Of a stretch of DNA of 64,000 bases, positions 1 to 64,000 are shown in pieces; position 1 is the stretch's first letter, and every line of letters begins with the position of its first letter. Position numbers and translations under genes: made by a program. The notes under the pieces are model-generated. The model worked only from the letters and a program-made list of their open reading frames with translations, was not told the DNA's origin and searched no databases. Origin of the DNA: Thermococcus sp. JdFR-02 (GTDB lineage Archaea; Methanobacteriota_B; Thermococci; Thermococcales; Thermococcaceae); contig MTLP01000028.1 of NCBI GenBank assembly GCA_002009975.1, forward strand, positions 32,001 to 96,000. The letters run 5' to 3'.

Positions 1-1340
1 AAAAACCATGCTAATCCTACACCAGCGGCGATGAAGTTACTCAAGCCCATTCCTAAAAAGACTCCAGTGGAAGATTTCATCACTATGTACCCAAAAATAT
101 AGCTTAGAGGAATTCTCAATCCCCAAAGACGGAACATATCTATAACCATAGACTTCTTTGTATGTCCAGCGCTTCTAAAAACATTTGTAACTACCATAAA
201 AACTCCATCGAATACAGGAACCGAAATGAGAAAATACTTCAAAACAATCCTGCTTTCTTCTATTACTGCTGGATCATCTAAAAAGAGCTTAAATACTGGA
301 ACTCTGAATATTGCAAGCAAAAGAACAGCAACACTTGCTATAGTGAAGTTAATCAGCATTGTTCTCTCAGCTATCTTTTTAGCTCTCTCATACTTTTCTG
401 CTCCTATATTTTGAGCTATCATCGTCCCCATAGCCATGGAAATTCCACGTGCTACGTTAGCTAAAAAGTTAACCAAACGGGTCGTGATTGTGTAAGCTGC
501 ATACGTAACATCTCCAAAGCCGAAGATAATTCTTGTTAAAACAACAAAACCAAAGCTGTTAGCTGAGGAGCCTATACTTGAAGGTAAACCAACTTTAAAG
601 ATTTTCTGGTAAAAATCAAAATCTGGTCTGAGGGTATCTCTCGTTAAGTGTAATCCAACTTTTCCAGTTAAAAGGAGATAAGCACCTATAACTGAGCCTA
701 TGCTATTTGAAAATATTGTTGCCAACGCTGCCCCTGTAACTTCCAATTTTGGAAAGCCAAAGAGCCCGAAAATGAGTATTGGGTCTAAGACCATGTTTAG
801 CCCGACAGTGAGGAAGCTTATTTTTACTGGTGTTTTTGTGTCCCCAACTGCCCTCATAAGGAAGCTGAAGGAGAAGAAAGTGAATGCAAAGGGTATTCCA
901 GCAAATATTACCCTAAGATACCCTAAGGCATAGGGATAAACAGTTGGAGTTACTTTCATAAAATTTAGTGCATAGGGAGATATCCAATAACCTACAATTG
1001 CAACGATAGATGCAAATATAAGCATGAGTGAATACAATGCGCCAGCGGCTTTGTTGGCTTTTTTATATTCTTCAGCTCCTATGTATTGTCCAACGAAGGC
1101 AAATCCTGCAGTTGTAAATCCCATACCCAAGCTCATCAAAGTCCCAATTAGTGGCCATGCTGTCCCTGGAGCTGATAATGCTTCTCTTCCAAGTTTGCCT
1201 AACCAAAATGTGTCGGTGATGTTATAAACCACCTGAATTAGGTTATTTACTATTAAAGGTCCCGCTAATCGGAGTAGTGTTCTCTCTATGCCCCCGCTGA
1301 CTATCTCCTCACGCATTTTTTGGATTTTTTCATCTTTCAT
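1..1340 (-). CDS. MATE family efflux transporter (3' end runs off the window)
   Basis: Not in the ORF track. ATG at 1340 reads MKDEKIQKMREEIVSGGIERTLLRLAGPLIVNNLIQVVYNITDTFWLGKLGREALSAPG, a close paralog of the 1373-2749 protein. Confidence 0.9.
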   Translation of the reverse strand, partial: MKDEKIQKMREEIVSGGIERTLLRLAGPLIVNNLIQVVYNITDTFWLGKLGREALSAPGTAWPLIGTLMSLGMGFTTAGFAFVGQYIGAEEYKKANKAAGALYSLMLIFASIVAIVGYWISPYALNFMKVTPTVYPYALGYLRVIFAGIPFAFTFFSFSFLMRAVGDTKTPVKISFLTVGLNMVLDPILIFGLFGFPKLEVTGAALATIFSNSIGSVIGAYLLLTGKVGLHLTRDTLRPDFDFYQKIFKVGLPSSIGSSANSFGFVVLTRIIFGFGDVTYAAYTITTRLVNFLANVARGISMAMGTMIAQNIGAEKYERAKKIAERTMLINFTIASVAVLLLAIFRVPVFKLFLDDPAVIEESRIVLKYFLISVPVFDGVFMVVTNVFRSAGHTKKSMVIDMFRLWGLRIPLSYIFGYIVMKSSTGVFLGMGLSNFIAAGVGLAWF

Positions 1341-1372
1341 GCTCAATCAGACAAAAATCGAAATGTTATGAT

Positions 1373-2749
1373 TTAAGTGTTGTGGTCTATGATGCGCCTC
1401 ATCCAAGTACCGCGGAAGAACCAGGCAAGAGCTATCAAAGCAGTGAGAAGATTGCTTAATCCCATACCAAGCCACACGCCAATAGTACTGTTAAAAAAGA
1501 TGCCCAAAGTATATGCAAGGGGTATTCTTAGAGCCCAGAGCCTTAGGATTCCAAGGATCATAGCCTTTTTGGTGTGTCCTGCGCTTTGGAAGACGTTACT
1601 TACAGCTGCGAGTATTCCAAAGAATGGCAGCGAGAATGCGAAGTACTTTATGAATCTCGCACTTTCAGCCAGAACAGCCTTATCCTTTATGAAAAAGCCA
1701 AAGATTTGAGGTCTGAAAATAACAACGAGGGCTGTTCCAATGCTTAGAATTATGAAGTTGGTAAACATTGCTTTTTCGGCTATCTCCTTTGCTCTCTCAT
1801 ACTTCTCCGCTCCAACGTTTTGACCTACCATGGTTCCCATGGCTTGACTTATGCCGTTGGCAAAAGCAAACATAAAGTTCGTTAATCTGTTAGCTATCGT
1901 GTATGTTGCAAAGGCTACAGTTCCATAGGCATAGATTATCCTTGTGAGGACCACGAATCCAAATGCATCTGTAGAGAAGCCAACACTTGAAGGCAATCCC
2001 ACTTTAAAGATTCGCTTATAGAATCCCCAGTCAGGTTTTAGGGTTTTGAGTGTGAGATGTATTCCAACTTTGCCCTTGAAGAGCAGATATCCGCCTATGA
2101 TGGAACCAATGCTGTTCGAAAACATAGTTGCCACTGCAGCCCCAATGACGCCCATTCTTGGGAAGCCAAGCCATCCAAAGATTAGTATCGGGTCTAGAAT
2201 TATGTTAAGAACGATGGTAAACATGTTTATCTTGACTGGTGTTTTAGTGTCCCCAACAGCCCTGAGAAGGAAGTTAAAGGCAAAGAGTGTGAAGGAAAAA
2301 GGAATTCCAATGAAGATTATTCTTATGTAACTTAGCGCGTAGGGATACACTTCAGGGGTAACGTTCATAAAGTCAAGAGCAAATGGAGCTATTATTATTC
2401 CAAAGAGAGCAACAAAAGCAGAGAACAACATCATCATGGAGTATAATGCACCGGCAGATCTGTTTGCTTCATCGTACTTCTTTGCACCTACATATTGACT
2501 CACAAAGGCAAATCCCGCAGTTGTGAATCCCATTCCAAGACTCATAAAGAACCATACTAGAGGCCAAGATGTACCAGGGGCAGAAAGTTCTTCTCTCCCA
2601 AGCTTGCCTAACCAAAATGTATCAGTTAAGTTGTAGAGAACTTGAACCATATTGTTGATGATTAGGGGATATGCCAGTCTAAGGAGGGTCTTTTCTATGC
2701 TGCCTTCAATGATTTCCTTGCGCATCACTTGAATTTTCTCTCCATTCAT
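1373..2749 (-). CDS. MATE family efflux transporter
   Basis: About 12 TM segments, MATE signatures YNLTDTFWLG, GDTKTP and VGQNVGA. ATG start at 2749 preferred. Confidence 0.93.
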   Translation of the reverse strand: MNGEKIQVMRKEIIEGSIEKTLLRLAYPLIINNMVQVLYNLTDTFWLGKLGREELSAPGTSWPLVWFFMSLGMGFTTAGFAFVSQYVGAKKYDEANRSAGALYSMMMLFSAFVALFGIIIAPFALDFMNVTPEVYPYALSYIRIIFIGIPFSFTLFAFNFLLRAVGDTKTPVKINMFTIVLNIILDPILIFGWLGFPRMGVIGAAVATMFSNSIGSIIGGYLLFKGKVGIHLTLKTLKPDWGFYKRIFKVGLPSSVGFSTDAFGFVVLTRIIYAYGTVAFATYTIANRLTNFMFAFANGISQAMGTMVGQNVGAEKYERAKEIAEKAMFTNFIILSIGTALVVIFRPQIFGFFIKDKAVLAESARFIKYFAFSLPFFGILAAVSNVFQSAGHTKKAMILGILRLWALRIPLAYTLGIFFNSTIGVWLGMGLSNLLTALIALAWFFRGTWMRRIIDHNT

Positions 2750-2941
2750 AACAATCAAATCCCAATCGAAACGTTATTATAAAAAGTTTATCGTGGACAA
2801 ATTATCCTAGATGACGAGAGGAGAATTTTTCTTTCTCGTTTTATGCTAACAATTCTCAATTAGTAGTTTATTCGAAAGAATAGCACGGAAGACAGCAAGT
2901 TATGAAAACAAATTAAACAAAAGGAGAAAAGTTAAGAGACC

Positions 2942-5308
2942 TCAGAAGAGGTCTTCCTCGTCCTTAAAGAGTTGCCTTCTTGCTGCTTCAAGCATGAGCT
3001 TTCTCTCTTCTTGGGCAACTACTTGTCTAATTAGTTGTACTGCATCTGGGTTAGCTGAGATACTGTCAATGCCAAGTCTTACTAAAATTCTCGCCATCTT
3101 TGGATCGCTTCCAGCTTGTCCACAGATGCTTGTCTCAAATCCGTACTTCTTAGCTACCTTGATGACGTACTTGATTAATCTAACAACTGCTGGGTGTGTC
3201 TCATCGTAGAGTTTTGCAACTCTCTCGTTGTCTCTATCTAATGCTAAGGTGTATTGTGTTAGGTCGTTTGTACCAAAGCTTATGAAGTCGATTCCTTCCT
3301 TAGCCAAGTCTTCGATGATTAAAGCAGCTGCTGGAACCTCAATCATGACACCAAAGGCAACATCCTTGTGTGGCTCTAAGCCAACCTCTCTTGCGATCCT
3401 CTTAGCCTCTCTAAGCTCTTCAACTCTGCTTACTAATGGAAGCATTACACCGACGTTGTTATAACCTTCTTCGACGACCTTCTTGATTGCTGTGAACTCT
3501 GCCTTAAGCAATTCTGGTTGATCAATGCTTCTTCTAATTCCTCTCCATCCAAGCATTGGGTTTCTTTCGTCTGGCTCGTCTTCTCCACCTGGCATTTCCT
3601 TGAACTCGTTTGTTGGGGCATCTAATGTTCTATACCAGACTGGTCTTGGATAGAATGCAGCTGCAACGGTTCTAATTCCATCGGCTAATCTCTCAACAAG
3701 CTCATCAAATTTACCTTCCTTAATGAACTTGATTGGGTGTTGTCCAATTGTTAAGATCATGTGCTCTGCTCTTAGCAATCCAACACCATCTGCACCTGTG
3801 GCAGCTGCTCTCTCAGCTACCTCTGGCATTGAAACGTTAACTTTAATTAGTGTTCCAGTTACTAATGGAGCACCTGCAACTACTGCTCCTGCAGCGGCTT
3901 TTTCTTCCTCTTTCTTCTCGACCAAGCTCTTTACAATACCCTTGTAAACTAAACCTCTTCCACCATCAACTGTTACATAGTCACCAGTCTTGAGTACTTT
4001 TGTTGCTTCTTTTGTACCAACTACACATGGAATTCCAAGCTCTCTTGAAACGATAGCTGCGTGGCTTGTTCTTCCACCTTCGTCTGTAATGATTGCTGCT
4101 GCTCTCTTCATTGCTGGAACCATATCTGGGTTTGTCATTGTTGTGACTAAAATATCTCCTTCCTTAACCTTGTCAATTTCATCAGCTTCGAAGATAACGA
4201 CAACTTTACCAGCACCGATACCTGGTGAAGCACCTAATCCCTTAAGAATAATTTCAGCTTCTTCAGTCATTTCAGCAGCCTCCTCAGTTGTGACCTCTTT
4301 TAATGTGGTAACAGGTCTTGATTGGACAATGTAAAGCTTACCATCATCCTTATCATAAGCCCACTCAATATCTTGTGGCCATCCATAGTGCTCCTCAATC
4401 TTTTGTCCAATCTTAGCAACCTCAATAACTTGCTCATCTGTGAGACATTGCTTCTCAACCCACTCTGGACCTAGGAAGTCAGCAACTTTAACGTAAATTG
4501 TTCCCTTTCCAGTCTCTGGGTTCCTAACAACCATAACTTCCTTCTTGGCGATGAATTTCTCCTTAATTGTCCATGTCTTCTTGTCAACTATGTACTCATC
4601 TGGGGTGACTGAACCGCTAACAACTGCCTCACCTAATCCCCAAGAAGCGTTGATCATTATCTCATCTCTATTGTTGTTAACTGGGTTAGCTGTGAACATA
4701 ACACCGCTCTTTTCACTGTTAACCATCTTTTGAACAACAGCACTTAAGTAAACCTTTGTGTGGTCAAATCCTTGCTTCTCTCTATAGAATGTAGCTCTTG
4801 CTGTCCAAAGTGAAGCCCAACACTTCTTAACTTTCTCAATAACATCATCTGCACCAAGAACATCTAAATAGGTTTCTTGTTGTCCAGCAAATGAAGCCTC
4901 TGGTAAGTCCTCAGCTGTTGCAGAGCTTCTAACTGCAACGTAGACTGCATCTTTGTTAAACCTTGCACTTAGCTCTTTGTAAGCTTCTCTGATTTCCTTT
5001 TCAATCTCTTCGGGCATTGGAAGTGAAATAATCTTTTCTCTAATTTTAGCGGTGTTCTCTTGCAATTGCTTTGAGTCATCAACGTTTGTTTCTTTAATAA
5101 CGTCCATAATCCACTCTTGCAAAGTTCTTCCATCTTCGACTTTAACATTCTCGACGAAGTATTTGTATGCTTCAGCAGTAACACAGAATCCTGGTGGAAC
5201 TGGAATTCCAACACTTGTCATTTCTCCAAGGTTTGCGCCCTTTCCACCAACGAGTGGAACGTCTGTTTTTCTCAATTCCTCAAACCACTTTATGAATTTG
5301 TATGCCAT
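2942..5308 (-). CDS. ppsA: Phosphoenolpyruvate synthase
   Basis: VGGKGANLGE, VRSSATAED, GGRTSHAAI phospho-His, FGTNDLTQ and ICGQ motifs. Confidence 0.97.
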   Translation of the reverse strand: MAYKFIKWFEELRKTDVPLVGGKGANLGEMTSVGIPVPPGFCVTAEAYKYFVENVKVEDGRTLQEWIMDVIKETNVDDSKQLQENTAKIREKIISLPMPEEIEKEIREAYKELSARFNKDAVYVAVRSSATAEDLPEASFAGQQETYLDVLGADDVIEKVKKCWASLWTARATFYREKQGFDHTKVYLSAVVQKMVNSEKSGVMFTANPVNNNRDEIMINASWGLGEAVVSGSVTPDEYIVDKKTWTIKEKFIAKKEVMVVRNPETGKGTIYVKVADFLGPEWVEKQCLTDEQVIEVAKIGQKIEEHYGWPQDIEWAYDKDDGKLYIVQSRPVTTLKEVTTEEAAEMTEEAEIILKGLGASPGIGAGKVVVIFEADEIDKVKEGDILVTTMTNPDMVPAMKRAAAIITDEGGRTSHAAIVSRELGIPCVVGTKEATKVLKTGDYVTVDGGRGLVYKGIVKSLVEKKEEEKAAAGAVVAGAPLVTGTLIKVNVSMPEVAERAAATGADGVGLLRAEHMILTIGQHPIKFIKEGKFDELVERLADGIRTVAAAFYPRPVWYRTLDAPTNEFKEMPGGEDEPDERNPMLGWRGIRRSIDQPELLKAEFTAIKKVVEEGYNNVGVMLPLVSRVEELREAKRIAREVGLEPHKDVAFGVMIEVPAAALIIEDLAKEGIDFISFGTNDLTQYTLALDRDNERVAKLYDETHPAVVRLIKYVIKVAKKYGFETSICGQAGSDPKMARILVRLGIDSISANPDAVQLIRQVVAQEERKLMLEAARRQLFKDEEDLF

Positions 5309-5328
5309 CTCAATCCCTCCATTTTTAG

Positions 5329-5345
5329 AATAACCGTTGGTGATA
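5329..5345 (-). promoter_or_regulatory. TGM (TrmBL1/Tgr) site downstream of the ppsA TATA box
   Basis: Minus strand TATCAC-CAACG-GTTATT versus consensus TATCAC-N5-GTGATA. TATA TTTAAATA lies at about 5357-5364. Confidence 0.75.
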
Positions 5346-5457
5346 TACGGGGGAGGCTATTTAAAATTAACTGTTCAAGTGTGGTTTTTATATCTGTAAA
5401 ACAAAAAAGAAGCTTTTCCTTTGCAAAAAATAGACCAAAAAAATTTTGGCTAAAGAC

Positions 5458-7902
5458 TCAGAAAGAATGAAGTTCTAAAATGATCTCCAATGTATCTAAT
5501 GCACTTTCAAGACCATAACTGTACTCCAATGCTCTCAAAATGTCAAGGGTAGCTTGCAGTGGGCGTGGTTCTTTTTGTAGGTCAAATGTTTCTTTAATGA
5601 TTCTCAGGAGTTGCTCTTCCCTGTCTTTTAGCCCAGCAACGTGATATATGAAGAGAACGTTTGCATAAGTTGCCCTTGAATAGCCATATCCCGACTCTCC
5701 CTTAAATCTCCCATTTTCTTCTTGTTGGGTTGTTATCCATTCAGCGGCTCTTTTAACGGCTTCTAATGCTCTCTCATCTCCACTCAATTGATAGTACCTT
5801 GCTAAACCAAACGCTACTGCTATCGTTCCCCCCAAACTTGTTTTCTTCCATTGTCCATTGTCCTCTTGCTTCTCTAGGATTTTTTCAATGATATTTTGGG
5901 TTGTGGTTTCATTTAACACCCCAAGTTCATAGAGAATTGGCAGCATTTGGGCTTCTGCTATTAAATCGCCTTTCGTGTCTTTTGGTGTGGTCATGATGTA
6001 ATCTTCCTTTGTTCTTTCTTTCAGAAGGTTTAGTGCTTTTTGTTTTCCATCAAAGGGTAGATCTTTTAGTGACTCCATAGTTAGCGTTGTATATAATGTG
6101 AAGTCATTTGGTGGGATTCCCTCTATAAATCCACCGTTTTCGAGCTGTTTATAGGCTAACCATTTAAGGAGCCATTCATATCTCTCTTTTAATTTTTCAT
6201 TTCCAGTTTCTTTGTAAAGATAAGCATAGAGCTTTGCAATTCTAGCATTTAAATAATAGTCGCCTTTATATCCCTCATCAAAATCTGCATAATTATAACC
6301 AGTCCAGAACTTTTCTAAAAATCTTATTATGCCTGAATACTTCCCGCTGTATTCTATTTTGTCCATATCTTTTGGATTTAATGCTGGATTTGGAATATAC
6401 TTATAAACCTCAGAGTTTCCATTAACGAAGAGCGTTTTGAAGTGAGTATCATAAGTTACATATTCAAGAAGTCCGTATTTCAACAATCCCAGAGTTCTCA
6501 TTCTTCTGTCAGTATAGATGTAAGTTGCGTTGTATTTCTCTATTAGTTTGTAAGCTCTCTCCCTTTGGACGGTTCCAAATATTGTGACGACATCGTTGTA
6601 TGCTTGGATTGCCTCTCTTGGATCTGGGGCTTCACCCATAAAGCCTTGATAAACTTTCTTCCACATCACTATATCTTTTCTATGGGTGTTCCCAATTAAT
6701 AGATATCCAACATCCCACCATGTTAAAAAAGTTGCATCCGTTGGCGTGTTTTCTTTAATCCATTCAAAAGCTTCCTTGTCCTTTACAGTTGGTGGGATTA
6801 TGTACTTATACGAGGAATAGGCACCTTGAGCGATAGGAGTTAGAATCAATAACGCTATTACCAGAGCTTTCATTTTTTTGCTTAAAATAACGCTTCTGAA
6901 TAAGCTCGAACCTCTTCCCTTTATATCCTTAATAACTATGTAAAAAATCTCCTCAAGCTTTGGAATTAGCTCATCGTAAATGAACTCTGCAGCCATTATT
7001 GAGAGCGGAAAGCTGGCATAGGGATCTCTAAATCTAAAAGCAACGCTGCCTAAAATTAGAAATATCCATGCCCAGAGTGCAATCCCCTTTCTCACAACAT
7101 CTCTCTCTAAGTATCTCTTTGTTGCCAATGTTCCAAACAGTAACTGAATGACCCCAATCCATTTGAAATATCCTAAAGCACTAACTTCCTCTCTTGGCAT
7201 TCTAAGCAAAAGTCCAGCTATGAACCTGTTGATAGGTGGCAAAAAGTAAAGCACTACTCCTACTATAATGATGAGAGCAAAGTAGTGAAGATTCCTCTTG
7301 ATCCATGGAAGCAGGTAGATTAGAATCATTATACCAATGACGCTTATGAAGAACACCCAGCCTCTATGGGTAACCATGTAAATTGGGATTAGAACTGCCA
7401 CACTCACCAAATATCTGATATCTTGACGTCTTAGGAATCTAATAAAGAGAAGCATGCCTATTGTAAACAGAAGAAGTCCTAAGTTTTCGGGAATGTAAAG
7501 GCTACTCCTGTACACAAAATTTGGGGCAAAGGCTAACAAAAGTGTTGCTAAGAAAGCTTTTTTCCCGCTTTTTAGTATTTCTTTAGAAAGGTAATAAAAA
7601 GCGGTTATAGTTAAGACTCCATAAATTGCTGGTAAGAGAAAGAAGGTGTAATCACTTGGGAAAATTTTGTAGATAACTGCACCGATTATATGGAAGAGCG
7701 GAGGATAGCTATAGGCTTTTAGTCCGAGGAGAGAACTTAAGTCTTTTGAAATTACCCCAAATCCTTCGTTAACTATTCTTAATGTAATGTCCCTGTGTAG
7801 GTATTCGTCATACGTAGCCAATAAGAGGTTTCTGTGAGGAATGAGGCGTATAATGAAAGATATGACGATTAAAATTGAGAGATATGCTTTTTCTCTCTTC
7901 AT
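5458..7902 (-). CDS. AglB/STT3-like GT-C membrane glycosyltransferase with C-terminal alpha/alpha-toroid (prenyltransferase/terpene cyclase-like) repeats
   Basis: N-terminal polytopic domain with YDEYLH, the STT3-like TWWDVGY motif, and QW-like repeats (WLAYKQLENGGF, KQEDNGQW, WITTQQEENGRF). Confidence 0.75.
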   Translation of the reverse strand: MKREKAYLSILIVISFIIRLIPHRNLLLATYDEYLHRDITLRIVNEGFGVISKDLSSLLGLKAYSYPPLFHIIGAVIYKIFPSDYTFFLLPAIYGVLTITAFYYLSKEILKSGKKAFLATLLLAFAPNFVYRSSLYIPENLGLLLFTIGMLLFIRFLRRQDIRYLVSVAVLIPIYMVTHRGWVFFISVIGIMILIYLLPWIKRNLHYFALIIIVGVVLYFLPPINRFIAGLLLRMPREEVSALGYFKWIGVIQLLFGTLATKRYLERDVVRKGIALWAWIFLILGSVAFRFRDPYASFPLSIMAAEFIYDELIPKLEEIFYIVIKDIKGRGSSLFRSVILSKKMKALVIALLILTPIAQGAYSSYKYIIPPTVKDKEAFEWIKENTPTDATFLTWWDVGYLLIGNTHRKDIVMWKKVYQGFMGEAPDPREAIQAYNDVVTIFGTVQRERAYKLIEKYNATYIYTDRRMRTLGLLKYGLLEYVTYDTHFKTLFVNGNSEVYKYIPNPALNPKDMDKIEYSGKYSGIIRFLEKFWTGYNYADFDEGYKGDYYLNARIAKLYAYLYKETGNEKLKERYEWLLKWLAYKQLENGGFIEGIPPNDFTLYTTLTMESLKDLPFDGKQKALNLLKERTKEDYIMTTPKDTKGDLIAEAQMLPILYELGVLNETTTQNIIEKILEKQEDNGQWKKTSLGGTIAVAFGLARYYQLSGDERALEAVKRAAEWITTQQEENGRFKGESGYGYSRATYANVLFIYHVAGLKDREEQLLRIIKETFDLQKEPRPLQATLDILRALEYSYGLESALDTLEIILELHSF

Positions 7903-7958
7903 TTTTGATACCCCTTAACTTTTTTAAGTTTTTAACCCACCTAACTATTGGTGGTGTA

Positions 7959-8996
7959 ATGAGGGACTTAAAACTCTTTAGTTTGGCTTTTTTCAGTTAC
8001 CTCCTCTTAACTCTTTATGCTAATATCTTTCTTAAACCTAAGCTTTATGCAGTGAATTTGGACATGTCGAGAATATGGATAGCTACACTTATAGCACTTA
8101 CTTTTTACCTTTCTTTTGTCTTTGGATATTTTAAACCCATAAAGCTTCCCAAATATGTTTACTGGTTTATTGTTTTTATTCTATCCTTCGCTTTTGTTCC
8201 TTATGGACCAGTGACTGCTCTTTTATTCGTTTCCGCATACTTTGTCTATAAAGAGAGGTTATTTGAAAGATTTTCTTATTTCGCATTTTTTCTGGGTTTA
8301 GCAGTTGTTCTCTTTTCTTATTATTACGTTGGCATTCCCCTATTGAACTGGGAGGTTAGGTTCATCCTCTCCAAGATTCTTGTCTTATCTTCAGTTCTTT
8401 TCACCATTGGAATAGTTTATGTGGATAATCAAAAAGTTAAAGCTCTATTATTTATAATTGCGGAGATTCTTGCATTTTTGGGTACTTTTCGGTCTCTCAT
8501 GCTTTTGATATTTGTAGCATACTTTGTTCCCTATTACCTAAAAAATAAGGTAGATTTGAGATTGATAAGCCTCTTAACGCTAATTGGTTTAGCCTTGCTG
8601 TATCTGAGTGATAATCTAACCTCCTTGTTAGTGAGGATAGGTTTTACTTTTTTAGTTTTCCATAATTTGGTTAATATTTCTCTTCCTTTTGGATTTTTTC
8701 ATGGTTCTTTGCTCTTAAATTCTGATCCAAGGTGGAGAGTGGCTTTTATGTTTACTCTAAATGGGAGCTATACCTATTTTCTCTTTGGACAACCAATAGC
8801 GGATTTTGGAATTCTTGGAATTTTGGAGGCTTATTTGTTGGGAGTTCTGCTTAGACTGTCCAATAGGGATTTAAGGGGGAATGTAATGGTTCTCTCGCTT
8901 TTAATTTATGCTATAGAAACAGGTTTAGATGCATTCCTTCTCTCAAGTCTAATTCTTTTTGGTGGCATATTTTCTAAGGGTGAAGTACAAAGTTAA
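7959..8996 (+). CDS. Polytopic membrane protein, oligosaccharide repeat-unit polymerase (Wzy/O-antigen ligase-like)
   Basis: About 10-11 TM segments, GTFRS and YTYFLFGQPIADFGILG motifs. ATG at 7959 follows GGTGGTG. Confidence 0.6.
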   Translation: MRDLKLFSLAFFSYLLLTLYANIFLKPKLYAVNLDMSRIWIATLIALTFYLSFVFGYFKPIKLPKYVYWFIVFILSFAFVPYGPVTALLFVSAYFVYKERLFERFSYFAFFLGLAVVLFSYYYVGIPLLNWEVRFILSKILVLSSVLFTIGIVYVDNQKVKALLFIIAEILAFLGTFRSLMLLIFVAYFVPYYLKNKVDLRLISLLTLIGLALLYLSDNLTSLLVRIGFTFLVFHNLVNISLPFGFFHGSLLLNSDPRWRVAFMFTLNGSYTYFLFGQPIADFGILGILEAYLLGVLLRLSNRDLRGNVMVLSLLIYAIETGLDAFLLSSLILFGGIFSKGEVQS

Positions 8997-9032
8997 ATAC
9001 CCAAAGGGTAAAGCCTCCTTAAGGTGGGAGCA

Positions 9033-10265
9033 ATGAAGAGAAAGGGGATACTAATAATAGCTGATGGAATTGGAGATAGACCAATTAAAGAGCTTGAGTG
9101 GAAAACACCGGTGGAGCATGCAAATACGCCAAATCTCAATAGGTTAGCAAAGCTTGGCATTTGTGGAATGCAAGATCCAATTTTTCCGGGACAGCCAGCA
9201 GGGAGTGATACAGCCCATTTATCTTTACTTGGCTATGATCCATATCAAACTTATAGGGGAAGGGGTTATTACGAAGCATTGGGTGCCGGAATAGATGTTA
9301 AGGAAGAGGATTTGGCTTTTAGAGTAAACTTTGCGACTATTGAAAATGGGATAATTATTGATAGGAGAGCAGGAAGAATTTCAACGGAGGAAGCCCATGA
9401 GCTAGTCAAGGCAATACAGGAGAACGTTAAACTACCAGTGGAGTTCATTTTCAAAGGAGCAACCTCTCATAGGGCAGTTTTGGTTCTTAGAGGATTGGCT
9501 GAAGGTTACAAAGTTGGAGAAAATGATCCGCACGTTGAAGGAAGGTCACCTCATAAGTTTGACTATGAAGATGAAGCAAGCAAAAGAACAGCGGAGATTT
9601 TAGAGGAATTTGTAAGACAAGCTCATGAAATCCTTGATAATCATCCAATAAATGAAAAGAGAAGAAAGGAAGGAAAGCCCGTTGCAAATTATCTCCTCAT
9701 TAGAGGTGCTGGAACTGCTCCAAAGATTCCAAAGAAATTCCCAGAGCAGTGGAAAGTTAGAGCTGGTGCAATTGTTGCCGTTGCTTTAGTTAGAGGTGTC
9801 TTGAGGGCAGTTGGGTTTGAAATAATCGAAGTTCTAGGGATTACGGGGGAATACGATACAGATGAAATGGCAAAGGCAAAAGCCGTTGTTGAGGCTTTAA
9901 AAGACTATGATTTCATATTCGTTCATTTCAAGCCAACAGACGCTGCTGGTCATGATGGTAATTATGCAAAAAAGATTGAGATGATTAAAAAACTCGATAG
10001 AATGGTTGGTTACATATTAGACAATGTTGACTTAGAAAAGACGATTATTGCTTTAACAGGTGATCATTCAACGCCATGTGAAGTTAAAAACCACTCTGGA
10101 GACCCGGTTCCCGTAGTTATTGCAGGTGGAGGAGTAAGGATAGATGATATCCAAGAGTTCGGCGAAAGGGCTTGTGCCAAAGGTGGTTTGGGGAGAATCA
10201 ACGGCAAATACATCGTTCCAATAATGATGAATTTGATGGGAAGGGCTGAGAAATATGGGGCTTAG
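9033..10265 (+). CDS. apgM: 2,3-bisphosphoglycerate-independent phosphoglycerate mutase
   Basis: DGIGDRP, GSDTAHL, TDAAGHDG and TGDHSTP motifs. Confidence 0.95.
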   Translation: MKRKGILIIADGIGDRPIKELEWKTPVEHANTPNLNRLAKLGICGMQDPIFPGQPAGSDTAHLSLLGYDPYQTYRGRGYYEALGAGIDVKEEDLAFRVNFATIENGIIIDRRAGRISTEEAHELVKAIQENVKLPVEFIFKGATSHRAVLVLRGLAEGYKVGENDPHVEGRSPHKFDYEDEASKRTAEILEEFVRQAHEILDNHPINEKRRKEGKPVANYLLIRGAGTAPKIPKKFPEQWKVRAGAIVAVALVRGVLRAVGFEIIEVLGITGEYDTDEMAKAKAVVEALKDYDFIFVHFKPTDAAGHDGNYAKKIEMIKKLDRMVGYILDNVDLEKTIIALTGDHSTPCEVKNHSGDPVPVVIAGGGVRIDDIQEFGERACAKGGLGRINGKYIVPIMMNLMGRAEKYGA

Positions 10266-10276
10266 CTCTCTATTTT

Positions 10277-10924
10277 TTAAACTATTTTTGCAAAGCCCTT
10301 TTCTATAGTCTTAGCATTACACCACTCTTCTGCAAGCTTTAGGAACCTATCTATAACCTCAATGAGTAGACTTGAAGGGACATTAGGGACGCCACAGGCA
10401 ACAACTAAAAATCTCCCGTCTTTTTTAACCATGGTGTACTGTGAGTCTCTATATGGGTAAACATGGAGAACCTTTTCTTCATCTGCAATTATTAGAGTGC
10501 CTTCTTTCAAAATCTTGAGCTTTCCTCCTATTGGTAAAAACTCTTCTCCTCCCTTTGAAAGCCTTAATATTGGAATCCCTCTGACATTTTCCATTTGGTA
10601 TATTCCAATGGGTATGCAGTATTCAGCTGAAGCTAAGTTGCCAGCGTCAACAACGGTGTTTATTTTGGGAAAATTTCCTTTAAATGCTCTTCTTATCAGC
10701 GCTTCTGCGGAAGGTCTTTGTTTGGTTGGGTCTATTCCTATTCTCCAGTAAAAATCTCTATATGCTCTGACAATTTTGTTATCTTTTAGACTCTCTAAAC
10801 TGCCATACTTTTTGAGTATATGGGAGACATCGAACTTAATTGATGGCTTTACTTGAGCATCAACTAATGCATAATATAGCTTGATCCCATATTTGTGATA
10901 AACATCTTTTGAGATATGCAACAT
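10277..10924 (-). CDS. B3/4 domain protein (PheRS-beta editing-like)
   Basis: AYRDFYWRIGIDPTKQRPSAEALIRR and INTVVDAGN motifs. Confidence 0.85.
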   Translation of the reverse strand: MLHISKDVYHKYGIKLYYALVDAQVKPSIKFDVSHILKKYGSLESLKDNKIVRAYRDFYWRIGIDPTKQRPSAEALIRRAFKGNFPKINTVVDAGNLASAEYCIPIGIYQMENVRGIPILRLSKGGEEFLPIGGKLKILKEGTLIIADEEKVLHVYPYRDSQYTMVKKDGRFLVVACGVPNVPSSLLIEVIDRFLKLAEEWCNAKTIEKGFAKIV

Positions 10925-11020
10925 ACTTTAAAAATGAGCTTTAGGGTATAATGAGTTTTCTTTCAATGATTATCGAAAGGTTAATATTTATGTTTTATAA
11001 ATTTCCTTTTAGGTGATCCT

Positions 11021-12172
11021 ATGAACCCTCTTGAAGAAGCTTTAAAGATTAAAGACCAAATAATAGCTTGGAGAAGAGATTTCCACCAATATCCAGAGCT
11101 TAAGTATGAAGAAGAAAGAACATCAAAAATAGTTGAAGAGCACTTAAAAGAGTGGGGATATGAGGTAAGAAGAATTTCTACTGGAGTTATTGGAACCATT
11201 GGTGAAGGGGACAAGATGATTGCTTTAAGAGCAGATATGGATGCTTTGCCTGTTCAAGAGGAGAATGATGTTCCTTATAAGTCTAAGATTCCTGGAAAGA
11301 TGCATGCTTGTGGTCATGATGCTCACACTGCAATGCTACTAGGAGCAGCAAAAATAATAGCGGAACATAAGGAAGAGTTAAATGGAAAAGTTAGGGTGAT
11401 TTTTCAGCCAGCAGAAGAAGGAGGAAATGGAGCAAAGGTTATGATAAAAGGAGGAGCCTTAGAAGGAGTAAATGCGATTTTTGGAATTCATGTTTGGTCA
11501 GAATTACCAAGTGGGGTTATTGGCATTAGGGAAGGACCTTTCTTGGCTGGTGCCGGCGAGTTCCATGTAAAGATTAAGGGTAAGGGAGGACATGGAGCTT
11601 CACCGCACGAAACCGTTGATCCAATAGTAGTAGCATCTCAAGCAGTTTTAGCTTTTCAAACGATTGTAAGTAGAAATGTGGAGCCAATTAAGCCTGCTGT
11701 TGTCAGTGTAGGAGCAATTCACGCTGGAACGGCTTTTAACGTGATTCCAGAAGAAGCTGAAATGAAGGGGACTTACAGGTTCTTTGAGCCAGAAATTGGA
11801 AAGCTAATTGAAAAGAGAATAGACGAAATCTTAAGTGGAATAACAAAAGCTTACCACGCTGATTATAAGTTAAATATCGTTGAGTTAACTCCACCAACTA
11901 TAAATCATTCTAAGATGGCTCAATTTGTTAAAGATGTTGCTCAGAGATATAGTATAGGAACAGTAAGTGAAGTTTCTTTAACAATGGGTGCTGAAGATTT
12001 CTCATTCTATTTACAAAAAGTTCCAGGGGCATTTGTTGCACTGGGAATTAAAAACAAAGCTAAGGGAATAATTTATCCACATCATCATCCAAAATTCAAT
12101 GTTGACGAAGATATTTTGCATCTTGGGACAGCTTTAGAAGTTGCTCTGGCTTTTGAGTTTTTGAGATTATAA
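11021..12172 (+). CDS. cpsA: M20D family carboxypeptidase/amidohydrolase
   Basis: RADMDALP, MHACGHD, FQPAEE, GGHGASPH, AEDF and HHPKF motifs. Confidence 0.88.
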   Translation: MNPLEEALKIKDQIIAWRRDFHQYPELKYEEERTSKIVEEHLKEWGYEVRRISTGVIGTIGEGDKMIALRADMDALPVQEENDVPYKSKIPGKMHACGHDAHTAMLLGAAKIIAEHKEELNGKVRVIFQPAEEGGNGAKVMIKGGALEGVNAIFGIHVWSELPSGVIGIREGPFLAGAGEFHVKIKGKGGHGASPHETVDPIVVASQAVLAFQTIVSRNVEPIKPAVVSVGAIHAGTAFNVIPEEAEMKGTYRFFEPEIGKLIEKRIDEILSGITKAYHADYKLNIVELTPPTINHSKMAQFVKDVAQRYSIGTVSEVSLTMGAEDFSFYLQKVPGAFVALGIKNKAKGIIYPHHHPKFNVDEDILHLGTALEVALAFEFLRL

Positions 12173-12410
12173 CAATTTTTTAAAAATTTTCCAATCAATT
12201 ATTTATTCTTTTGCCTAATTTTTGTTCTCATTGTTGTCATATTTTAAGTTTTTATTTACGTAAATTGTATTACTATTCAACATTTTACTAAATATCAACA
12301 TTGAACTTTATATTTTTAAGAAAAATTACCAGAATACTTTACTCATAGAAAGTTTTATATCCTCGATGAGAGTAGTATAGAAATGAATACTTATATACGG
12401 AGGTGTACTG

Positions 12411-15400
12411 ATGAGTAGAAAAACTCTAAGCGTACTTATTATATCTTTAATGCTCTTTTCAGTAGTTCCAGTGGCTCTAGTAAGTGCGGGGGTTACTGAT
12501 TCCGAACCCCAAGTATCTCATAAGGTTACAAAATTAGCTATTATTTCAAAAGAGCCAGAAACAGCAAAAGATCCAATGGAAAAAATTGAACCTAAATTGC
12601 TTGACATACTAAAAGGCAAAGTAGAAGTTTATGTCCCAGAAGTGAATGGGAAAAAACTGCTACCTATACATATAGTTACAACTTCTGACATTTCTTCAAA
12701 GTTGAGAGGTGTGGAGGTAGTTGGCAAGAGTGAAATTGCGGGAATGACAGTATATTTAGCGTTGGTTCCAATTAAAGAGGAAAGTGAGAGGATAATATTA
12801 AAGATTGCGTCCATTCCTGAAGTTGAAGCAGTTACAAGAACGAATCCCTTTGAACCTATTGGAGACGTTAAGCCTATTGAAGAAAAAGAGAACCGAGAAT
12901 TTGTTAAGATTCCAAAATCAAAGTTTTCTAAGTTAATAGAATTAAAAGGAGAATGGTTCCCAGAAGAGGTTAATGGTTATAGAGTAGTTAAACTGACAGA
13001 TCTTCTTCCAGAGAAACTAAAAGAGCTACAGGATCAAAGTCTTGCAAGAAGAGGGGAGATAACTTTAGAAAAAAGAGAGGTTGAGGTTAAAAACCCAATT
13101 CAACCACAAGACTATTTTGCGATCTACCATCATGGAGCATTAAATACTTGGGTAGATTTGGGCATTACAGGAGCTGGGATCAATGTGGCAATAATTGATA
13201 GTGGCGTTGACTTTGGAAATCCAGATTTGCAAGATGCTTATGCTGTTGAAATGAATCCAGAAAGCCCGTATTATGGATGGCCAATAGCCTTTAGCGGACA
13301 CTCAATGATTTGGTATCTTTTGATGAACATGACATTCCCAGATTATATCTACTCCTGGTATGCTAACACTTCAAGATATGTCTTATCTCCAATAATAATG
13401 GAAGGAAACTTTAGCATAGGTTATAAAGGAAACTTCACCACAGTATTCACTTCTATGGACTTGGCAAACGTTATTGATGATTATGAGAGAGCAGACATAA
13501 TAAACGCAACACTTGACTGGATTGGAAATGTAAGCACTATTCTCTTGGTCGATGATGATGGAGAAGATCTTCTAGAAGAATTTTATGTAAATGCTTTAGA
13601 CATCCTTGGAGTGAACTATACATATTACGAAGTCCCATATGGCAAGATAGGTCCCAACTCTACCGTAATGAGCAATTACGACTTGGTTATGTGGTTTACT
13701 GGAGCAACTTATAAAGACACCTTAACGGTTGAAGACATTGGAAATCTAACAGAGTATTTAGATAATGGTGGAAAATTATGGTTCATTAGTCAGGACTACC
13801 TATATGACAAAGATGATGGTCCAATTTACACCAACAGGCATGTAATATACAAGCAGGAGAATGCTACTGCACCACCAGAAGGTAATAGTACAGAACACTA
13901 CTTCAATGTGACAGCTAGCGCTCCGATTCTTAGGGTTGTTACAACAAGCGATTATAGCAACTTAGATATTGATATTGAGCTCTATTACTATAATGAAACA
14001 AGTGGAGAATGGGAATTTATTGACGATTCAGATGGCTTAGATTCAATGGAAGAAATTATCATTGAAAATCCACTAATAGGTCAGTACATGGTTGATGTAT
14101 ATAGCTTTGAAAATCCAGAATATGACAATGCTACGTACACTATAAAAGTTGAAACTGCTAACATATCAGGATACTTTACTTATGAATATCTACATGTTGG
14201 GAATGTCTCCATAGAGGATATGCCAGTACCTACAGTGCTTGAAGACTTTAATGGAGCAAAATATCGCGCAGGTGAGGTGTATTATGGAATTTACGAGAGT
14301 CCTACGGACATATGGGCAGACTATATAGTTCCCGACGAAAATGCTACAGTCTTATTAAGAGGATACACTGCTTATGCAACTAATGGATCTACCATCTACC
14401 TTGTTAAATTGCCATTAAATAATAACTTAGAGGTTCCAACACAAAGCGAAGAAGTCCATTTAGGATTACATCCAGATTTAGCACTTTGGTTCTACTGGTA
14501 TGGAGGATGGGTATTGGTAACAGATCCAAATAATGCAACGGTTTATGACACAGTCTATGTGGACCTTACTCCAGTATGGGGAGTTCCAGATTTCAATGAG
14601 GATGTGGGACATACTAAAAATAATCCAGTGGTTCAATTAGACTTCTGGGATGCATTTAACGATGAATTTGGTCAAGATGGATACGCTGACCTTTCAGGTG
14701 GACTAATTTACTTCATAGCAGATGGACAAACACCAATACCCTATGCAGATATAGTTGCTTCTAGATGGGGACTTAACCTACCAATTCCAGAAAATGGTGA
14801 GTTAGTGGCGTTTATGATAGGTACGGACTGGATTGGAGGAGGAGATCACGGTACATTATGTGCAGCTGCAGTTGGAGCAAGAGGAAGAACGTTTATGGGG
14901 TTAACATTTGGTACAGCAATTGAGGCAAAAATAATAGCTGAAGGTTCTCTCTATTCAGGTGGAAGTTGGTTTGACTACGTTTACTTTGCTGTTCAAGGTT
15001 ACGATGGAGTCCCAGGCACAGGAGATGAAGCATTTGTTGTAAGCAATAGCTATGGAAACTCCTACGTAATTAACAAAGGCTACTACTATGCAGATAGATT
15101 TATTGATTTTGTAACAACTCTCTATACTCCATGGGTAACGTTCCTCTTTGCTGCAGGCAATGGCGGTCCAGGTTATGGAACAGTTACAAGTGAGGGAGCT
15201 TCTCCAGGAGTAATTACTGTAGGAGCTGCAGTTGAATATGGATATAGAAACTTATTTGGATACGATGGTGGTCCTTTAGGATACGAATTTGCAAATTATG
15301 GGGACGTTGTGGAGTTCTCTAACAAAGGTCCAAACGCATTGGGGCAAGTTGATCCTGACATTTTAGCAGTGGGTGCATTTGCACTGGGAAGTTTACCTGT

Positions 15401-18368
15401 TAACAGCATAGGAGATGGATTCTGGGCAAGCACTTTGTGGTCTGGAACAAGTCTAGCAACTCCAATGGCTGCTGGTATCACGGCTTTGGTTTACCAGGCA
15501 TACTATCTAGCACATGGAACTTACCCAACAAGCCAAGAAGTTAGGGAAATCTTAATGAGTACAGCAGATAATGTAAATCACGATGTCTTTAGCCAAGGTG
15601 CAGGATTCCTAAATGCTTATAGAGCCGTTATGGCGGCATTAAACCAAGAGGGAATAGTTGTATCTCCATCACTATGGCAAGCTGGAGACTATAACGGACA
15701 AGAGTATAGGGCATTTGCAAAGATCATGTATCCTGGAGAAAGTGACTCACAAGAGTTCGTAGTTAAAAACATGAATCAAGCTGCAGATAAAAATGTAAGC
15801 GTTTCAGCAGAGATTTTCGAAAAGATAGGAGAGACCACATTTGAGGTTTCTGTGGGAGGTTTGTATAGAATAGACCAATATATCCCAGATGATGCAGAAT
15901 TAATGAAAGTCACAATGTACATTCCATACGAGCAATTCGATGAGGATTGGGACTATTCATATGACACATACTTATATTTCGAGCTCTTTGCATGGACAGA
16001 TACAAATGGTAATGGCACAGTCGAGTTCTGGTATGAGACAAATAGGATACAACATGCAGCAAAAGCTGGAACTACAGCATCAACAATGCTTGGAAATCCA
16101 TGGGATAAATTCACAGATGGATTGCTCTTGAGAATTAGGGCTGGAGGCTATAACAATATAGTGAAGCTTGAGTTCTACAAGAGGGTTCCATGGGAGTGGG
16201 TTACAATTGATAATTCAAGCTTAATAGTTGCAGCTAATGGAAGTGCTACCTTCACAGCAACATTAACGGTTCCAGAAGATACACCATTTGGAGTATATGA
16301 AGGTGCTATTTACTTGAAATATGATGGAACCGAAACTACAATCCCAATAAGCGTTGTTGTTGCTTCACCAACGCCAGAATTTGAATTTGGTGGCGATATA
16401 AACGCAACAGGACTTTATGATAATTCAAATGTCTACGGCTATATGGACTGGTGGTGGAGATACGAAAGTGGAGACTGGAGATTGTTCTACTTTGACATAG
16501 GGGATGAGTACAGTATTGGTGACAACACTTACGTAGTAGCAGATGTCTCATGGGATGGATCCCTCCCAACTGATATTGACTTACATCTCCTAGGACCTGA
16601 AGAAGATGACTGGAGCTATTACTTCCCCGAGATTTATGGTCCATACGCACTTAATGTAATTGCATCAAGTAAGGACACCTACATGGGGTCTGGAATATTC
16701 CAATTTGCAACTTCAAGCGGTGGAACAAGAGAGATAATAGCAGGGAAGGCACAAAATGGTTTGCACGCTTTATGGCTACACAATGTCCTCTTTGATGGAA
16801 ATGCAAGCTTTAGAACATTCTATGGAAGAGTAGGTCTGCTTAATGTATATCCAAATGAGTGGAATGAATATATAACCCAAGAAAATGGAACAATGCAGTT
16901 CCTAGTTTCAAGAACAATAGACTTTGGAAATATCACAGCAAGTGCTAAGTCAGCAATTACTGAAGGATACAAGGATGTTTTGGCTCCTGATACGGGAGAT
17001 AGCCATTATTATGCATTTAATGTCACCACAGGATCTGTGAGATTGCATGTTAAACTAACCAGCATTTACGACGATTTAGCTGGAGTAGACTTAGATTTGT
17101 ATGTGTACTACAATGGACAATTGATTGGTTCTTCATTGTCTCCAACTTCAGACGAGGAAGTTGTTGTGGATGACCCAGAGCCAGGAGAGTACATTATTGA
17201 GGTTTATTCATGGAATAATCCAGTTCCAGGAGAAGCTACATATGACCTAGAAATATACGATTTTGGTGGAGAGAAGTTAGAAGTGTTGGACATTACGGAA
17301 ATTGGGACTGAAGAGTACCAAATTGACCTAGCGTATCATGATATACCTGTAAATGAGAGTACATTAGGAACTGAAGTGAAAGGCTTAGTATTCATAGGCT
17401 CAGACCTAGCGCCAAAGTTAGTTACGGTTCCAGTAACTCTTATTGTTGGCAACATCAGCTCAAGAGCAGATACGAGAATAGTTAATGTGATCTTAGAAAG
17501 TGAGGAAGATGTAATCAAAGTTGGAAGTACCGTTAGTATAAAAGCTACTATAGTCAATGAAGGTCCAGCAATTGCTTCAAATGCTGAAGTTGTGCTCTTT
17601 AAGGACAATGTTCCAATAGATAGGGTAGTGTTAGGAGACTTTAACATCAGTGAAGTTTATGAAGTGGTATTCAACGTTACTATAACGGACGACATAGCTC
17701 ATGAATACAAAGTAGTTGTTAGCTCTGACAATGACTACAATATGGGCAACAACTACAACATAATGAACATTAAGGGTATGGAAGTTGAAGAATTCTTGTT
17801 CTCTGAAACAGGAAATGTCACAATAAACGCAGTCTTTGATGGAATTGCGGAGGTTACTACGGTAGAGAAGAAGGAGAGAAAGATTGAGGTTACTGTGGAT
17901 GGAACTCACGGTGCTATAGTTACATTAATGTTTAACCTACCACGTGACTTACACTACTACGATGTCATAATCTATGATGCAGATTTGATAAGTAGTAGAA
18001 TAATAAGGGTAGCAACTTCGACAATTCTTGAAGTTAAAGTGCAACTACATTCACCAGCACAAATTACCGTTGAATACATGACAGCTTCAGAAGCATTATA
18101 CCAAATAGGAACCCTCTGGTATGTAGTCTACAACAAGAAACTTGATACGTTTGAAGAACTCTACAATAAAGCTGTTGAACTTGGAATTGATAATGAAACG
18201 ATTCAAGAGGCTCTACATCACAAAGAAATCGCTGAGCAATATTATGAAGAAGCGGGCAAATTCGGTCCTATAATAAGGAATCTAACAAATCCAAAAGTGC
18301 TTCCATATTTGAGAAAAGCGTATATTCACATGAAGAGAGCAGTAGAAATTTTGACAGAAGCTTTGTAA
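12411..18368 (+). CDS. Large secreted S8 subtilase (pyrolysin-like) with PPC and CARDB/Ig-like domains
   Basis: Signal peptide, IIDSG (D263), DHGT (H813), AAGNGG and SGTSLATP (S1014). C-terminal helical region resembles the pyrolysin C-terminus. Confidence 0.92.
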   Translation: MSRKTLSVLIISLMLFSVVPVALVSAGVTDSEPQVSHKVTKLAIISKEPETAKDPMEKIEPKLLDILKGKVEVYVPEVNGKKLLPIHIVTTSDISSKLRGVEVVGKSEIAGMTVYLALVPIKEESERIILKIASIPEVEAVTRTNPFEPIGDVKPIEEKENREFVKIPKSKFSKLIELKGEWFPEEVNGYRVVKLTDLLPEKLKELQDQSLARRGEITLEKREVEVKNPIQPQDYFAIYHHGALNTWVDLGITGAGINVAIIDSGVDFGNPDLQDAYAVEMNPESPYYGWPIAFSGHSMIWYLLMNMTFPDYIYSWYANTSRYVLSPIIMEGNFSIGYKGNFTTVFTSMDLANVIDDYERADIINATLDWIGNVSTILLVDDDGEDLLEEFYVNALDILGVNYTYYEVPYGKIGPNSTVMSNYDLVMWFTGATYKDTLTVEDIGNLTEYLDNGGKLWFISQDYLYDKDDGPIYTNRHVIYKQENATAPPEGNSTEHYFNVTASAPILRVVTTSDYSNLDIDIELYYYNETSGEWEFIDDSDGLDSMEEIIIENPLIGQYMVDVYSFENPEYDNATYTIKVETANISGYFTYEYLHVGNVSIEDMPVPTVLEDFNGAKYRAGEVYYGIYESPTDIWADYIVPDENATVLLRGYTAYATNGSTIYLVKLPLNNNLEVPTQSEEVHLGLHPDLALWFYWYGGWVLVTDPNNATVYDTVYVDLTPVWGVPDFNEDVGHTKNNPVVQLDFWDAFNDEFGQDGYADLSGGLIYFIADGQTPIPYADIVASRWGLNLPIPENGELVAFMIGTDWIGGGDHGTLCAAAVGARGRTFMGLTFGTAIEAKIIAEGSLYSGGSWFDYVYFAVQGYDGVPGTGDEAFVVSNSYGNSYVINKGYYYADRFIDFVTTLYTPWVTFLFAAGNGGPGYGTVTSEGASPGVITVGAAVEYGYRNLFGYDGGPLGYEFANYGDVVEFSNKGPNALGQVDPDILAVGAFALGSLPVNSIGDGFWASTLWSGTSLATPMAAGITALVYQAYYLAHGTYPTSQEVREILMSTADNVNHDVFSQGAGFLNAYRAVMAALNQEGIVVSPSLWQAGDYNGQEYRAFAKIMYPGESDSQEFVVKNMNQAADKNVSVSAEIFEKIGETTFEVSVGGLYRIDQYIPDDAELMKVTMYIPYEQFDEDWDYSYDTYLYFELFAWTDTNGNGTVEFWYETNRIQHAAKAGTTASTMLGNPWDKFTDGLLLRIRAGGYNNIVKLEFYKRVPWEWVTIDNSSLIVAANGSATFTATLTVPEDTPFGVYEGAIYLKYDGTETTIPISVVVASPTPEFEFGGDINATGLYDNSNVYGYMDWWWRYESGDWRLFYFDIGDEYSIGDNTYVVADVSWDGSLPTDIDLHLLGPEEDDWSYYFPEIYGPYALNVIASSKDTYMGSGIFQFATSSGGTREIIAGKAQNGLHALWLHNVLFDGNASFRTFYGRVGLLNVYPNEWNEYITQENGTMQFLVSRTIDFGNITASAKSAITEGYKDVLAPDTGDSHYYAFNVTTGSVRLHVKLTSIYDDLAGVDLDLYVYYNGQLIGSSLSPTSDEEVVVDDPEPGEYIIEVYSWNNPVPGEATYDLEIYDFGGEKLEVLDITEIGTEEYQIDLAYHDIPVNESTLGTEVKGLVFIGSDLAPKLVTVPVTLIVGNISSRADTRIVNVILESEEDVIKVGSTVSIKATIVNEGPAIASNAEVVLFKDNVPIDRVVLGDFNISEVYEVVFNVTITDDIAHEYKVVVSSDNDYNMGNNYNIMNIKGMEVEEFLFSETGNVTINAVFDGIAEVTTVEKKERKIEVTVDGTHGAIVTLMFNLPRDLHYYDVIIYDADLISSRIIRVATSTILEVKVQLHSPAQITVEYMTASEALYQIGTLWYVVYNKKLDTFEELYNKAVELGIDNETIQEALHHKEIAEQYYEEAGKFGPIIRNLTNPKVLPYLRKAYIHMKRAVEILTEAL

Positions 18369-18474
18369 TCTTGAATTTCTCTTTTCTTTTTTAGTTTTTT
18401 AATTTTTAATTCCGAAAGTTTTATAATGCTATTTTAATTAACTTAAGTTGGCAAAACTATTTGGGGGTATAGTA

Positions 18475-19374
18475 ATGCTAGGGACCCTTGCAATTGTGGT
18501 ACTTGGAGTGTTTTTGCTTTTGATGCTTGTTTTAAGCGTGAAAGTGATACGACCATACCAAAAGGGCTTAGTTGAAAGGCTTGGAAAATTCAACAGAATT
18601 TTAGATCCTGGAATACACTTTATTGTGCCTTTTATGGAAAGTGTGAAAGTAGTTGACATGAGGGAGCACGTGATAGATGTCCCACCTCAAGAGGTCATTT
18701 GTAAGGATAATGTGGTTGTTACAGTAGATGCGGTTGTTTATTACCAAGTGCTTGATCCAGTAAAAGCTACTTACAACGTGAGCAACTTCTTAATGGCAAT
18801 AATCAAACTTGCACAGACCAACTTGAGAGCAATAATTGGTGAAATGGAGCTTGATGAGACCTTAAGCGGTAGAGATGTAATTAACGCTCGCTTAAGAGAG
18901 GAACTTGACAAAATAACCGACAGATGGGGAGTAAAAATTACGAGGGTTGAAATCCAGAGGATTGACCCACCAAGGGATATTCAAGAGGCAATGGCAAAGC
19001 AAATGACAGCTGAGAGAGAAAAGAGAGCAATGATTCTCCTAGCAGAGGGTGAGAGGGAGAGTGCAATTAAGAAAGCTGAAGGTGAAAAGCAAGCAAGGAT
19101 TTTAAGGGCTGAAGGTATGAAACAAGAGCAAATTCTCGTTGCAGAGGGTCAAGCTGAAGCAATTAGAAAGGTTTTAGAAGCATTAAAGTTGGCGGATGAG
19201 AAGTATTTGGCTTTACAATACATAGAAAGACTACCAGAGCTAGCAAAATACGGAAACTTAATTGTGCCTTATGACACTGAGTCTTTAATTGGTCTCCTTA
19301 GAGTTCTTCAAAAAATTGGAAAAACAAAAATGCCTATAAGCACTGAAAACGTAGAAAAAACAGGTGAGCAGTGA
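18475..19374 (+). CDS. SPFH/band 7 (stomatin/QmcA-like) protein
   Basis: N-terminal TM segment, VERLGKF, QEVICKDNV and AEREKRA coiled coil. Confidence 0.93.
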   Translation: MLGTLAIVVLGVFLLLMLVLSVKVIRPYQKGLVERLGKFNRILDPGIHFIVPFMESVKVVDMREHVIDVPPQEVICKDNVVVTVDAVVYYQVLDPVKATYNVSNFLMAIIKLAQTNLRAIIGEMELDETLSGRDVINARLREELDKITDRWGVKITRVEIQRIDPPRDIQEAMAKQMTAEREKRAMILLAEGERESAIKKAEGEKQARILRAEGMKQEQILVAEGQAEAIRKVLEALKLADEKYLALQYIERLPELAKYGNLIVPYDTESLIGLLRVLQKIGKTKMPISTENVEKTGEQ

Positions 19375-19787
19375 TGGAATATCTTCCTCTTTTACTTTTA
19401 ATTTTGGGCTTGCTTATAGTAGTGCTTGATATGATGATTACAGCATTTATAACGCCAATTGGAATTGCATTTGCAACCTTAGGGCTTTTGTTAATGTTTA
19501 ACGTTAATTTTAACGTTGCTTTTGTGATATCATTAATAGCCGCAGTTGTGAGCTATCACCTCTTTGCAAAGTTTATAAAAAAGGGCACTGAGGATATTGG
19601 AAAACCAAGATACACTTTTGAGCTGAAGGGCAAGAAAGGAAAAGTGAGTCATGTTAAAGGAGATGAAGTATGGGTAGAGCTTGAAGGAGAAGAATGGCTA
19701 GCTAAACCTCTTGAGGATGTGAATGAAGGGGATGAAGTAGTGGTTGTTGATGTTGATGGAATAAAATTAATTGTTCGTAAAGCTTGA
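19374..19787 (+). CDS. Short NfeD-family membrane protein (C-terminal OB fold)
   Basis: TM segments followed by GEEWLA...GDEVVVVDVDGIKLIV. Coupled to the SPFH gene. Confidence 0.88.
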   Translation: MEYLPLLLLILGLLIVVLDMMITAFITPIGIAFATLGLLLMFNVNFNVAFVISLIAAVVSYHLFAKFIKKGTEDIGKPRYTFELKGKKGKVSHVKGDEVWVELEGEEWLAKPLEDVNEGDEVVVVDVDGIKLIVRKA

Positions 19788-19834
19788 ATAAGTTTTTAAA
19801 TCTCCATCCTCTTTTCTCTATTAAGGTGGATTAA

Positions 19835-20137
19835 ATGAAGATTTATGTGAAAGTTTATCGCGTTCAGGGAGAGGTACTGTTAGCTGCTTGTGATGAGGAG
19901 TTAATTGGAAAAACCCTTAGAGAGGGGGAGCTTAAGTTAGAGGTCAAAGAACGCTTTTATAAAGGAAAATTGGTTGAAGTTAATGCCTTGGAGGAGCTTT
20001 TAGACGAAGCTACTATAGCAAACTTAGTTGGAGAGAGATGCGTGGGCAAAGCTATTGAGCTCGGTTATGTTGATAAAGATAGGGTACTTTACATCCAAGG
20101 AATTCCTCATGCACAGATGGCTAAACTTTTATGGTAA
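19835..20137 (+). CDS. DUF424 family protein
   Basis: LLAACDEELIG, FYKG and IANLVGERCV motifs. Confidence 0.88.
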   Translation: MKIYVKVYRVQGEVLLAACDEELIGKTLREGELKLEVKERFYKGKLVEVNALEELLDEATIANLVGERCVGKAIELGYVDKDRVLYIQGIPHAQMAKLLW

Positions 20138-20154
20138 ACTGAGAGGTGATATCG

Positions 20155-21312
20155 GTGAGATTCTGTTATAGGTGTGGAATTAGTGAGAGTGAGGGAGGTC
20201 CTTTAATTGATGGATTATGCCAAGTTTGCTTTAGAAAGGAAAACCCAGTCCTTTTAATGGAAAGTGAGATAAATACAGAGCTTTGTCAAAACTGTGGAAG
20301 TTATAAGAAGAGAGGAGTTTGGGTTGACCCAAAAACTTATGAGCTCGACGAATTAATATTTGAAGTTGCTGATAATGCTTTAATTGAGAGCTTAACTTTC
20401 GATGAGAGGATCAGAGAGTTCCACATTGTTTCAAAAGAAGAGCTTGAAGAAATTGGTGATTTACCTATTGGAATTGCATATGTTAGCTATGAGCCAATTA
20501 ACTGGCATATTGAGTATTTCCCAGCAATTGTAACTTATAACGTGGAAGTCAAAGCCAGAATTCATGAGCTACAGAGAGAGCTTCACCATGAAAAGAAAGA
20601 GATTATTGTCTATGTAAGGCAAACCGTTTGTCCAAGATGTCAAAAGTTCCTTGGTGGTTACTTTGAGGCTATTTTACAAGTTAGAGCTCAAGAAAGGGAA
20701 CTGACGAAGGAAGAGAGGGAGGAGATTGCAAAGCTTGTTCAAGAAAAAGTCGATGAGATAATGAGAAAGGATAGAATGGGTTTTATTCAAGAAACAGTTG
20801 AACTTGAAGAAGGGATTGACTTTTACATGGGTTCGAAAGGCTCTGCAAGGAAATTAGCTCAAGCTATTAGAGATAAGTACGGTGGAGAAATAAGCGAAGC
20901 CTATGAGCTGGTTGGCGTGGATAGACAGACGAGTAAAGAGGTTTATAGAACAAGTGTAAGTGTTAGACTTCCAAAGTTCAGAAAAGGTGATATTGTGGGG
21001 GATAAAAGGGGTAATGTTTACAGGGTTGAGGAAGTAAACGGAAAGGGGATGGGCTTAAGGAACCTCTCTACTCATAAGAGCGAGCATAAAGATTGGAAAG
21101 CGATAAAGAGGGAAGAGGTTGATCTAGTAGAACATGAGAAAAAAGAAGCCATGCTCACGAGTTTAACACCTAAAGAGGCTCAGTTTATGGACATGGAAAG
21201 TTATGAAACTTTTGAGATTGAGAAGCCGAGTATAGAACTTAAAGAGGGCGAAGTTTACAAGCTCGTGAAAATCAGAGGAAGATACTATATCGAAGGCAAA
21301 AAGAAAAACTGA
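20155..21312 (+). CDS. nmd3: NMD3 family ribosome biogenesis protein
   Basis: Four CxxC pairs, [10 protein letters not shown] motif and a C-terminal eIF5A-like region. Confidence 0.92.
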
Positions 21313-21379
21313 TTTTTCCACACTTTTGACCCATAATGTTTTTAAATGTCTTTTCTTTTTGAATTTTAGGTGGACCAAA

Positions 21380-22705
21380 ATGACCAGGAGAGTTGTTATT
21401 ATCGGTGGTGGAGCTGCGGGAATGAGCACAGCTTCGAGAGTGAAGAAGTTGAAGCCTAGTTGGGATGTTAAAGTTTTTGAAGCAACGGGATGGATTAGTC
21501 ATGCCCCCTGTGGAGTTCCTTATGTCATTGAAGGAATTTCACCAAAGGAAAGGTTAATGCACTATCCCCCAGAGTTCTTTATCAAAAAGAGAGGTATTGA
21601 CCTGCATTTAAATTCTAAGGTTGTTGAAGTCGAACAGGGTTATGTTAGAGTACAAGAGGGAGATAGGGAGAAAAAATACGACTGGGATTATCTAGTTTTT
21701 GCTAATGGCGCTTCTCCAAAGGTACTGCCAATTGAGGGTATTGATTTAAAGGGTGTTTTTACAGCTGATCTCCCTCTAGATGCAGTTGCAATCCAAGAAT
21801 ACATGCAAAAATATGATGTTAGAGACGTCGTTGTAATTGGGACTGGTTACATAGCTTTGGAAATGGCTGAAGCATTTGTTGCTCAAGGTAAAAATGTCAC
21901 ACTAATTGGGAGAAGTGGAAGAGTTTTAAGGAAAACCTATGACAAGGAGATTACTGATGTAGTTGAGCAAAAACTTAAGGAACACTTAAATCTTAGATTA
22001 AAAGAGCTAACAGTTGAAATTAAAGGAAAAGAGAGGGTTGAAAAAGTAATAACTGATGCAAGCGAATACAAAGCGGATTTGGTTATTATAGCAACTGGAA
22101 TAAAACCAAATATTGAATTAGCTAAGCAGTTAGGTGTTAGGATCGGTGAAACTGGGGCAATTTGGACAAATGAAAGGATGGAAACAAGTGTTGAAAATGT
22201 TTATGCAGCTGGTGACGTTGCAGAAACAAGACATCTAATAACTAAAAGAAGAGTTTGGATTCCTTTAGCCCCAGTAGGTAATAAAATGGGTTATGTCGCT
22301 GGCTCCAATATAGCGGGGAATAGTATAACTTTTCCGGGCATTTTAGGAACTCAAATAACAAAGTTCATGGATTTAGAAATTGGAAAAACAGGTTTAAGTG
22401 AGACAGAGGCAATAAAAGAAGGGTATGATGTTAAAACAGCATTTATTGAAGCGAAAACAAAGCCTCATTACTATCCAGGAGCAAAGGAGATTTGGCTCAA
22501 AGCAATAGCAGAGAAAGAAACAAACAAACTCTTAGGCTTACAAGCAGTTGGAAGCGAAGTTTTACCAAGAATCGATGCCTTTGCAATAGCTTTGCAAGCA
22601 GGTTTTACAACTAAGGACTTATTCTTTAGCGACTTAGCATACGCACCGCCATTTGCCCCGGTTTGGGATCCATTGATTGTTTTAGCGAGGGTCTTGAAGT
22701 TTTAA
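21380..22705 (+). CDS. cdr: CoA-disulfide reductase / NAD(P)H:sulfur oxidoreductase
   Basis: GGGAAG, SHAPCG active Cys and YAPPF motifs. ATG at 21380 follows AGGTGG. Confidence 0.9.
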
Positions 22706-23448
22706 ACCCTTATTAAATATTTTTTGCTCTCTTCTCCAAATCCTCTGAAAGAACCGAGCTTTAGCTTTAACAATGCTTTATCAATATTTATTACCTTCAT
22801 GGAGGCTATATGGGTAATCCCAGTTTCTTTAAAGAACTCTGGAAGTGCTTGAGCACTTGGACCGACTAAAATTCTAAGCTTAGCTTTTTTGGAACGTTCT
22901 AGAATCAGGTCTAAGGTGTCATTAATCAATGCTGAGCCGCTAATTAATAATGCATCCATCTTTGGCAGCAAACGATATTCTAAAGCATCGCTAAAGGTTT
23001 CTTTATCCATTATCTTTGGATTTCTCTCGAAAACATAGACTTCGTAACCTCTTTCCTTCATACTTTTAACCAGTGGGGGCATGTTTCCAATTAATGCTAC
23101 TCTTCTAATTCCTTCAGTTTTAAAGACAATCTCACTCCCATCTTCTTCATTTGCACAGCTTAAATCAATGTAGTACTGGGAGACAGCATTTATTGCTGCT
23201 ATTCCAAGTGTTCTCTCTATTATGTTCAGGCTGTTGGATTTTTCTATAAAACTCTCAACGCTAATCTCTTCAAAGCTCGATTTGTAAACCTGTATTTCCT
23301 CTGGTAAAGTCATTGCAACTCCAAGGGCTTTTCCTTTTTTGCCTCCTATTAGAACATATGTGTAAGGCAAAGCAAAAGAGAAATCTAAGATTCTAAGATC
23401 TTCATTAATTATTGAGAGGGCTTTTTCCTTTAGCTCATCAATTATCAT
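22702..23448 (-). CDS. DUF364 Rossmann-like protein (putative heavy-metal chelation domain)
   Basis: [25 protein letters not shown] and VGPS motifs. Confidence 0.8.
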
Positions 23449-23466
23449 TAAGCTCACCACTGAATT

Positions 23467-24741
23467 TTAGCATCTTGACCCTTTTAACCCTTTTATTGGT
23501 ATAAGGCTGAGGAAAACAAAAAGAGATGCTAATGCAAAGTTTGTTTGAAAGCCGAAGTGCTGAACTATAAATCCACTTGCAAAGCTTCCTATAATGAATC
23601 CGCTTGAATTAACCAAGTTGAAAACTCCCATGACAGTTCCTTTTTCATTTTCTCTAGCTAATTTCCCAATTATTGAAGTTGTGGATATGCCAATGAAGGA
23701 CCATGAGTAGCCAGCCAGGAAATATGAGAGTATGGCAATTATAAATGAGGCTACACTGTTGAGAAACACTCCTACAACTAGAAGGCTAATTCCAAAAAAT
23801 CTCAAAATTAGACCTTCTCTGAGAACTTTGAATCCTTCTTTTTCCTTGAGCATAATTCCAACCCTTGTGTACATATATGCCGAAATTGATGAGTTTATTA
23901 TTGCAGCTAAATAAACGTGGGTTTTTTCAAATCCCCTGAAGATAAGAAATACTGGGTATTGAGAGAAATATAGACCTGTGGCAATCCAAAAAAGCATAGA
24001 TGAGGTATAAAATCTTTTAAATCTTGAAAGGCTTTTTAGGGCGTTGGGTATATGGAGCATGAAGTTTGGCATGTAGCGCATCTTTTCTGTAACATAGTTA
24101 ACGAAGACTCCAATACTTTGTCTGTTGACATAAATTGGGGCTTCTCTAATCCATGAAAGACTTAGGATTATGGAGGGAATATTTAACAATGCAAATAAAA
24201 TGAAAAGCTGTTTGATAGTCAAGATTCTTGAAAGGGCAAGCCCTAAGGATAATCCCAGCACCCATCCCCAGCCCCCAATTTCATTAAATTTCCCAATTCC
24301 ATAGTCCCAGTTGAGCTTTCTTAAGCTCCTTAGGATGAGAACTATTGAAACGGAAAGGGTTGTTGCTAAAAAGAAGGTATAGATAGAATTGAGGGCTATA
24401 ACGCCTTCTACACTGTTTATGAATGGGAGTAACAATAGAAATAGGGTAACGCTCATGAATCCTGTTATTATGAAAACTTTTCTCTTCAAAGTTCTATCTG
24501 AAACTCTTCCCCAAAAGAGAGCACCAAGCATTGATGATAAGCTCCCTAGGGAATTCATGATTCCGACATCTTGAGCACTTCCTCCCAGCTGGAGCAGATA
24601 GAGAGGCATTAAAATTGAAGTTCCCCCTGTTGATACTTTAAATGGAATAAAGGAATAAAACCACTTGGGTACCTTTGTGGTGCCGTAATGTAGCCCTGAC
24701 ATCTTTTTAGCCATCATACTTGCGTGTACTCTCTTATTCAT
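23467..24741 (-). CDS. MFS transporter
   Basis: About 12 TM segments and motif A (WGRVSDRTLKRK). Confidence 0.88.
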   Translation of the reverse strand: MNKRVHASMMAKKMSGLHYGTTKVPKWFYSFIPFKVSTGGTSILMPLYLLQLGGSAQDVGIMNSLGSLSSMLGALFWGRVSDRTLKRKVFIITGFMSVTLFLLLLPFINSVEGVIALNSIYTFFLATTLSVSIVLILRSLRKLNWDYGIGKFNEIGGWGWVLGLSLGLALSRILTIKQLFILFALLNIPSIILSLSWIREAPIYVNRQSIGVFVNYVTEKMRYMPNFMLHIPNALKSLSRFKRFYTSSMLFWIATGLYFSQYPVFLIFRGFEKTHVYLAAIINSSISAYMYTRVGIMLKEKEGFKVLREGLILRFFGISLLVVGVFLNSVASFIIAILSYFLAGYSWSFIGISTTSIIGKLARENEKGTVMGVFNLVNSSGFIIGSFASGFIVQHFGFQTNFALASLFVFLSLIPIKGLKGSRC

Positions 24742-24982
24742 TTTCCCACCAACTTTCAATTGAGGAATATTCCAATATCGTGCTTTTTATGCGGCTCATT
24801 GTAGCGGAGGGTAGAGTAGAGAAGAGTATTTAAATCTTTCTATTCTAAAATTATGCCTTTTATCTCCAAATTAGCACGAATGCGACTAAATAAATCTTTG
24901 ATGGAGAAATAGATGAAAATCCTTCTTCTAGTCGTTTTAAGAGGCTTATAAAAGGGAGTTCAGTATCTAATTTGGGGGGACA

Positions 24983-25900
24983 TTACTGCACTCTTTTTGA
25001 TAGTATTATGCTCTTTTCTATGATCTTCGGCTTAAATTCCCTTATTTTGTTGTAGTCTTCCACAGACACAAGTGTCCTTAAAGTCTTAAATCCTAAATAT
25101 TTAGCTCTATTTATGGCAAAACTTAGAGCTTCTTTTGGATTTTTGCCCCAAAGATAAAGATAGACAATTTTTGGGTTAGAGAAACTCTCTTTAAGGGTAT
25201 AATAGTATTTATGCTCCATTATCCCAGTCTCATAATAAATCTTATCGTTAATCCCAAAGATTTTGTCTTTTATAACAAACCAGTGGCAATAAGAGCTTTG
25301 AAACTTTCCGAAGATCATCTCTTTAGTTTTTATCTTCTCCCATGGAAATTCCTCCATTTTTATGTTGACTTCTCTTTTGGGCGTCTCTGGGAGGTCTATA
25401 TCTACTGAAAGTCCACTGTAAACCGTCTCATTGAACCCAAGCTTTGAGTAAAATCCTACAGCGTTGGGATCTGGAGTTACGGTTATTAACTCGCACTCTT
25501 TGTCTTTAGCTAACTCGAAGAGATATTCCAGAATTGCTCTCCCAATACCCCTTCTCCTAAATTTTTTATGAACTTCTAAGACATCTAATTGGGCTATTCT
25601 TTTCATTTCTCCTTTTATTGGTTCCTCACTAATTAAAACTTCTGCATGTCCGACTACTTTTCCATTTATCTCAGCCACTATAGGGCACTGATTTTCCAAG
25701 AGTAGTGTGTTTAAGTGAATGGCACAGCTTTCAACGCTCATCCAAGGACCACCATGCAAATATCTGTCTCTAATCGTCAGGTTTTCATAAGCATCTTCTA
25801 TCTTTGAGTCTCCGATATGTCTGTACCACTTTTCAATATCGGAGCAGTGCACTCTAGTAATTCCCTTTGCATCTTCTAACCTTGCCATTCTAATTTTCAT
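24983..25900 (-). CDS. GNAT family N-acetyltransferase
   Basis: LEVHKKFRRRGIG acetyl-CoA motif and NAVGFYSKLGF. Confidence 0.88.
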   Translation of the reverse strand: MKIRMARLEDAKGITRVHCSDIEKWYRHIGDSKIEDAYENLTIRDRYLHGGPWMSVESCAIHLNTLLLENQCPIVAEINGKVVGHAEVLISEEPIKGEMKRIAQLDVLEVHKKFRRRGIGRAILEYLFELAKDKECELITVTPDPNAVGFYSKLGFNETVYSGLSVDIDLPETPKREVNIKMEEFPWEKIKTKEMIFGKFQSSYCHWFVIKDKIFGINDKIYYETGIMEHKYYYTLKESFSNPKIVYLYLWGKNPKEALSFAINRAKYLGFKTLRTLVSVEDYNKIREFKPKIIEKSIILSKRVQ

Positions 25901-25925
25901 AATAATTCACCAAAAAGAAATGAAA

Positions 25926-26891
25926 TTAAAACTCAGCCTCTGCTAAAAGTTCGAGTAAATTAAGCAATCTCCTATTTTCTACACTAGATATGGCTTCTCT
26001 AACCTCATCCTCTTTGATTTTACCATCCTTAAAGAGTGCAACAGCTTTAACACCTTCAAAGAACTGCTTCATTTCAGGGTCCTCTGAAACCCTTATGAAC
26101 ATATCCATGCTATTGTATATTGTTTCAAATTCATCTTCAATCATCAGTTGCCATATAACATCTATCAGCGCTTCAAAAACGATATCTAAATATTCTCCCC
26201 TCTTTCCTTCAATCATTGCATATAAACATTCTTGCAAAGCTGCTTCATAGTTATCCTTATCTTCAAAAATTTCCTCAATAACTAGGTGAGCTTGAGATTT
26301 TATCGTTGGTTTGTCAATAAGTTTTGGTAATAGTTCAGCTATTTCTGCTTTTGCTTCGCTTATTTCACCCTTCTCAAACTTCAAATAAGCAATGTATACA
26401 AGCGTATGGAGGTAATCTTCCTCCCTTTCAAGCTCTTCAAATATTTCAGCAGCCTTTCCCATAAGGTCTATTGCCTTGTCATATTCTGTAAATTCCTCAT
26501 GGATTAAACCCATGTTGTAGTATATCTTTGCTATGTTCTCTTTGTTGCCCTTTTCGGTTTCCTCTTCAAGAATTTGAAGGTATAAATCAAGGGCTTTTTC
26601 AAGCTCTCCAATTAGAGCATATAAATCTGCAAGATGGAACTTTGCATCAAATGTGTCTTCTTTCTTAACAAAGGCTTCAAATTCTCCTATTCTATCTTCC
26701 TCCAAAAATTCCAGATAGAAGTAGACAACCAGTTTGTAAAGCTCAAAATGTTTGCATTCAACGGCTAATTTTTCTGCCTTTTTCAAGATTTCACTAAGTT
26801 GTTCTCCCTCAAGTTCATCTGCTTTGTAATACAAAAGCTCAACCAACTTATCGCAGTCTTTCGTTTCTATTGCCTTTAAAATCTCTTCCAT
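25926..26891 (-). CDS. Tetratricopeptide repeat protein
   Basis: Acidic helical repeats such as AKIYYNMGLIHEEFTEYDKAIDLMGKA. Confidence 0.8.
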   Translation of the reverse strand: MEEILKAIETKDCDKLVELLYYKADELEGEQLSEILKKAEKLAVECKHFELYKLVVYFYLEFLEEDRIGEFEAFVKKEDTFDAKFHLADLYALIGELEKALDLYLQILEEETEKGNKENIAKIYYNMGLIHEEFTEYDKAIDLMGKAAEIFEELEREEDYLHTLVYIAYLKFEKGEISEAKAEIAELLPKLIDKPTIKSQAHLVIEEIFEDKDNYEAALQECLYAMIEGKRGEYLDIVFEALIDVIWQLMIEDEFETIYNSMDMFIRVSEDPEMKQFFEGVKAVALFKDGKIKEDEVREAISSVENRRLLNLLELLAEAEF

Positions 26892-26981
26892 ATTTATCCC
26901 CAAATTATCATTTGGAAGTTGAGATATTTAACTTTTGGGAGAGCGATAGCCTTTTTATCTTAACCTTCCTAATCCTTAATC

Positions 26982-27878
26982 ATGCTAGAAATAGTTTTCC
27001 TTGGTACTGGTGGGATAATGCCAACTGAAGAGAGAAACGTTATTAGCATAGCTTTGAGATATGAGGGAGAGATTATTTTGTTTGATGTTGGTGAAGGGAC
27101 TTTAAGGCAGATGAAAATTGCTAAAATAAGCCCAATGAAAATTGAAAAGATTTTTATCACGCATTTTCACGGTGATCATTACCTTGGCTTAATGAGTTTA
27201 ATCCAGACGATGACTCTCTGGAATAGGGAAAAGCCTTTGCACATTTACGGACCAAAGTACACATACACTTTTATCCAAAATTATTTACAAAGCGGCTTTT
27301 TTAGACCTTCATTCCAAATTTATGTGCACGAACTTGGTGAAAAAAGGATGGATTTTGATAAATACGAAATTTGGAGCTTTAAAGTTGAGCATGGGGTTCC
27401 AGCCTTAGGTTATGTGTTTAAGGAAAAAGATAAAAGAGGAGCCTTTGATTTGGGGAAAATAGCAGAACTTGGCTTAAAACCAGGTCCTTGGATGAAAGAA
27501 CTCGAAATTAAAGGAAAAATAACCATAAATGGAAAAGCTGTTTATTTAGAAGATGTTACAAAGGGAAAGCAGAAGGGAGTTAAAGTTGTTTATAGCGGAG
27601 ATACTGAACCGTGCGAAAGGATAAAGTTATTTTCAGAGAAGGCGGACATTTTGATACATGAAGCAACTTATCTAAGTGGAGAGGATAAAAATGAAAGCTA
27701 TCACTCCACTGTGAGTGAAGCTTGTGAAGTTGCAAAAAGTTCAAAGGTTAAGCTCTTGGCTTTGGTTCATAGGGCACCAAGGTATAAATATAAGGAGTAT
27801 TTAGAAAAAGCAAGAGAGCTTTGCAGTGTTCCTTTCATAGTTCCAAAGGACTTTGATAGGCTAACTTTTAATCGGTGA
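26982..27878 (+). CDS. rnz: Ribonuclease Z
   Basis: FLGTGG, THFHGDH, SGDT, HEAT and HST motifs. Confidence 0.95.
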   Translation: MLEIVFLGTGGIMPTEERNVISIALRYEGEIILFDVGEGTLRQMKIAKISPMKIEKIFITHFHGDHYLGLMSLIQTMTLWNREKPLHIYGPKYTYTFIQNYLQSGFFRPSFQIYVHELGEKRMDFDKYEIWSFKVEHGVPALGYVFKEKDKRGAFDLGKIAELGLKPGPWMKELEIKGKITINGKAVYLEDVTKGKQKGVKVVYSGDTEPCERIKLFSEKADILIHEATYLSGEDKNESYHSTVSEACEVAKSSKVKLLALVHRAPRYKYKEYLEKARELCSVPFIVPKDFDRLTFNR

Positions 27879-27883
27879 GAAGT

Positions 27884-28558
27884 ATGAGCTACTTACGCTA
27901 CGTTAAAGTTGTTGGAACAATGCACGTTTCACCTCAAAGTAGAGAGAATGTGATGAAGGCTATTTTAAACGAAAAGCCCAATGCTATAGCTGTTGAACTT
28001 GATAATAGGAGATTTATTTCTCTTCAAATGCCAAAAAAAGAGCTTAAACTCGGGGATGCATTAAAATTTGGGAGGAGAGGAATAGTCCAATACATTTTGA
28101 CAAAAGTTGAGGAAAAGCTGGGAGAAGAATTTGGAATGATGCCAGGGGGAGAAATGAAGGCAGCTATAGAGCTTGCCCAAACCTTTAGAATCCCTCTCTT
28201 TCTCATTGATGAGGACATAAACTTAATTACTATGAAAATCTTGAAAGCGCCATTTAGAGAGAAATTTTTCCTGTTTTTGGAGAGTTTAACTGTGTTTTTG
28301 CCTATTTTGCCCTCAAGGGAAGTTAGGGAGAGTGATATCCTAAGAGAATTTAAGGACATGATGATTCAGTTTAAGCGCCGCTATCCTTACCTTTTCCATA
28401 TTTTAGTTGAGGAGAGAAATGAGATAATGGCAAAAAACCTTAAAGCTATTGTTGATGAATTAAAGCGTAGAGGTGTTAAAAAACCGAGAGTATTAGCAGT
28501 GGTTGGTTTGGGGCATGTTAAAGGAATTGAGAGGGTTTTGAACTCTTACGGTGATTAG
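27884..28558 (+). CDS. TraB/PrgY (TIKI) family protein
   Basis: VGTMHVS, AVELD, PGGEM, ERNEIMA and VVGLGH motifs. Confidence 0.88.
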   Translation: MSYLRYVKVVGTMHVSPQSRENVMKAILNEKPNAIAVELDNRRFISLQMPKKELKLGDALKFGRRGIVQYILTKVEEKLGEEFGMMPGGEMKAAIELAQTFRIPLFLIDEDINLITMKILKAPFREKFFLFLESLTVFLPILPSREVRESDILREFKDMMIQFKRRYPYLFHILVEERNEIMAKNLKAIVDELKRRGVKKPRVLAVVGLGHVKGIERVLNSYGD

Positions 28559-28560
28559 CT

Positions 28561-28740
28561 ATGATTCAAAGATTAAGGCAAATGTTAAAAGTTGAGATAC
28601 TTGAGGTGGAATATGAGGGGGATAAGATTATCGTTTACGTTCCGAGAGATCAGGTGCGGATTGCAGTTGGAAGTGGAGGTTCGGCAGTAAAAGCTGCAGA
28701 ACTTGTTTTGGGTAAGAAAATAGAAATTAGGGGGAGATAA
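28561..28740 (+). CDS. Small single-KH-domain protein (NusA-KH-like), 59 aa
   Basis: Below the ORF-track cutoff. MIQRLRQMLKVEILEVEYEGDKIIVYVPRDQVRIAVGSGGSAVKAAELVLGKKIEIRGR has a GxxG loop. GGTGA RBS is present and the ORF fills the gap exactly. Confidence 0.85.
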   Translation: MIQRLRQMLKVEILEVEYEGDKIIVYVPRDQVRIAVGSGGSAVKAAELVLGKKIEIRGR

Positions 28741-28741
28741 A

Positions 28742-29320
28742 ATGAGATTAAATAAGCAAGAGCTTGAAGATTTAGCAATTTCATATTTTGTTTTACTACT
28801 CCTGTTTTCAAACTTTAATATTAAAGTTGTTCCATACGTTGCCTTAGCAGTTCTAACTGCCTTTGTTTTTCATGAATTAGCCCATAGGCAAGTGGCTAAG
28901 AAATACGGCTATGTTGCATTTTACAAACGTTGGGACACTGGAATAATGATTGCCTTGCTCCTTGGTATATTAGGAAAAGCAGTTTTTGGTAAAGCAATTG
29001 TTTTTGCAGCCCTCGGAGCAGTCTATATTTATGCTCCCTACCAATATTGGGAGGATAAAGAAGCTGAAGGAAGAATAAGTTTTTCAGGACCTTTAACAAA
29101 CATTGTAATTGGAATAGTTGCTGTGCTAATTCTAAAAACTATGAGCTTGCCTTTGGTGGCTACGTTTGCTCTATATTACACAGCGGCAGTTAACTTCTGG
29201 TTAGCGTTTTTCAACCTATTGCCAATCCCACCCTTGGATGGATATAAAGTGCTTAGGTGGAACACCGCATATTGGGCACTTGGGGTTGGATTTTCATATC
29301 TAATGTATTCTCTCCTTTAA
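28742..29320 (+). CDS. Site-2 protease (M50)
   Basis: HELAH and NLLPIPPLDG motifs. Confidence 0.92.
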   Translation: MRLNKQELEDLAISYFVLLLLFSNFNIKVVPYVALAVLTAFVFHELAHRQVAKKYGYVAFYKRWDTGIMIALLLGILGKAVFGKAIVFAALGAVYIYAPYQYWEDKEAEGRISFSGPLTNIVIGIVAVLILKTMSLPLVATFALYYTAAVNFWLAFFNLLPIPPLDGYKVLRWNTAYWALGVGFSYLMYSLL

Positions 29321-29327
29321 TTTGTTT

Positions 29328-29344
29328 TTTCACTCTTAGTGATA
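29328..29344 (+). promoter_or_regulatory. TGM (TrmBL1/Tgr) site upstream of pgi
   Basis: TTTCAC-TCTTA-GTGATA matches 11 of 12 positions of TATCAC-N5-GTGATA. Confidence 0.75.
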
Positions 29345-29400
29345 CAATATAGAAAGAGTTTTAACCACTAAAATGATATCCTATGTTGGAGGGAGTTAAT

Positions 29401-29970
29401 GTGGAGTACAAGGAACCTTTTGGAGTTAAACTCGACTTTGATAGTGGCATCATTGAGAAAGCTAAGAAAATCGTTAGAAGACTAAGCGATATGAAAGGCT
29501 ATTATGTCAACGAGGAAGCATACGAAGAGCTTTTAAAGGAGAATCCAGTGATTTACGAAGTTTATGCAATTGAGCAGGAGGAAAAGGAAGGCGACTTAAA
29601 CTTTGCGACAACTGTGTTACATCCGGGTAAAGTTGGCAATGAGTTCTTTATGACCAAAGGTCATTATCACGCGAAATTGGACAGGGCAGAAATTTATGTA
29701 GGGCTTAAAGGGAAGGGTGGAATGCTTTTACAGACACCAGAAGGGGAAGCAAGATGGATTGAAATGGAAGAAGGAACAATCGTTTATGTTCCACCATACT
29801 GGGCACATAGGACAATAAATATTGGGAAGGAACCATTTATATTCCTAGCTATTTATCCAGCAGATGCTGGTCACGACTATGGAACAATAGCAGAGAAAGG
29901 CTTTTCAAAGATTGTGGTGGAAGAAGAAAATAGAATCGTCGTGAAAGACAATCCAAAATGGAAGGATTGA
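29401..29970 (+). CDS. pgiA: Cupin-type glucose-6-phosphate isomerase
   Basis: TKGHYH, RAEIY, YWAHRT and AGHDYG motifs. GTG start follows GGAGG. Confidence 0.95.
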   Translation: MEYKEPFGVKLDFDSGIIEKAKKIVRRLSDMKGYYVNEEAYEELLKENPVIYEVYAIEQEEKEGDLNFATTVLHPGKVGNEFFMTKGHYHAKLDRAEIYVGLKGKGGMLLQTPEGEARWIEMEEGTIVYVPPYWAHRTINIGKEPFIFLAIYPADAGHDYGTIAEKGFSKIVVEEENRIVVKDNPKWKD

Positions 29971-30020
29971 ATTTTCTTTGATTTTATTTAATAATCTTCG
30001 TTTAATTTAAATCTTTCTAG

Positions 30021-31433
<1,413 letters not shown>

Positions 31434-31567
31434 CTCTTTTTTAATTTATTTTTAATATGGATAAATTTTATATACGTCAATTGCCTAAAATACTATTGGT
31501 CAATTTTATGCCCCCTTGGTGGCTTAGCTGAGTTGAATAAAATTCTAATTCATTTGGAGGTGATGTT

Positions 31568-32752
31568 ATGCTTTTAGAGGCTCCTGTTTATAAAGAACTC
31601 TTTGGAGCGGTTGAAATATATGAGGTTCAAAAGGTGATAAAGCTTGATACAGAAACTGAAGATATTCACAGTTTCACAGTTAAGAATTTGCCCAGGGGTG
31701 ATATATATAAAACCCTTGGAGAGATGGCGATTGTTGTTCCAATGAAAAATGAGAAGCTACAGCTTGTTGATGGTGTTTTAAAAGCAATCCCTCATAAATG
31801 TCCAATCATAATTGTTTCAAGCAGCAAAAGAGAGGGTCCAAACTTGTTTAAACAAGAAGTCGACTTAGTGAAGCACTTTTACAACTTAACGCACTCAAAG
31901 ATAATTATGATTCATCAAAAGGATATTGGATTAGCAAAAGCCTTCAAAGAAGTAGGTTACACGGATATTTTAGATAGTAGTGGTAACATTAGAAGTGGAA
32001 AAGGGGAAGGTATGTTAATTGGTATTCTCTTAGCTAAAGCTATAGGTGCAAAGTATGTTGGATTTGTTGATGCCGACAACTACATTCCGGGAGCTGTCAA
32101 TGAGTACGTTAAAGACTATGCTGCTGGCTTTTTAATGAGTGAAAGCGATTATGCAATGGTACGCCTAAGCTGGCGTCACAAACCAAAAGTAGGTAAGAGA
32201 GGATTGTATTTCAGAAAATGGGGAAGAGTTAGTGAAATAACCAACCGCTACATGAACATGCTTCTTGGGGAGGGTACAAACTTTGAAACGAACATAATTG
32301 TAACAGGGAATGCTGGGGAGCATGCAATGACAACAAAATTAGCTGAAATACTACCTTTCTCCACTGGTTACTCTATTGAGCCTTTTGAACTTGTTTATTT
32401 ATTTGAGAGATTTGGACGCTGGGAGAACGTTGAGGAGTATCAAGATATTTATGACCAAGGAATTGAAGTCTTCCAGATTGAAACCTTGAATCCGCACTTG
32501 CATGAAGAAAAGGGTCAGGAACATGTTAAAGACATGATACTAATGTCATTGGCGACGATTTATCACTCAAAGCTGGCATCTGAACGCTTAAGGCAAAGAA
32601 TCCTTGATGATCTTAAAATGCATGGAATCTTGGGAGATGATGAAGAGCCAAAGAAGCCCATTGTAATGAGAGCAATTAAGGATATAGACGTTGAGAAATG
32701 GATAAAAGTTCTTGAGAACAACTCTGAGTCGTTGTTAAAGTTTGAGCTATAA
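31568..32752 (+). CDS. mpgS: Mannosyl-3-phosphoglycerate synthase (GT55)
   Basis: [21 protein letters not shown] and GNAGEHAM motifs. Confidence 0.95.
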
Positions 32753-32761
32753 GGTGTTAGC

Positions 32762-33496
32762 ATGAAAGTGATTTTCCTTGATTTGGACAAGACTTTGATT
32801 GGTGAAGATTATTCACCAGAACCAGCAAAGCCGATAATTGAAAAGCTAAAAAAGCTTGAGTTTAAAATAATTTTTAACTCATCAAAGACAAGGGCTGAGC
32901 AGGAATACTACAGAGAAGCATTAAATATTAAGGAGCCATTCATAGTTGAGAACGGAAGTGCAGTTTACATACCAAAGGATTATTTTCCATTTAACTTTAA
33001 ATTTACGAGAGAGGATGCAGATTACTACATTATAGAGCTTGGTGAAAGGTATCCGGTTATTAAGGAAACTTTAGACAAGATCAGTGAAGATTTTGGGCTT
33101 AAATATTATGGGAATTCAAGCATTGAGGAAGTCATGAAATTTACAAATCTTCCAAGAAAACTTGCCAGACTTGCCATGATAAGAGAATACTCAGAAACCA
33201 TATTTAAATGGGAAAAAGAAGGATTTGAGAGAGCTTTAGAGAGAAATGGTTTAAAAGTTGTAAAAGGAAGCAGGTTTTACAATGTAACGGGAAAAACAGA
33301 TAAAGGAAAAGCTACTAAGATTGTCCTAAGCTTGTACTCCAAAATTGGAGAAGTTGAGAGCTATGCTGTTGGGGATGGTTTAAATGATGTTCCAATGCTC
33401 GATGCTGTTGACTTCGCTTTCATTGTTGGAGATCTAAAACATCCGAATGCTAAAAATATAAGATCGATAAAAGAAATCTTGGAGGTGATGGAATGA
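32762..33496 (+). CDS. mpgP: Mannosyl-3-phosphoglycerate phosphatase (HAD)
   Basis: DLDKT, SSKTRAE and GDGLND motifs. Follows mpgS. Confidence 0.93.
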   Translation: MKVIFLDLDKTLIGEDYSPEPAKPIIEKLKKLEFKIIFNSSKTRAEQEYYREALNIKEPFIVENGSAVYIPKDYFPFNFKFTREDADYYIIELGERYPVIKETLDKISEDFGLKYYGNSSIEEVMKFTNLPRKLARLAMIREYSETIFKWEKEGFERALERNGLKVVKGSRFYNVTGKTDKGKATKIVLSLYSKIGEVESYAVGDGLNDVPMLDAVDFAFIVGDLKHPNAKNIRSIKEILEVME

Positions 33497-34860
33497 AAAC
33501 GCTTATTTTAGCTGGAGGAAAGGGAACTCGATTGTGGCCATTAAGTAGGGAATTAATGCCAAAACAATTTACAAAAATTTTCGACAGTTATTCCCTCTTT
33601 CAAAAGACTGTTGAAAGGGCTTTGCTTTTTTCAAAGCCAAAGGAAATTTATGTTGTGACTAATAAGGAGTATAAGTTTAGAGTTTTAGATGACCTTAGGG
33701 AAATAGGCATAGAGCTTTCTGAGGAAAACATTCTTTTAGAGCCTGTTGGTAAAAACACTCTTCCCGCTATTTATTGGGGAATAAAGACTATTCAAGAGGA
33801 TTATGGAAAATCAAAAGTCGCTGTTTTACCTTCAGATCATTTAATAGATGCTAATGAAAATTATATCGAAGCATTTAGCAATGGAGAAAAACTTGCTGGG
33901 GAACATCTCGTAACATTTGGAATCAAGCCAACGAAACCTCACACAGGGTATGGTTATATAAAACCAGGGAAAGCATTAGAGGGTGGATTTAAAGTTGATG
34001 AATTTAAAGAGAAGCCAGATTTTGAAACGGCTAAGAAATATGTTGAAAAAGGCTACTTTTGGAACAGTGGAATGTTCTTATTTGATAGCGAGCTTTTCAT
34101 AGAAGAAGTGAAAAAATTAGCACCAGAGGTCTACAAGGCATTTGAAGAGTCAAACACCATTGAAGAAGCATATGAGAAAATTCATGATGTTTCTGTTGAT
34201 TATGGAATAATGGAAAAGACAAATAAGGCTGCTGTTGTGCCTTTAGATACTTACTGGAATGACTTGGGAAGTTTTGATGCAATTTATGAAGTTTTCAAGA
34301 AAGATGAAAATGGAAATGCAGTTAAGGGGGAACACATAGGAATTGAGTCCCAAGACAATTTGATAATGACCGAGAGACTGACTGCGACTGTTGGAGTTAA
34401 GGATTTGATAATAATTGATACGGGAGATGCTTTATTGGTTGCTCAAAGGGGAGAGGCACAGAAAGTTAAGAAAGTTTATAATATCCTTAAAGAGAGAAAC
34501 GACCAAAGAGCAATTGTTCACAGAACAGCTTATAGACCTTGGGGAAGTTACACTGTTTTAGAAGATGGAGAAGGATATAAAATAAAGCGTATAACAGTTC
34601 TGCCAAAGCGCAGATTAAGCTTGCAAAGGCACTACCACAGAAGTGAACATTGGGTCGTTGTAAGCGGGACTGCTAGAGTTATAGTTGGTGACAAGGAAAT
34701 CCTCTTGAGACCTGGGGAAAGCACATTTATTCCTGCTGGAGTGAAGCATAGATTAGAGAATCCTGGGTTGATACCTTTGGAGGTTATAGAAGTTCAAATT
34801 GGACAATACTTGGGTGAAGATGACATAGAAAGATTTCAAGATGACTTTGGAAGAGACTGA
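33493..34860 (+). CDS. manC: Mannose-1-phosphate guanylyltransferase/mannose-6-phosphate isomerase
   Basis: LAGGKGTRLWPLSR, WNSG, WNDLGS, RPWG and HYHRSEHW motifs. Confidence 0.95.
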   Translation: MKTLILAGGKGTRLWPLSRELMPKQFTKIFDSYSLFQKTVERALLFSKPKEIYVVTNKEYKFRVLDDLREIGIELSEENILLEPVGKNTLPAIYWGIKTIQEDYGKSKVAVLPSDHLIDANENYIEAFSNGEKLAGEHLVTFGIKPTKPHTGYGYIKPGKALEGGFKVDEFKEKPDFETAKKYVEKGYFWNSGMFLFDSELFIEEVKKLAPEVYKAFEESNTIEEAYEKIHDVSVDYGIMEKTNKAAVVPLDTYWNDLGSFDAIYEVFKKDENGNAVKGEHIGIESQDNLIMTERLTATVGVKDLIIIDTGDALLVAQRGEAQKVKKVYNILKERNDQRAIVHRTAYRPWGSYTVLEDGEGYKIKRITVLPKRRLSLQRHYHRSEHWVVVSGTARVIVGDKEILLRPGESTFIPAGVKHRLENPGLIPLEVIEVQIGQYLGEDDIERFQDDFGRD

Positions 34861-34883
34861 GCTTTAAATGTGAGGTGATTAAA

Positions 34884-36257
34884 ATGGGAAAGCTCTTTGG
34901 AACGTTTGGCGTTAGAGGAATTGCAAACGAAAAAATTACTCCAGAATTTGCATTAAAAATAGGAATGGCATTTGGGACTTTACTAAAGAAAGAGCAACCA
35001 AACAAAGAGCTTTGGGTTGTCGTTGGGAGAGATACGAGAGTTAGCGGTGAAATGCTCAAAAACGCCTTAGTTTCTGGACTTTTAAGCGTTGGAGTTAACG
35101 TTATAGATGTTGGAGTTGCTCCAACACCAGCGATTCAATTTGCGTGTAGATACTTTAACGTAGATGGAGGAGCTGTAATTACAGCATCCCATAATCCTCC
35201 AGAATACAATGGGATTAAGCTTTTAGAATCAAATGGATTGGGCTTAAAAAAGGAGAGGGAAGCAATAGTTGAGGAAATTTACTTTAAGGAAGATTTTGAT
35301 AGAGCAACCTGGGACAAGATTGGTCAGTTAGTTGAGCGCGACATAATAAGACCTTATATTGATGAAATAAAGTCAAGGGTAGATATTGAAGCAATTAAAA
35401 AGAGAAAGCCTTTCATTGTAGTTGATACTTCAAATGGAGCTGGTTCATTAACTTTACCTTATCTTTTGAGAGAGCTTGGATGTAAGGTTGTAAGCGTAAA
35501 TGCTCATCCAGATGGTCACTTCCCTGCAAGAAATCCAGAGCCAAATGAGGAAAATCTCAGAGGATTTATGAAAATGGTGAAAGCGTTAGGGGCAGATTTT
35601 GGTGTTGCTCAAGATGGAGATGCTGATCGTTCAGTGTTTATTGATGAGAACGGGAACTTTGTTCAAGGAGACAAAACTTTTGCTTTGGTTGTTAAAGCAA
35701 TGCTTCAGGAACATGATGGTGGTTTGGTCGTTACAACAATAGCGACTTCTCACATGATTGACGAGATAGCCAGACAATATGGCGGAAAAGTTATGAAAAC
35801 AAAGGTTGGTGACCTAATAGTCTCAAGGGCTTTACTTGAGCACAATGGTTTAGTTGGTGGGGAAGAAAACGGTGGAGTTATCTTCCCAGACTTCGTTTTG
35901 GGAAGGGATGGTGCAATGACCGTGGCAAAGATTGTTGAAATATTTGCAAAGAGCAACAAAAGGTTCAGCGAACTTATTGATGAACTTCCTAAGTTCTATC
36001 AAGTGAAAACAAAGAGGCACATTGAAGGTGATAGAAAAGCAATAGTTGCGAAAGTAGCAGAGATTGCTAAGGAGAGAGGATTAAACATTAACACAACAGA
36101 TGGAACAAAAATACTCTTTGATGATGGTTGGGTTCTCGTCAGGGCGAGCGGAACGGAGCCAATAATAAGGATTTTTGCAGAAGCAAGGAGCGAAGAGAAA
36201 TCCAAAGAGTACTTAGACTTGGGATTAGAACTTTTGGATGAGGCTTTGAAGAGCTAA
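34884..36257 (+). CDS. Phosphomannomutase/phosphoglucomutase (phosphohexomutase)
   Basis: TASHNP, DGDADR, GEENG and RASGTEP motifs. Confidence 0.92.
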   Translation: MGKLFGTFGVRGIANEKITPEFALKIGMAFGTLLKKEQPNKELWVVVGRDTRVSGEMLKNALVSGLLSVGVNVIDVGVAPTPAIQFACRYFNVDGGAVITASHNPPEYNGIKLLESNGLGLKKEREAIVEEIYFKEDFDRATWDKIGQLVERDIIRPYIDEIKSRVDIEAIKKRKPFIVVDTSNGAGSLTLPYLLRELGCKVVSVNAHPDGHFPARNPEPNEENLRGFMKMVKALGADFGVAQDGDADRSVFIDENGNFVQGDKTFALVVKAMLQEHDGGLVVTTIATSHMIDEIARQYGGKVMKTKVGDLIVSRALLEHNGLVGGEENGGVIFPDFVLGRDGAMTVAKIVEIFAKSNKRFSELIDELPKFYQVKTKRHIEGDRKAIVAKVAEIAKERGLNINTTDGTKILFDDGWVLVRASGTEPIIRIFAEARSEEKSKEYLDLGLELLDEALKS

Positions 36258-36346
36258 TTTTAATTTTTGTCCTTTTAATTCTTAACCAAAAACTTTTAGA
36301 GTATATATTCGAATCTTTTTTCATATATTGTGGAGGAGGGAATTCA

Positions 36347-36829
36347 ATGAATGTGACTACTGTATTTATAAATGCTTTAGCTGCTGTATGCCTGGTTTTT
36401 GCTTTAATAAAGGACACGACAAAGACAAAACAAGCACTAAAGATAGCAATAATATCATTCTTCAGAATCTTCCCCACTGTTCTTGCCATAATAATCATTA
36501 TAGGCTTGCTTTCTGGTTTTGTGCCGGAAAGTCAAATTTCTAAGATTGTCGGTGAAAATGCAGGGTTTAGAGGAGTGCTTACTGTTGCATTTTTGGGAGC
36601 AATACTCCATATCCCTTCGTTGATATCCTTCCCGTTGGCGGCATCTCTCCTTGAAAAAGGGGCTTCGATTACCTCAGTTGCTGTCTTTATAACTACACTG
36701 ACAATGATTGGGATGGTCACTTTACCTCTTGAAATAAGGATATTGGGGAAAAAGCTGGCGTTGCTTAGAAATGGGTTGAGCTTTATCATTGCAATTATCA
36801 TTGGGCTTATCATAGGGGTGATATTATGA
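36347..36829 (+). CDS. Permease subunit (DUF318/ArsP-like), first half
   Basis: Hydrophobic with FPLAASLLEKGAS. Coupled by ATGA overlap to the paralogous next gene. Confidence 0.7.
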   Translation: MNVTTVFINALAAVCLVFALIKDTTKTKQALKIAIISFFRIFPTVLAIIIIIGLLSGFVPESQISKIVGENAGFRGVLTVAFLGAILHIPSLISFPLAASLLEKGASITSVAVFITTLTMIGMVTLPLEIRILGKKLALLRNGLSFIIAIIIGLIIGVIL

Positions 36830-37380
36830 AAAAGATGTCAAAAGAAAAACAGAAAAAGGGACTCGTAAAAGATATGCTCTTTTTAGGGATTATATTAGCG
36901 ATTGCAATAATTTTGTTATTGATATTCCCTGAAAAGAAAGAACTTGTAATTTCATCTTCAAAAGGGTTCTTTATGGAAATGATTCTGATACTGCCCGCCG
37001 TGATGATACTGATGGGACTTTTTGCGGTGTTTGTTCCAAATGATGTTATTGTGAAGTATTTGGGAAGAAGTTCTGGAATAAAGGGCATATTCCTTGCTAT
37101 ACTCATGGGAGCATTTCCTACAGGCCCCCTTTATGTTGCTTTTCCCATAGCCGCGGCTTTACTTAAAAAAGGTGCTCGCATTTCTAATATCATTGCCTTT
37201 CTTTCAGCATGGGCATGTATCAAGATTCCTCAAGAGCTAGTGGAGCTTCAATTCCTTGGACTGAAGTTCATGATAACGAGACTCCTTTTAACTATACTCT
37301 TTGTAATTGTCATGGGAATAGTGATAGAACAAATAGTTTTATTGAGCGAAAAGACAACTAAACATGAACAAACCTCATGA
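36826..37380 (+). CDS. Permease subunit (DUF318/ArsP-like), second half
   Basis: GPLYVAFPIAAALLKKGA and FLSAWACIKIP motifs. Confidence 0.72.
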   Translation: MKKMSKEKQKKGLVKDMLFLGIILAIAIILLLIFPEKKELVISSSKGFFMEMILILPAVMILMGLFAVFVPNDVIVKYLGRSSGIKGIFLAILMGAFPTGPLYVAFPIAAALLKKGARISNIIAFLSAWACIKIPQELVELQFLGLKFMITRLLLTILFVIVMGIVIEQIVLLSEKTTKHEQTS

Positions 37381-37420
37381 AGATGCTGCTACTTCCTCTT
37401 TATAAAGAAAGTTTGCCTGT

Positions 37421-37439
37421 GGGGGAGAGAAACTCCCCC
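37421..37439. terminator. GC-rich hairpin between convergent genes
   Basis: GGGGGAG-AGAAA-CTCCCCC forms a perfect 7-bp stem. Confidence 0.45.
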
Positions 37440-37448
37440 GTTCATATC

Positions 37449-37919
37449 TCAACCGAAGAAGGCTCCCATCATATCCATTTGCTCTTCGCTAAATGCTTTG
37501 ACCTTAAATTCGGGCATTTTGTCTAGGAGTTCCCCATATTTTGTTGCTTCAATCTTCTCAACCTCTTCTCCCTTAACGTGAAACGCTTTTGTTATTCCCT
37601 CACTTTTGTAGGCGATTAAGAATTCCTCGCTTTCAATGTCTCCAGCTTTAACAAAAATAACGTTCCCACCTGTATACGGTTTTTTACACTTAAATGGGAA
37701 GCTTGCTGAATTTAGCATGGCATCTCCAAGAGCCATGTTTGCTTTTTTACCATTGATCTCTGTCCAGAACTTTAACCCTTCAAAGTCACCTTCAACTACG
37801 ATCAAGAACTTTTCACCATCAAGTTCTGCAATTGGAGCTCCTTTTTTCTCTAAAAGTTCAAATAGCTGTTCAATTGTTTCAGCATTTCTTAGGCTTGCAA
37901 CAAATCCCTCAACTTTCAT
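37449..37919 (-). CDS. Hypothetical protein, last gene of the Ni/Co ECF run
   Basis: 156-aa ORF with GGAGG RBS, 27 bp after the ATPase stop. Confidence 0.75.
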   Translation of the reverse strand: MKVEGFVASLRNAETIEQLFELLEKKGAPIAELDGEKFLIVVEGDFEGLKFWTEINGKKANMALGDAMLNSASFPFKCKKPYTGGNVIFVKAGDIESEEFLIAYKSEGITKAFHVKGEEVEKIEATKYGELLDKMPEFKVKAFSEEQMDMMGAFFG

Positions 37920-37946
37920 ATCAAATCCTCCTAATGTTACTAAGCT

Positions 37947-38747
37947 TCACTTTGAATTCTGACTTAAAAAGTTGCCGATGCTTTTCTTTGCTTCTTCCAA
38001 ATCCTTTGGCACTTCTAAACCCAAACTTAAGAAAAGCTCAATTAGAGGAGGAACGTCTAAGTTATGCTTCCTTAAAAGCTTTACATCACTTAGAACTTGT
38101 TTTGGAGTTCCAACTTTAACAATCTTCCCCTCGTCTATTAGGGCTATTCTATCACAGAGCGTTAGATATTCAACCTCATGGGAAGCTAAAATTATAGTTT
38201 TCTCTCCTTTTAATTTTTCAATGATGTTCCTTATCATTTGCTTACCTTTGAAGTCAAGGTTTGCAAAAGGTTCATCAAAAACTAAAATCCCTGGCTTCAT
38301 AGCCAAAACAGTTGCTATTGCAATCCTCTTCTTTTCGCCAAAGCTTAAATGTTTTATTTCTCTGTGGATATAACTCTCCATTCCAATGAGTTTTAAAGCT
38401 TCAAGAACTCTCTCTTTGAGATCTTCTCCTCTTAATCCGAGATTGTAAGGACCAAATGCAACATCCTCAAAGACTGTTGGAGAAAAAAGCTGATCATTTG
38501 GATCTTGAAAAACAATTCCAACTTTTCTTCTAACTTCTTTTGAATTTTTGCTTGCATCTAGCCCATCTACAATAACTGTCCCTCTCTTTGGCTTTAAGAG
38601 TCCATTTAAATGTAAAAGGAGAGTTGATTTTCCTGCTCCATTTGGTCCTAAAAGACCAAAAACTTCTCCCTTTCTAATTTTTAAATTGATACCTTTTAGA
38701 ATCTCGCTCTCTCCATACGAAAAATGCAAATCCTTGATTTCAATCAT
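37947..38747 (-). CDS. cbiO: ECF transporter ATPase CbiO/NikO
   Basis: GPNGAGKST, VFQDPNDQ, LSFGEKKR and DEP motifs. Confidence 0.92.
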   Translation of the reverse strand: MIEIKDLHFSYGESEILKGINLKIRKGEVFGLLGPNGAGKSTLLLHLNGLLKPKRGTVIVDGLDASKNSKEVRRKVGIVFQDPNDQLFSPTVFEDVAFGPYNLGLRGEDLKERVLEALKLIGMESYIHREIKHLSFGEKKRIAIATVLAMKPGILVFDEPFANLDFKGKQMIRNIIEKLKGEKTIILASHEVEYLTLCDRIALIDEGKIVKVGTPKQVLSDVKLLRKHNLDVPPLIELFLSLGLEVPKDLEEAKKSIGNFLSQNSK

Positions 38748-39400
38748 AGCAATACACCCAAGAGAACAATCATTGTTAGAGCGATTGGGATTATATCTTT
38801 CTTTGTTTCAAACTTGGGAAATTCTCCAAAACCCCTTGAAAGCATGGACATATAAATTTTTTCGTTTCTCAAATAGGCTCTTGCAAATATTTCTCCAATT
38901 AAAGCACCGAGTTTCTTATAATATTCAAGCTTTCCAATTCCAAATGCCCTTGAGTCTAAGGCGCGCTTCATTCTGAGTGCTTCATCTTTAAACAAATCTA
39001 GATAACGATAAGTGAAAGCCAATGTTAGAACTAAAATTCTCGGAAATTTTAGGGTTTCCATCTCGGCTAAAATTTTTGAAAAACCTAAGGAATTTGAAAC
39101 CAATACAACAACTGAAGAAGAAAGGAAAGCTCTTCCAAGTAAGAGAAAGAATGAGTAAATTCCCTCTTTTGTGATTGCACCTATTGGAGTTACCAGAATA
39201 ACCTCCCCCGGATTAAAAAGTGCCAATATAAACAGAAATCCTTCAAAGCCTAAGAGAAATCCTAAATGCTTAAAGATACTTTTCTTTGGCTTAAGCATGA
39301 GAATTAAGCAACCTAAAACTACTCCAAAATAAGCCAACTCTATCAAGCTCTTTCTTGTGACAACAAGAAGGGCATAAATTAAAAGAAATGGGAGATACAA
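38744..39400 (-). CDS. cbiQ: ECF transporter T component CbiQ/NikQ
   Basis: FTYRYL, ALDSRA and MLSRGF Arg motifs. Confidence 0.88.
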   Translation of the reverse strand: MYLPFLLIYALLVVTRKSLIELAYFGVVLGCLILMLKPKKSIFKHLGFLLGFEGFLFILALFNPGEVILVTPIGAITKEGIYSFFLLLGRAFLSSSVVVLVSNSLGFSKILAEMETLKFPRILVLTLAFTYRYLDLFKDEALRMKRALDSRAFGIGKLEYYKKLGALIGEIFARAYLRNEKIYMSMLSRGFGEFPKFETKKDIIPIALTMIVLLGVLL

Positions 39401-39402
39401 AG

Positions 39403-39651
39403 CTAAGCCCCCTTTGTTAACTTAGCTAATCCATAACTAACTCCAAAGACTAAGATAATGCCTATTACTCCCATAACCAAACTTTGTCCCCAAGTTTCAC
39501 CATAGTCAAGAGGAGCTTCATAAATAGGGTTTTCCTCTAAGCCTACTTTCTCCATGGTTGCCTCTAATCCATCAGGATTTTCAGAGGCAAAAGGTAGAGC
39601 AATTGCTAAGAGCACTATGATTACAATCAAACCTTTAATTATGGTTCTCAT
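39403..39651 (-). CDS. PDGLE-domain protein (NikN-like)
   Basis: ASENPDGLE motif and two TM segments. Confidence 0.9.
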   Translation of the reverse strand: MRTIIKGLIVIIVLLAIALPFASENPDGLEATMEKVGLEENPIYEAPLDYGETWGQSLVMGVIGIILVFGVSYGLAKLTKGA

Positions 39652-40262
39652 GCAGGAACACCCCCTATTTCTGGGAGTTTTGTCTTAACAGCTTTGATTA
39701 TGAAGAGTGTTAGTATTGCTTCTCCAATTCCAATTATAACGTGATATCCAATCATTAATGTCAAGACCTTCATAAATGGCAGACTTTTGCTTAAACCAAT
39801 TTCAATTGCAGTTAGCGTTGCTCCCACAACAACTGAAAGCCAAGAGGCGAATCCTATTGCTATCACCTCGTTCATGTCTTTCAGTTTTGAATAGGTAGCA
39901 TAACCGAGGGATGCTCCTACGATACCCATGTTCAAGATATTTGCACCCATTGCAGTTATTCCACCATCTCCAAAGAGTAAAGTTTGGATTATCAAAACTG
40001 CCGTCATTACAAGAATCGCGGCATATGGACCTAAGAGAATTGCCACCAACGTTGCTCCCAATAAATGACCGCTAACTCCCCCAATTATTGGAAAGTTTAC
40101 CATCTGTGCTGCGAATACTCCCGCTGCAAAAAGACCTAAGAGAGGTATTTTGTCTTCCGGGAAATTTTTAAGCTTTCTTAATGAATAAACAATTCCCATT
40201 ATAGTAATTGCATACGTTATGATGATCATGGGCATGCTTAACAATCCATCTGGAATGTGCAA
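39648..40262 (-). CDS. cbiM: ECF S component CbiM/NikM
   Basis: A TTG start at 40262 gives the metal-binding MHIPDG N-terminus after GGAGGTGA. SGHLLG and GDGG motifs present. Confidence 0.92.
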   Translation of the reverse strand: MHIPDGLLSMPMIIITYAITIMGIVYSLRKLKNFPEDKIPLLGLFAAGVFAAQMVNFPIIGGVSGHLLGATLVAILLGPYAAILVMTAVLIIQTLLFGDGGITAMGANILNMGIVGASLGYATYSKLKDMNEVIAIGFASWLSVVVGATLTAIEIGLSKSLPFMKVLTLMIGYHVIIGIGEAILTLFIIKAVKTKLPEIGGVPA

Positions 40263-40287
40263 ATTTTTCACCTCCTTTTATCAAATG

Positions 40288-40315
40288 ATGTTATCAAAGG
40301 CATGATTAGTAACAC
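40288..40315. promoter_or_regulatory. Putative NikR operator
   Basis: ATGTTA-N16-TAACAC dyad between the TATA-like TTTTATTT (minus strand) and the nikM RBS. Confidence 0.72.
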
Positions 40316-40421
40316 TAAATAAAAGTCTTTCTAAAACTGTCTTTTGGAAACCAAAGGTTTAAAGAGGTCTTAGTTTTTTCTCAACAATAAAGAAAGAGAT
40401 AAAAACTTAAATGTCATTATT

Positions 40422-41057
40422 TTGTTGGTGGTTGAAATTAATCGCTGGAAGCAGATTTTAAATTTATGCCGCTTCATAGTGTTTTTAGGTATAATAAGTG
40501 GGTTTATGTATATGAGAATTGATCACATTTATAGGAGTATTACAGCTTTCATCGGGCTTTTAATTCCAGAATTCTTCCAAAGAAAAGTTAATCCGCCAGA
40601 AAAACTAAGACCTTTCTTAAAACCTCTTTATAATGACAGCACAATGGCAATTTTGGGGATTTTTATAGCAATCCATGTCTCTCTTGTGAACGTTCCCTTT
40701 ACAACTATTGATCTTTTTCATAGAGAATGGACCGATGCAGACATGATAAGCCACTTTTTGGGAGGTTTAACTGTTTGGCTAATTTTAGCAGAAATCTTAA
40801 ACGAGTTTTCGAAGGTTTATGGCTTTACTCAAAGGCAAGTTATAATTTATGCATTTGCTCTCCTGTTTGTCCTTAGTATAGGATGGGAGATTGCAGAAAA
40901 GTTAAGTGAAAGCGGAATATCTTTTATAAAGGAAAGCATTGGAAATAAGTTCAGAGACTTAATTATGAACACATTGGGGGCTTTATTAGGTTGTTTTTTA
41001 GTTATTAGAAGAGGACTTCCTTTTGAGTTAACAACGAAAATCTCTTATAATCATTGA
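40422..41057 (+). CDS. Hypothetical membrane protein (DxxxH...WE..E...D, VanZ/DUF2238-like)
   Basis: Several TM segments with DMISHFLGG, WEIAE and DLIMNTLGA motifs. Confidence 0.65.
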   Translation: MLVVEINRWKQILNLCRFIVFLGIISGFMYMRIDHIYRSITAFIGLLIPEFFQRKVNPPEKLRPFLKPLYNDSTMAILGIFIAIHVSLVNVPFTTIDLFHREWTDADMISHFLGGLTVWLILAEILNEFSKVYGFTQRQVIIYAFALLFVLSIGWEIAEKLSESGISFIKESIGNKFRDLIMNTLGALLGCFLVIRRGLPFELTTKISYNH

Positions 41058-41073
41058 CCTTAGTTGAGGTGTC

Positions 41074-42795
41074 ATGAAAAAGGAGAGCGAGAGATATATC
41101 CGGAGATGGATCATAGTTTTGAGCTTTTCCATCATTGCTGGCATAGTTGGAGGTTTAGGAGCTTTAGCATTTAGAGGAACAATTATTTTAGCTCAAAGGT
41201 TTTTCTTTGGTTTCCTTCTTCCAAAGGTGTCTTTAAATGTTAACGGCTTAAACTTGGGTTATATTCTCTTGCCAGCTTTGGGTGGTCTTTTAGTTGCTCC
41301 TTTAATAAAAAAGGCACCGGAGATTAAGGGAAATGGTGTCCCAGAGATCATTGAAGCTGTTATATTTAAAGGTGGTATGATTAAAAGGGAATTGACTTTC
41401 TTGAAGATAGTTGCAACATCAATAACAATTGGCTCTGGGGGAAGTGCTGGTAGGGAAGGTCCCATAGGATTTATAGGTGCTTCTTTAGCCTCAACCTTAG
41501 CTCAAGCCTTTAAGCTTTCAAAGGAAATGAGGAAGCTTTTAACCACCTGTGGACTAGCAGCGGGAATAGCGGGTATTTTTAACACACCCTTGGCTGGGGC
41601 TATGTTTGCTTTAGAAGTAATTTACAATGGGGCATTTTCAATAAACATAGTCCCAATACTTCTCTCAGCAATTGTTGGAAATTCCGTAACCCTTTTTGTT
41701 TTGGGAGATGCCTTTGAGCTTTCTATCCCCCCAAACTTATCAATAAATCACAGAGAACTCGTGCTCTTTTTCTTAATGGGATTGTTTTTTGGAGTGTTAG
41801 CGGCTTTCCTTGTAAAATCTTTTTACATGTTAATAGATAAGTTTGAAAACTTAAACCTTCCATTTCTATTAAAACCTGCTTTGGGTGGTTTATTTGTTGG
41901 ATTTATTGGGATGTTTTTCCCCCATTATGGAATTTTTGGGATTGGGTATGAGGGTATGAGGTTAGCCATTAATGGACTCTTGCCTTTAAAGCTCCTAATC
42001 CTCCTCGGCATAGCAAAGATTTTAGCAACATCCTTAACCCTATCATCTGGTCATAGTGGTGGAATATTTGCTCCAAGTTTATATATTGGAACAATGATAG
42101 GAGCAGCTTTTGGAGTTTTCTTTAAAATTCTCTTCCCAGAATTTGTGAGCAGTGAAGCTGTTTATGCATTATCTGGAATGGCTGCTTTGTTTAGTGGTGT
42201 TACTCAAGCGCCTATAACTCAAATATTAATGATAGCTGAACTAACTAGGAGCTACGCTATTTTACCAGCTGTCATGAGTTCATCGGTAATAAGCTTCTTA
42301 GTAGCAAGGTATTTTCTTAAAGGTTCTTCAGTTTATACTTTAAAGCTTGAAAGGAAGGGACTTCGTGTAAAGGCTGGAAGACCAGCAATTCTTTCAACGA
42401 TAACTGTTGAGGAAATCATGACAAAAAATCCAGTGTTTCTGAATATCTCAGACACAATCTCTGATGTTGAACACCTAATAGCCAAAACTGGGCATGATTA
42501 TTATCCTGTAGTAGATGAAGAGCTTAGAGTCGTGGGGATAATTGGAATAAGAGATTTAATAAAGTGCTCTCCAGACGCTAAGCTTTTACCAATACGTGAG
42601 TTTTTAGATAACAATACTTTTGTCACAATTTATCCAAGCGAAACAGCACAAGACGCTTTGGATAAAATGATAAAATGCAATTTGAATCTTATTCCAGTGA
42701 TTAATAAAGAAGACAAGAGGCTTATTGGAGTTGTAACGAAGAGTGATATTTACAAAGCATATTATCTAAGTGTCGAAAGGGAGTATATTGAATAA
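41074..42795 (+). CDS. CLC chloride channel/antiporter with CBS pair
   Basis: GNGVPE, GREGP and GGIFAP motifs, plus C-terminal CBS domains. Confidence 0.93.
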   Translation: MKKESERYIRRWIIVLSFSIIAGIVGGLGALAFRGTIILAQRFFFGFLLPKVSLNVNGLNLGYILLPALGGLLVAPLIKKAPEIKGNGVPEIIEAVIFKGGMIKRELTFLKIVATSITIGSGGSAGREGPIGFIGASLASTLAQAFKLSKEMRKLLTTCGLAAGIAGIFNTPLAGAMFALEVIYNGAFSINIVPILLSAIVGNSVTLFVLGDAFELSIPPNLSINHRELVLFFLMGLFFGVLAAFLVKSFYMLIDKFENLNLPFLLKPALGGLFVGFIGMFFPHYGIFGIGYEGMRLAINGLLPLKLLILLGIAKILATSLTLSSGHSGGIFAPSLYIGTMIGAAFGVFFKILFPEFVSSEAVYALSGMAALFSGVTQAPITQILMIAELTRSYAILPAVMSSSVISFLVARYFLKGSSVYTLKLERKGLRVKAGRPAILSTITVEEIMTKNPVFLNISDTISDVEHLIAKTGHDYYPVVDEELRVVGIIGIRDLIKCSPDAKLLPIREFLDNNTFVTIYPSETAQDALDKMIKCNLNLIPVINKEDKRLIGVVTKSDIYKAYYLSVEREYIE

Positions 42796-42803
42796 AAGAA
42801 AAT

Positions 42804-43667
42804 TTATCCTAGCTTTGCTTTCATTCCAATGAGATAGAAAAGCAATTTTGCTCCAGTTAAAGCGGTTATATCACCAAGTTCTGTTCCAGCAACTTCCATT
42901 ATGTCAATTCCAGCAATTTTCTTATTTTTGATAAGCCATTCTAAAGCTTCAATTACTTCCCAAAAGCTTAAACCTCCAGCTTCTGGTGTTCCAGTACTTG
43001 GAACCATTGAAAGGTCGAAGACATCTATATCAATTGACAAGTAGATAGGCTCTGGGAGGTCTTTAACTATTTCAATAAACTTGCCAACATTGTAATCTCT
43101 TGCATGAATCCAGTGAATCTTTTTCTCTTTGGCGTATTCAACTTCTTCTTTTATACCGCTCCTAATTCCAAATTCTGCTATTTCAATTCCAAGCTCTGAA
43201 ACTCTCCTCGCTATACAAGCATGATCCCATTTTTCCTCTTGATATGTATCCCTTAAATCTAAATGGGCATCAAAAACGACGTAGCTCTTTGGATTTAGAG
43301 CTTTAACTGGTGGATAAGTCATTAAGTGCTCCCCACCCAAGATTATAGGTAAAGCGTTTGGATTGGCTTCTTTTAACTCTTCAACCGTTGCAATTCCCCT
43401 CTTTATAGTTTCTAGCGGATTTCCTGCAACGATATCTAAGTCTCCAATGTCTGCTATTTTTAAATCAGCTAAATCAACATCATAGTCTAAAATATAGCTC
43501 TCCAAATTTATCGTTGCTTGCCTTATTAGCGTTGGTCCAAATCTTGCTCCAGGTTTATATGAAGTAGTTGAATCAAAAGGAATACCTAAAATGACGAAGT
43601 CAGCTTTTTCAACATCTACTAATGGCAATGCAGTTTTTATGGTTTCGTATGTGTAGAAGAATTCCAT
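42804..43667 (-). CDS. speB: Agmatinase / N1-aminopropylagmatine ureohydrolase
   Basis: GGEH, DAHLD, SIDIDVFD and TGTPEAGG motifs. Confidence 0.93.
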   Translation of the reverse strand: MEFFYTYETIKTALPLVDVEKADFVILGIPFDSTTSYKPGARFGPTLIRQATINLESYILDYDVDLADLKIADIGDLDIVAGNPLETIKRGIATVEELKEANPNALPIILGGEHLMTYPPVKALNPKSYVVFDAHLDLRDTYQEEKWDHACIARRVSELGIEIAEFGIRSGIKEEVEYAKEKKIHWIHARDYNVGKFIEIVKDLPEPIYLSIDIDVFDLSMVPSTGTPEAGGLSFWEVIEALEWLIKNKKIAGIDIMEVAGTELGDITALTGAKLLFYLIGMKAKLG

Positions 43668-43783
43668 TCTCACCACCTAAAGAGGATTTGGTATTTAAGT
43701 TATAAGATTTACGAGATTGTTGTTTTTCAAATGTCCATATATGAACAACTGTGAACTTTCCCATAACATTTATATATTTCTTC

Positions 43784-43805
43784 TACACTTTGTAGGTATA
43801 GTGTA
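43784..43805. promoter_or_regulatory. Putative TrmB-family operator of the sugar operon
   Basis: TACACT-N10-AGTGTA dyad just downstream of TATA TTTATATA (43769-43776). Confidence 0.5.
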
Positions 43806-43829
43806 CTAAAAATACAATAGGTGTTGGAC

Positions 43830-45188
43830 ATGAAGAAAAAAGCCGCGTTTGGAATTTTGTTGTTAGGTGTTTTTGTTTTTGGAGTAATGGCAAGTGGTTG
43901 TTTGCAAAAGCAGGGAACTACAACTACCCCTACTGAGAGCAAAGCAGAGGAAACAAAAGAAGAAATTAAGATTGTTGAACTTGAATTTTGGCATGGAATT
44001 GAAGCTCCAGAAAACCAAAAGGTGTTAGAAGAGCTTGTTAAGAGGTTTGAGGAAACTCATCCAAATATTAAGATAAAGATTGTTAACTATGGCGCTCAAG
44101 ATAAGGCAGTGCCAAAGATAATGTCTGCTGTTCAAGCTGGGACTCCACCTGACTTAGTTTGGCTTAACCCAGCACAAACAGGCTTCTTCGCTGAAGCTGG
44201 AGTTTTGGCACCAGTTGAAGATTTTATAAAAAATGATCCATCATTTAACAAGGATGACGTATACGAAGGTCTTTGGGAACTTGGAACCTATAAAGGTAAA
44301 ATTTACACTGCACCTTTTGACACTAACAACTTAGCTATTTATTATAACAAAGAGCTATTCAAGGAAGCGGGGCTCGATCCAGAGGCTTATATGGGCAAAG
44401 CATTAACATGGGAAGAATTTAGGGAATTAGCAAAGAAGCTTACAAAGGATAAAGATGGGGATGGAAAGATTGATCAATATGGCTTTATGGTCCCATTTGG
44501 AAGGTTAGAATGGACAGTTTGGACATGGGAGGTCTTCTTATGGTCAGCTGGTGGTGAGTTATTGACAGAAGATCAAAGCAAACCAATATTTGCAAGTGAA
44601 GCTGGGATAAAAGCTCTTCAATATTGGGTTGATTTAGTTTATAAGGACAAAGTTGCGAAGTTAAGTGAAGCAAACGCAGGCTATAAGTTAGATGACTTCT
44701 TTGCTGGAAGAGTAGCTATGATGATTAATGGTCCATGGAATTTCCCAGTTCTTAAGAGTGAAGGATGGCTGGAGAAGACAGGGGTAATGTTAATGCCTTA
44801 TGACAAGAGAATTGCCACAAACATTGGTGGAGAAAACTTGTTCATTTTCAAGACAACTCCTGAAAGAGAAAAAGCTGCTTGGGAGTTTGCTAAGTTTGTT
44901 ATGAGTCCAGAGTTCCAAGTTCCATGGGCATTAAAAACTGGTTACTTGCCAGTCTGTAAGAGTGCTTTAGAGAATCCAGAATACAAAAAGTTCCTAGAGG
45001 AGAACGTGTTCATTAAAATATATGTCGAGAATCTTCAATATGGTAAAGCAAGACCTCCAGTTCCCCAATACCCCGAGATGTCAGCGGCAATTGGACAAGC
45101 TATTGAAGCCGCACTGTTGCAAAAGAAAGACCCAGAAACTGCTTTAAAAGAAGCTCAAACAAAAATTGAAGAATTGTTTAAGTCTTGA
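43830..45188 (+). CDS. Sugar ABC transporter substrate-binding lipoprotein (CUT1)
   Basis: Lipobox MASGC, Thr-rich linker, IYYNKELF, AMMINGPW and GYLP motifs. Confidence 0.93.
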   Translation: MKKKAAFGILLLGVFVFGVMASGCLQKQGTTTTPTESKAEETKEEIKIVELEFWHGIEAPENQKVLEELVKRFEETHPNIKIKIVNYGAQDKAVPKIMSAVQAGTPPDLVWLNPAQTGFFAEAGVLAPVEDFIKNDPSFNKDDVYEGLWELGTYKGKIYTAPFDTNNLAIYYNKELFKEAGLDPEAYMGKALTWEEFRELAKKLTKDKDGDGKIDQYGFMVPFGRLEWTVWTWEVFLWSAGGELLTEDQSKPIFASEAGIKALQYWVDLVYKDKVAKLSEANAGYKLDDFFAGRVAMMINGPWNFPVLKSEGWLEKTGVMLMPYDKRIATNIGGENLFIFKTTPEREKAAWEFAKFVMSPEFQVPWALKTGYLPVCKSALENPEYKKFLEENVFIKIYVENLQYGKARPPVPQYPEMSAAIGQAIEAALLQKKDPETALKEAQTKIEELFKS

Positions 45189-45219
45189 CATTTTTATTTT
45201 TATTTTTGGAGGTGAGGAA

Positions 45220-46104
45220 ATGAGAGCATTTCCTAATAGAGAGCTGAGACATAACCTTGAAGCTTACACTTTTCTTGCACCTGCTTTAACTATCATGATC
45301 ATCTTCTTAGCTTACCCAGTTCTGAACCTATTTTACATAAGCTTTTTTGATTGGAGAGGATTAGGAGCTAGGCATTTCGTCTTCCTTGATAATTATAAGA
45401 TGCTTTTACGAAATGAGGAGTTTAGATTAGTTTTTAAAAACACCCTTATCTATATTCTTGGAGTAGTTCCAACCACGATGGTTTTCTCACTTTTTGCAGC
45501 TGTTTTGTTAAATTCAAAAATTAAGCTTAGGGGATTTTATAGGACTTCAATTTTTTCTCCTACTGCAATATCATTTGTAGCAACTGGTATCATCTGGGTT
45601 TGGATGTTTAACTTAGATTATGGGCTTGTTAATAGAGTTTTGAATGCTTTAGGTTTTTCAGTAATAGACTGGCTTAGAAGCACACCTTGGGCAATGGTTG
45701 CTGTTATAATAGCCACTGTTTGGGCAAGAGTTGGCTACTTTATGGTAATATACTTAGCAGGACTTCAAACCATTCCAGAGGATTATTACGAAGCATCGGA
45801 TATTGATGGAGCTAATTCACTTCAAAAATTCCTTCATGTAACACTACCATTGCTAAAGCCAACCCACGTTTTAGTTCTTGTCATGCTCACAATTTTTTCA
45901 TTTAGAGACTTTGATCAGATTTACACAATGACAGGGGGCGGACCTTTGATGTCAACAACAACCTTAGCTTATTATATTTATGTGCTGAGCTTTGAGCGGT
46001 TTAGATTCTCCCAAGGAGCTACAGTAGCCGTTATTTTACTCTTCCTTGTAATATTAGTACAGTATTTACAGAGGAAAGTGTTTGGAGAGGAGGCAATTTA
46101 CTGA
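45220..46104 (+). CDS. Sugar ABC transporter permease (MalF-like)
   Basis: EAA loop EASDIDGA. Confidence 0.92.
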   Translation: MRAFPNRELRHNLEAYTFLAPALTIMIIFLAYPVLNLFYISFFDWRGLGARHFVFLDNYKMLLRNEEFRLVFKNTLIYILGVVPTTMVFSLFAAVLLNSKIKLRGFYRTSIFSPTAISFVATGIIWVWMFNLDYGLVNRVLNALGFSVIDWLRSTPWAMVAVIIATVWARVGYFMVIYLAGLQTIPEDYYEASDIDGANSLQKFLHVTLPLLKPTHVLVLVMLTIFSFRDFDQIYTMTGGGPLMSTTTLAYYIYVLSFERFRFSQGATVAVILLFLVILVQYLQRKVFGEEAIY

Positions 46105-46113
46105 GGTGATAAA

Positions 46114-46944
46114 ATGAAGGTTAAGACAAGGAAATTTACCTTAAAAAGCTTAGCAATTCATGTATCAACTTGGGTTTTTATAATCATCATTATAGTACCT
46201 ATCCTTTGGACTTTCTTTACATCACTTAAAACTCCCGTAGAAATAGCCAAGGGAACGATTTTACCTGAAGCTTGGAAATGGGAAAACTATAGATTAGCTT
46301 GGGAACAGGCAGAGTTTCCAAGAAAATTTTTAAACAGTTTTATAGTGGCTATAACAGTTACCTTGGGTCAAATAGTTACTTCTGCAATGGCTGGTTATGC
46401 ATTGGCAAGAATGGAATTTAAAGGGAGAGAGTTAATATTCAGCATAGCTATTGCGTCAATGCTGATCTCTGAGCAAATAATAATTGTTCCCCTTTATGTT
46501 TTATTAGCAAAGCTTGGATGGATAGACAGCTACAAAGGATTAATGATTCCTTGGTTTTTCAATGGCTTTGGTGTTTTCTTATTTAGGCAGTTCTTTCTCA
46601 CGATTCCAAAAGATATAGAAGAAGCAGCAATAGTTGATGGGGCATCACGCTTTAGAATACTTTGGCAAGTTATGTTACCTCTAGCAACTCCAGCAGTTTT
46701 GACGCTTTTCATGTTCACATTTATAGCAGAATGGAATTCCCTTTTCAAGTGGCTTATCTTGATAAAATCTCCTGAAATGAGGAACGTGCAGCTTGGCTTA
46801 ACTCTCTTTCAAGAGCAATTCATTGCTCAATACAATCTCTTAACAGCTGCAACAATAATTGTTTCTCTACCATCAGTCATACTCTTTCTAATCGGTCAAA
46901 GATACTACATCAAGGGTATTGCAATGAGCGGAGTAAAGGGGTGA
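46114..46944 (+). CDS. Sugar ABC transporter permease (MalG-like)
   Basis: EEAAIVDGAS and WNS motifs. Confidence 0.92.
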   Translation: MKVKTRKFTLKSLAIHVSTWVFIIIIIVPILWTFFTSLKTPVEIAKGTILPEAWKWENYRLAWEQAEFPRKFLNSFIVAITVTLGQIVTSAMAGYALARMEFKGRELIFSIAIASMLISEQIIIVPLYVLLAKLGWIDSYKGLMIPWFFNGFGVFLFRQFFLTIPKDIEEAAIVDGASRFRILWQVMLPLATPAVLTLFMFTFIAEWNSLFKWLILIKSPEMRNVQLGLTLFQEQFIAQYNLLTAATIIVSLPSVILFLIGQRYYIKGIAMSGVKG

Positions 46945-46948
46945 TAAC

Positions 46949-48151
46949 ATGAGAATAGCCATGATAACTCCACATGGAGACCCATTAGGGAAGCTGGGGG
47001 AACCAGATACTGGAGGACAATGTGTTTATGTTAAGGAGTTGAGCAAGCATTTAGGGAAGCTTGGAGCTGAAGTAGATATTTTCACAAGACAAAGAGGTGG
47101 AAGAAGGGAAATAGAACAAATAAGCGAAAATGTTAGAGTTATTAGGATTGAGTGCGGACCGGAGGGATTTATTCCAAAGGAAAAGTTGATGCCATATTTA
47201 CCAGAGTTTACTGAAAAAGTCGCTGACTATGTCGAAAAAAGACAGTATGACATAATTCACACCCACTACTGGGACGGTGGCTTTGTTGGGCTGAAGCTTA
47301 AAGAGCGCTTTAGGGTTAAACTGGTACACACTTCCCATTCTCTCGGAGTTTTAAAAGCTAAAGCTCTGGGAAACTTTGAGCCTTATAAAGAGAGGATTGC
47401 TCTTGAAAAAGAAATTTATGGGAAGAGTGATGCGATAATTGCAACAACGAAGATTGAAAAGAATGACATAGCAACGCTTTATGGAATAGATGAAAGTAAA
47501 ATTTATGTAATCCCCATAGGAGTTGATACAACTTTTTATAAGCCAATGGGAACCAAAGGCAAACTCAAAAAAGATCTTAACCTGCCACAAATTCCATTGG
47601 TCTTTGCATTAGCAAGACTTGATCCAAGAAAGGGTCTTGACCTTCTTATAAAAAGCGTTCCTTATATTAAGAAACACTACAATGGAGACTTTTTAGTATT
47701 GATCAGCACTGGCACGGGAGCTAAGGAAGAGGAGAAGGAGATGAACAAGCTTTTAACACTAATAAGAGAGCTAGATGTGGAGAAAGAGATTAAGATAATA
47801 CCAGCAATTAAGCCAATAGACCTTGTGCCGAAATACTACTCAGCGGCAGATGTATTTGTTCTTCCATCCCCCTATGAACCCTTTGGAATAGTTATGCTTG
47901 AAGCAATGGCGTGCAAAGCTCCAATGGTTGCAACGAAGTTTGGAGGACCAGCAGAAGTGATCCAAGATGGCTATGATGGCTTTTTAGTTGATCCAAAGGA
48001 TTCTGGGGAAATGGGCAAAAAGATTGCAGAGCTTTTAAGAGATGATAAGAAAAGAGAGCTTTTTGCAGAAAGAGCATATAAAAAGGTCATGGAAAAATAC
48101 TCATGGAGCAGTGTTGCAAAAGAAGTGTTAAGTCTGTTCAGGGGTCTTTAG
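46949..48151 (+). CDS. GT4 glycosyltransferase, sucrose-phosphate/mannosylfructose-phosphate synthase-like
   Basis: HG..LGEPDTGGQCVYV, HYWDG, HSLG, RLDPRKG and EPFGIVMLEA motifs. Confidence 0.8.
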   Translation: MRIAMITPHGDPLGKLGEPDTGGQCVYVKELSKHLGKLGAEVDIFTRQRGGRREIEQISENVRVIRIECGPEGFIPKEKLMPYLPEFTEKVADYVEKRQYDIIHTHYWDGGFVGLKLKERFRVKLVHTSHSLGVLKAKALGNFEPYKERIALEKEIYGKSDAIIATTKIEKNDIATLYGIDESKIYVIPIGVDTTFYKPMGTKGKLKKDLNLPQIPLVFALARLDPRKGLDLLIKSVPYIKKHYNGDFLVLISTGTGAKEEEKEMNKLLTLIRELDVEKEIKIIPAIKPIDLVPKYYSAADVFVLPSPYEPFGIVMLEAMACKAPMVATKFGGPAEVIQDGYDGFLVDPKDSGEMGKKIAELLRDDKKRELFAERAYKKVMEKYSWSSVAKEVLSLFRGL

Positions 48152-48162
48152 GGGGGATTTTA

Positions 48163-49023
48163 TTGATAGATGTACTTTCAATAGGTGAAGTGCTTGTAGA
48201 CTTAAAAATCATTGACGGAAAGATAAGCGTGCATAGTGGAGGGTCTTGTCTCAACGTTGCTTTCTATTCAGCACAGCTTGGAGCAAGATCATCTTTTATT
48301 GGGACGGTGGGCGATGACTTTCTTGGGAGGTACATAACAAAAGAGCTTGAAAGCTTGGATTTTAAAATCCCCCTTTCAGTTATTAACCAAAACACCACAT
48401 TAGTTCTCATAAAGTCTGAAAAAGAAAAGCTTGAACCCTTAATTTACAGGGGAGCCGATAGGTTCATAACAGAGGAGCAAATAGTTGAAAGCTGGAAAGA
48501 TGCAAGAATCGTTCATACTTCAGCTTTTGCCCTTTCACTCAATCCAAGCAAGGAAGCAATTTTAAATGCATTAAAGCAGGCAAAGGAGAATGGTTCTCTA
48601 ATTTCAGTTGATCCTAATTATAGAAAGGATATCTGGAAAAGATGGGGAGCTGACGAGAGGGCACTTTTAGAGGCTATTTCAATAGCCGATATTGTTAAGC
48701 CTTCAATAGAAGACGCAAAAGAGCTCTTAGGAATAAGGGATCCAATGAAAGCTTTAAAGATTTTTAAGGGGCTTGGTGCTAAAAACGTTATATTAAGCAT
48801 GGGTGCGAAAGGGGTTATTGCATTAACTGAAGACGACAGGCTTATTAATATATCGAGCAAAAGGGTTAATGTCGTGGATCCAACTGGTGCTGGAGATTCA
48901 CTCCTGGGTACAATATTAGCAAAGTTTTCAAGGGGTTATGATATAGAAGAAGCAATAGAAGTTGGCACAGAAGTTGCGGCTAAAGTTGTCAGCACAGAAG
49001 GTACGCTAGTTAAGGTGGTATAG
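48163..49023 (+). CDS. PfkB family sugar kinase (fructokinase-like)
   Basis: GGSCLNVA, VGDDFLG, DPNYR and DPTGAGD motifs. TTG start at 48163 preferred. Confidence 0.85.
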   Translation: MIDVLSIGEVLVDLKIIDGKISVHSGGSCLNVAFYSAQLGARSSFIGTVGDDFLGRYITKELESLDFKIPLSVINQNTTLVLIKSEKEKLEPLIYRGADRFITEEQIVESWKDARIVHTSAFALSLNPSKEAILNALKQAKENGSLISVDPNYRKDIWKRWGADERALLEAISIADIVKPSIEDAKELLGIRDPMKALKIFKGLGAKNVILSMGAKGVIALTEDDRLINISSKRVNVVDPTGAGDSLLGTILAKFSRGYDIEEAIEVGTEVAAKVVSTEGTLVKVV

Positions 49024-50025
49024 ATGGAAAGGTTGCTTGAGAAATTCAAAGAATTCGGCTTTACCAAATATGAAGCCTTGGCTTATCTTACTCTTTTAGC
49101 CTATGGATCTCTAACTGCAAGAGGAATTTCAAAGAGAGCTCAAATACCATACAATAGAACTTACGATGTTCTAGCTTCCTTAATTGAAAAAGGCTTTGTT
49201 CAAGAGCTTGAGGGCAAATCAAGGACATTTATAGCTGTTGAGCCAGATGTTGCTTTTCATAGGTATTCCAAGGCATTAGAGCAGCTTAAAGAGGAAGTTA
49301 AAAGAGCAGCTGAAAACTTAAGAGTTGAGGAAAGGGAATATGCTATTTGGAGGTTTTCTTCTCCAGAAGAAGTTCTTATAAGCCTGAAGAACATGATGAA
49401 GAATACTACCTTTGAGTTTACACTTTTAGCTCCAAACAATTTCTTGTTTCAAATAACGGACGAATTAAAGGAGCTTTTGAAAAGAGGGGTAACGCTTTCT
49501 GTTTACACTGATGAAGATGTGGAGCTTGGATTAGGTGGAAACATTTTTGTTAGGATTACAGATAAAACGGGGCATATAATAGCTTTAAGTGATATAAAAG
49601 AGGTTTTGGTTTCTCCAAGCTTGGCTTTTGAGGTTGGAAGTGAACTACCTTCTGGTTTTAAGTCTAACTTTCCGGAGATACTTTTCTCCTATTACATTTA
49701 TATTAGGGATGTCTTTAACTCTTCAAAGCTCTTAGATTTCAATGTAGAAAGCTTCAATGAAAAAGAACTCCGCTTTGTAGTGTGCTATCATATAACCCAG
49801 ATTCTTGAGAAGTTCTTCAACAAAGGATTTGATGTTAAAGCTGAAATCCATACAACAACGGGGAATATTTTGGAGGGGAATGTGGTGGGGTTCATTGACA
49901 ACAAAGTGGTAAACAACTTCTCTTTGGATATAAATGGAACAAAAGTCACTGTTGGGGGTCCATTTTCGATTATTGAAGAGTATGAAGAAGAAGGGACTAT
50001 CCTTTACCCACAAAAGAGAACATAA
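49024..50025 (+). CDS. TrmB family sugar-sensing transcriptional regulator
   Basis: FGFTKYEA and IPYNRTYDVL wHTH, plus C-terminal effector motif VGG....E.YE. Confidence 0.9.
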   Translation: MERLLEKFKEFGFTKYEALAYLTLLAYGSLTARGISKRAQIPYNRTYDVLASLIEKGFVQELEGKSRTFIAVEPDVAFHRYSKALEQLKEEVKRAAENLRVEEREYAIWRFSSPEEVLISLKNMMKNTTFEFTLLAPNNFLFQITDELKELLKRGVTLSVYTDEDVELGLGGNIFVRITDKTGHIIALSDIKEVLVSPSLAFEVGSELPSGFKSNFPEILFSYYIYIRDVFNSSKLLDFNVESFNEKELRFVVCYHITQILEKFFNKGFDVKAEIHTTTGNILEGNVVGFIDNKVVNNFSLDINGTKVTVGGPFSIIEEYEEEGTILYPQKRT

Positions 50026-50034
50026 GGAAGAAAG

Positions 50035-50445
50035 CTACTCTCCCTTTGTCTTCATGATTTTAATTCTTCCAAGGGTTTCCCAGTATTCTACGTTTATCCC
50101 CTCTGTTATCTTATCCTTGATTTCATCGGCAACTCCGCTTTCTATTGGAACATCAAATATCTCATAGGTTTCCATATCCATTAGTTGCACTGTATCTGGT
50201 GTAATTGCAATAATTTGTCCAGTTCTTTTGTCGATGATTGGAACATCAACTTCAGCGCTTGTTGGCTTAACTATGCTCCTTGTCTTTTTGTCAAATATTC
50301 CAACGGCATCAATTCTTGCCTTTGCTGAACCGTGCTTACCTGGGGAAGAAATGGAGATGTTGACTATTCTGCATGGCTCACCATCAATAATAATGTACCT
50401 ACCAACTTTAAGCTTTCCAACTACAGCTCTTGTTTTGTCTCCCAT
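50035..50445 (-). CDS. eif5A: Translation factor aIF5A
   Basis: SPGKHGSAK hypusination motif. Confidence 0.97.
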
Positions 50446-50524
50446 ATTCAAACCTCCATAAGCGCTCTAAGAGTGCTTCGATATAGTTCTTTAAAAAATT
50501 TTTGAAGGAGTGTTTGGGTATTTT

Positions 50525-51184
<660 letters not shown>

Positions 51185-51196
51185 TCATGCTCACCT

Positions 51197-52273
51197 CTAT
51201 AGCTCTCTTTCAAACCTTTCAATCACAATTTCTCTCTCTTTAAGCCCTGAAATGATTTCATTGTAAGTGTCGTCTCTCATACCAAATATTTCTGGAGGAA
51301 TAACACCAAAGGCACATCGCTGTTCCGCTATTAAACGAGCTATAATTGCCGCTGTAAACCCCGTAACTCTTGCCATAGAGGTAAATCCTCCCTTAGCTTC
51401 ATCATAGAGGAAATACTTGATTTCTTTCTCTTTTTCTCCAGTTATGCCTTTTCCATAAACCTCCATTATTGAGAAGTCTTCACTTTCATACTGCATTAGA
51501 GGGGAAATAACCTTTAAGGTGAAATCTACATTCTCTGGCTTAAAGAATCCGAGCTCCCTTAAAACCTTCATCTTTTCTAAATGTCCCTTCCATCTTAAAG
51601 TCTTTTCTTCAAGGGTTTTTGCTCTAATAGTTTCAAGTAAAGTTCTCAATCCATCGCTAACGAACTCCTCGAACTTAAAATCTTTTATTTCAACACTCTC
51701 TATTTTTTCCAGAGGATCAACTTTTACAACCTGTCCCCTTTTAATTATCCTTGCCTCTCTCGTATACTCTTCAATTAAATCGTAAGGAGACCATGTGATC
51801 TTGTAATAAAGTGGTGGTTTTGGATCCTTAGGCAAGCCACCTACTCTAATAATTCCTTCCTCTAACTCATCAAGCTCTTGGTATATTCTTCCCAAAAAAA
51901 TGTTGCTCAATCCTGGGGCAAAGCCAGCATCAACCACTATCGTTATTTGAGCTTTTTCTGCCTCTTCTCTAAGCTCCATTGGATCTTCGGGCATAAAGGA
52001 GATATCCACCAAATCCCTCTTAGCTTCTATAGCAGCTTTTAAAGTTTTGAATCCAAATCTTCCTGGCAAAGCTCCAATAATTAGATCAAACTTTTTCATT
52101 GAATTTACTAATTCATCAAATTTGCCTGCATTAACTTTTATTGGATTTGCAAACTCTTTAACTGCTTCGAGCCTTTCTTTGCTTATATCTCCAACCCATA
52201 CTTCAAACTCCTTACTTAAGTCATAAGCTATTGCCTTCCCAACGTTTCCAGCGCCTAAGACGAGAACTTTCAT
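51197..52273 (-). CDS. Saccharopine dehydrogenase family / lysine 6-dehydrogenase
   Basis: GAGNVG, DAGFAPG, SDGLRTL and SMARVTG motifs. Confidence 0.85.
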   Translation of the reverse strand: MKVLVLGAGNVGKAIAYDLSKEFEVWVGDISKERLEAVKEFANPIKVNAGKFDELVNSMKKFDLIIGALPGRFGFKTLKAAIEAKRDLVDISFMPEDPMELREEAEKAQITIVVDAGFAPGLSNIFLGRIYQELDELEEGIIRVGGLPKDPKPPLYYKITWSPYDLIEEYTREARIIKRGQVVKVDPLEKIESVEIKDFKFEEFVSDGLRTLLETIRAKTLEEKTLRWKGHLEKMKVLRELGFFKPENVDFTLKVISPLMQYESEDFSIMEVYGKGITGEKEKEIKYFLYDEAKGGFTSMARVTGFTAAIIARLIAEQRCAFGVIPPEIFGMRDDTYNEIISGLKEREIVIERFEREL

Positions 52274-52333
52274 TTTTTCACCCTCCTGCATTTTGACCAA
52301 AGATATATATAAGGTTCATCTAAAATTAAAATC

Positions 52334-52924
52334 ATGCGTCTAAAGCTACCGAACCCATTGAGAAGAAGAAAGCTTCCCAAAGAGCTTCTAGAGAGTGGAG
52401 AAGTGAAATTAATGCATTTAAGTGACACTCCCGATAACATTTACTCATTCATCTTCAATCTACTTGAAAAAGTTGAACCGGAATATATAATCCACACAGG
52501 GGACTTAGTTGATAACATTAAGCTTGAAAGAAAACCAGAATTAAGGCAAAGGTATGAGAATTCTTTAAAAGCATTCCTTGAAATATTAGAGAACTCTGAT
52601 GCTAAGGTTTATATTGTCCCTGGGAATGAGGATGATGTTGAAGTTTTAAGGAAATTAGCAAAAAGAACGAGAATTTTAAAGCCGGGAAGCATTTTAGAGA
52701 TTGAAGGTCTTAAGTTAGCGGTTTCTCACACTCCAATTGAGCTTTTGGATATAAACAATGTTGACTTAAAGCTCTATGGACATAACTTCAAGATAATCCC
52801 AAAGGGTCTCAATGGTCTGCTTAATGTTAACTTTATACTATTTCCGAGCAAGAGAATTGTTAAGGTTAAATATCCAGATGGTACTAATTTTGAAAGAGGA
52901 TATAAGCTTATGAGGGGGTTGTGA
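52334..52924 (+). CDS. Calcineurin-like metallophosphoesterase (divergent motifs)
   Basis: HLSDTP, HTGDLVD, PGNED and YGHN motifs. Confidence 0.75.
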   Translation: MRLKLPNPLRRRKLPKELLESGEVKLMHLSDTPDNIYSFIFNLLEKVEPEYIIHTGDLVDNIKLERKPELRQRYENSLKAFLEILENSDAKVYIVPGNEDDVEVLRKLAKRTRILKPGSILEIEGLKLAVSHTPIELLDINNVDLKLYGHNFKIIPKGLNGLLNVNFILFPSKRIVKVKYPDGTNFERGYKLMRGL

Positions 52925-53916
52925 TGAAGTTATTGAGATTTGGTGCTTCCTTAGTTTTTGCAAGGGCTTCTGACGTTGAAAAGGCAGAAAAATTCCTGAC
53001 AAATCTTTTTGGTGTTTCAAAGATATCTGTTGACGATGCTCTAAAAAATAGTGGTGAGTTTGAAACCATAATATTCGTGACCCCGCTGGAAGAATGGAAA
53101 ACGATACTAAACTTGAGGAGAGGAGCATTTTTAGTTAGAATGCGCTGTGATAGTGTTTTAAAGGAGTTGCTGAATTCTAAAGCCCCGATAGATAGGATAA
53201 ACCTTGGACCTCATATGATTTTGCTTAGAATCCCTCAAGGTGTTGAAAAAGTCACAGAGATTATTTCTGAGAGATACAATGGGAAGGTGGTAAGCCTTGC
53301 AAGAGGCATTAATGAAGGGGAGGAGAGAGATACTCTCTTAATAATTACGGACAAAAAATTGACCTTGCCAGTAGGTGTGAGGGACTTAAAATCCATAGTG
53401 CTTGTACATGAGGATTTTGTTGACTTCTACAGAACATTGAGCGTAGATTTGCCTATTTTATTATACAAAGCCCTTCCAGAAGGTTGGAAAGAAATCGTCA
53501 TTAGAATTTATGACACTGAAAAAAGGTATGAGGAGAACATTGAGAGACTTTTACTCGTGCTGGAAGATTTAGATTTGGGCTTTGTTATAAGTGAAGGCTG
53601 GGATTGGGATTACCCAAGACCCTTCATGAGGATCAGAGTTTACAAAGTAAAACTTATTACGTGGGAAGATCCTCTGAGAATTAAGTTCCTTCTCAAAGGG
53701 CTTGAGTACAAGGGATATAACAGATTTGCCGATATTGATGTTTTTGTTGAAGGTGAAAAGATACCATGGATCAAAGTTTCCAAAAAATTTAACTCAAAAT
53801 TTGAGCTTGCAAAAGCCGCAAGAGAGGAGCTTGAAAAACTTTTAAGCGAGGGTGCGAAGAGAAAGCTTCATAAAATTGAAGCTAAGCTTTTGGGAGAAGA
53901 GAAAGATCTTCGATAG
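52924..53916 (+). CDS. Hypothetical protein, coupled to the metallophosphoesterase
   Basis: 330-aa ORF with GTGATG overlap and typical codon usage. Confidence 0.75.
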   Translation: MKLLRFGASLVFARASDVEKAEKFLTNLFGVSKISVDDALKNSGEFETIIFVTPLEEWKTILNLRRGAFLVRMRCDSVLKELLNSKAPIDRINLGPHMILLRIPQGVEKVTEIISERYNGKVVSLARGINEGEERDTLLIITDKKLTLPVGVRDLKSIVLVHEDFVDFYRTLSVDLPILLYKALPEGWKEIVIRIYDTEKRYEENIERLLLVLEDLDLGFVISEGWDWDYPRPFMRIRVYKVKLITWEDPLRIKFLLKGLEYKGYNRFADIDVFVEGEKIPWIKVSKKFNSKFELAKAAREELEKLLSEGAKRKLHKIEAKLLGEEKDLR

Positions 53917-54559
53917 GAATTATGAATTCTCTCTCATGATCTTCAATTTTTGGCGACTTTTTAACTTTAATCATTAGCCTGTTGTCACAGAGTCTAATCG
54001 CCAAAACTCTTGTTGATGCCTCTTCCCATTCAGATAGTATCTCTTTTGGCAAGATATCCACATTTGCAAAATAAACACCAACTCTTGCTTTGTTTCCCAG
54101 GAAATTCTTTGCTATTCTTCCTATGTAGAGCTCAAAGACATTAATATCGTAACCGTGGAGTTTTGATAACTTATCTCCTCCGAGAATTAAAACGACTATT
54201 TTTGGAATTTTTGAATACATCTCGTTCACAGCTTGAATGAACTTATTTATATAAACCACAGGATCAGTGGATATATCAACCTTTTTTATTATCTTCCCAA
54301 CTTCTATAGAACCACCACCTTTAATTACAGGCAGTTCTTCTAGTTTCTCTGTATCTGCACCTATTATCTTAAGGTTCTCAATAATAACATGAAAGCTATC
54401 TAAGATATCGATTATAAGTAAGGGAAGCTTTTTGTATCTAACGAATTCCGCAATACCCTCAAAAATAAGATGTATTGGATCTGTTGAGCTGTATTCGACC
54501 AAAACACTCTCTCCAAATTCTATGTTATCGATGTATTCAATTAGCTCCTTCTTGCTCAC
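53882..54559 (-). CDS. DUF257 family protein (inactive RecA/KaiC-like fold)
   Basis: GESVLVEYSS, IIDILD, IKGGG and EASTRVL motifs. Confidence 0.85.
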   Translation of the reverse strand: MSKKELIEYIDNIEFGESVLVEYSSTDPIHLIFEGIAEFVRYKKLPLLIIDILDSFHVIIENLKIIGADTEKLEELPVIKGGGSIEVGKIIKKVDISTDPVVYINKFIQAVNEMYSKIPKIVVLILGGDKLSKLHGYDINVFELYIGRIAKNFLGNKARVGVYFANVDILPKEILSEWEEASTRVLAIRLCDNRLMIKVKKSPKIEDHEREFIIPIEDLSLLPKA

Positions 54560-55203
54560 AGTATCACCTCTATCTTTTTTCCAATTTCAAAAATTATAGG
54601 GGATTTTTTAATAGTTAGAGCTTTTCCGTATTCTCTGATTTCTAGGACTCTCGTAGATAATTCTTCCCATTCTTTTATTGTATCTTTTCTTAGAATTTCG
54701 CAATTACTAAAAACTATAGATATCTTTCTTTTCCTTCCAATGTTTTTACGTGAAAGATTTTCAAAATAGCTCTCTAATGCAATTGGGTCGCTTTCATAGA
54801 TTCTCAAAAGTTTATCAATCCCAATAACAAATATGAATGCAAAATCGCTTTTAACCTTTTTAAAGAATGAAGAAACTAATTGCTTGTATTCTTCTATGTA
54901 CACAGGTATGTCTTCATGAACTCTGAGCTTTCCCAAAATTCTTCCAACCTCTATACCACCGCTCCCCTTTATTACATCTAAGTTATCAATTAAACTGACA
55001 TCAAAACCCGCGATCTCTAAATGTTCCCTCAGCACATGCAAAGCATCAAATATATCGATAATTAAAATGGGTAACTCTTGCTCACTTATCCATTTTATAG
55101 AGGAATAAAACATCAACTCAGGATGATCAAGAGATGTATATTCTATTAATACACTTTCACCAGGCTTTAACCTTTCCAAAAACTCAAAGAGGTTAAATGG
55201 CAT
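54556..55203 (-). CDS. DUF257 family protein, tandem paralog
   Basis: GESVLIEYTS, IIDIFD and ELSTRVL motifs. Confidence 0.85.
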   Translation of the reverse strand: MPFNLFEFLERLKPGESVLIEYTSLDHPELMFYSSIKWISEQELPILIIDIFDALHVLREHLEIAGFDVSLIDNLDVIKGSGGIEVGRILGKLRVHEDIPVYIEEYKQLVSSFFKKVKSDFAFIFVIGIDKLLRIYESDPIALESYFENLSRKNIGRKRKISIVFSNCEILRKDTIKEWEELSTRVLEIREYGKALTIKKSPIIFEIGKKIEVIL

Positions 55204-55339
55204 TTTGCTCACCTGAATATACTTTAAGTTTATTATGCTTTTCAAAACTTATATATTTTTTGTAAAGAGTAAAAGATTCTTACAATATATGTAAAATATG
55301 ACAAAAATTATGAAAAGAATCTTTGAATAGTGTATCCAT

Positions 55340-56272
55340 TTACTCTAATTTTTTAAGTTTTGTAACAAAAAAGCCGCTCGTTCTATGAGTGTCGGGATAA
55401 AAACGTCTACTCTTTGCGATATCCTCACTGAGCTCAATTCCAAAGGGGTTTGTTAAAGCAGGCTCTCCATATTTTAAAGGCAAAATCTCAACTTTAAAGT
55501 TATCTAAGACCCATTGGATGACGAATTCATTCTCTTCTGGCTCAAGAGAACAAGTAGAGTAAACCAAAATCCCTCCCTTTTTTAAATTCTCTAAAGCGAC
55601 TTTGATCATCTTTATCTGCAAATTTTGACAAAATTTAACATCATCTAAGCTTCTGTTTGCCTTTCTCTCTGGATTTTTGTGAATAGTCCCACTACCTGTA
55701 CATGGGGCATCGAGGAGAATTTTATCAAACTCTATATTGAGTTCACTGATATAAAGAGAAGATTTATGAAAGATTACTGTATTTGTAACTCCCAAGCGAG
55801 ATAAATTGAGACGCATTTCTTTTAATCTCTCTTCTCCCACATCAAAAGCATAAATAATCCCCTCATTTTTCATTAGCTGAGCTAGGTGGGAGGTTTTTCC
55901 TCCAGGAGCAGCAGCCATATCGACAACAACTTCACTAGGCTTGGGATCTAGGGCAATAGGTGGATACATAGACGATGCTTCTTGTATATATAAAAGACCA
56001 CCTAGATATTCAGGCGTTGAGCTTATTGAGAAAGGCTCTCTTGTTAAGCAAAAGCCCTCTTTAGCCCAAGGCACACGAACGAATTGAAAACCTTTCTTGT
56101 TTAGCATTTTTACAAGCTTTGGAACATCAATCCTTAGAGTGTTTACCCTAAAACATCTTGGTAAAGGCTTTTCCATAGCTTCAGCTATCTTTAAAGCTCT
56201 CTCACCCCAAAGCTCATAATAACGTTCAGCAAATTCCTTTGAATACCCTAAGCTAAACAGTTTTTCAATCAT
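55340..56272 (-). CDS. RsmB/NOP2 family RNA m5C methyltransferase
   Basis: QEASS, AAPGGKT, DAPCTG and YSTCS motifs. Confidence 0.93.
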   Translation of the reverse strand: MIEKLFSLGYSKEFAERYYELWGERALKIAEAMEKPLPRCFRVNTLRIDVPKLVKMLNKKGFQFVRVPWAKEGFCLTREPFSISSTPEYLGGLLYIQEASSMYPPIALDPKPSEVVVDMAAAPGGKTSHLAQLMKNEGIIYAFDVGEERLKEMRLNLSRLGVTNTVIFHKSSLYISELNIEFDKILLDAPCTGSGTIHKNPERKANRSLDDVKFCQNLQIKMIKVALENLKKGGILVYSTCSLEPEENEFVIQWVLDNFKVEILPLKYGEPALTNPFGIELSEDIAKSRRFYPDTHRTSGFFVTKLKKLE

Positions 56273-56307
56273 ATATTGGGAGTTTGAGGCGGAGTTTATA
56301 GGTTTTT

Positions 56308-57150
56308 CTACTTTTCTGTGGATGATAGAGCTTCTTCAAGGGTTGGGAATTCCCTCCTAAGTAGGGAATACTCTTCTTTTTTGAATATACTCTTGGTTAT
56401 AGGGACTAAAACTATTGTATTATTAAGAACACTGTAATCTTTGAGCAGAGTTAAAAACTTGAAAATACTATCAAATCCATTTTCTAAAATTAAATACTCA
56501 AGACCATCGAGAATTATGACCTTTGGCGTGTTGTCTCGTTTCATAAAATCTACCAAACTTTGCATCAGATACTCTAATCTACGTGGATGAATATGATTCT
56601 CTCCCTCCACTTTAGTTAGCCATAAAATTGGAACTCTTCTAAGGTTAATCTGTTTCCTAATTATCTCAGGTGGTTTTCTTGTAATTATAACTCCAGCTCT
56701 TCCCTTTAAGAGCTCAAAAACTGCAGAATCTGGAGTTCTAGGACATTCACAAAGATAAACCCCAACAGGAATTTCTCTCTTTGCTTCACCACTGATTTCA
56801 ATAACACTTGGAATCAAAGTGTATCTTTTTGTAAGGGTCTGAATAAGAGATACCCATGCATAGATGAATATTAAAGTAAACAAAAATACAACGGTGTTGG
56901 CGAGAAAGTTTAAAAGCTTTGCAATATCTTTGCTTATACCTATTACACCAGCGCGATCTAAATTCAAGGGTAGGAAGAGAAATTTTGTGATGGCATATAA
57001 TATAAAACCGAGTGTTATATAATCATAGAATCTGCCAAGATATGGGAACTTTTCATGGAATATTCTTCTAGCTCTTAGTGTAAATGCTGCAAGAATAACA
57101 CGCATAATAGCGTTAACAACAGATATTATTGCGCCTGGCCAATCTGTCAT
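56308..57150 (-). CDS. DUF835 domain membrane protein
   Basis: Three N-terminal TM segments, WLTKV and LDGLEYLILENGF motifs. Confidence 0.88.
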   Translation of the reverse strand: MTDWPGAIISVVNAIMRVILAAFTLRARRIFHEKFPYLGRFYDYITLGFILYAITKFLFLPLNLDRAGVIGISKDIAKLLNFLANTVVFLFTLIFIYAWVSLIQTLTKRYTLIPSVIEISGEAKREIPVGVYLCECPRTPDSAVFELLKGRAGVIITRKPPEIIRKQINLRRVPILWLTKVEGENHIHPRRLEYLMQSLVDFMKRDNTPKVIILDGLEYLILENGFDSIFKFLTLLKDYSVLNNTIVLVPITKSIFKKEEYSLLRREFPTLEEALSSTEK

Positions 57151-57223
57151 AGCCCATCAATTAGTTTATAACTTGCTTATATTTTAATTTTTTGGCAATA
57201 AATTAAAAGAAAAATACGCAAAA

Positions 57224-58171
57224 TCAGAGCTTAATTCCACCCATGATTAAAGCTAAGGCGGCTTTTTGTGCGTGTAGTCTGTTTTCTGCTTGATCCCAAA
57301 CAACGCTATTTGGTGAGTCTATAACTTCATCAACTACCTCTTCTCCTCTGTGTGCTGGGAGGCAGTGCATGAATATGTAATCTTTCTTTGCATGCTTTAC
57401 AAGCTCTGGATTAACCTGGAATGGCTTGAAGATTTTCTTTCTCATTTCTGCTTCAGCCTCTTGTCCCATTGAAGCCCAAACATCCGTATAAATTACATCA
57501 GCGTCTTTAACGGCTTTTACTGGGTCATGTAATAGCTCAAAGCTTCCTCCACTTTCATTGGCATTTTTCTCCGCCCACTTAATGACTTTTTCATCTGGTT
57601 CATAACCCTCTGGAGTTGCGACAACTACCTGCATTCCCAATTTAGTCCCTGCAATCATCAATGAGTGGGCAACGTTGTTTCCATCACCAACATAAACAAG
57701 CTTAATTCCCTCAAGCCTGCCCTTCTTTTCTTTGATTGTCATTACATCAGCTAAAGCTTGGCATGGATGCGAAAAATCGCTTAGTCCATTAATTACGGGA
57801 ACACTTGCGTATTTGGCTAAGTCTTCAACATCTTTGTGGGCATAAACCCTAGCCATAATTCCATCAACGTATCTGCTCAAAACCCTTGCAGTGTCAGCTA
57901 TTGTTTCTCCTCTCCTTAATTGCAAGTCTTGAGCACTTAAATACAATGCATAACCGCCCAATTGGTACATTCCAACTTCGAAGCTAATCCTTGTTCTCGT
58001 TGAGGGCTTTTGGAAAATCATAGCTAAGGTTTTACCTTCCAAAACTCTATGGGGTTTTCCTATTTTGTTCCAGATTTTCATCATTTCAGCTGTTCTAAGA
58101 ATTGTCTCTATTTCCTCTCTTGTAAAGTCTTGTAAGCAGAGAATATCTCTTCCAGCTAAGCTTACTACCAT
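57224..58171 (-). CDS. argF: Ornithine carbamoyltransferase
   Basis: STRTR, HPCQ, WASMG and HCLP motifs. Confidence 0.97.
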
Positions 58172-58364
58172 TGATACCACCATTAAAGAGTTGATTGAGC
58201 TTTTTAATAACTATTTCGTCGCTAAAAAATATCATTTAACGAAATTTTTCAAAAATTCATGGATAATTAGTTGATAAATGTAAAAGTTCGGTTCTCTTTT
58301 GCTTGCTTAACTTTTTTGATAAAGCTAATAAGCTTTTGAGGTAGTTAACCTTTTGGGGATTTTC

Positions 58365-59102
58365 ATGGATAGAATAAAAGTTAAGCTCATAAACTATACT
58401 CCAAGACCCTTGGAAACGATAACATGGGCTGCTTTGATAAGCTACTGGGATAAATGGGAGAGCGAAGCCTTTGAAAGGACAACAAAAGCAGATGTTGAGA
58501 AGCATTTACCGAAAATTCTAAGCTTTGGACACGAAAGCATTTTGGAGCATGCAACGTTTACTTTTGCGATTGAAGGCATTTCTAGGGTGTGTTCTCATCA
58601 ATTAATTCGCCATAGATTGGCGAGCTACACACAGCAGAGTCAACGCTATATAAAGCTCAATCTTGAGGATGTCGAGGAGACCTTTGTTGTCCCAAAATCA
58701 ATTAAGGAGAACCCTGAACTATTTAAAGAGTGGAAGAAGCTAATGCAAGAGTCTATAGAGCTTTACAGAAAGAGCATCGAGCAAGGGAAGCACCAAGAAG
58801 ATGCTCGTTACATTCTCCCCCAAGCAGTTAGGACAAAAATCGTCGTTACAATGAACCTTAGGGAACTCAAGCATTTCTTTAAGCTTAGAACTTGTGAAAG
58901 GGCACAATGGGAAATTAGAGAAATTGCCTGGAAGATGCTTGAGGAAATAGTGAATGTTGAAGAGCTTAAGCCAATAGTAAAGTGGGCTAAACTTGGACCT
59001 TCCTGTATTCAATTGGGGTATTGCCCTGAAGGTAAATTAATGCCAGAAGGATGCTTTAAGAGAACTAGAGAGAAGTGGAGAAAGGTTGCAGGAGGAGATT
59101 AA
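58365..59102 (+). CDS. thyX: FAD-dependent thymidylate synthase
   Basis: GHESILEH, RHRLASYTQQSQRY and AQWEIR motifs. Confidence 0.95.
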   Translation: MDRIKVKLINYTPRPLETITWAALISYWDKWESEAFERTTKADVEKHLPKILSFGHESILEHATFTFAIEGISRVCSHQLIRHRLASYTQQSQRYIKLNLEDVEETFVVPKSIKENPELFKEWKKLMQESIELYRKSIEQGKHQEDARYILPQAVRTKIVVTMNLRELKHFFKLRTCERAQWEIREIAWKMLEEIVNVEELKPIVKWAKLGPSCIQLGYCPEGKLMPEGCFKRTREKWRKVAGGD

Positions 59103-59599
59103 TATCTTTCTTCTTTTAAAACCTCTTCTAAGGCTTTCTTTAGCTCGTCATAACTATCTTCGATTGCTTGTGGGATCACTTTTGTATCGGCTAACACTGG
59201 CATGAAGTTTGTATCACCGTTCCATCTTGGCACTATGTGCATGTGGATGTGATCCTCTATTCCAGCTCCAGCCACTCTTCCAATGTTGAAACCCATATTA
59301 AATCCTTCTGGCTTCATTGCCTTTTTTATAGTTTTTATCATCAATTGAGCAAGTTTCATGATCTCTAAAAGCTCTTCATCACTCAAATCTTCGAGGTTTC
59401 CAACGTGTCTATAAGGGGCGATCATAACATGACCGGGGTTGTAGGGATAGTTGTTCATTATTATAAAGGCTTTCTCTCCTCTGTATAGGATAAGCCTTTC
59501 CTTATCTCTATTCTCCTTTGGAAAATCACAAAATATACAGCCGTCATGCTTTGGAGAGCGGATGTATTCAATGCGCCAAGGTGCAAATATTAGCTTCAT
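59099..59599 (-). CDS. HIT family protein (Ap4A phosphorylase-like)
   Basis: APWR, CIFC, PYNPGH and HIHMH motifs. Confidence 0.92.
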
Positions 59600-60495
59600 A
59601 TCCTCACCCCTATGTCTATTCCTTGTTCTTTCAGCTTCTCAGTTAGCCTTTTCATTAAGTCCTCCATTATTAAACTTACCGTTTTTTCAACTTCAATATT
59701 CTCTAAGATGGGTATATTGCACTCCTTAGCTTTTTCTATTAAAAATTCCTGAATCTCTAAAATCTCATCTAGGTGCTTTATATAGTATTCCGCTGGTCTT
59801 AAACTTTGCAATGACCTTGCATAAAATCTAGAGATTAAATCCTCTTTGTTCTTCACTATTATTATGTACATAAAGCTTAAGTCTGTCATTTCAACGTATC
59901 CTGGAACGAGGTGAATACCTTCAACTATAGCGTTAAATCCTTCCTTCTGTGAACGTTCTATTATTGCGTTTATACCAACAGATACGTGGCTAACTTGTCT
60001 CTCAAAACCATAGATTGTTGGTGAGATACCTTTTAAAGGAGCTCTGAGAACCTTCCAAACCATGAAGGAGGATGTGTGAATTGAGGGAAGAAGGTCTTCT
60101 GTTACAAGCCTTCTCATTACCTCTCTAATAGTATCCGTACCAATAACAGTTCTAATTCCTAATCTAAAGGCTAATTCTGTTGCTATTGTGCTTTTCCCAA
60201 CTCCAGTTGCCCCACCAAGAAGAAGTATTATTGGCATTTTCAATTTCCTAAAGTTGCTCCAAAATAAATAGCGTTGAGCTTCTTTTTCTAATCCATGCTC
60301 TAAAAGTTTTTGATAAGCAGCTTCTCTAATTTCATCCTTTGTCACGATTTTTTTCTTCTTTTTTGCAAATTCTTTAAGAACCTCAGTAGCTATAGAATAG
60401 GCTATACCAACATCAACACCAGCTGAGGTAATAGAACGAGTCAAAATTCCTCTTGAAAAGGGCAATCTAATTTTCTCATCTTTAACAATGATCAT
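59596..60495 (-). CDS. pgk2: 2-phosphoglycerate kinase (ATP-cone plus P-loop)
   Basis: [23 protein letters not shown] and EGIH motifs. Confidence 0.88.
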
Positions 60496-60561
60496 GAAAC
60501 CACCAAAAAGAACTATAAGTGAAGAGTATTAAAATTTATTGGTAAAAAGAGAGTAGAAAGC

Positions 60562-61104
60562 TCACAAGGATGAGAGAACCTTGGTTGTCACGTCATTACC
60601 TTCTTTGTCATAAATTCTGTAGTAGCTCTTGCATGGGAATTTCATGCTTGCTCTTCTCATTGCCTCAAGAGCAAACTTGATGTGTTGTGGATTTACCCAC
60701 ACTGTTAAAATCTTTTGATCTCTCTTTAATCTTGCGGCTAATCCTATTGGTTTGCCAAATGGTCTTCTCATACCGTTACCGTAACGGTCAGCCTTTCTTC
60801 CTGTAGCCATTGGGTTTTCTCTTAAAACTTGGAATGGATAGACTCTAATCTTGAAGTGATAGTTACTTCTACCAACGTTCTTTTGGAGATACCTGTTGAC
60901 TTGAATTCTCACCGCTTCTAAAGCGTTTTGTCTAATTTGAACTGGTTCAGCAGTATGCAAACTTATCTCATACTCAAACTCAGCACTTAGGTTCCCCATG
61001 TCAAACATCGTAATTCTTGGGCCTGGGGCACCTCTAATATATTCTCTTCTTGTGTAAGCAGGCTTATCAACGTACTTGTCAATTTTTGCTGGTCTTAATC
61101 CCAT
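60562..61104 (-). CDS. rpl10e: 50S ribosomal protein uL16 (L10e)
   Basis: [26 protein letters not shown] motif. Confidence 0.97.
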
Positions 61105-61308
61105 CTAACTCACCTCCAGATGAGCATGATACCTATGTTTAAAAACTTTACAGGGCTTATAAAAGTTTTGGGTTTTAAAGGCATTTAATTTCCAGACTTT
61201 CTAACGCTTGAGTGCTGAATTTATAAACTTTTCTTTACTTCTTAAAGCGTTGGCAACAGTATTCTTTTTATACGATATTGAGAGTATCTTTCTAACGAGG
61301 TGACATTT

Positions 61309-62460
61309 ATGCAGTATGAGGATGCAGTCAAGGAAGTTTACGAAATTGTTAAGCCCAAGTACAAGCTCTTCACAGCTGGACCTGTTGCATGTTTTCCAGA
61401 AGTTTTGGAGATAATGAAAGTTCAGATGTTCAGTCATAGGGCAAAGGAGTATAAGATAATCCATAGAGACACATTGGATAGGCTAAGAAAGTTCCTTGAA
61501 GTTGAGGATGGGGAGATAATAATATTCCCAAGCTCTGGGACTGGATTTATGGAAGCTGCTATTAGGAATGCAGTATCTCTAAATGGTAAAGTTTTGGTTA
61601 CAATAATTGGTGCTTTTGGAAAAAGATTTGCTGATGTAGTTGAGTCCAATGGAAGAGAGGCAATAAAGTTGGAATTTGAACCTGGAAACCCAGTTGATCC
61701 AAATGCTTTAGATGAGGCTTTACAAAAAAATAAAGATGTTGAAGCAGTAACTATTACCTATAACGAAACATCAACAGGTGTTTTAAATCCCCTCCCAGAA
61801 TTGGCTAAGGTAGTTAAAGAACACGATAAATTGCTTTTTGTTGATGCTGTCAGTGCGATGGGTGGTGCGGATATTAAGTTTAGTAAGTGGGGAATTGACG
61901 TTGTCTTTGGAAGCTCTCAAAAAGCCTTTGGCGTTCCTCCTGGATTAGCAGTTGCAGCTATAAGTGAAAGGGTTTTTGAAATTGCAGAGAAAATGCCAAA
62001 CAGAGGCTGGTACTTTGATTTGCCTTTATATAGGAAGTTTAACAAAGAAAAGGATGGAACTCCTTCAACACCACCAATGCCACAATTATTTGGCTTAAAC
62101 GTTGTTCTGAGAATCATAGAGAGGATGGGCGGAAAGGAAGAGTGGCTTAAGATGTATCAAAAGAGGGCTGAGATGATCAGGGAAGGTGTAAAAGAAATAG
62201 GTCTGAATCTTTTAGCTAAGCCCGGCTATGAAAGCCCAACAATCACAGCGGTGCTAACTCCAGAGGGAATAAAAGGTGAGGAAATCTACAACGCAATGAG
62301 AGAAAGGGGATTTGAATTAGCAAAGGGTTATGGTAAAGGAATTAAGGAGAAGACATTTAGGATTGGGCACATGGGCTACATGACCTTTGAAGTTATTCAG
62401 GAGATGCTCGACAATCTAAAGGAAGTTATAGATGAGTTAAAGAGAAAGAAGGGACTTTAG
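61309..62460 (+). CDS. Class V PLP aminotransferase (serine-pyruvate/alanine-glyoxylate type)
   Basis: TAGP, NETSTG, VDAVS, SSQKA and FRIGHMG motifs. Confidence 0.9.
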   Translation: MQYEDAVKEVYEIVKPKYKLFTAGPVACFPEVLEIMKVQMFSHRAKEYKIIHRDTLDRLRKFLEVEDGEIIIFPSSGTGFMEAAIRNAVSLNGKVLVTIIGAFGKRFADVVESNGREAIKLEFEPGNPVDPNALDEALQKNKDVEAVTITYNETSTGVLNPLPELAKVVKEHDKLLFVDAVSAMGGADIKFSKWGIDVVFGSSQKAFGVPPGLAVAAISERVFEIAEKMPNRGWYFDLPLYRKFNKEKDGTPSTPPMPQLFGLNVVLRIIERMGGKEEWLKMYQKRAEMIREGVKEIGLNLLAKPGYESPTITAVLTPEGIKGEEIYNAMRERGFELAKGYGKGIKEKTFRIGHMGYMTFEVIQEMLDNLKEVIDELKRKKGL

Positions 62461-63050
62461 GTAATTTTTTCCAATTTTATTTTTCCACTATCTTCAATAA
62501 CTTTGTAAATTGCATTGACTTTTCTCGCATGGGTTCTGAAATCAAATGCTAGCTCAACAACTATTTCAAATTCTTTCAAAGTTTCGTCATCAATCCTTAG
62601 CCAGTGCTTTATTTCATCAACTAAATCTTTGGAGAGAACTAATGATGAGATTATGAACGGATAGTCTTCAATAAGCTCTTTTAATATCAGAGGGATGTCA
62701 ACTGTATGGATGGTATCTATTATAACATAGTCGGGGTTTAGCTTTTTTATTTCCTCTATGACTTCCTTACTCCTCTCAACCAAGCTTTTTCCATCAAATT
62801 CTGTGCTTATTACTTTAATATTTTCCTTAAATGGCTTAAATTCATTGTAAGCTGTTACAACACTAATCTTCCAATTGTCTGGTATCAAGTGTATAGCTGC
62901 CTCTATTAGTTTGGTTTTTCCTGCCCTGTTTCTTCCAACTACAAGGATATCGCTTTTCTTTAAAAGAGCAGTCTTTATAATTTCAAGCTGCTCGAGGTTA
63001 ATTGTCCCATATCTAAGTAAATCCTCTGGAGTAAAAATATACACGCCCAT
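62457..63050 (-). CDS. Small P-loop protein resembling the C-terminal half of type II/IV secretion ATPases
   Basis: TPEDLLRYGT, GRNRAGKT Walker A and NPDYVIID Walker B-like segment. Confidence 0.7.
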   Translation of the reverse strand: MGVYIFTPEDLLRYGTINLEQLEIIKTALLKKSDILVVGRNRAGKTKLIEAAIHLIPDNWKISVVTAYNEFKPFKENIKVISTEFDGKSLVERSKEVIEEIKKLNPDYVIIDTIHTVDIPLILKELIEDYPFIISSLVLSKDLVDEIKHWLRIDDETLKEFEIVVELAFDFRTHARKVNAIYKVIEDSGKIKLEKIT

Positions 63051-63250
63051 TGTATATCCCCATAAGGATATTCCGCCGCTTTTGTTATAATATTATCGTA
63101 ATCAGCCTTTAAAAGATGTCAATTATTCTACAATTATTCGACATATATTCAAAAATCATAAATACTCACTGTAGATTTTGGTCTTAATTCCGAATTTTTC
63201 TGCATAAGTGACATAAACCCCAAGTGCATGTCAAAGATTAGGTGATAAAT

Positions 63251-64000
63251 ATGAACGCAGTTCAACTTGTTAGTAGGGATATTGCTCCAGCAATTAGTGT
63301 ACAAACGAAGGTAGTTGACTATATGACAGACTTTTTCGTGAAGAAGGGCTTCAAATGGCTTTTGCCAGTGATGTTAAGCTCAATAACTGATCCGCTTTGG
63401 CCAGATCCAGCAGCAGCAAAGATGAAAGCACCAGAAATTGAAGCCTATGGAAGTAAGCTTAAGCTAATGCATAGCATGATTTTGCATAAGCAATTAGCCA
63501 TTGCAATGGGCTTGGAAAAGATATTTGTCCTCTCACCAAACATAAGACTTGAGGAGAGAGACAGAGATGATGGGAGACATGCATATGAGTTCACACAATT
63601 AGATTTTGAGATTGCTTATGCAACGATGGATGATGTGATGGGCTTAATTGAAGAATTAATCGTTGGACTTTTCGATTATGCAAGAGGGCTAGAAGAACTT
63701 AGTGAGCTTGGCAGGGAGATACCTAAGGTTAAGGCTCCGTTTAAAAGGTTTACTCTTGGAGAAATTGAGGAAGAGTTTGGTGACGAGGAAAAGGCAAGCA
63801 AAGAGATAGGTGAACCATTTTGGATTACAGATATTTCAAGAGAGTTCTATGATAGGGAAGACCCAGAAAAGCCAGGGCACTTTAGAAACTACGACTTGAT
63901 TTTGCCTGAAGGTTATGGAGAAGTTTCAAGCGGTGGAGAAAGAGAATGGCAATATGATGTTATCCTTAGAAAGCTCAAGAGCGCTGGTTTAAGCTTGGAA
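63251..64000 (+). CDS. asnA: Archaeal asparagine synthetase A (AsnRS-like), partial
   Basis: Not in the ORF track. MNAVQLVSRD..., ITDPLWPDP, HSMILHKQ, SPNIRLE, HAYEFTQLDFE and GEVSSGGERE motifs. Runs off the window. Confidence 0.92.
   Translation, partial: MNAVQLVSRDIAPAISVQTKVVDYMTDFFVKKGFKWLLPVMLSSITDPLWPDPAAAKMKAPEIEAYGSKLKLMHSMILHKQLAIAMGLEKIFVLSPNIRLEERDRDDGRHAYEFTQLDFEIAYATMDDVMGLIEELIVGLFDYARGLEELSELGREIPKVKAPFKRFTLGEIEEEFGDEEKASKEIGEPFWITDISREFYDREDPEKPGHFRNYDLILPEGYGEVSSGGEREWQYDVILRKLKSAGLSLE

Follow-up and report, generated by a model that had tools for sequence, protein, structure and literature searches.

Does the glycosyltransferase of family GT4 that lies between a sugar importer and a sugar kinase in the heat-loving archaeon Thermococcus sp. 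JdFR-02 build a sugar or take one apart, and which sugar would that be? In the window, the whole stretch of 64,000 nt that was analysed, six genes on the + strand follow one another almost without gaps, in the order binding protein (SBP), two permeases, GT4, PfkB kinase and TrmB (Table 1). The first-pass annotation had described them as one tightly coupled operon, and each gene's family was confirmed with Pfam and NCBIfam profiles. From SBP to TrmB the junctions are an overlap, 9 nt, 4 nt, 11 nt and 0 nt, with the PfkB start taken as TTG 48163, which is preceded by the ribosome site GGGGGG (48151–48156) and gives a protein of 286 aa, the same length as its orthologues. For the SBP, ATG 43830, behind a conserved GGTG, is a more likely start than GTG 43821, and the true start of permease 1 may lie a few codons within its ORF, as orthologues align from about residue 15–19 onward.

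Table 1. Features of the operon and its promoter region (positions are those of the window)
Feature	Position	Strand	Remarks
TATA box of the operon promoter	43769..43776	+	TTTATATA; read directly
TrmB-type operator	43802..43816	+	TGTACTAAAAATACA; TACT-N3-A[G/A]TA core; between TATA box and start codon
SBP, CUT1-type extracellular sugar-binding protein	43830..45188	+	Pfam SBP_bac_8, 1.6e-51; ORF opens at GTG 43821
ABC permease 1, MalF/UgpA-like	45166..46104	+	PF00528, 3.2e-21
ABC permease 2, MalG/GlcU-like	46114..46944	+	PF00528, 1.6e-19
GT4 retaining glycosyltransferase, unnamed clade of the SPS/SuSy/MshA superfamily	46949..48151	+	
PfkB-family sugar kinase, 286 aa	48163..49023	+	PF00294, 6.3e-49; ORF call from 48103
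TrmB-family sugar-sensing repressor	49024..50025	+	PF01978 and PF11495

The SBP begins with a signal sequence, followed by ASGC, which is lipobox-like, and has a linker rich in Thr; its best solved relative is 5CI5 (Tlet_1705, 1.4e-50), which was crystallized with alpha-D-tagatose; permease 2 scored 138 bits on the NCBIfam GlcU model, under its cut-off. No ABC ATPase gene was found in the operon, and MalK-like genes are located elsewhere in the genome. Among the nine Thermococcales genomes that carry the GT4, the GT4–PfkB pair is kept in all nine and the six-gene order in five, while in three the pair lies behind a different ABC system, without a TrmB of the operon's type. Metatranscriptome contigs spanning the operon reach 140 kb; at such lengths they may be DNA, and so are not proof of its expression.

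The TATA box and dyad that had been assigned to the operon fared differently. TTATATA occurs at the matching aligned place in three of four orthologous upstream regions (L017–L019), but the dyad TACACT (43784–43789)/AGTGTA (43800–43805), although present in the window, is not kept in the orthologous promoters, where the conserved element is TGTACT-N3-AGTACA. With one mismatch allowed, this pattern occurred twice in the window, where chance alone would give 0.05 occurrences; the operator itself carries one mismatch, and three orthologous promoters (L017–L019) have the perfect palindrome TGTACTAGAAGTACA at the corresponding alignment position. The TrmB recognition motif is given as TACTN3AGTA in the available text of a review (PMC4158304). 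The operon's TrmB matches P. furiosus TrmB (3QPH, 8.2e-55), keeps the invariant DNA-contact residues Y50/D51 and retains the glucosyl-contacting residues N305, G320, I325 and E326, with S229 replaced by I and M321 by P in all five orthologues. It reached 246.5 bits on the NCBIfam TrmB model, whose cut-off is 600, and is thus a paralogue rather than TrmB proper. With Y50/D51 present and a TACTN3AGTA-like operator at the promoter, the operon fits the pattern of a TrmB regulon of the trehalose/maltose (TM) type.

The motifs on which the GT4 had previously been placed (LGxxDTGGQxxYV, HYWD, HSLG and RxDPRK) were read in its 400 aa translation as LGEPDTGGQCVYV (residues 16–28), HYWD (106–109), HSLG (130–133) and RLDPRK (223–228). 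Its top PDB sequence match was a sucrose-phosphate synthase (SPS; 2.3e-61), with an identity of only about 31 %; in this the operon's sole sugar-bond enzyme recalls the SPS of plants and cyanobacteria. On the NCBIfam SPS model TIGR02472 it obtained 197.7 bits, below a cut-off of 576 that was passed by the SPS of Acidithiobacillus (655 bits) and failed by an SPS-like GT-only protein of Nostoc (310 bits). Its highest NCBIfam score, 257.4 bits, was on the MshA model TIGR03449, also under the cut-off (462.5). The fold search ranked MshA (3e-32, TM 0.80), T. elongatus SPS (1e-30) and H. orenii SPS (2e-30) about equally, and GlgM (alpha-maltose-1-phosphate synthase) matched with a TM of 0.81. Sucrose synthase (SuSy, TIGR02470) family PF00862 matched at E 0.0004 with 19.8 bits, short of its cut-off of 23, and the SuSy N-terminal domains SUS_N and EPBD were not found in the GT4 with Pfam. 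TreT (NF041139) was not among the best 25 of 50 NCBIfam matches, and no TreT structure was among the 60 PDB matches at an E of 1e-10 or better. A weak search found no longer, fused close relatives.

In a tree of 73 rows, along the lines of the phylogeny that had been proposed as a check, the GT4 fell into a separate clade of 41 rows (SH-aLRT 88), SPS and SuSy together formed another, and TreT sat on a very long branch; the tree does not fix the deep order of the GT4 clade, SPS/SuSy and MshA. The earlier assignment to an SPS/SuSy/MfpsA clade held as far as distance from TreT and dissimilarity to MshA are concerned, but the protein lies outside the SPS and SuSy clades themselves. Membership of the curated SPS family was rejected on the TIGR02472 cut-off and the tree. 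MshA was rejected on its own cut-off and because all six signature positions (GGM, HYWLSG and HT-A in MshA) differ from those of five MshA, and SuSy because of the missing N-terminal domains, a different acceptor-site pattern and the separate clade. At the six positions that separate SPS from MshA, the GT4 sides with SPS throughout (Q24, R66, D109-G110, S131, G133 and R227); these positions were derived from one cut-off-passing SPS and three SPS-like proteins against five cut-off-passing MshA, were picked after the alignment had been seen, and rest on that one cut-off-passing SPS. The GT4 is thus a clade of its own within the SPS/SuSy/MshA superfamily, neither MshA, TreT, SuSy nor curated SPS, and the MshA-family label that its relatives carry in public annotation appears to be a naming artefact.

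The acceptor site was compared residue by residue. In T. elongatus SPS, according to the available text of PMC7264703, Arg105 and Arg178 grip the phosphate of sucrose-6-phosphate and Gln51 touches the fructose. Through the PDB-match alignment these residues correspond to K77, R149 and Q24 of the GT4, all three of which are invariant in 29 of 29 members of the GT4 family and shared by the cut-off-passing SPS. In place of R149, three aligned SuSy sequences carry Q or H, and they depart from the GT4 at H106, S131 and G133 too. From its residues, the acceptor of the GT4 is predicted to be fructose-6-phosphate (F6P) or another sugar phosphate.

The best solved relatives of the kinase are fructokinases (H. 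orenii 3HJ6, 9.2e-40; 5EY7, 3e-29), which agrees with the fructokinase-like character first given to it, but it scored only 134.6 bits on fructokinase model NF006957 (cut-off 450), against 139.8 bits on the IolC-N model, and it is distinct from the canonical fructokinase-like enzyme of the genome, to which it is only 26 % identical and from which the tree separates it, grouping it with other GT4-linked kinases. By sequence, it is a protein of the PfkB fold, fructokinase-like, of a separate specialized lineage. An archaeal myo-inositol kinase has a solved structure, which was not among the 24 PfkB structures that matched the kinase at E 1e-10 or better.

The genome is 99.99 % complete. No match to PF05116 (sucrose-phosphate phosphatase) or PF02358 (trehalose-phosphatase type) was found in it, and its sole GH32 matches are two GH130 genes. 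The core gene set holds no hydrolase or phosphorylase, in line with the first-pass remark on the absence of a hydrolase and an SPP phosphatase from the operon. The TreT/TrmB trehalose-maltose system, whose layout had rightly been recognized as parallel to that of the operon, sits elsewhere in the genome (TreT at C7 with 825 bits, above its cut-off; TrmB with 580 bits) and has a fructokinase-like PfkB gene nearby.

Relatives of the GT4 (40–70 % identical) were surveyed at 50 distinct loci outside the Thermococcales. A kinase lies directly behind the GT4 in 36 of the 39 loci with at least 900 nt downstream, 32 of these kinases being P-loop PRK/uridine-kinase-like and four PfkB; that two unrelated folds fill one and the same position argues that the module depends on a phosphorylation step. 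ABC importer genes occur within 6 kb of the GT4 in 28 of 33 loci with enough flank, and a DeoR or TrmB-like regulator lies upstream in 39 of 42. The trio of GT4, kinase and importer recurs across phyla, in many anaerobic microbes. The proteobacterial branch of the clade has different neighbours: a sucrose-6-phosphate phosphatase (S6PP, PF05116) gene directly adjoins the GT4 in nine of 10 tree rows, and SuSy, PfkB and a ManC/ManB-like (ManC-like/PMM) fusion are often close by, a context that fits the original ‘SPS or MfpsA-like’ guess. The cut-off-passing SPS cluster of Acidithiobacillus holds a PfkB as well. Upstream sequence of 6 kb or more was available for 17 bacterial loci; at six of them the module faces a GH65 gene, the best solved relative of whose product is named ‘trehalose-6-phosphate hydrolase’ (2e-155), and a beta-PGM/trehalose-phosphatase fusion that passes the TIGR00685 cut-off; these neighbours point to trehalose-6-phosphate in those bacterial relatives.

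From this we infer, tentatively and at less than even probability, that the operon may be a TrmB-controlled module for the uptake and breakdown of a non-reducing hexosyl-fructoside, most likely sucrose and possibly mannosylfructose; the substrate, donor nucleotide, direction of reaction and order of steps are all part of that inference. The binding protein and the two permeases would import the sugar, powered by a MalK-type ATPase encoded elsewhere, and PfkB would phosphorylate the 6-OH of its fructosyl unit. The SPS-type GT4 would then act in reverse, converting the disaccharide-6F-phosphate and NDP to NDP-hexose and F6P, so that the sugar nucleotide would preserve the energy of the glycosidic bond and the two hexose units would reach central metabolism at a cost of one ATP. 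TrmB would stay on the TACT-N3-AGTA-like operator, over the start of transcription, for as long as it has not bound an inducer of glucoside type. The reading draws on the phosphate-site residues and SPS-like positions of the GT4, its sucrose-linked proteobacterial relatives, the linkage to kinase and importer, the specialized PfkB, the lack of another bond-cleaving enzyme in the core gene set, the residues kept in TrmB and the precedent of Ruminococcus gnavus (PMC6521584, available text). Counting against it are the failed SPS cut-off, the higher MshA score and the nearly equal fold matches, the crystallization of an SBP relative with a monosaccharide, tagatose, the GH65/trehalose-phosphatase neighbours, and the different ABC system in three of nine Thermococcales. 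To our knowledge, there is no precedent for a sucrose kinase of the PfkB type, nor for an SPS that runs in reverse under physiological conditions.

The same energy-saving route, so far unrecognized, in which an importer, a PfkB or P-loop kinase making a disaccharide 6-phosphate, and a reversed SPS-like GT4 act together, might be widespread in anaerobes (Thermococcales, Asgard archaea, Thermotogota, Bipolaricaulota, Marinimicrobia-like bacteria and Chloroflexota), a generalization that is slightly more doubtful than the proposal for the operon itself. If true, SPS chemistry would serve as a catabolic tool, and the GT4 would be the first enzyme of SPS type from an archaeon; no archaeal enzyme of its type was described in the literature searched, in line with the opinion expressed in the first-pass annotation. 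The trio points to a so far unstudied route for the use of a sugar that contains fructose.

Three other readings were weighed against uptake with breakdown after phosphorylation. Cleavage might come first, with the GT4 as a short sucrose synthase that would convert sucrose and NDP to NDP-glucose and fructose, and PfkB acting simply as a fructokinase; the two orders do not differ in net stoichiometry. The fructokinase relatives of PfkB (3HJ6 and 5EY7) would suit this, as would a layout that mirrors the TreT operon, whose GT4 acts on the unphosphorylated disaccharide and near which a fructokinase-like PfkB is found in the same genome. SuSy also shares the GGQ motif and, in the part that was aligned, the HY-D-G region. 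K77 and R149 are, however, kept in the GT4 and its 29 relatives, the SuSy N-terminal domains are missing, at 32 loci an unrelated P-loop kinase would not be needed in place of a plain fructokinase, and the operon's PfkB belongs to another lineage than the fructokinase-like gene of the genome. Sucrose-synthase-like cleavage of the free sugar, which had been the leading suggestion for the locus, is weakened by the retained phosphate-binding arginine R149 and now seems unlikely; the original interpretation as a whole was partly supported, and the operon observation behind it was confirmed.

Biosynthesis, which we regard as rather improbable, would make the GT4 a true sucrose-phosphate or mannosylfructose-phosphate synthase that uses F6P to form the precursor of an osmolyte; a HAD phosphatase encoded at another locus would finish the product, the transporter would recapture or import the solute and PfkB would recycle fructose. 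The SPS-type acceptor residues, the clearly biosynthetic context of the proteobacterial branch, with its adjoining S6PP genes and ManC/ManB-like fusion upstream, and the PfkB of the Acidithiobacillus cluster are consistent with it, but the genome has neither a PF05116 nor a PF02358 gene, F6P as a central metabolite requires no dedicated kinase, and in the operon's branch the place of the phosphatase is taken by an importer and a repressor that responds to sugar, which is how catabolic operons are usually built. We also know of no report of sucrose or mannosylfructose as Thermococcales solutes. It is likewise rather improbable that the acceptor or leaving group is another phospho-sugar, such as glucose-6-phosphate (giving trehalose-6-phosphate), inositol phosphate or glucose-1-phosphate, in a module for trehalose or another glucoside. 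The phosphate-binding residues are common to MshA and SPS, and the top score on the MshA model, the GlgM fold match and the trehalose-6-phosphate-type neighbours at some bacterial loci all lean that way. Against these stand the six SPS-like positions, the pairing of the clade with S6PP and SuSy in proteobacteria, the full trehalose system already in the genome, and a kinase related to fructokinases, with no archaeal myo-inositol kinase among its 24 structural matches.

Known systems resemble the operon in parts. The TM system of T. litoralis and P. furiosus (malEFG, treT, trmB and malK, with frk nearby) has the same TrmB Y50/D51 and TACT-N3-AGTA-like operator, a CUT1 binding protein with two permeases, and, as its sole enzyme for sugar bonds, one GT4 with a PfkB kinase beside it; unlike it, the operon has a GT4 that is not TreT, lacks malK and encodes a TrmB just 37 % identical to canonical TrmB, with S229I and M321P. 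With SPS (EC 2.4.1.14; T. elongatus Tll1590, 6KIH; H. orenii, 2R60) the GT4 shares the GT-B fold, the GGQ, HY-D-G, HSLG and R-x-D-x-RK motifs, and counterparts of the catalytic His and Glu as well as of the two arginines that bind the phosphate, but it has no SPP partner in the genome and lies within an importer operon that a sugar repressor controls. MshA (D-inositol-3-phosphate glycosyltransferase, 3C48/3C4Q) has the same fold and phosphate-binding quartet, whereas the GT4 has GGQ instead of GGM and HYWDGG instead of HYWLSG, and differs at S131, G133, R66 and R227. MfpsA of Agrobacterium tumefaciens is an SPS-related GT4 with F6P as acceptor, paired with the SPP-like phosphatase MfppA; the proteobacterial branch, compared by gene context alone, has the same GT4–phosphatase pairing together with the ManC-like/PMM fusion. 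AgaSK, the kinase of Ruminococcus gnavus, is a different protein, and no AgaSK structure came up when the P-loop kinase of the GT4 relatives was compared with the PDB. The R. gnavus locus (AgaSK, RgSPP), as described in the available text of PMC6521584, nevertheless resembles the proposed route in combining an ABC importer, a sucrose-acting kinase and an enzyme that splits phospho-sucrose with conservation of the bond energy, the difference being that the bond is split there by a GH13_18 phosphorylase with phosphate and not by a GT4 with NDP.

All six + strand ORFs of the operon were assigned by Pfam and NCBIfam, and the gene junctions consist, in order, of an overlap followed by spacings of 9, 4, 11 and 0 nt. 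The PfkB ORF of the original listing overlaps GT4; translation almost certainly begins at the TTG at 48163, which is preceded by a GGGGGG ribosome site and gives a protein of 286 aa, as in the orthologues. The solute-binding protein (SBP) probably starts at the ATG at 43830, downstream of a conserved GGTG. No ABC ATPase gene is present in the operon and four MalK-like genes are found elsewhere in the Thermococcus sp. JdFR-02 genome. No G+C anomaly was seen across the operon.

Features of the operon and its flanks
Feature	Position	Strand	Description
ClC-type channel-like ORF	41074-42795		573 aa, C-terminal CBS-like repeats (translation reading); just upstream of the agmatinase-like gene
Agmatinase-like gene	42804-43676	-	Flanks the operon, leftward
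TATA box	43769-43776		TTTATATA; operon promoter
Operator-like site	43802-43816		TGTACTAAAAATACA; the window's version of the conserved palindrome
SBP	Operon gene 1	+	CUT1-type solute-binding protein
Permeases (two)	Operon genes 2-3	+	BPD_transp_1
Second operator-like site	46047-46061		TGTAATATTAGTACA; one mismatch to TGTACT-N3-AGTACA
GT4	Operon gene 4	+	Glyco_transf_4 plus Glycos_transf_1
PfkB kinase	Operon gene 5	+	
TrmB	Operon gene 6	+	Full-length, DNA-binding and effector domains
eIF5A gene	50035-50451	-	Flanks the operon on the other side, leftward
Saccharopine-dehydrogenase-like gene	51197-52300	-	Beyond eIF5A and a 219-aa ORF

Alignment of the upstream regions of four genomes carrying the same operon revealed a conserved palindrome, TGTACTAGAAGTACA, downstream of the TATA box and ahead of the start codon; its core matches the TrmB site TACTN3AGTA (described in PMC4158304). 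The dyad TACACT/AGTGTA named in the first-pass annotation is present, but is not conserved in the aligned upstream regions. With one mismatch allowed, the operator pattern gave two matches in the 64 kb window compared with 0.05 expected. The second match, which could be due to chance or be an internal TrmB site, falls inside the first permease gene at its 3' end, ~55 nt before the start of the second permease. The operon TrmB, which shares 37 % identity with the genome's canonical TrmB, retains the DNA-contact residues Y50 and D51 and four of the six glucosyl-contacting residues (N305, G320, I325 and E326), with V324 replaced by I. In all five orthologues M321 is changed to P and S229 to I, the latter residue being described as a contact to the second sugar of maltose (PMC4158304).

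GT4 scored below the cut-offs of both the NCBIfam MshA model (257 bits, cut-off 462.5) and the sucrose-phosphate synthase (SPS) N-domain model (198 bits, cut-off 576). Its top PDB sequence matches were T. elongatus SPS (2.3e-61), C. glutamicum MshA (1.7e-58) and H. orenii SPS (5e-48), and an AlphaFold model based on 29 relatives (mean pLDDT 93.5) was about equally like MshA (TM 0.80), T. elongatus SPS (0.80) and H. orenii SPS (0.75), at 30–32 % identity. ESM Atlas matches carried solely generic or MshA-type automatic names, and public labels of the relatives were 'glycosyltransferase' and 'D-inositol-3-phosphate glycosyltransferase'. A search for longer proteins gave 10 distant matches (23–31 % identity) with no GT4–phosphatase or GT4–kinase fusion among them, which is weak evidence.

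Relatives for a phylogenetic tree were taken from genome and metagenome contigs, with HSPs of <300 residues removed. Of 92 distinct GT4 rows 71 were kept, the 21 omitted all belonging to the large bacterial group and being left out solely to lighten the tree; with the window's GT4 and TreT this gave 73 rows for a quick IQ-TREE reconstruction, in which two long rows were trimmed, one of them covering just 21 % of columns. The references were five MshA sequences, all passing the NCBIfam cut-off, one cut-off-passing SPS from an Acidithiobacillus plasmid (its cluster also carries PfkB, GH100 invertase and SPP-like HAD genes), a Nostoc SPS-like protein, three sucrose synthases (SuSys) and the TreT of this genome. 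Authentic SPS was also sought in five genomes with GT4 relatives, and none exceeded the cut-off; plasmid records supplied references instead. MshA formed one group (support 100), SPS and SuSy shared a clade (support 94, inner node 99), and the genes of a further small clade adjoin GH100-like genes and genes of the sucrose-phosphate-phosphatase family (S6PP, PF05116). All four motifs quoted in the first-pass annotation are present in the GT4 translation; the membership of the SPS/SuSy clade that it proposed was not borne out, as the window's GT4 fell apart from these references in a 41-row clade of its own (support 88), in a tree that does not fix the deep branch order. This clade comprised Thermococcales (100), one Promethearchaeota sequence, a group of Ktedonobacterales and proteobacteria (99) and a large bacterial group (100).

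In T. elongatus SPS, Arg105 and Arg178 bind the phosphate of sucrose-6-phosphate, Ala48 and Gln51 hydrogen-bond fructose, and His158 and Glu331 hold glucose (PMC7264703). Mapped via the PDB alignment (chain index = published number plus 3), these residues correspond to K77, R149, T21, Q24, H130 and E310 of GT4, respectively; of these, all except T21 are fully conserved across the 29-sequence family alignment. In the 73-row alignment, of which 41 rows were inspected, the window's GT4 and every inspected member of its clade sided with the SPS rows against the five MshA rows at six positions, chosen after the alignment had been seen: 24 (Q, MshA M), 66 (R, MshA H or N), 109–110 (D-G/A, MshA L-S), 131 (S, MshA T), 133 (G, MshA A) and 227 (R or K, MshA L). 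In the three SuSy rows R149 is replaced by Q or H, and positions 106, 131 and 133 differ as well. Since the phosphate-binding residues are common to SPS and MshA and the positions were picked post hoc, the residues argue for a sugar-phosphate acceptor in an SPS-like pocket and do not prove that it is fructose 6-phosphate (F6P).

GT4 is far from TreT, as the first-pass annotation had stated, and the authentic TreT of the genome (825 bits) adjoins TrmB (580 bits) on another contig; the operon is therefore a second system parallel to, and distinct from, the trehalose/maltose system. Two further TrmB-linked sugar loci (L199/L200) occur on contig 7. At one, TreT and TrmB face an ABC importer, a 396-aa protein (no NCBIfam match at E ≤1e-20) and a fructokinase-like PfkB; the other contains a TrmB-like regulator, a β-PGM-like HAD, GH65, two GH130 and an ABC importer with ATPase. 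The GT4-linked PfkBs form lineages apart from the genome's own fructokinase-like PfkB, which scored 197 bits on the fructokinase model compared with 135 for the operon kinase (mutual identity 26 %). The closest relative of the window's SBP is Tlet_1705 (5CI5), crystallized with α-D-tagatose, and an Agrobacterium SBP whose structure contains sucrose (4QSD) is related more distantly; PDB relatives of the bacterial-type SBP and of the TreT-locus SBP are too distant for naming a sugar.

GT4 orthologues (78–87 % identity) were found in nine of 99 Thermococcales genomes, the window's own included (genus codes g1 1/1, g2 2/3, g4 3/62, g5 3/14), the next best GT4 having 36 % identity. Going by source names, candidate cultured carriers are Palaeococcus pacificus, Thermococcus argininiproducens and T. 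waiotapuensis. The GT4–PfkB pair was present in all nine and the full six-gene operon in five; one genome carries GT4–PfkB–TrmB with no transporter, and in three the pair follows another ABC system (SBP, two permeases and ATPase) with its own TrmB-like regulator and β-PGM-like HAD, plus GH130 in two of the three. The pair as a functional part of this GH130/GH65 locus was considered and rejected, because the window's genome has the locus on contig 7 with no pair. In the genomes with this other ABC system the pair also adjoins eIF5A, and in two genomes besides the window's (L014 and L015) it abuts the same eIF5A block as in the window; in four genomes that carry the full operon, eIF5A is absent from the 17 kb examined. 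It thus appears that the pair or the operon has moved. A relative ~96–97 % identical over the operon and flanks (window 43000–51000) was detected in four libraries (X1–X4) labelled as marine-sediment metatranscriptomes, from one sample of one study; with contigs of up to 140 kb they probably contain DNA, so that transcription and operon structure cannot be inferred from them.

Outside the Thermococcales, 50 distinct loci with a GT4 40–70 % identical to the window's remained after removal of identical copies from 82. Named records were from Thermotogota, Bipolaricaulota/Acetothermia, Neomarinimicrobiota, Ktedonobacterales and Promethearchaeota. A kinase lies directly 3' of GT4 in 36 of the 39 loci with ≥900 nt downstream, the exceptions being one sequence that falls outside the clade of the window's GT4 and two S6PP-type loci from proteobacteria. 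Thirty-two of these kinases are ~240-aa P-loop proteins of the PRK/uridine-kinase family and four are PfkB; the filling of one slot by two unrelated folds is the strongest indication that phosphorylation is part of what the module does. ABC binding-protein or permease genes occur within 6 kb in 28 of the 33 loci with enough flank, and a DeoR regulator lies upstream of GT4 in 38 of 42 (TrmB-like in one). The bacterial module (L021–L029 and L119–L155) is strongly conserved as DeoR, GT4, P-loop kinase, SBP and two permeases, sometimes with an ATPase and a glucokinase; to our knowledge it has not been described.

In the proteobacterial branch of the clade (L033–L037, L154–L161 and L190–L191, including Methylocaldum and Methyloversatilis records), an S6PP-family phosphatase directly precedes GT4 in nine of 10 tree rows (PF05116 5.5e-51; SPP model TIGR01485 115 bits, below cut-off). 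Further upstream is a ManC-like nucleotidyltransferase fused to a PGM_PMM (phosphomannomutase/phosphoglucomutase-family) domain, its best model being mannose-1-phosphate guanylyltransferase (254 bits, below cut-off), and a full SuSy, sometimes with PfkB, lies beside the S6PP–GT4 genes. These clusters may direct sucrose or mannosylfructose synthesis with a synthase outside the curated SPS family, and these neighbours tie the window's clade to F6P chemistry (sucrose-phosphate or mannosylfructose-phosphate synthesis). Osmolyte synthesis by the window's GT4 would be in keeping with this context; the phosphatase is missing from the importer-linked branches and no PF05116 or PF02358 genes were found in the window's genome, and this reading is considered doubtful.

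As the core module contains no hydrolase or phosphorylase, GT4 is its only enzyme able to make or break a glycosidic bond. Together with the presence of an importer, a kinase and a repressor from a sugar-sensing family, and the lack of a phosphatase, this leads us tentatively to read the operon, from its gene content, as catabolic: a hexosyl-fructoside would be imported, the kinase would phosphorylate its fructosyl 6-OH, and a reverse SPS reaction with NDP would yield NDP-hexose and F6P. The SPS reaction is near equilibrium, and in phototrophs only the phosphatase pulls it forward. We infer that both kinase folds include enzymes phosphorylating the primary hydroxyl of furanosides with a bulky anomeric substituent, e.g. 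nucleosides. SuSy-like cleavage of the free sugar before phosphorylation, which the first-pass annotation had put forward, would use the same importer and kinase; given a GT4 that keeps R149 where the SuSy rows have Q or H, it is rather unlikely. The module might instead handle another phospho-sugar. In six of the 17 bacterial loci with ≥6 kb upstream it faces a GH65, whose best solved relative is a deposited 'trehalose-6-phosphate hydrolase' (2e-155; next best kojibiose phosphorylase, 9e-102), and a β-phosphoglucomutase/trehalose-phosphatase fusion scoring above the TIGR00685 cut-off (175 bits), which suggests that the intermediate at these loci may be trehalose-6-phosphate. For the module as a whole, beside the F6P context of the proteobacterial branch, such a substrate seems improbable. 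The GH65 and the fusion gene fit the notion of a disaccharide 6-phosphate as the central intermediate.

Sucrose-type metabolism is regarded as the province of phototrophs and a few bacteria. One survey, by its own criteria, detected no archaeal SPS (PMC4663468), and our literature search turned up no publication about SPS-like enzymes in Thermococcales, in agreement with the first-pass annotation, which knew of no characterized archaeal enzyme of this type. Here, in a hyperthermophilic archaeon, an SPS-like enzyme whose sugar-phosphate site is intact shares its operon with importer, kinase and sugar-repressor genes; this arrangement is repeated at no fewer than 36 distinct loci across several anaerobic phyla. 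If GT4 runs backwards, this would be a new ATP-sparing use of disaccharides and the enzyme a heat-stable interconverter of sugar nucleotides and phospho-disaccharides; if it is biosynthetic instead, it would represent a new osmolyte pathway for Thermococcales, and even then the 'glycosyltransferase' and 'D-inositol-3-phosphate glycosyltransferase' labels of the clade would be corrected. Among known systems, the SPS and fructokinase genes of H. orenii lie next to each other. In Ruminococcus gnavus, a sucrose kinase is described behind an ABC importer (PMC6521584).
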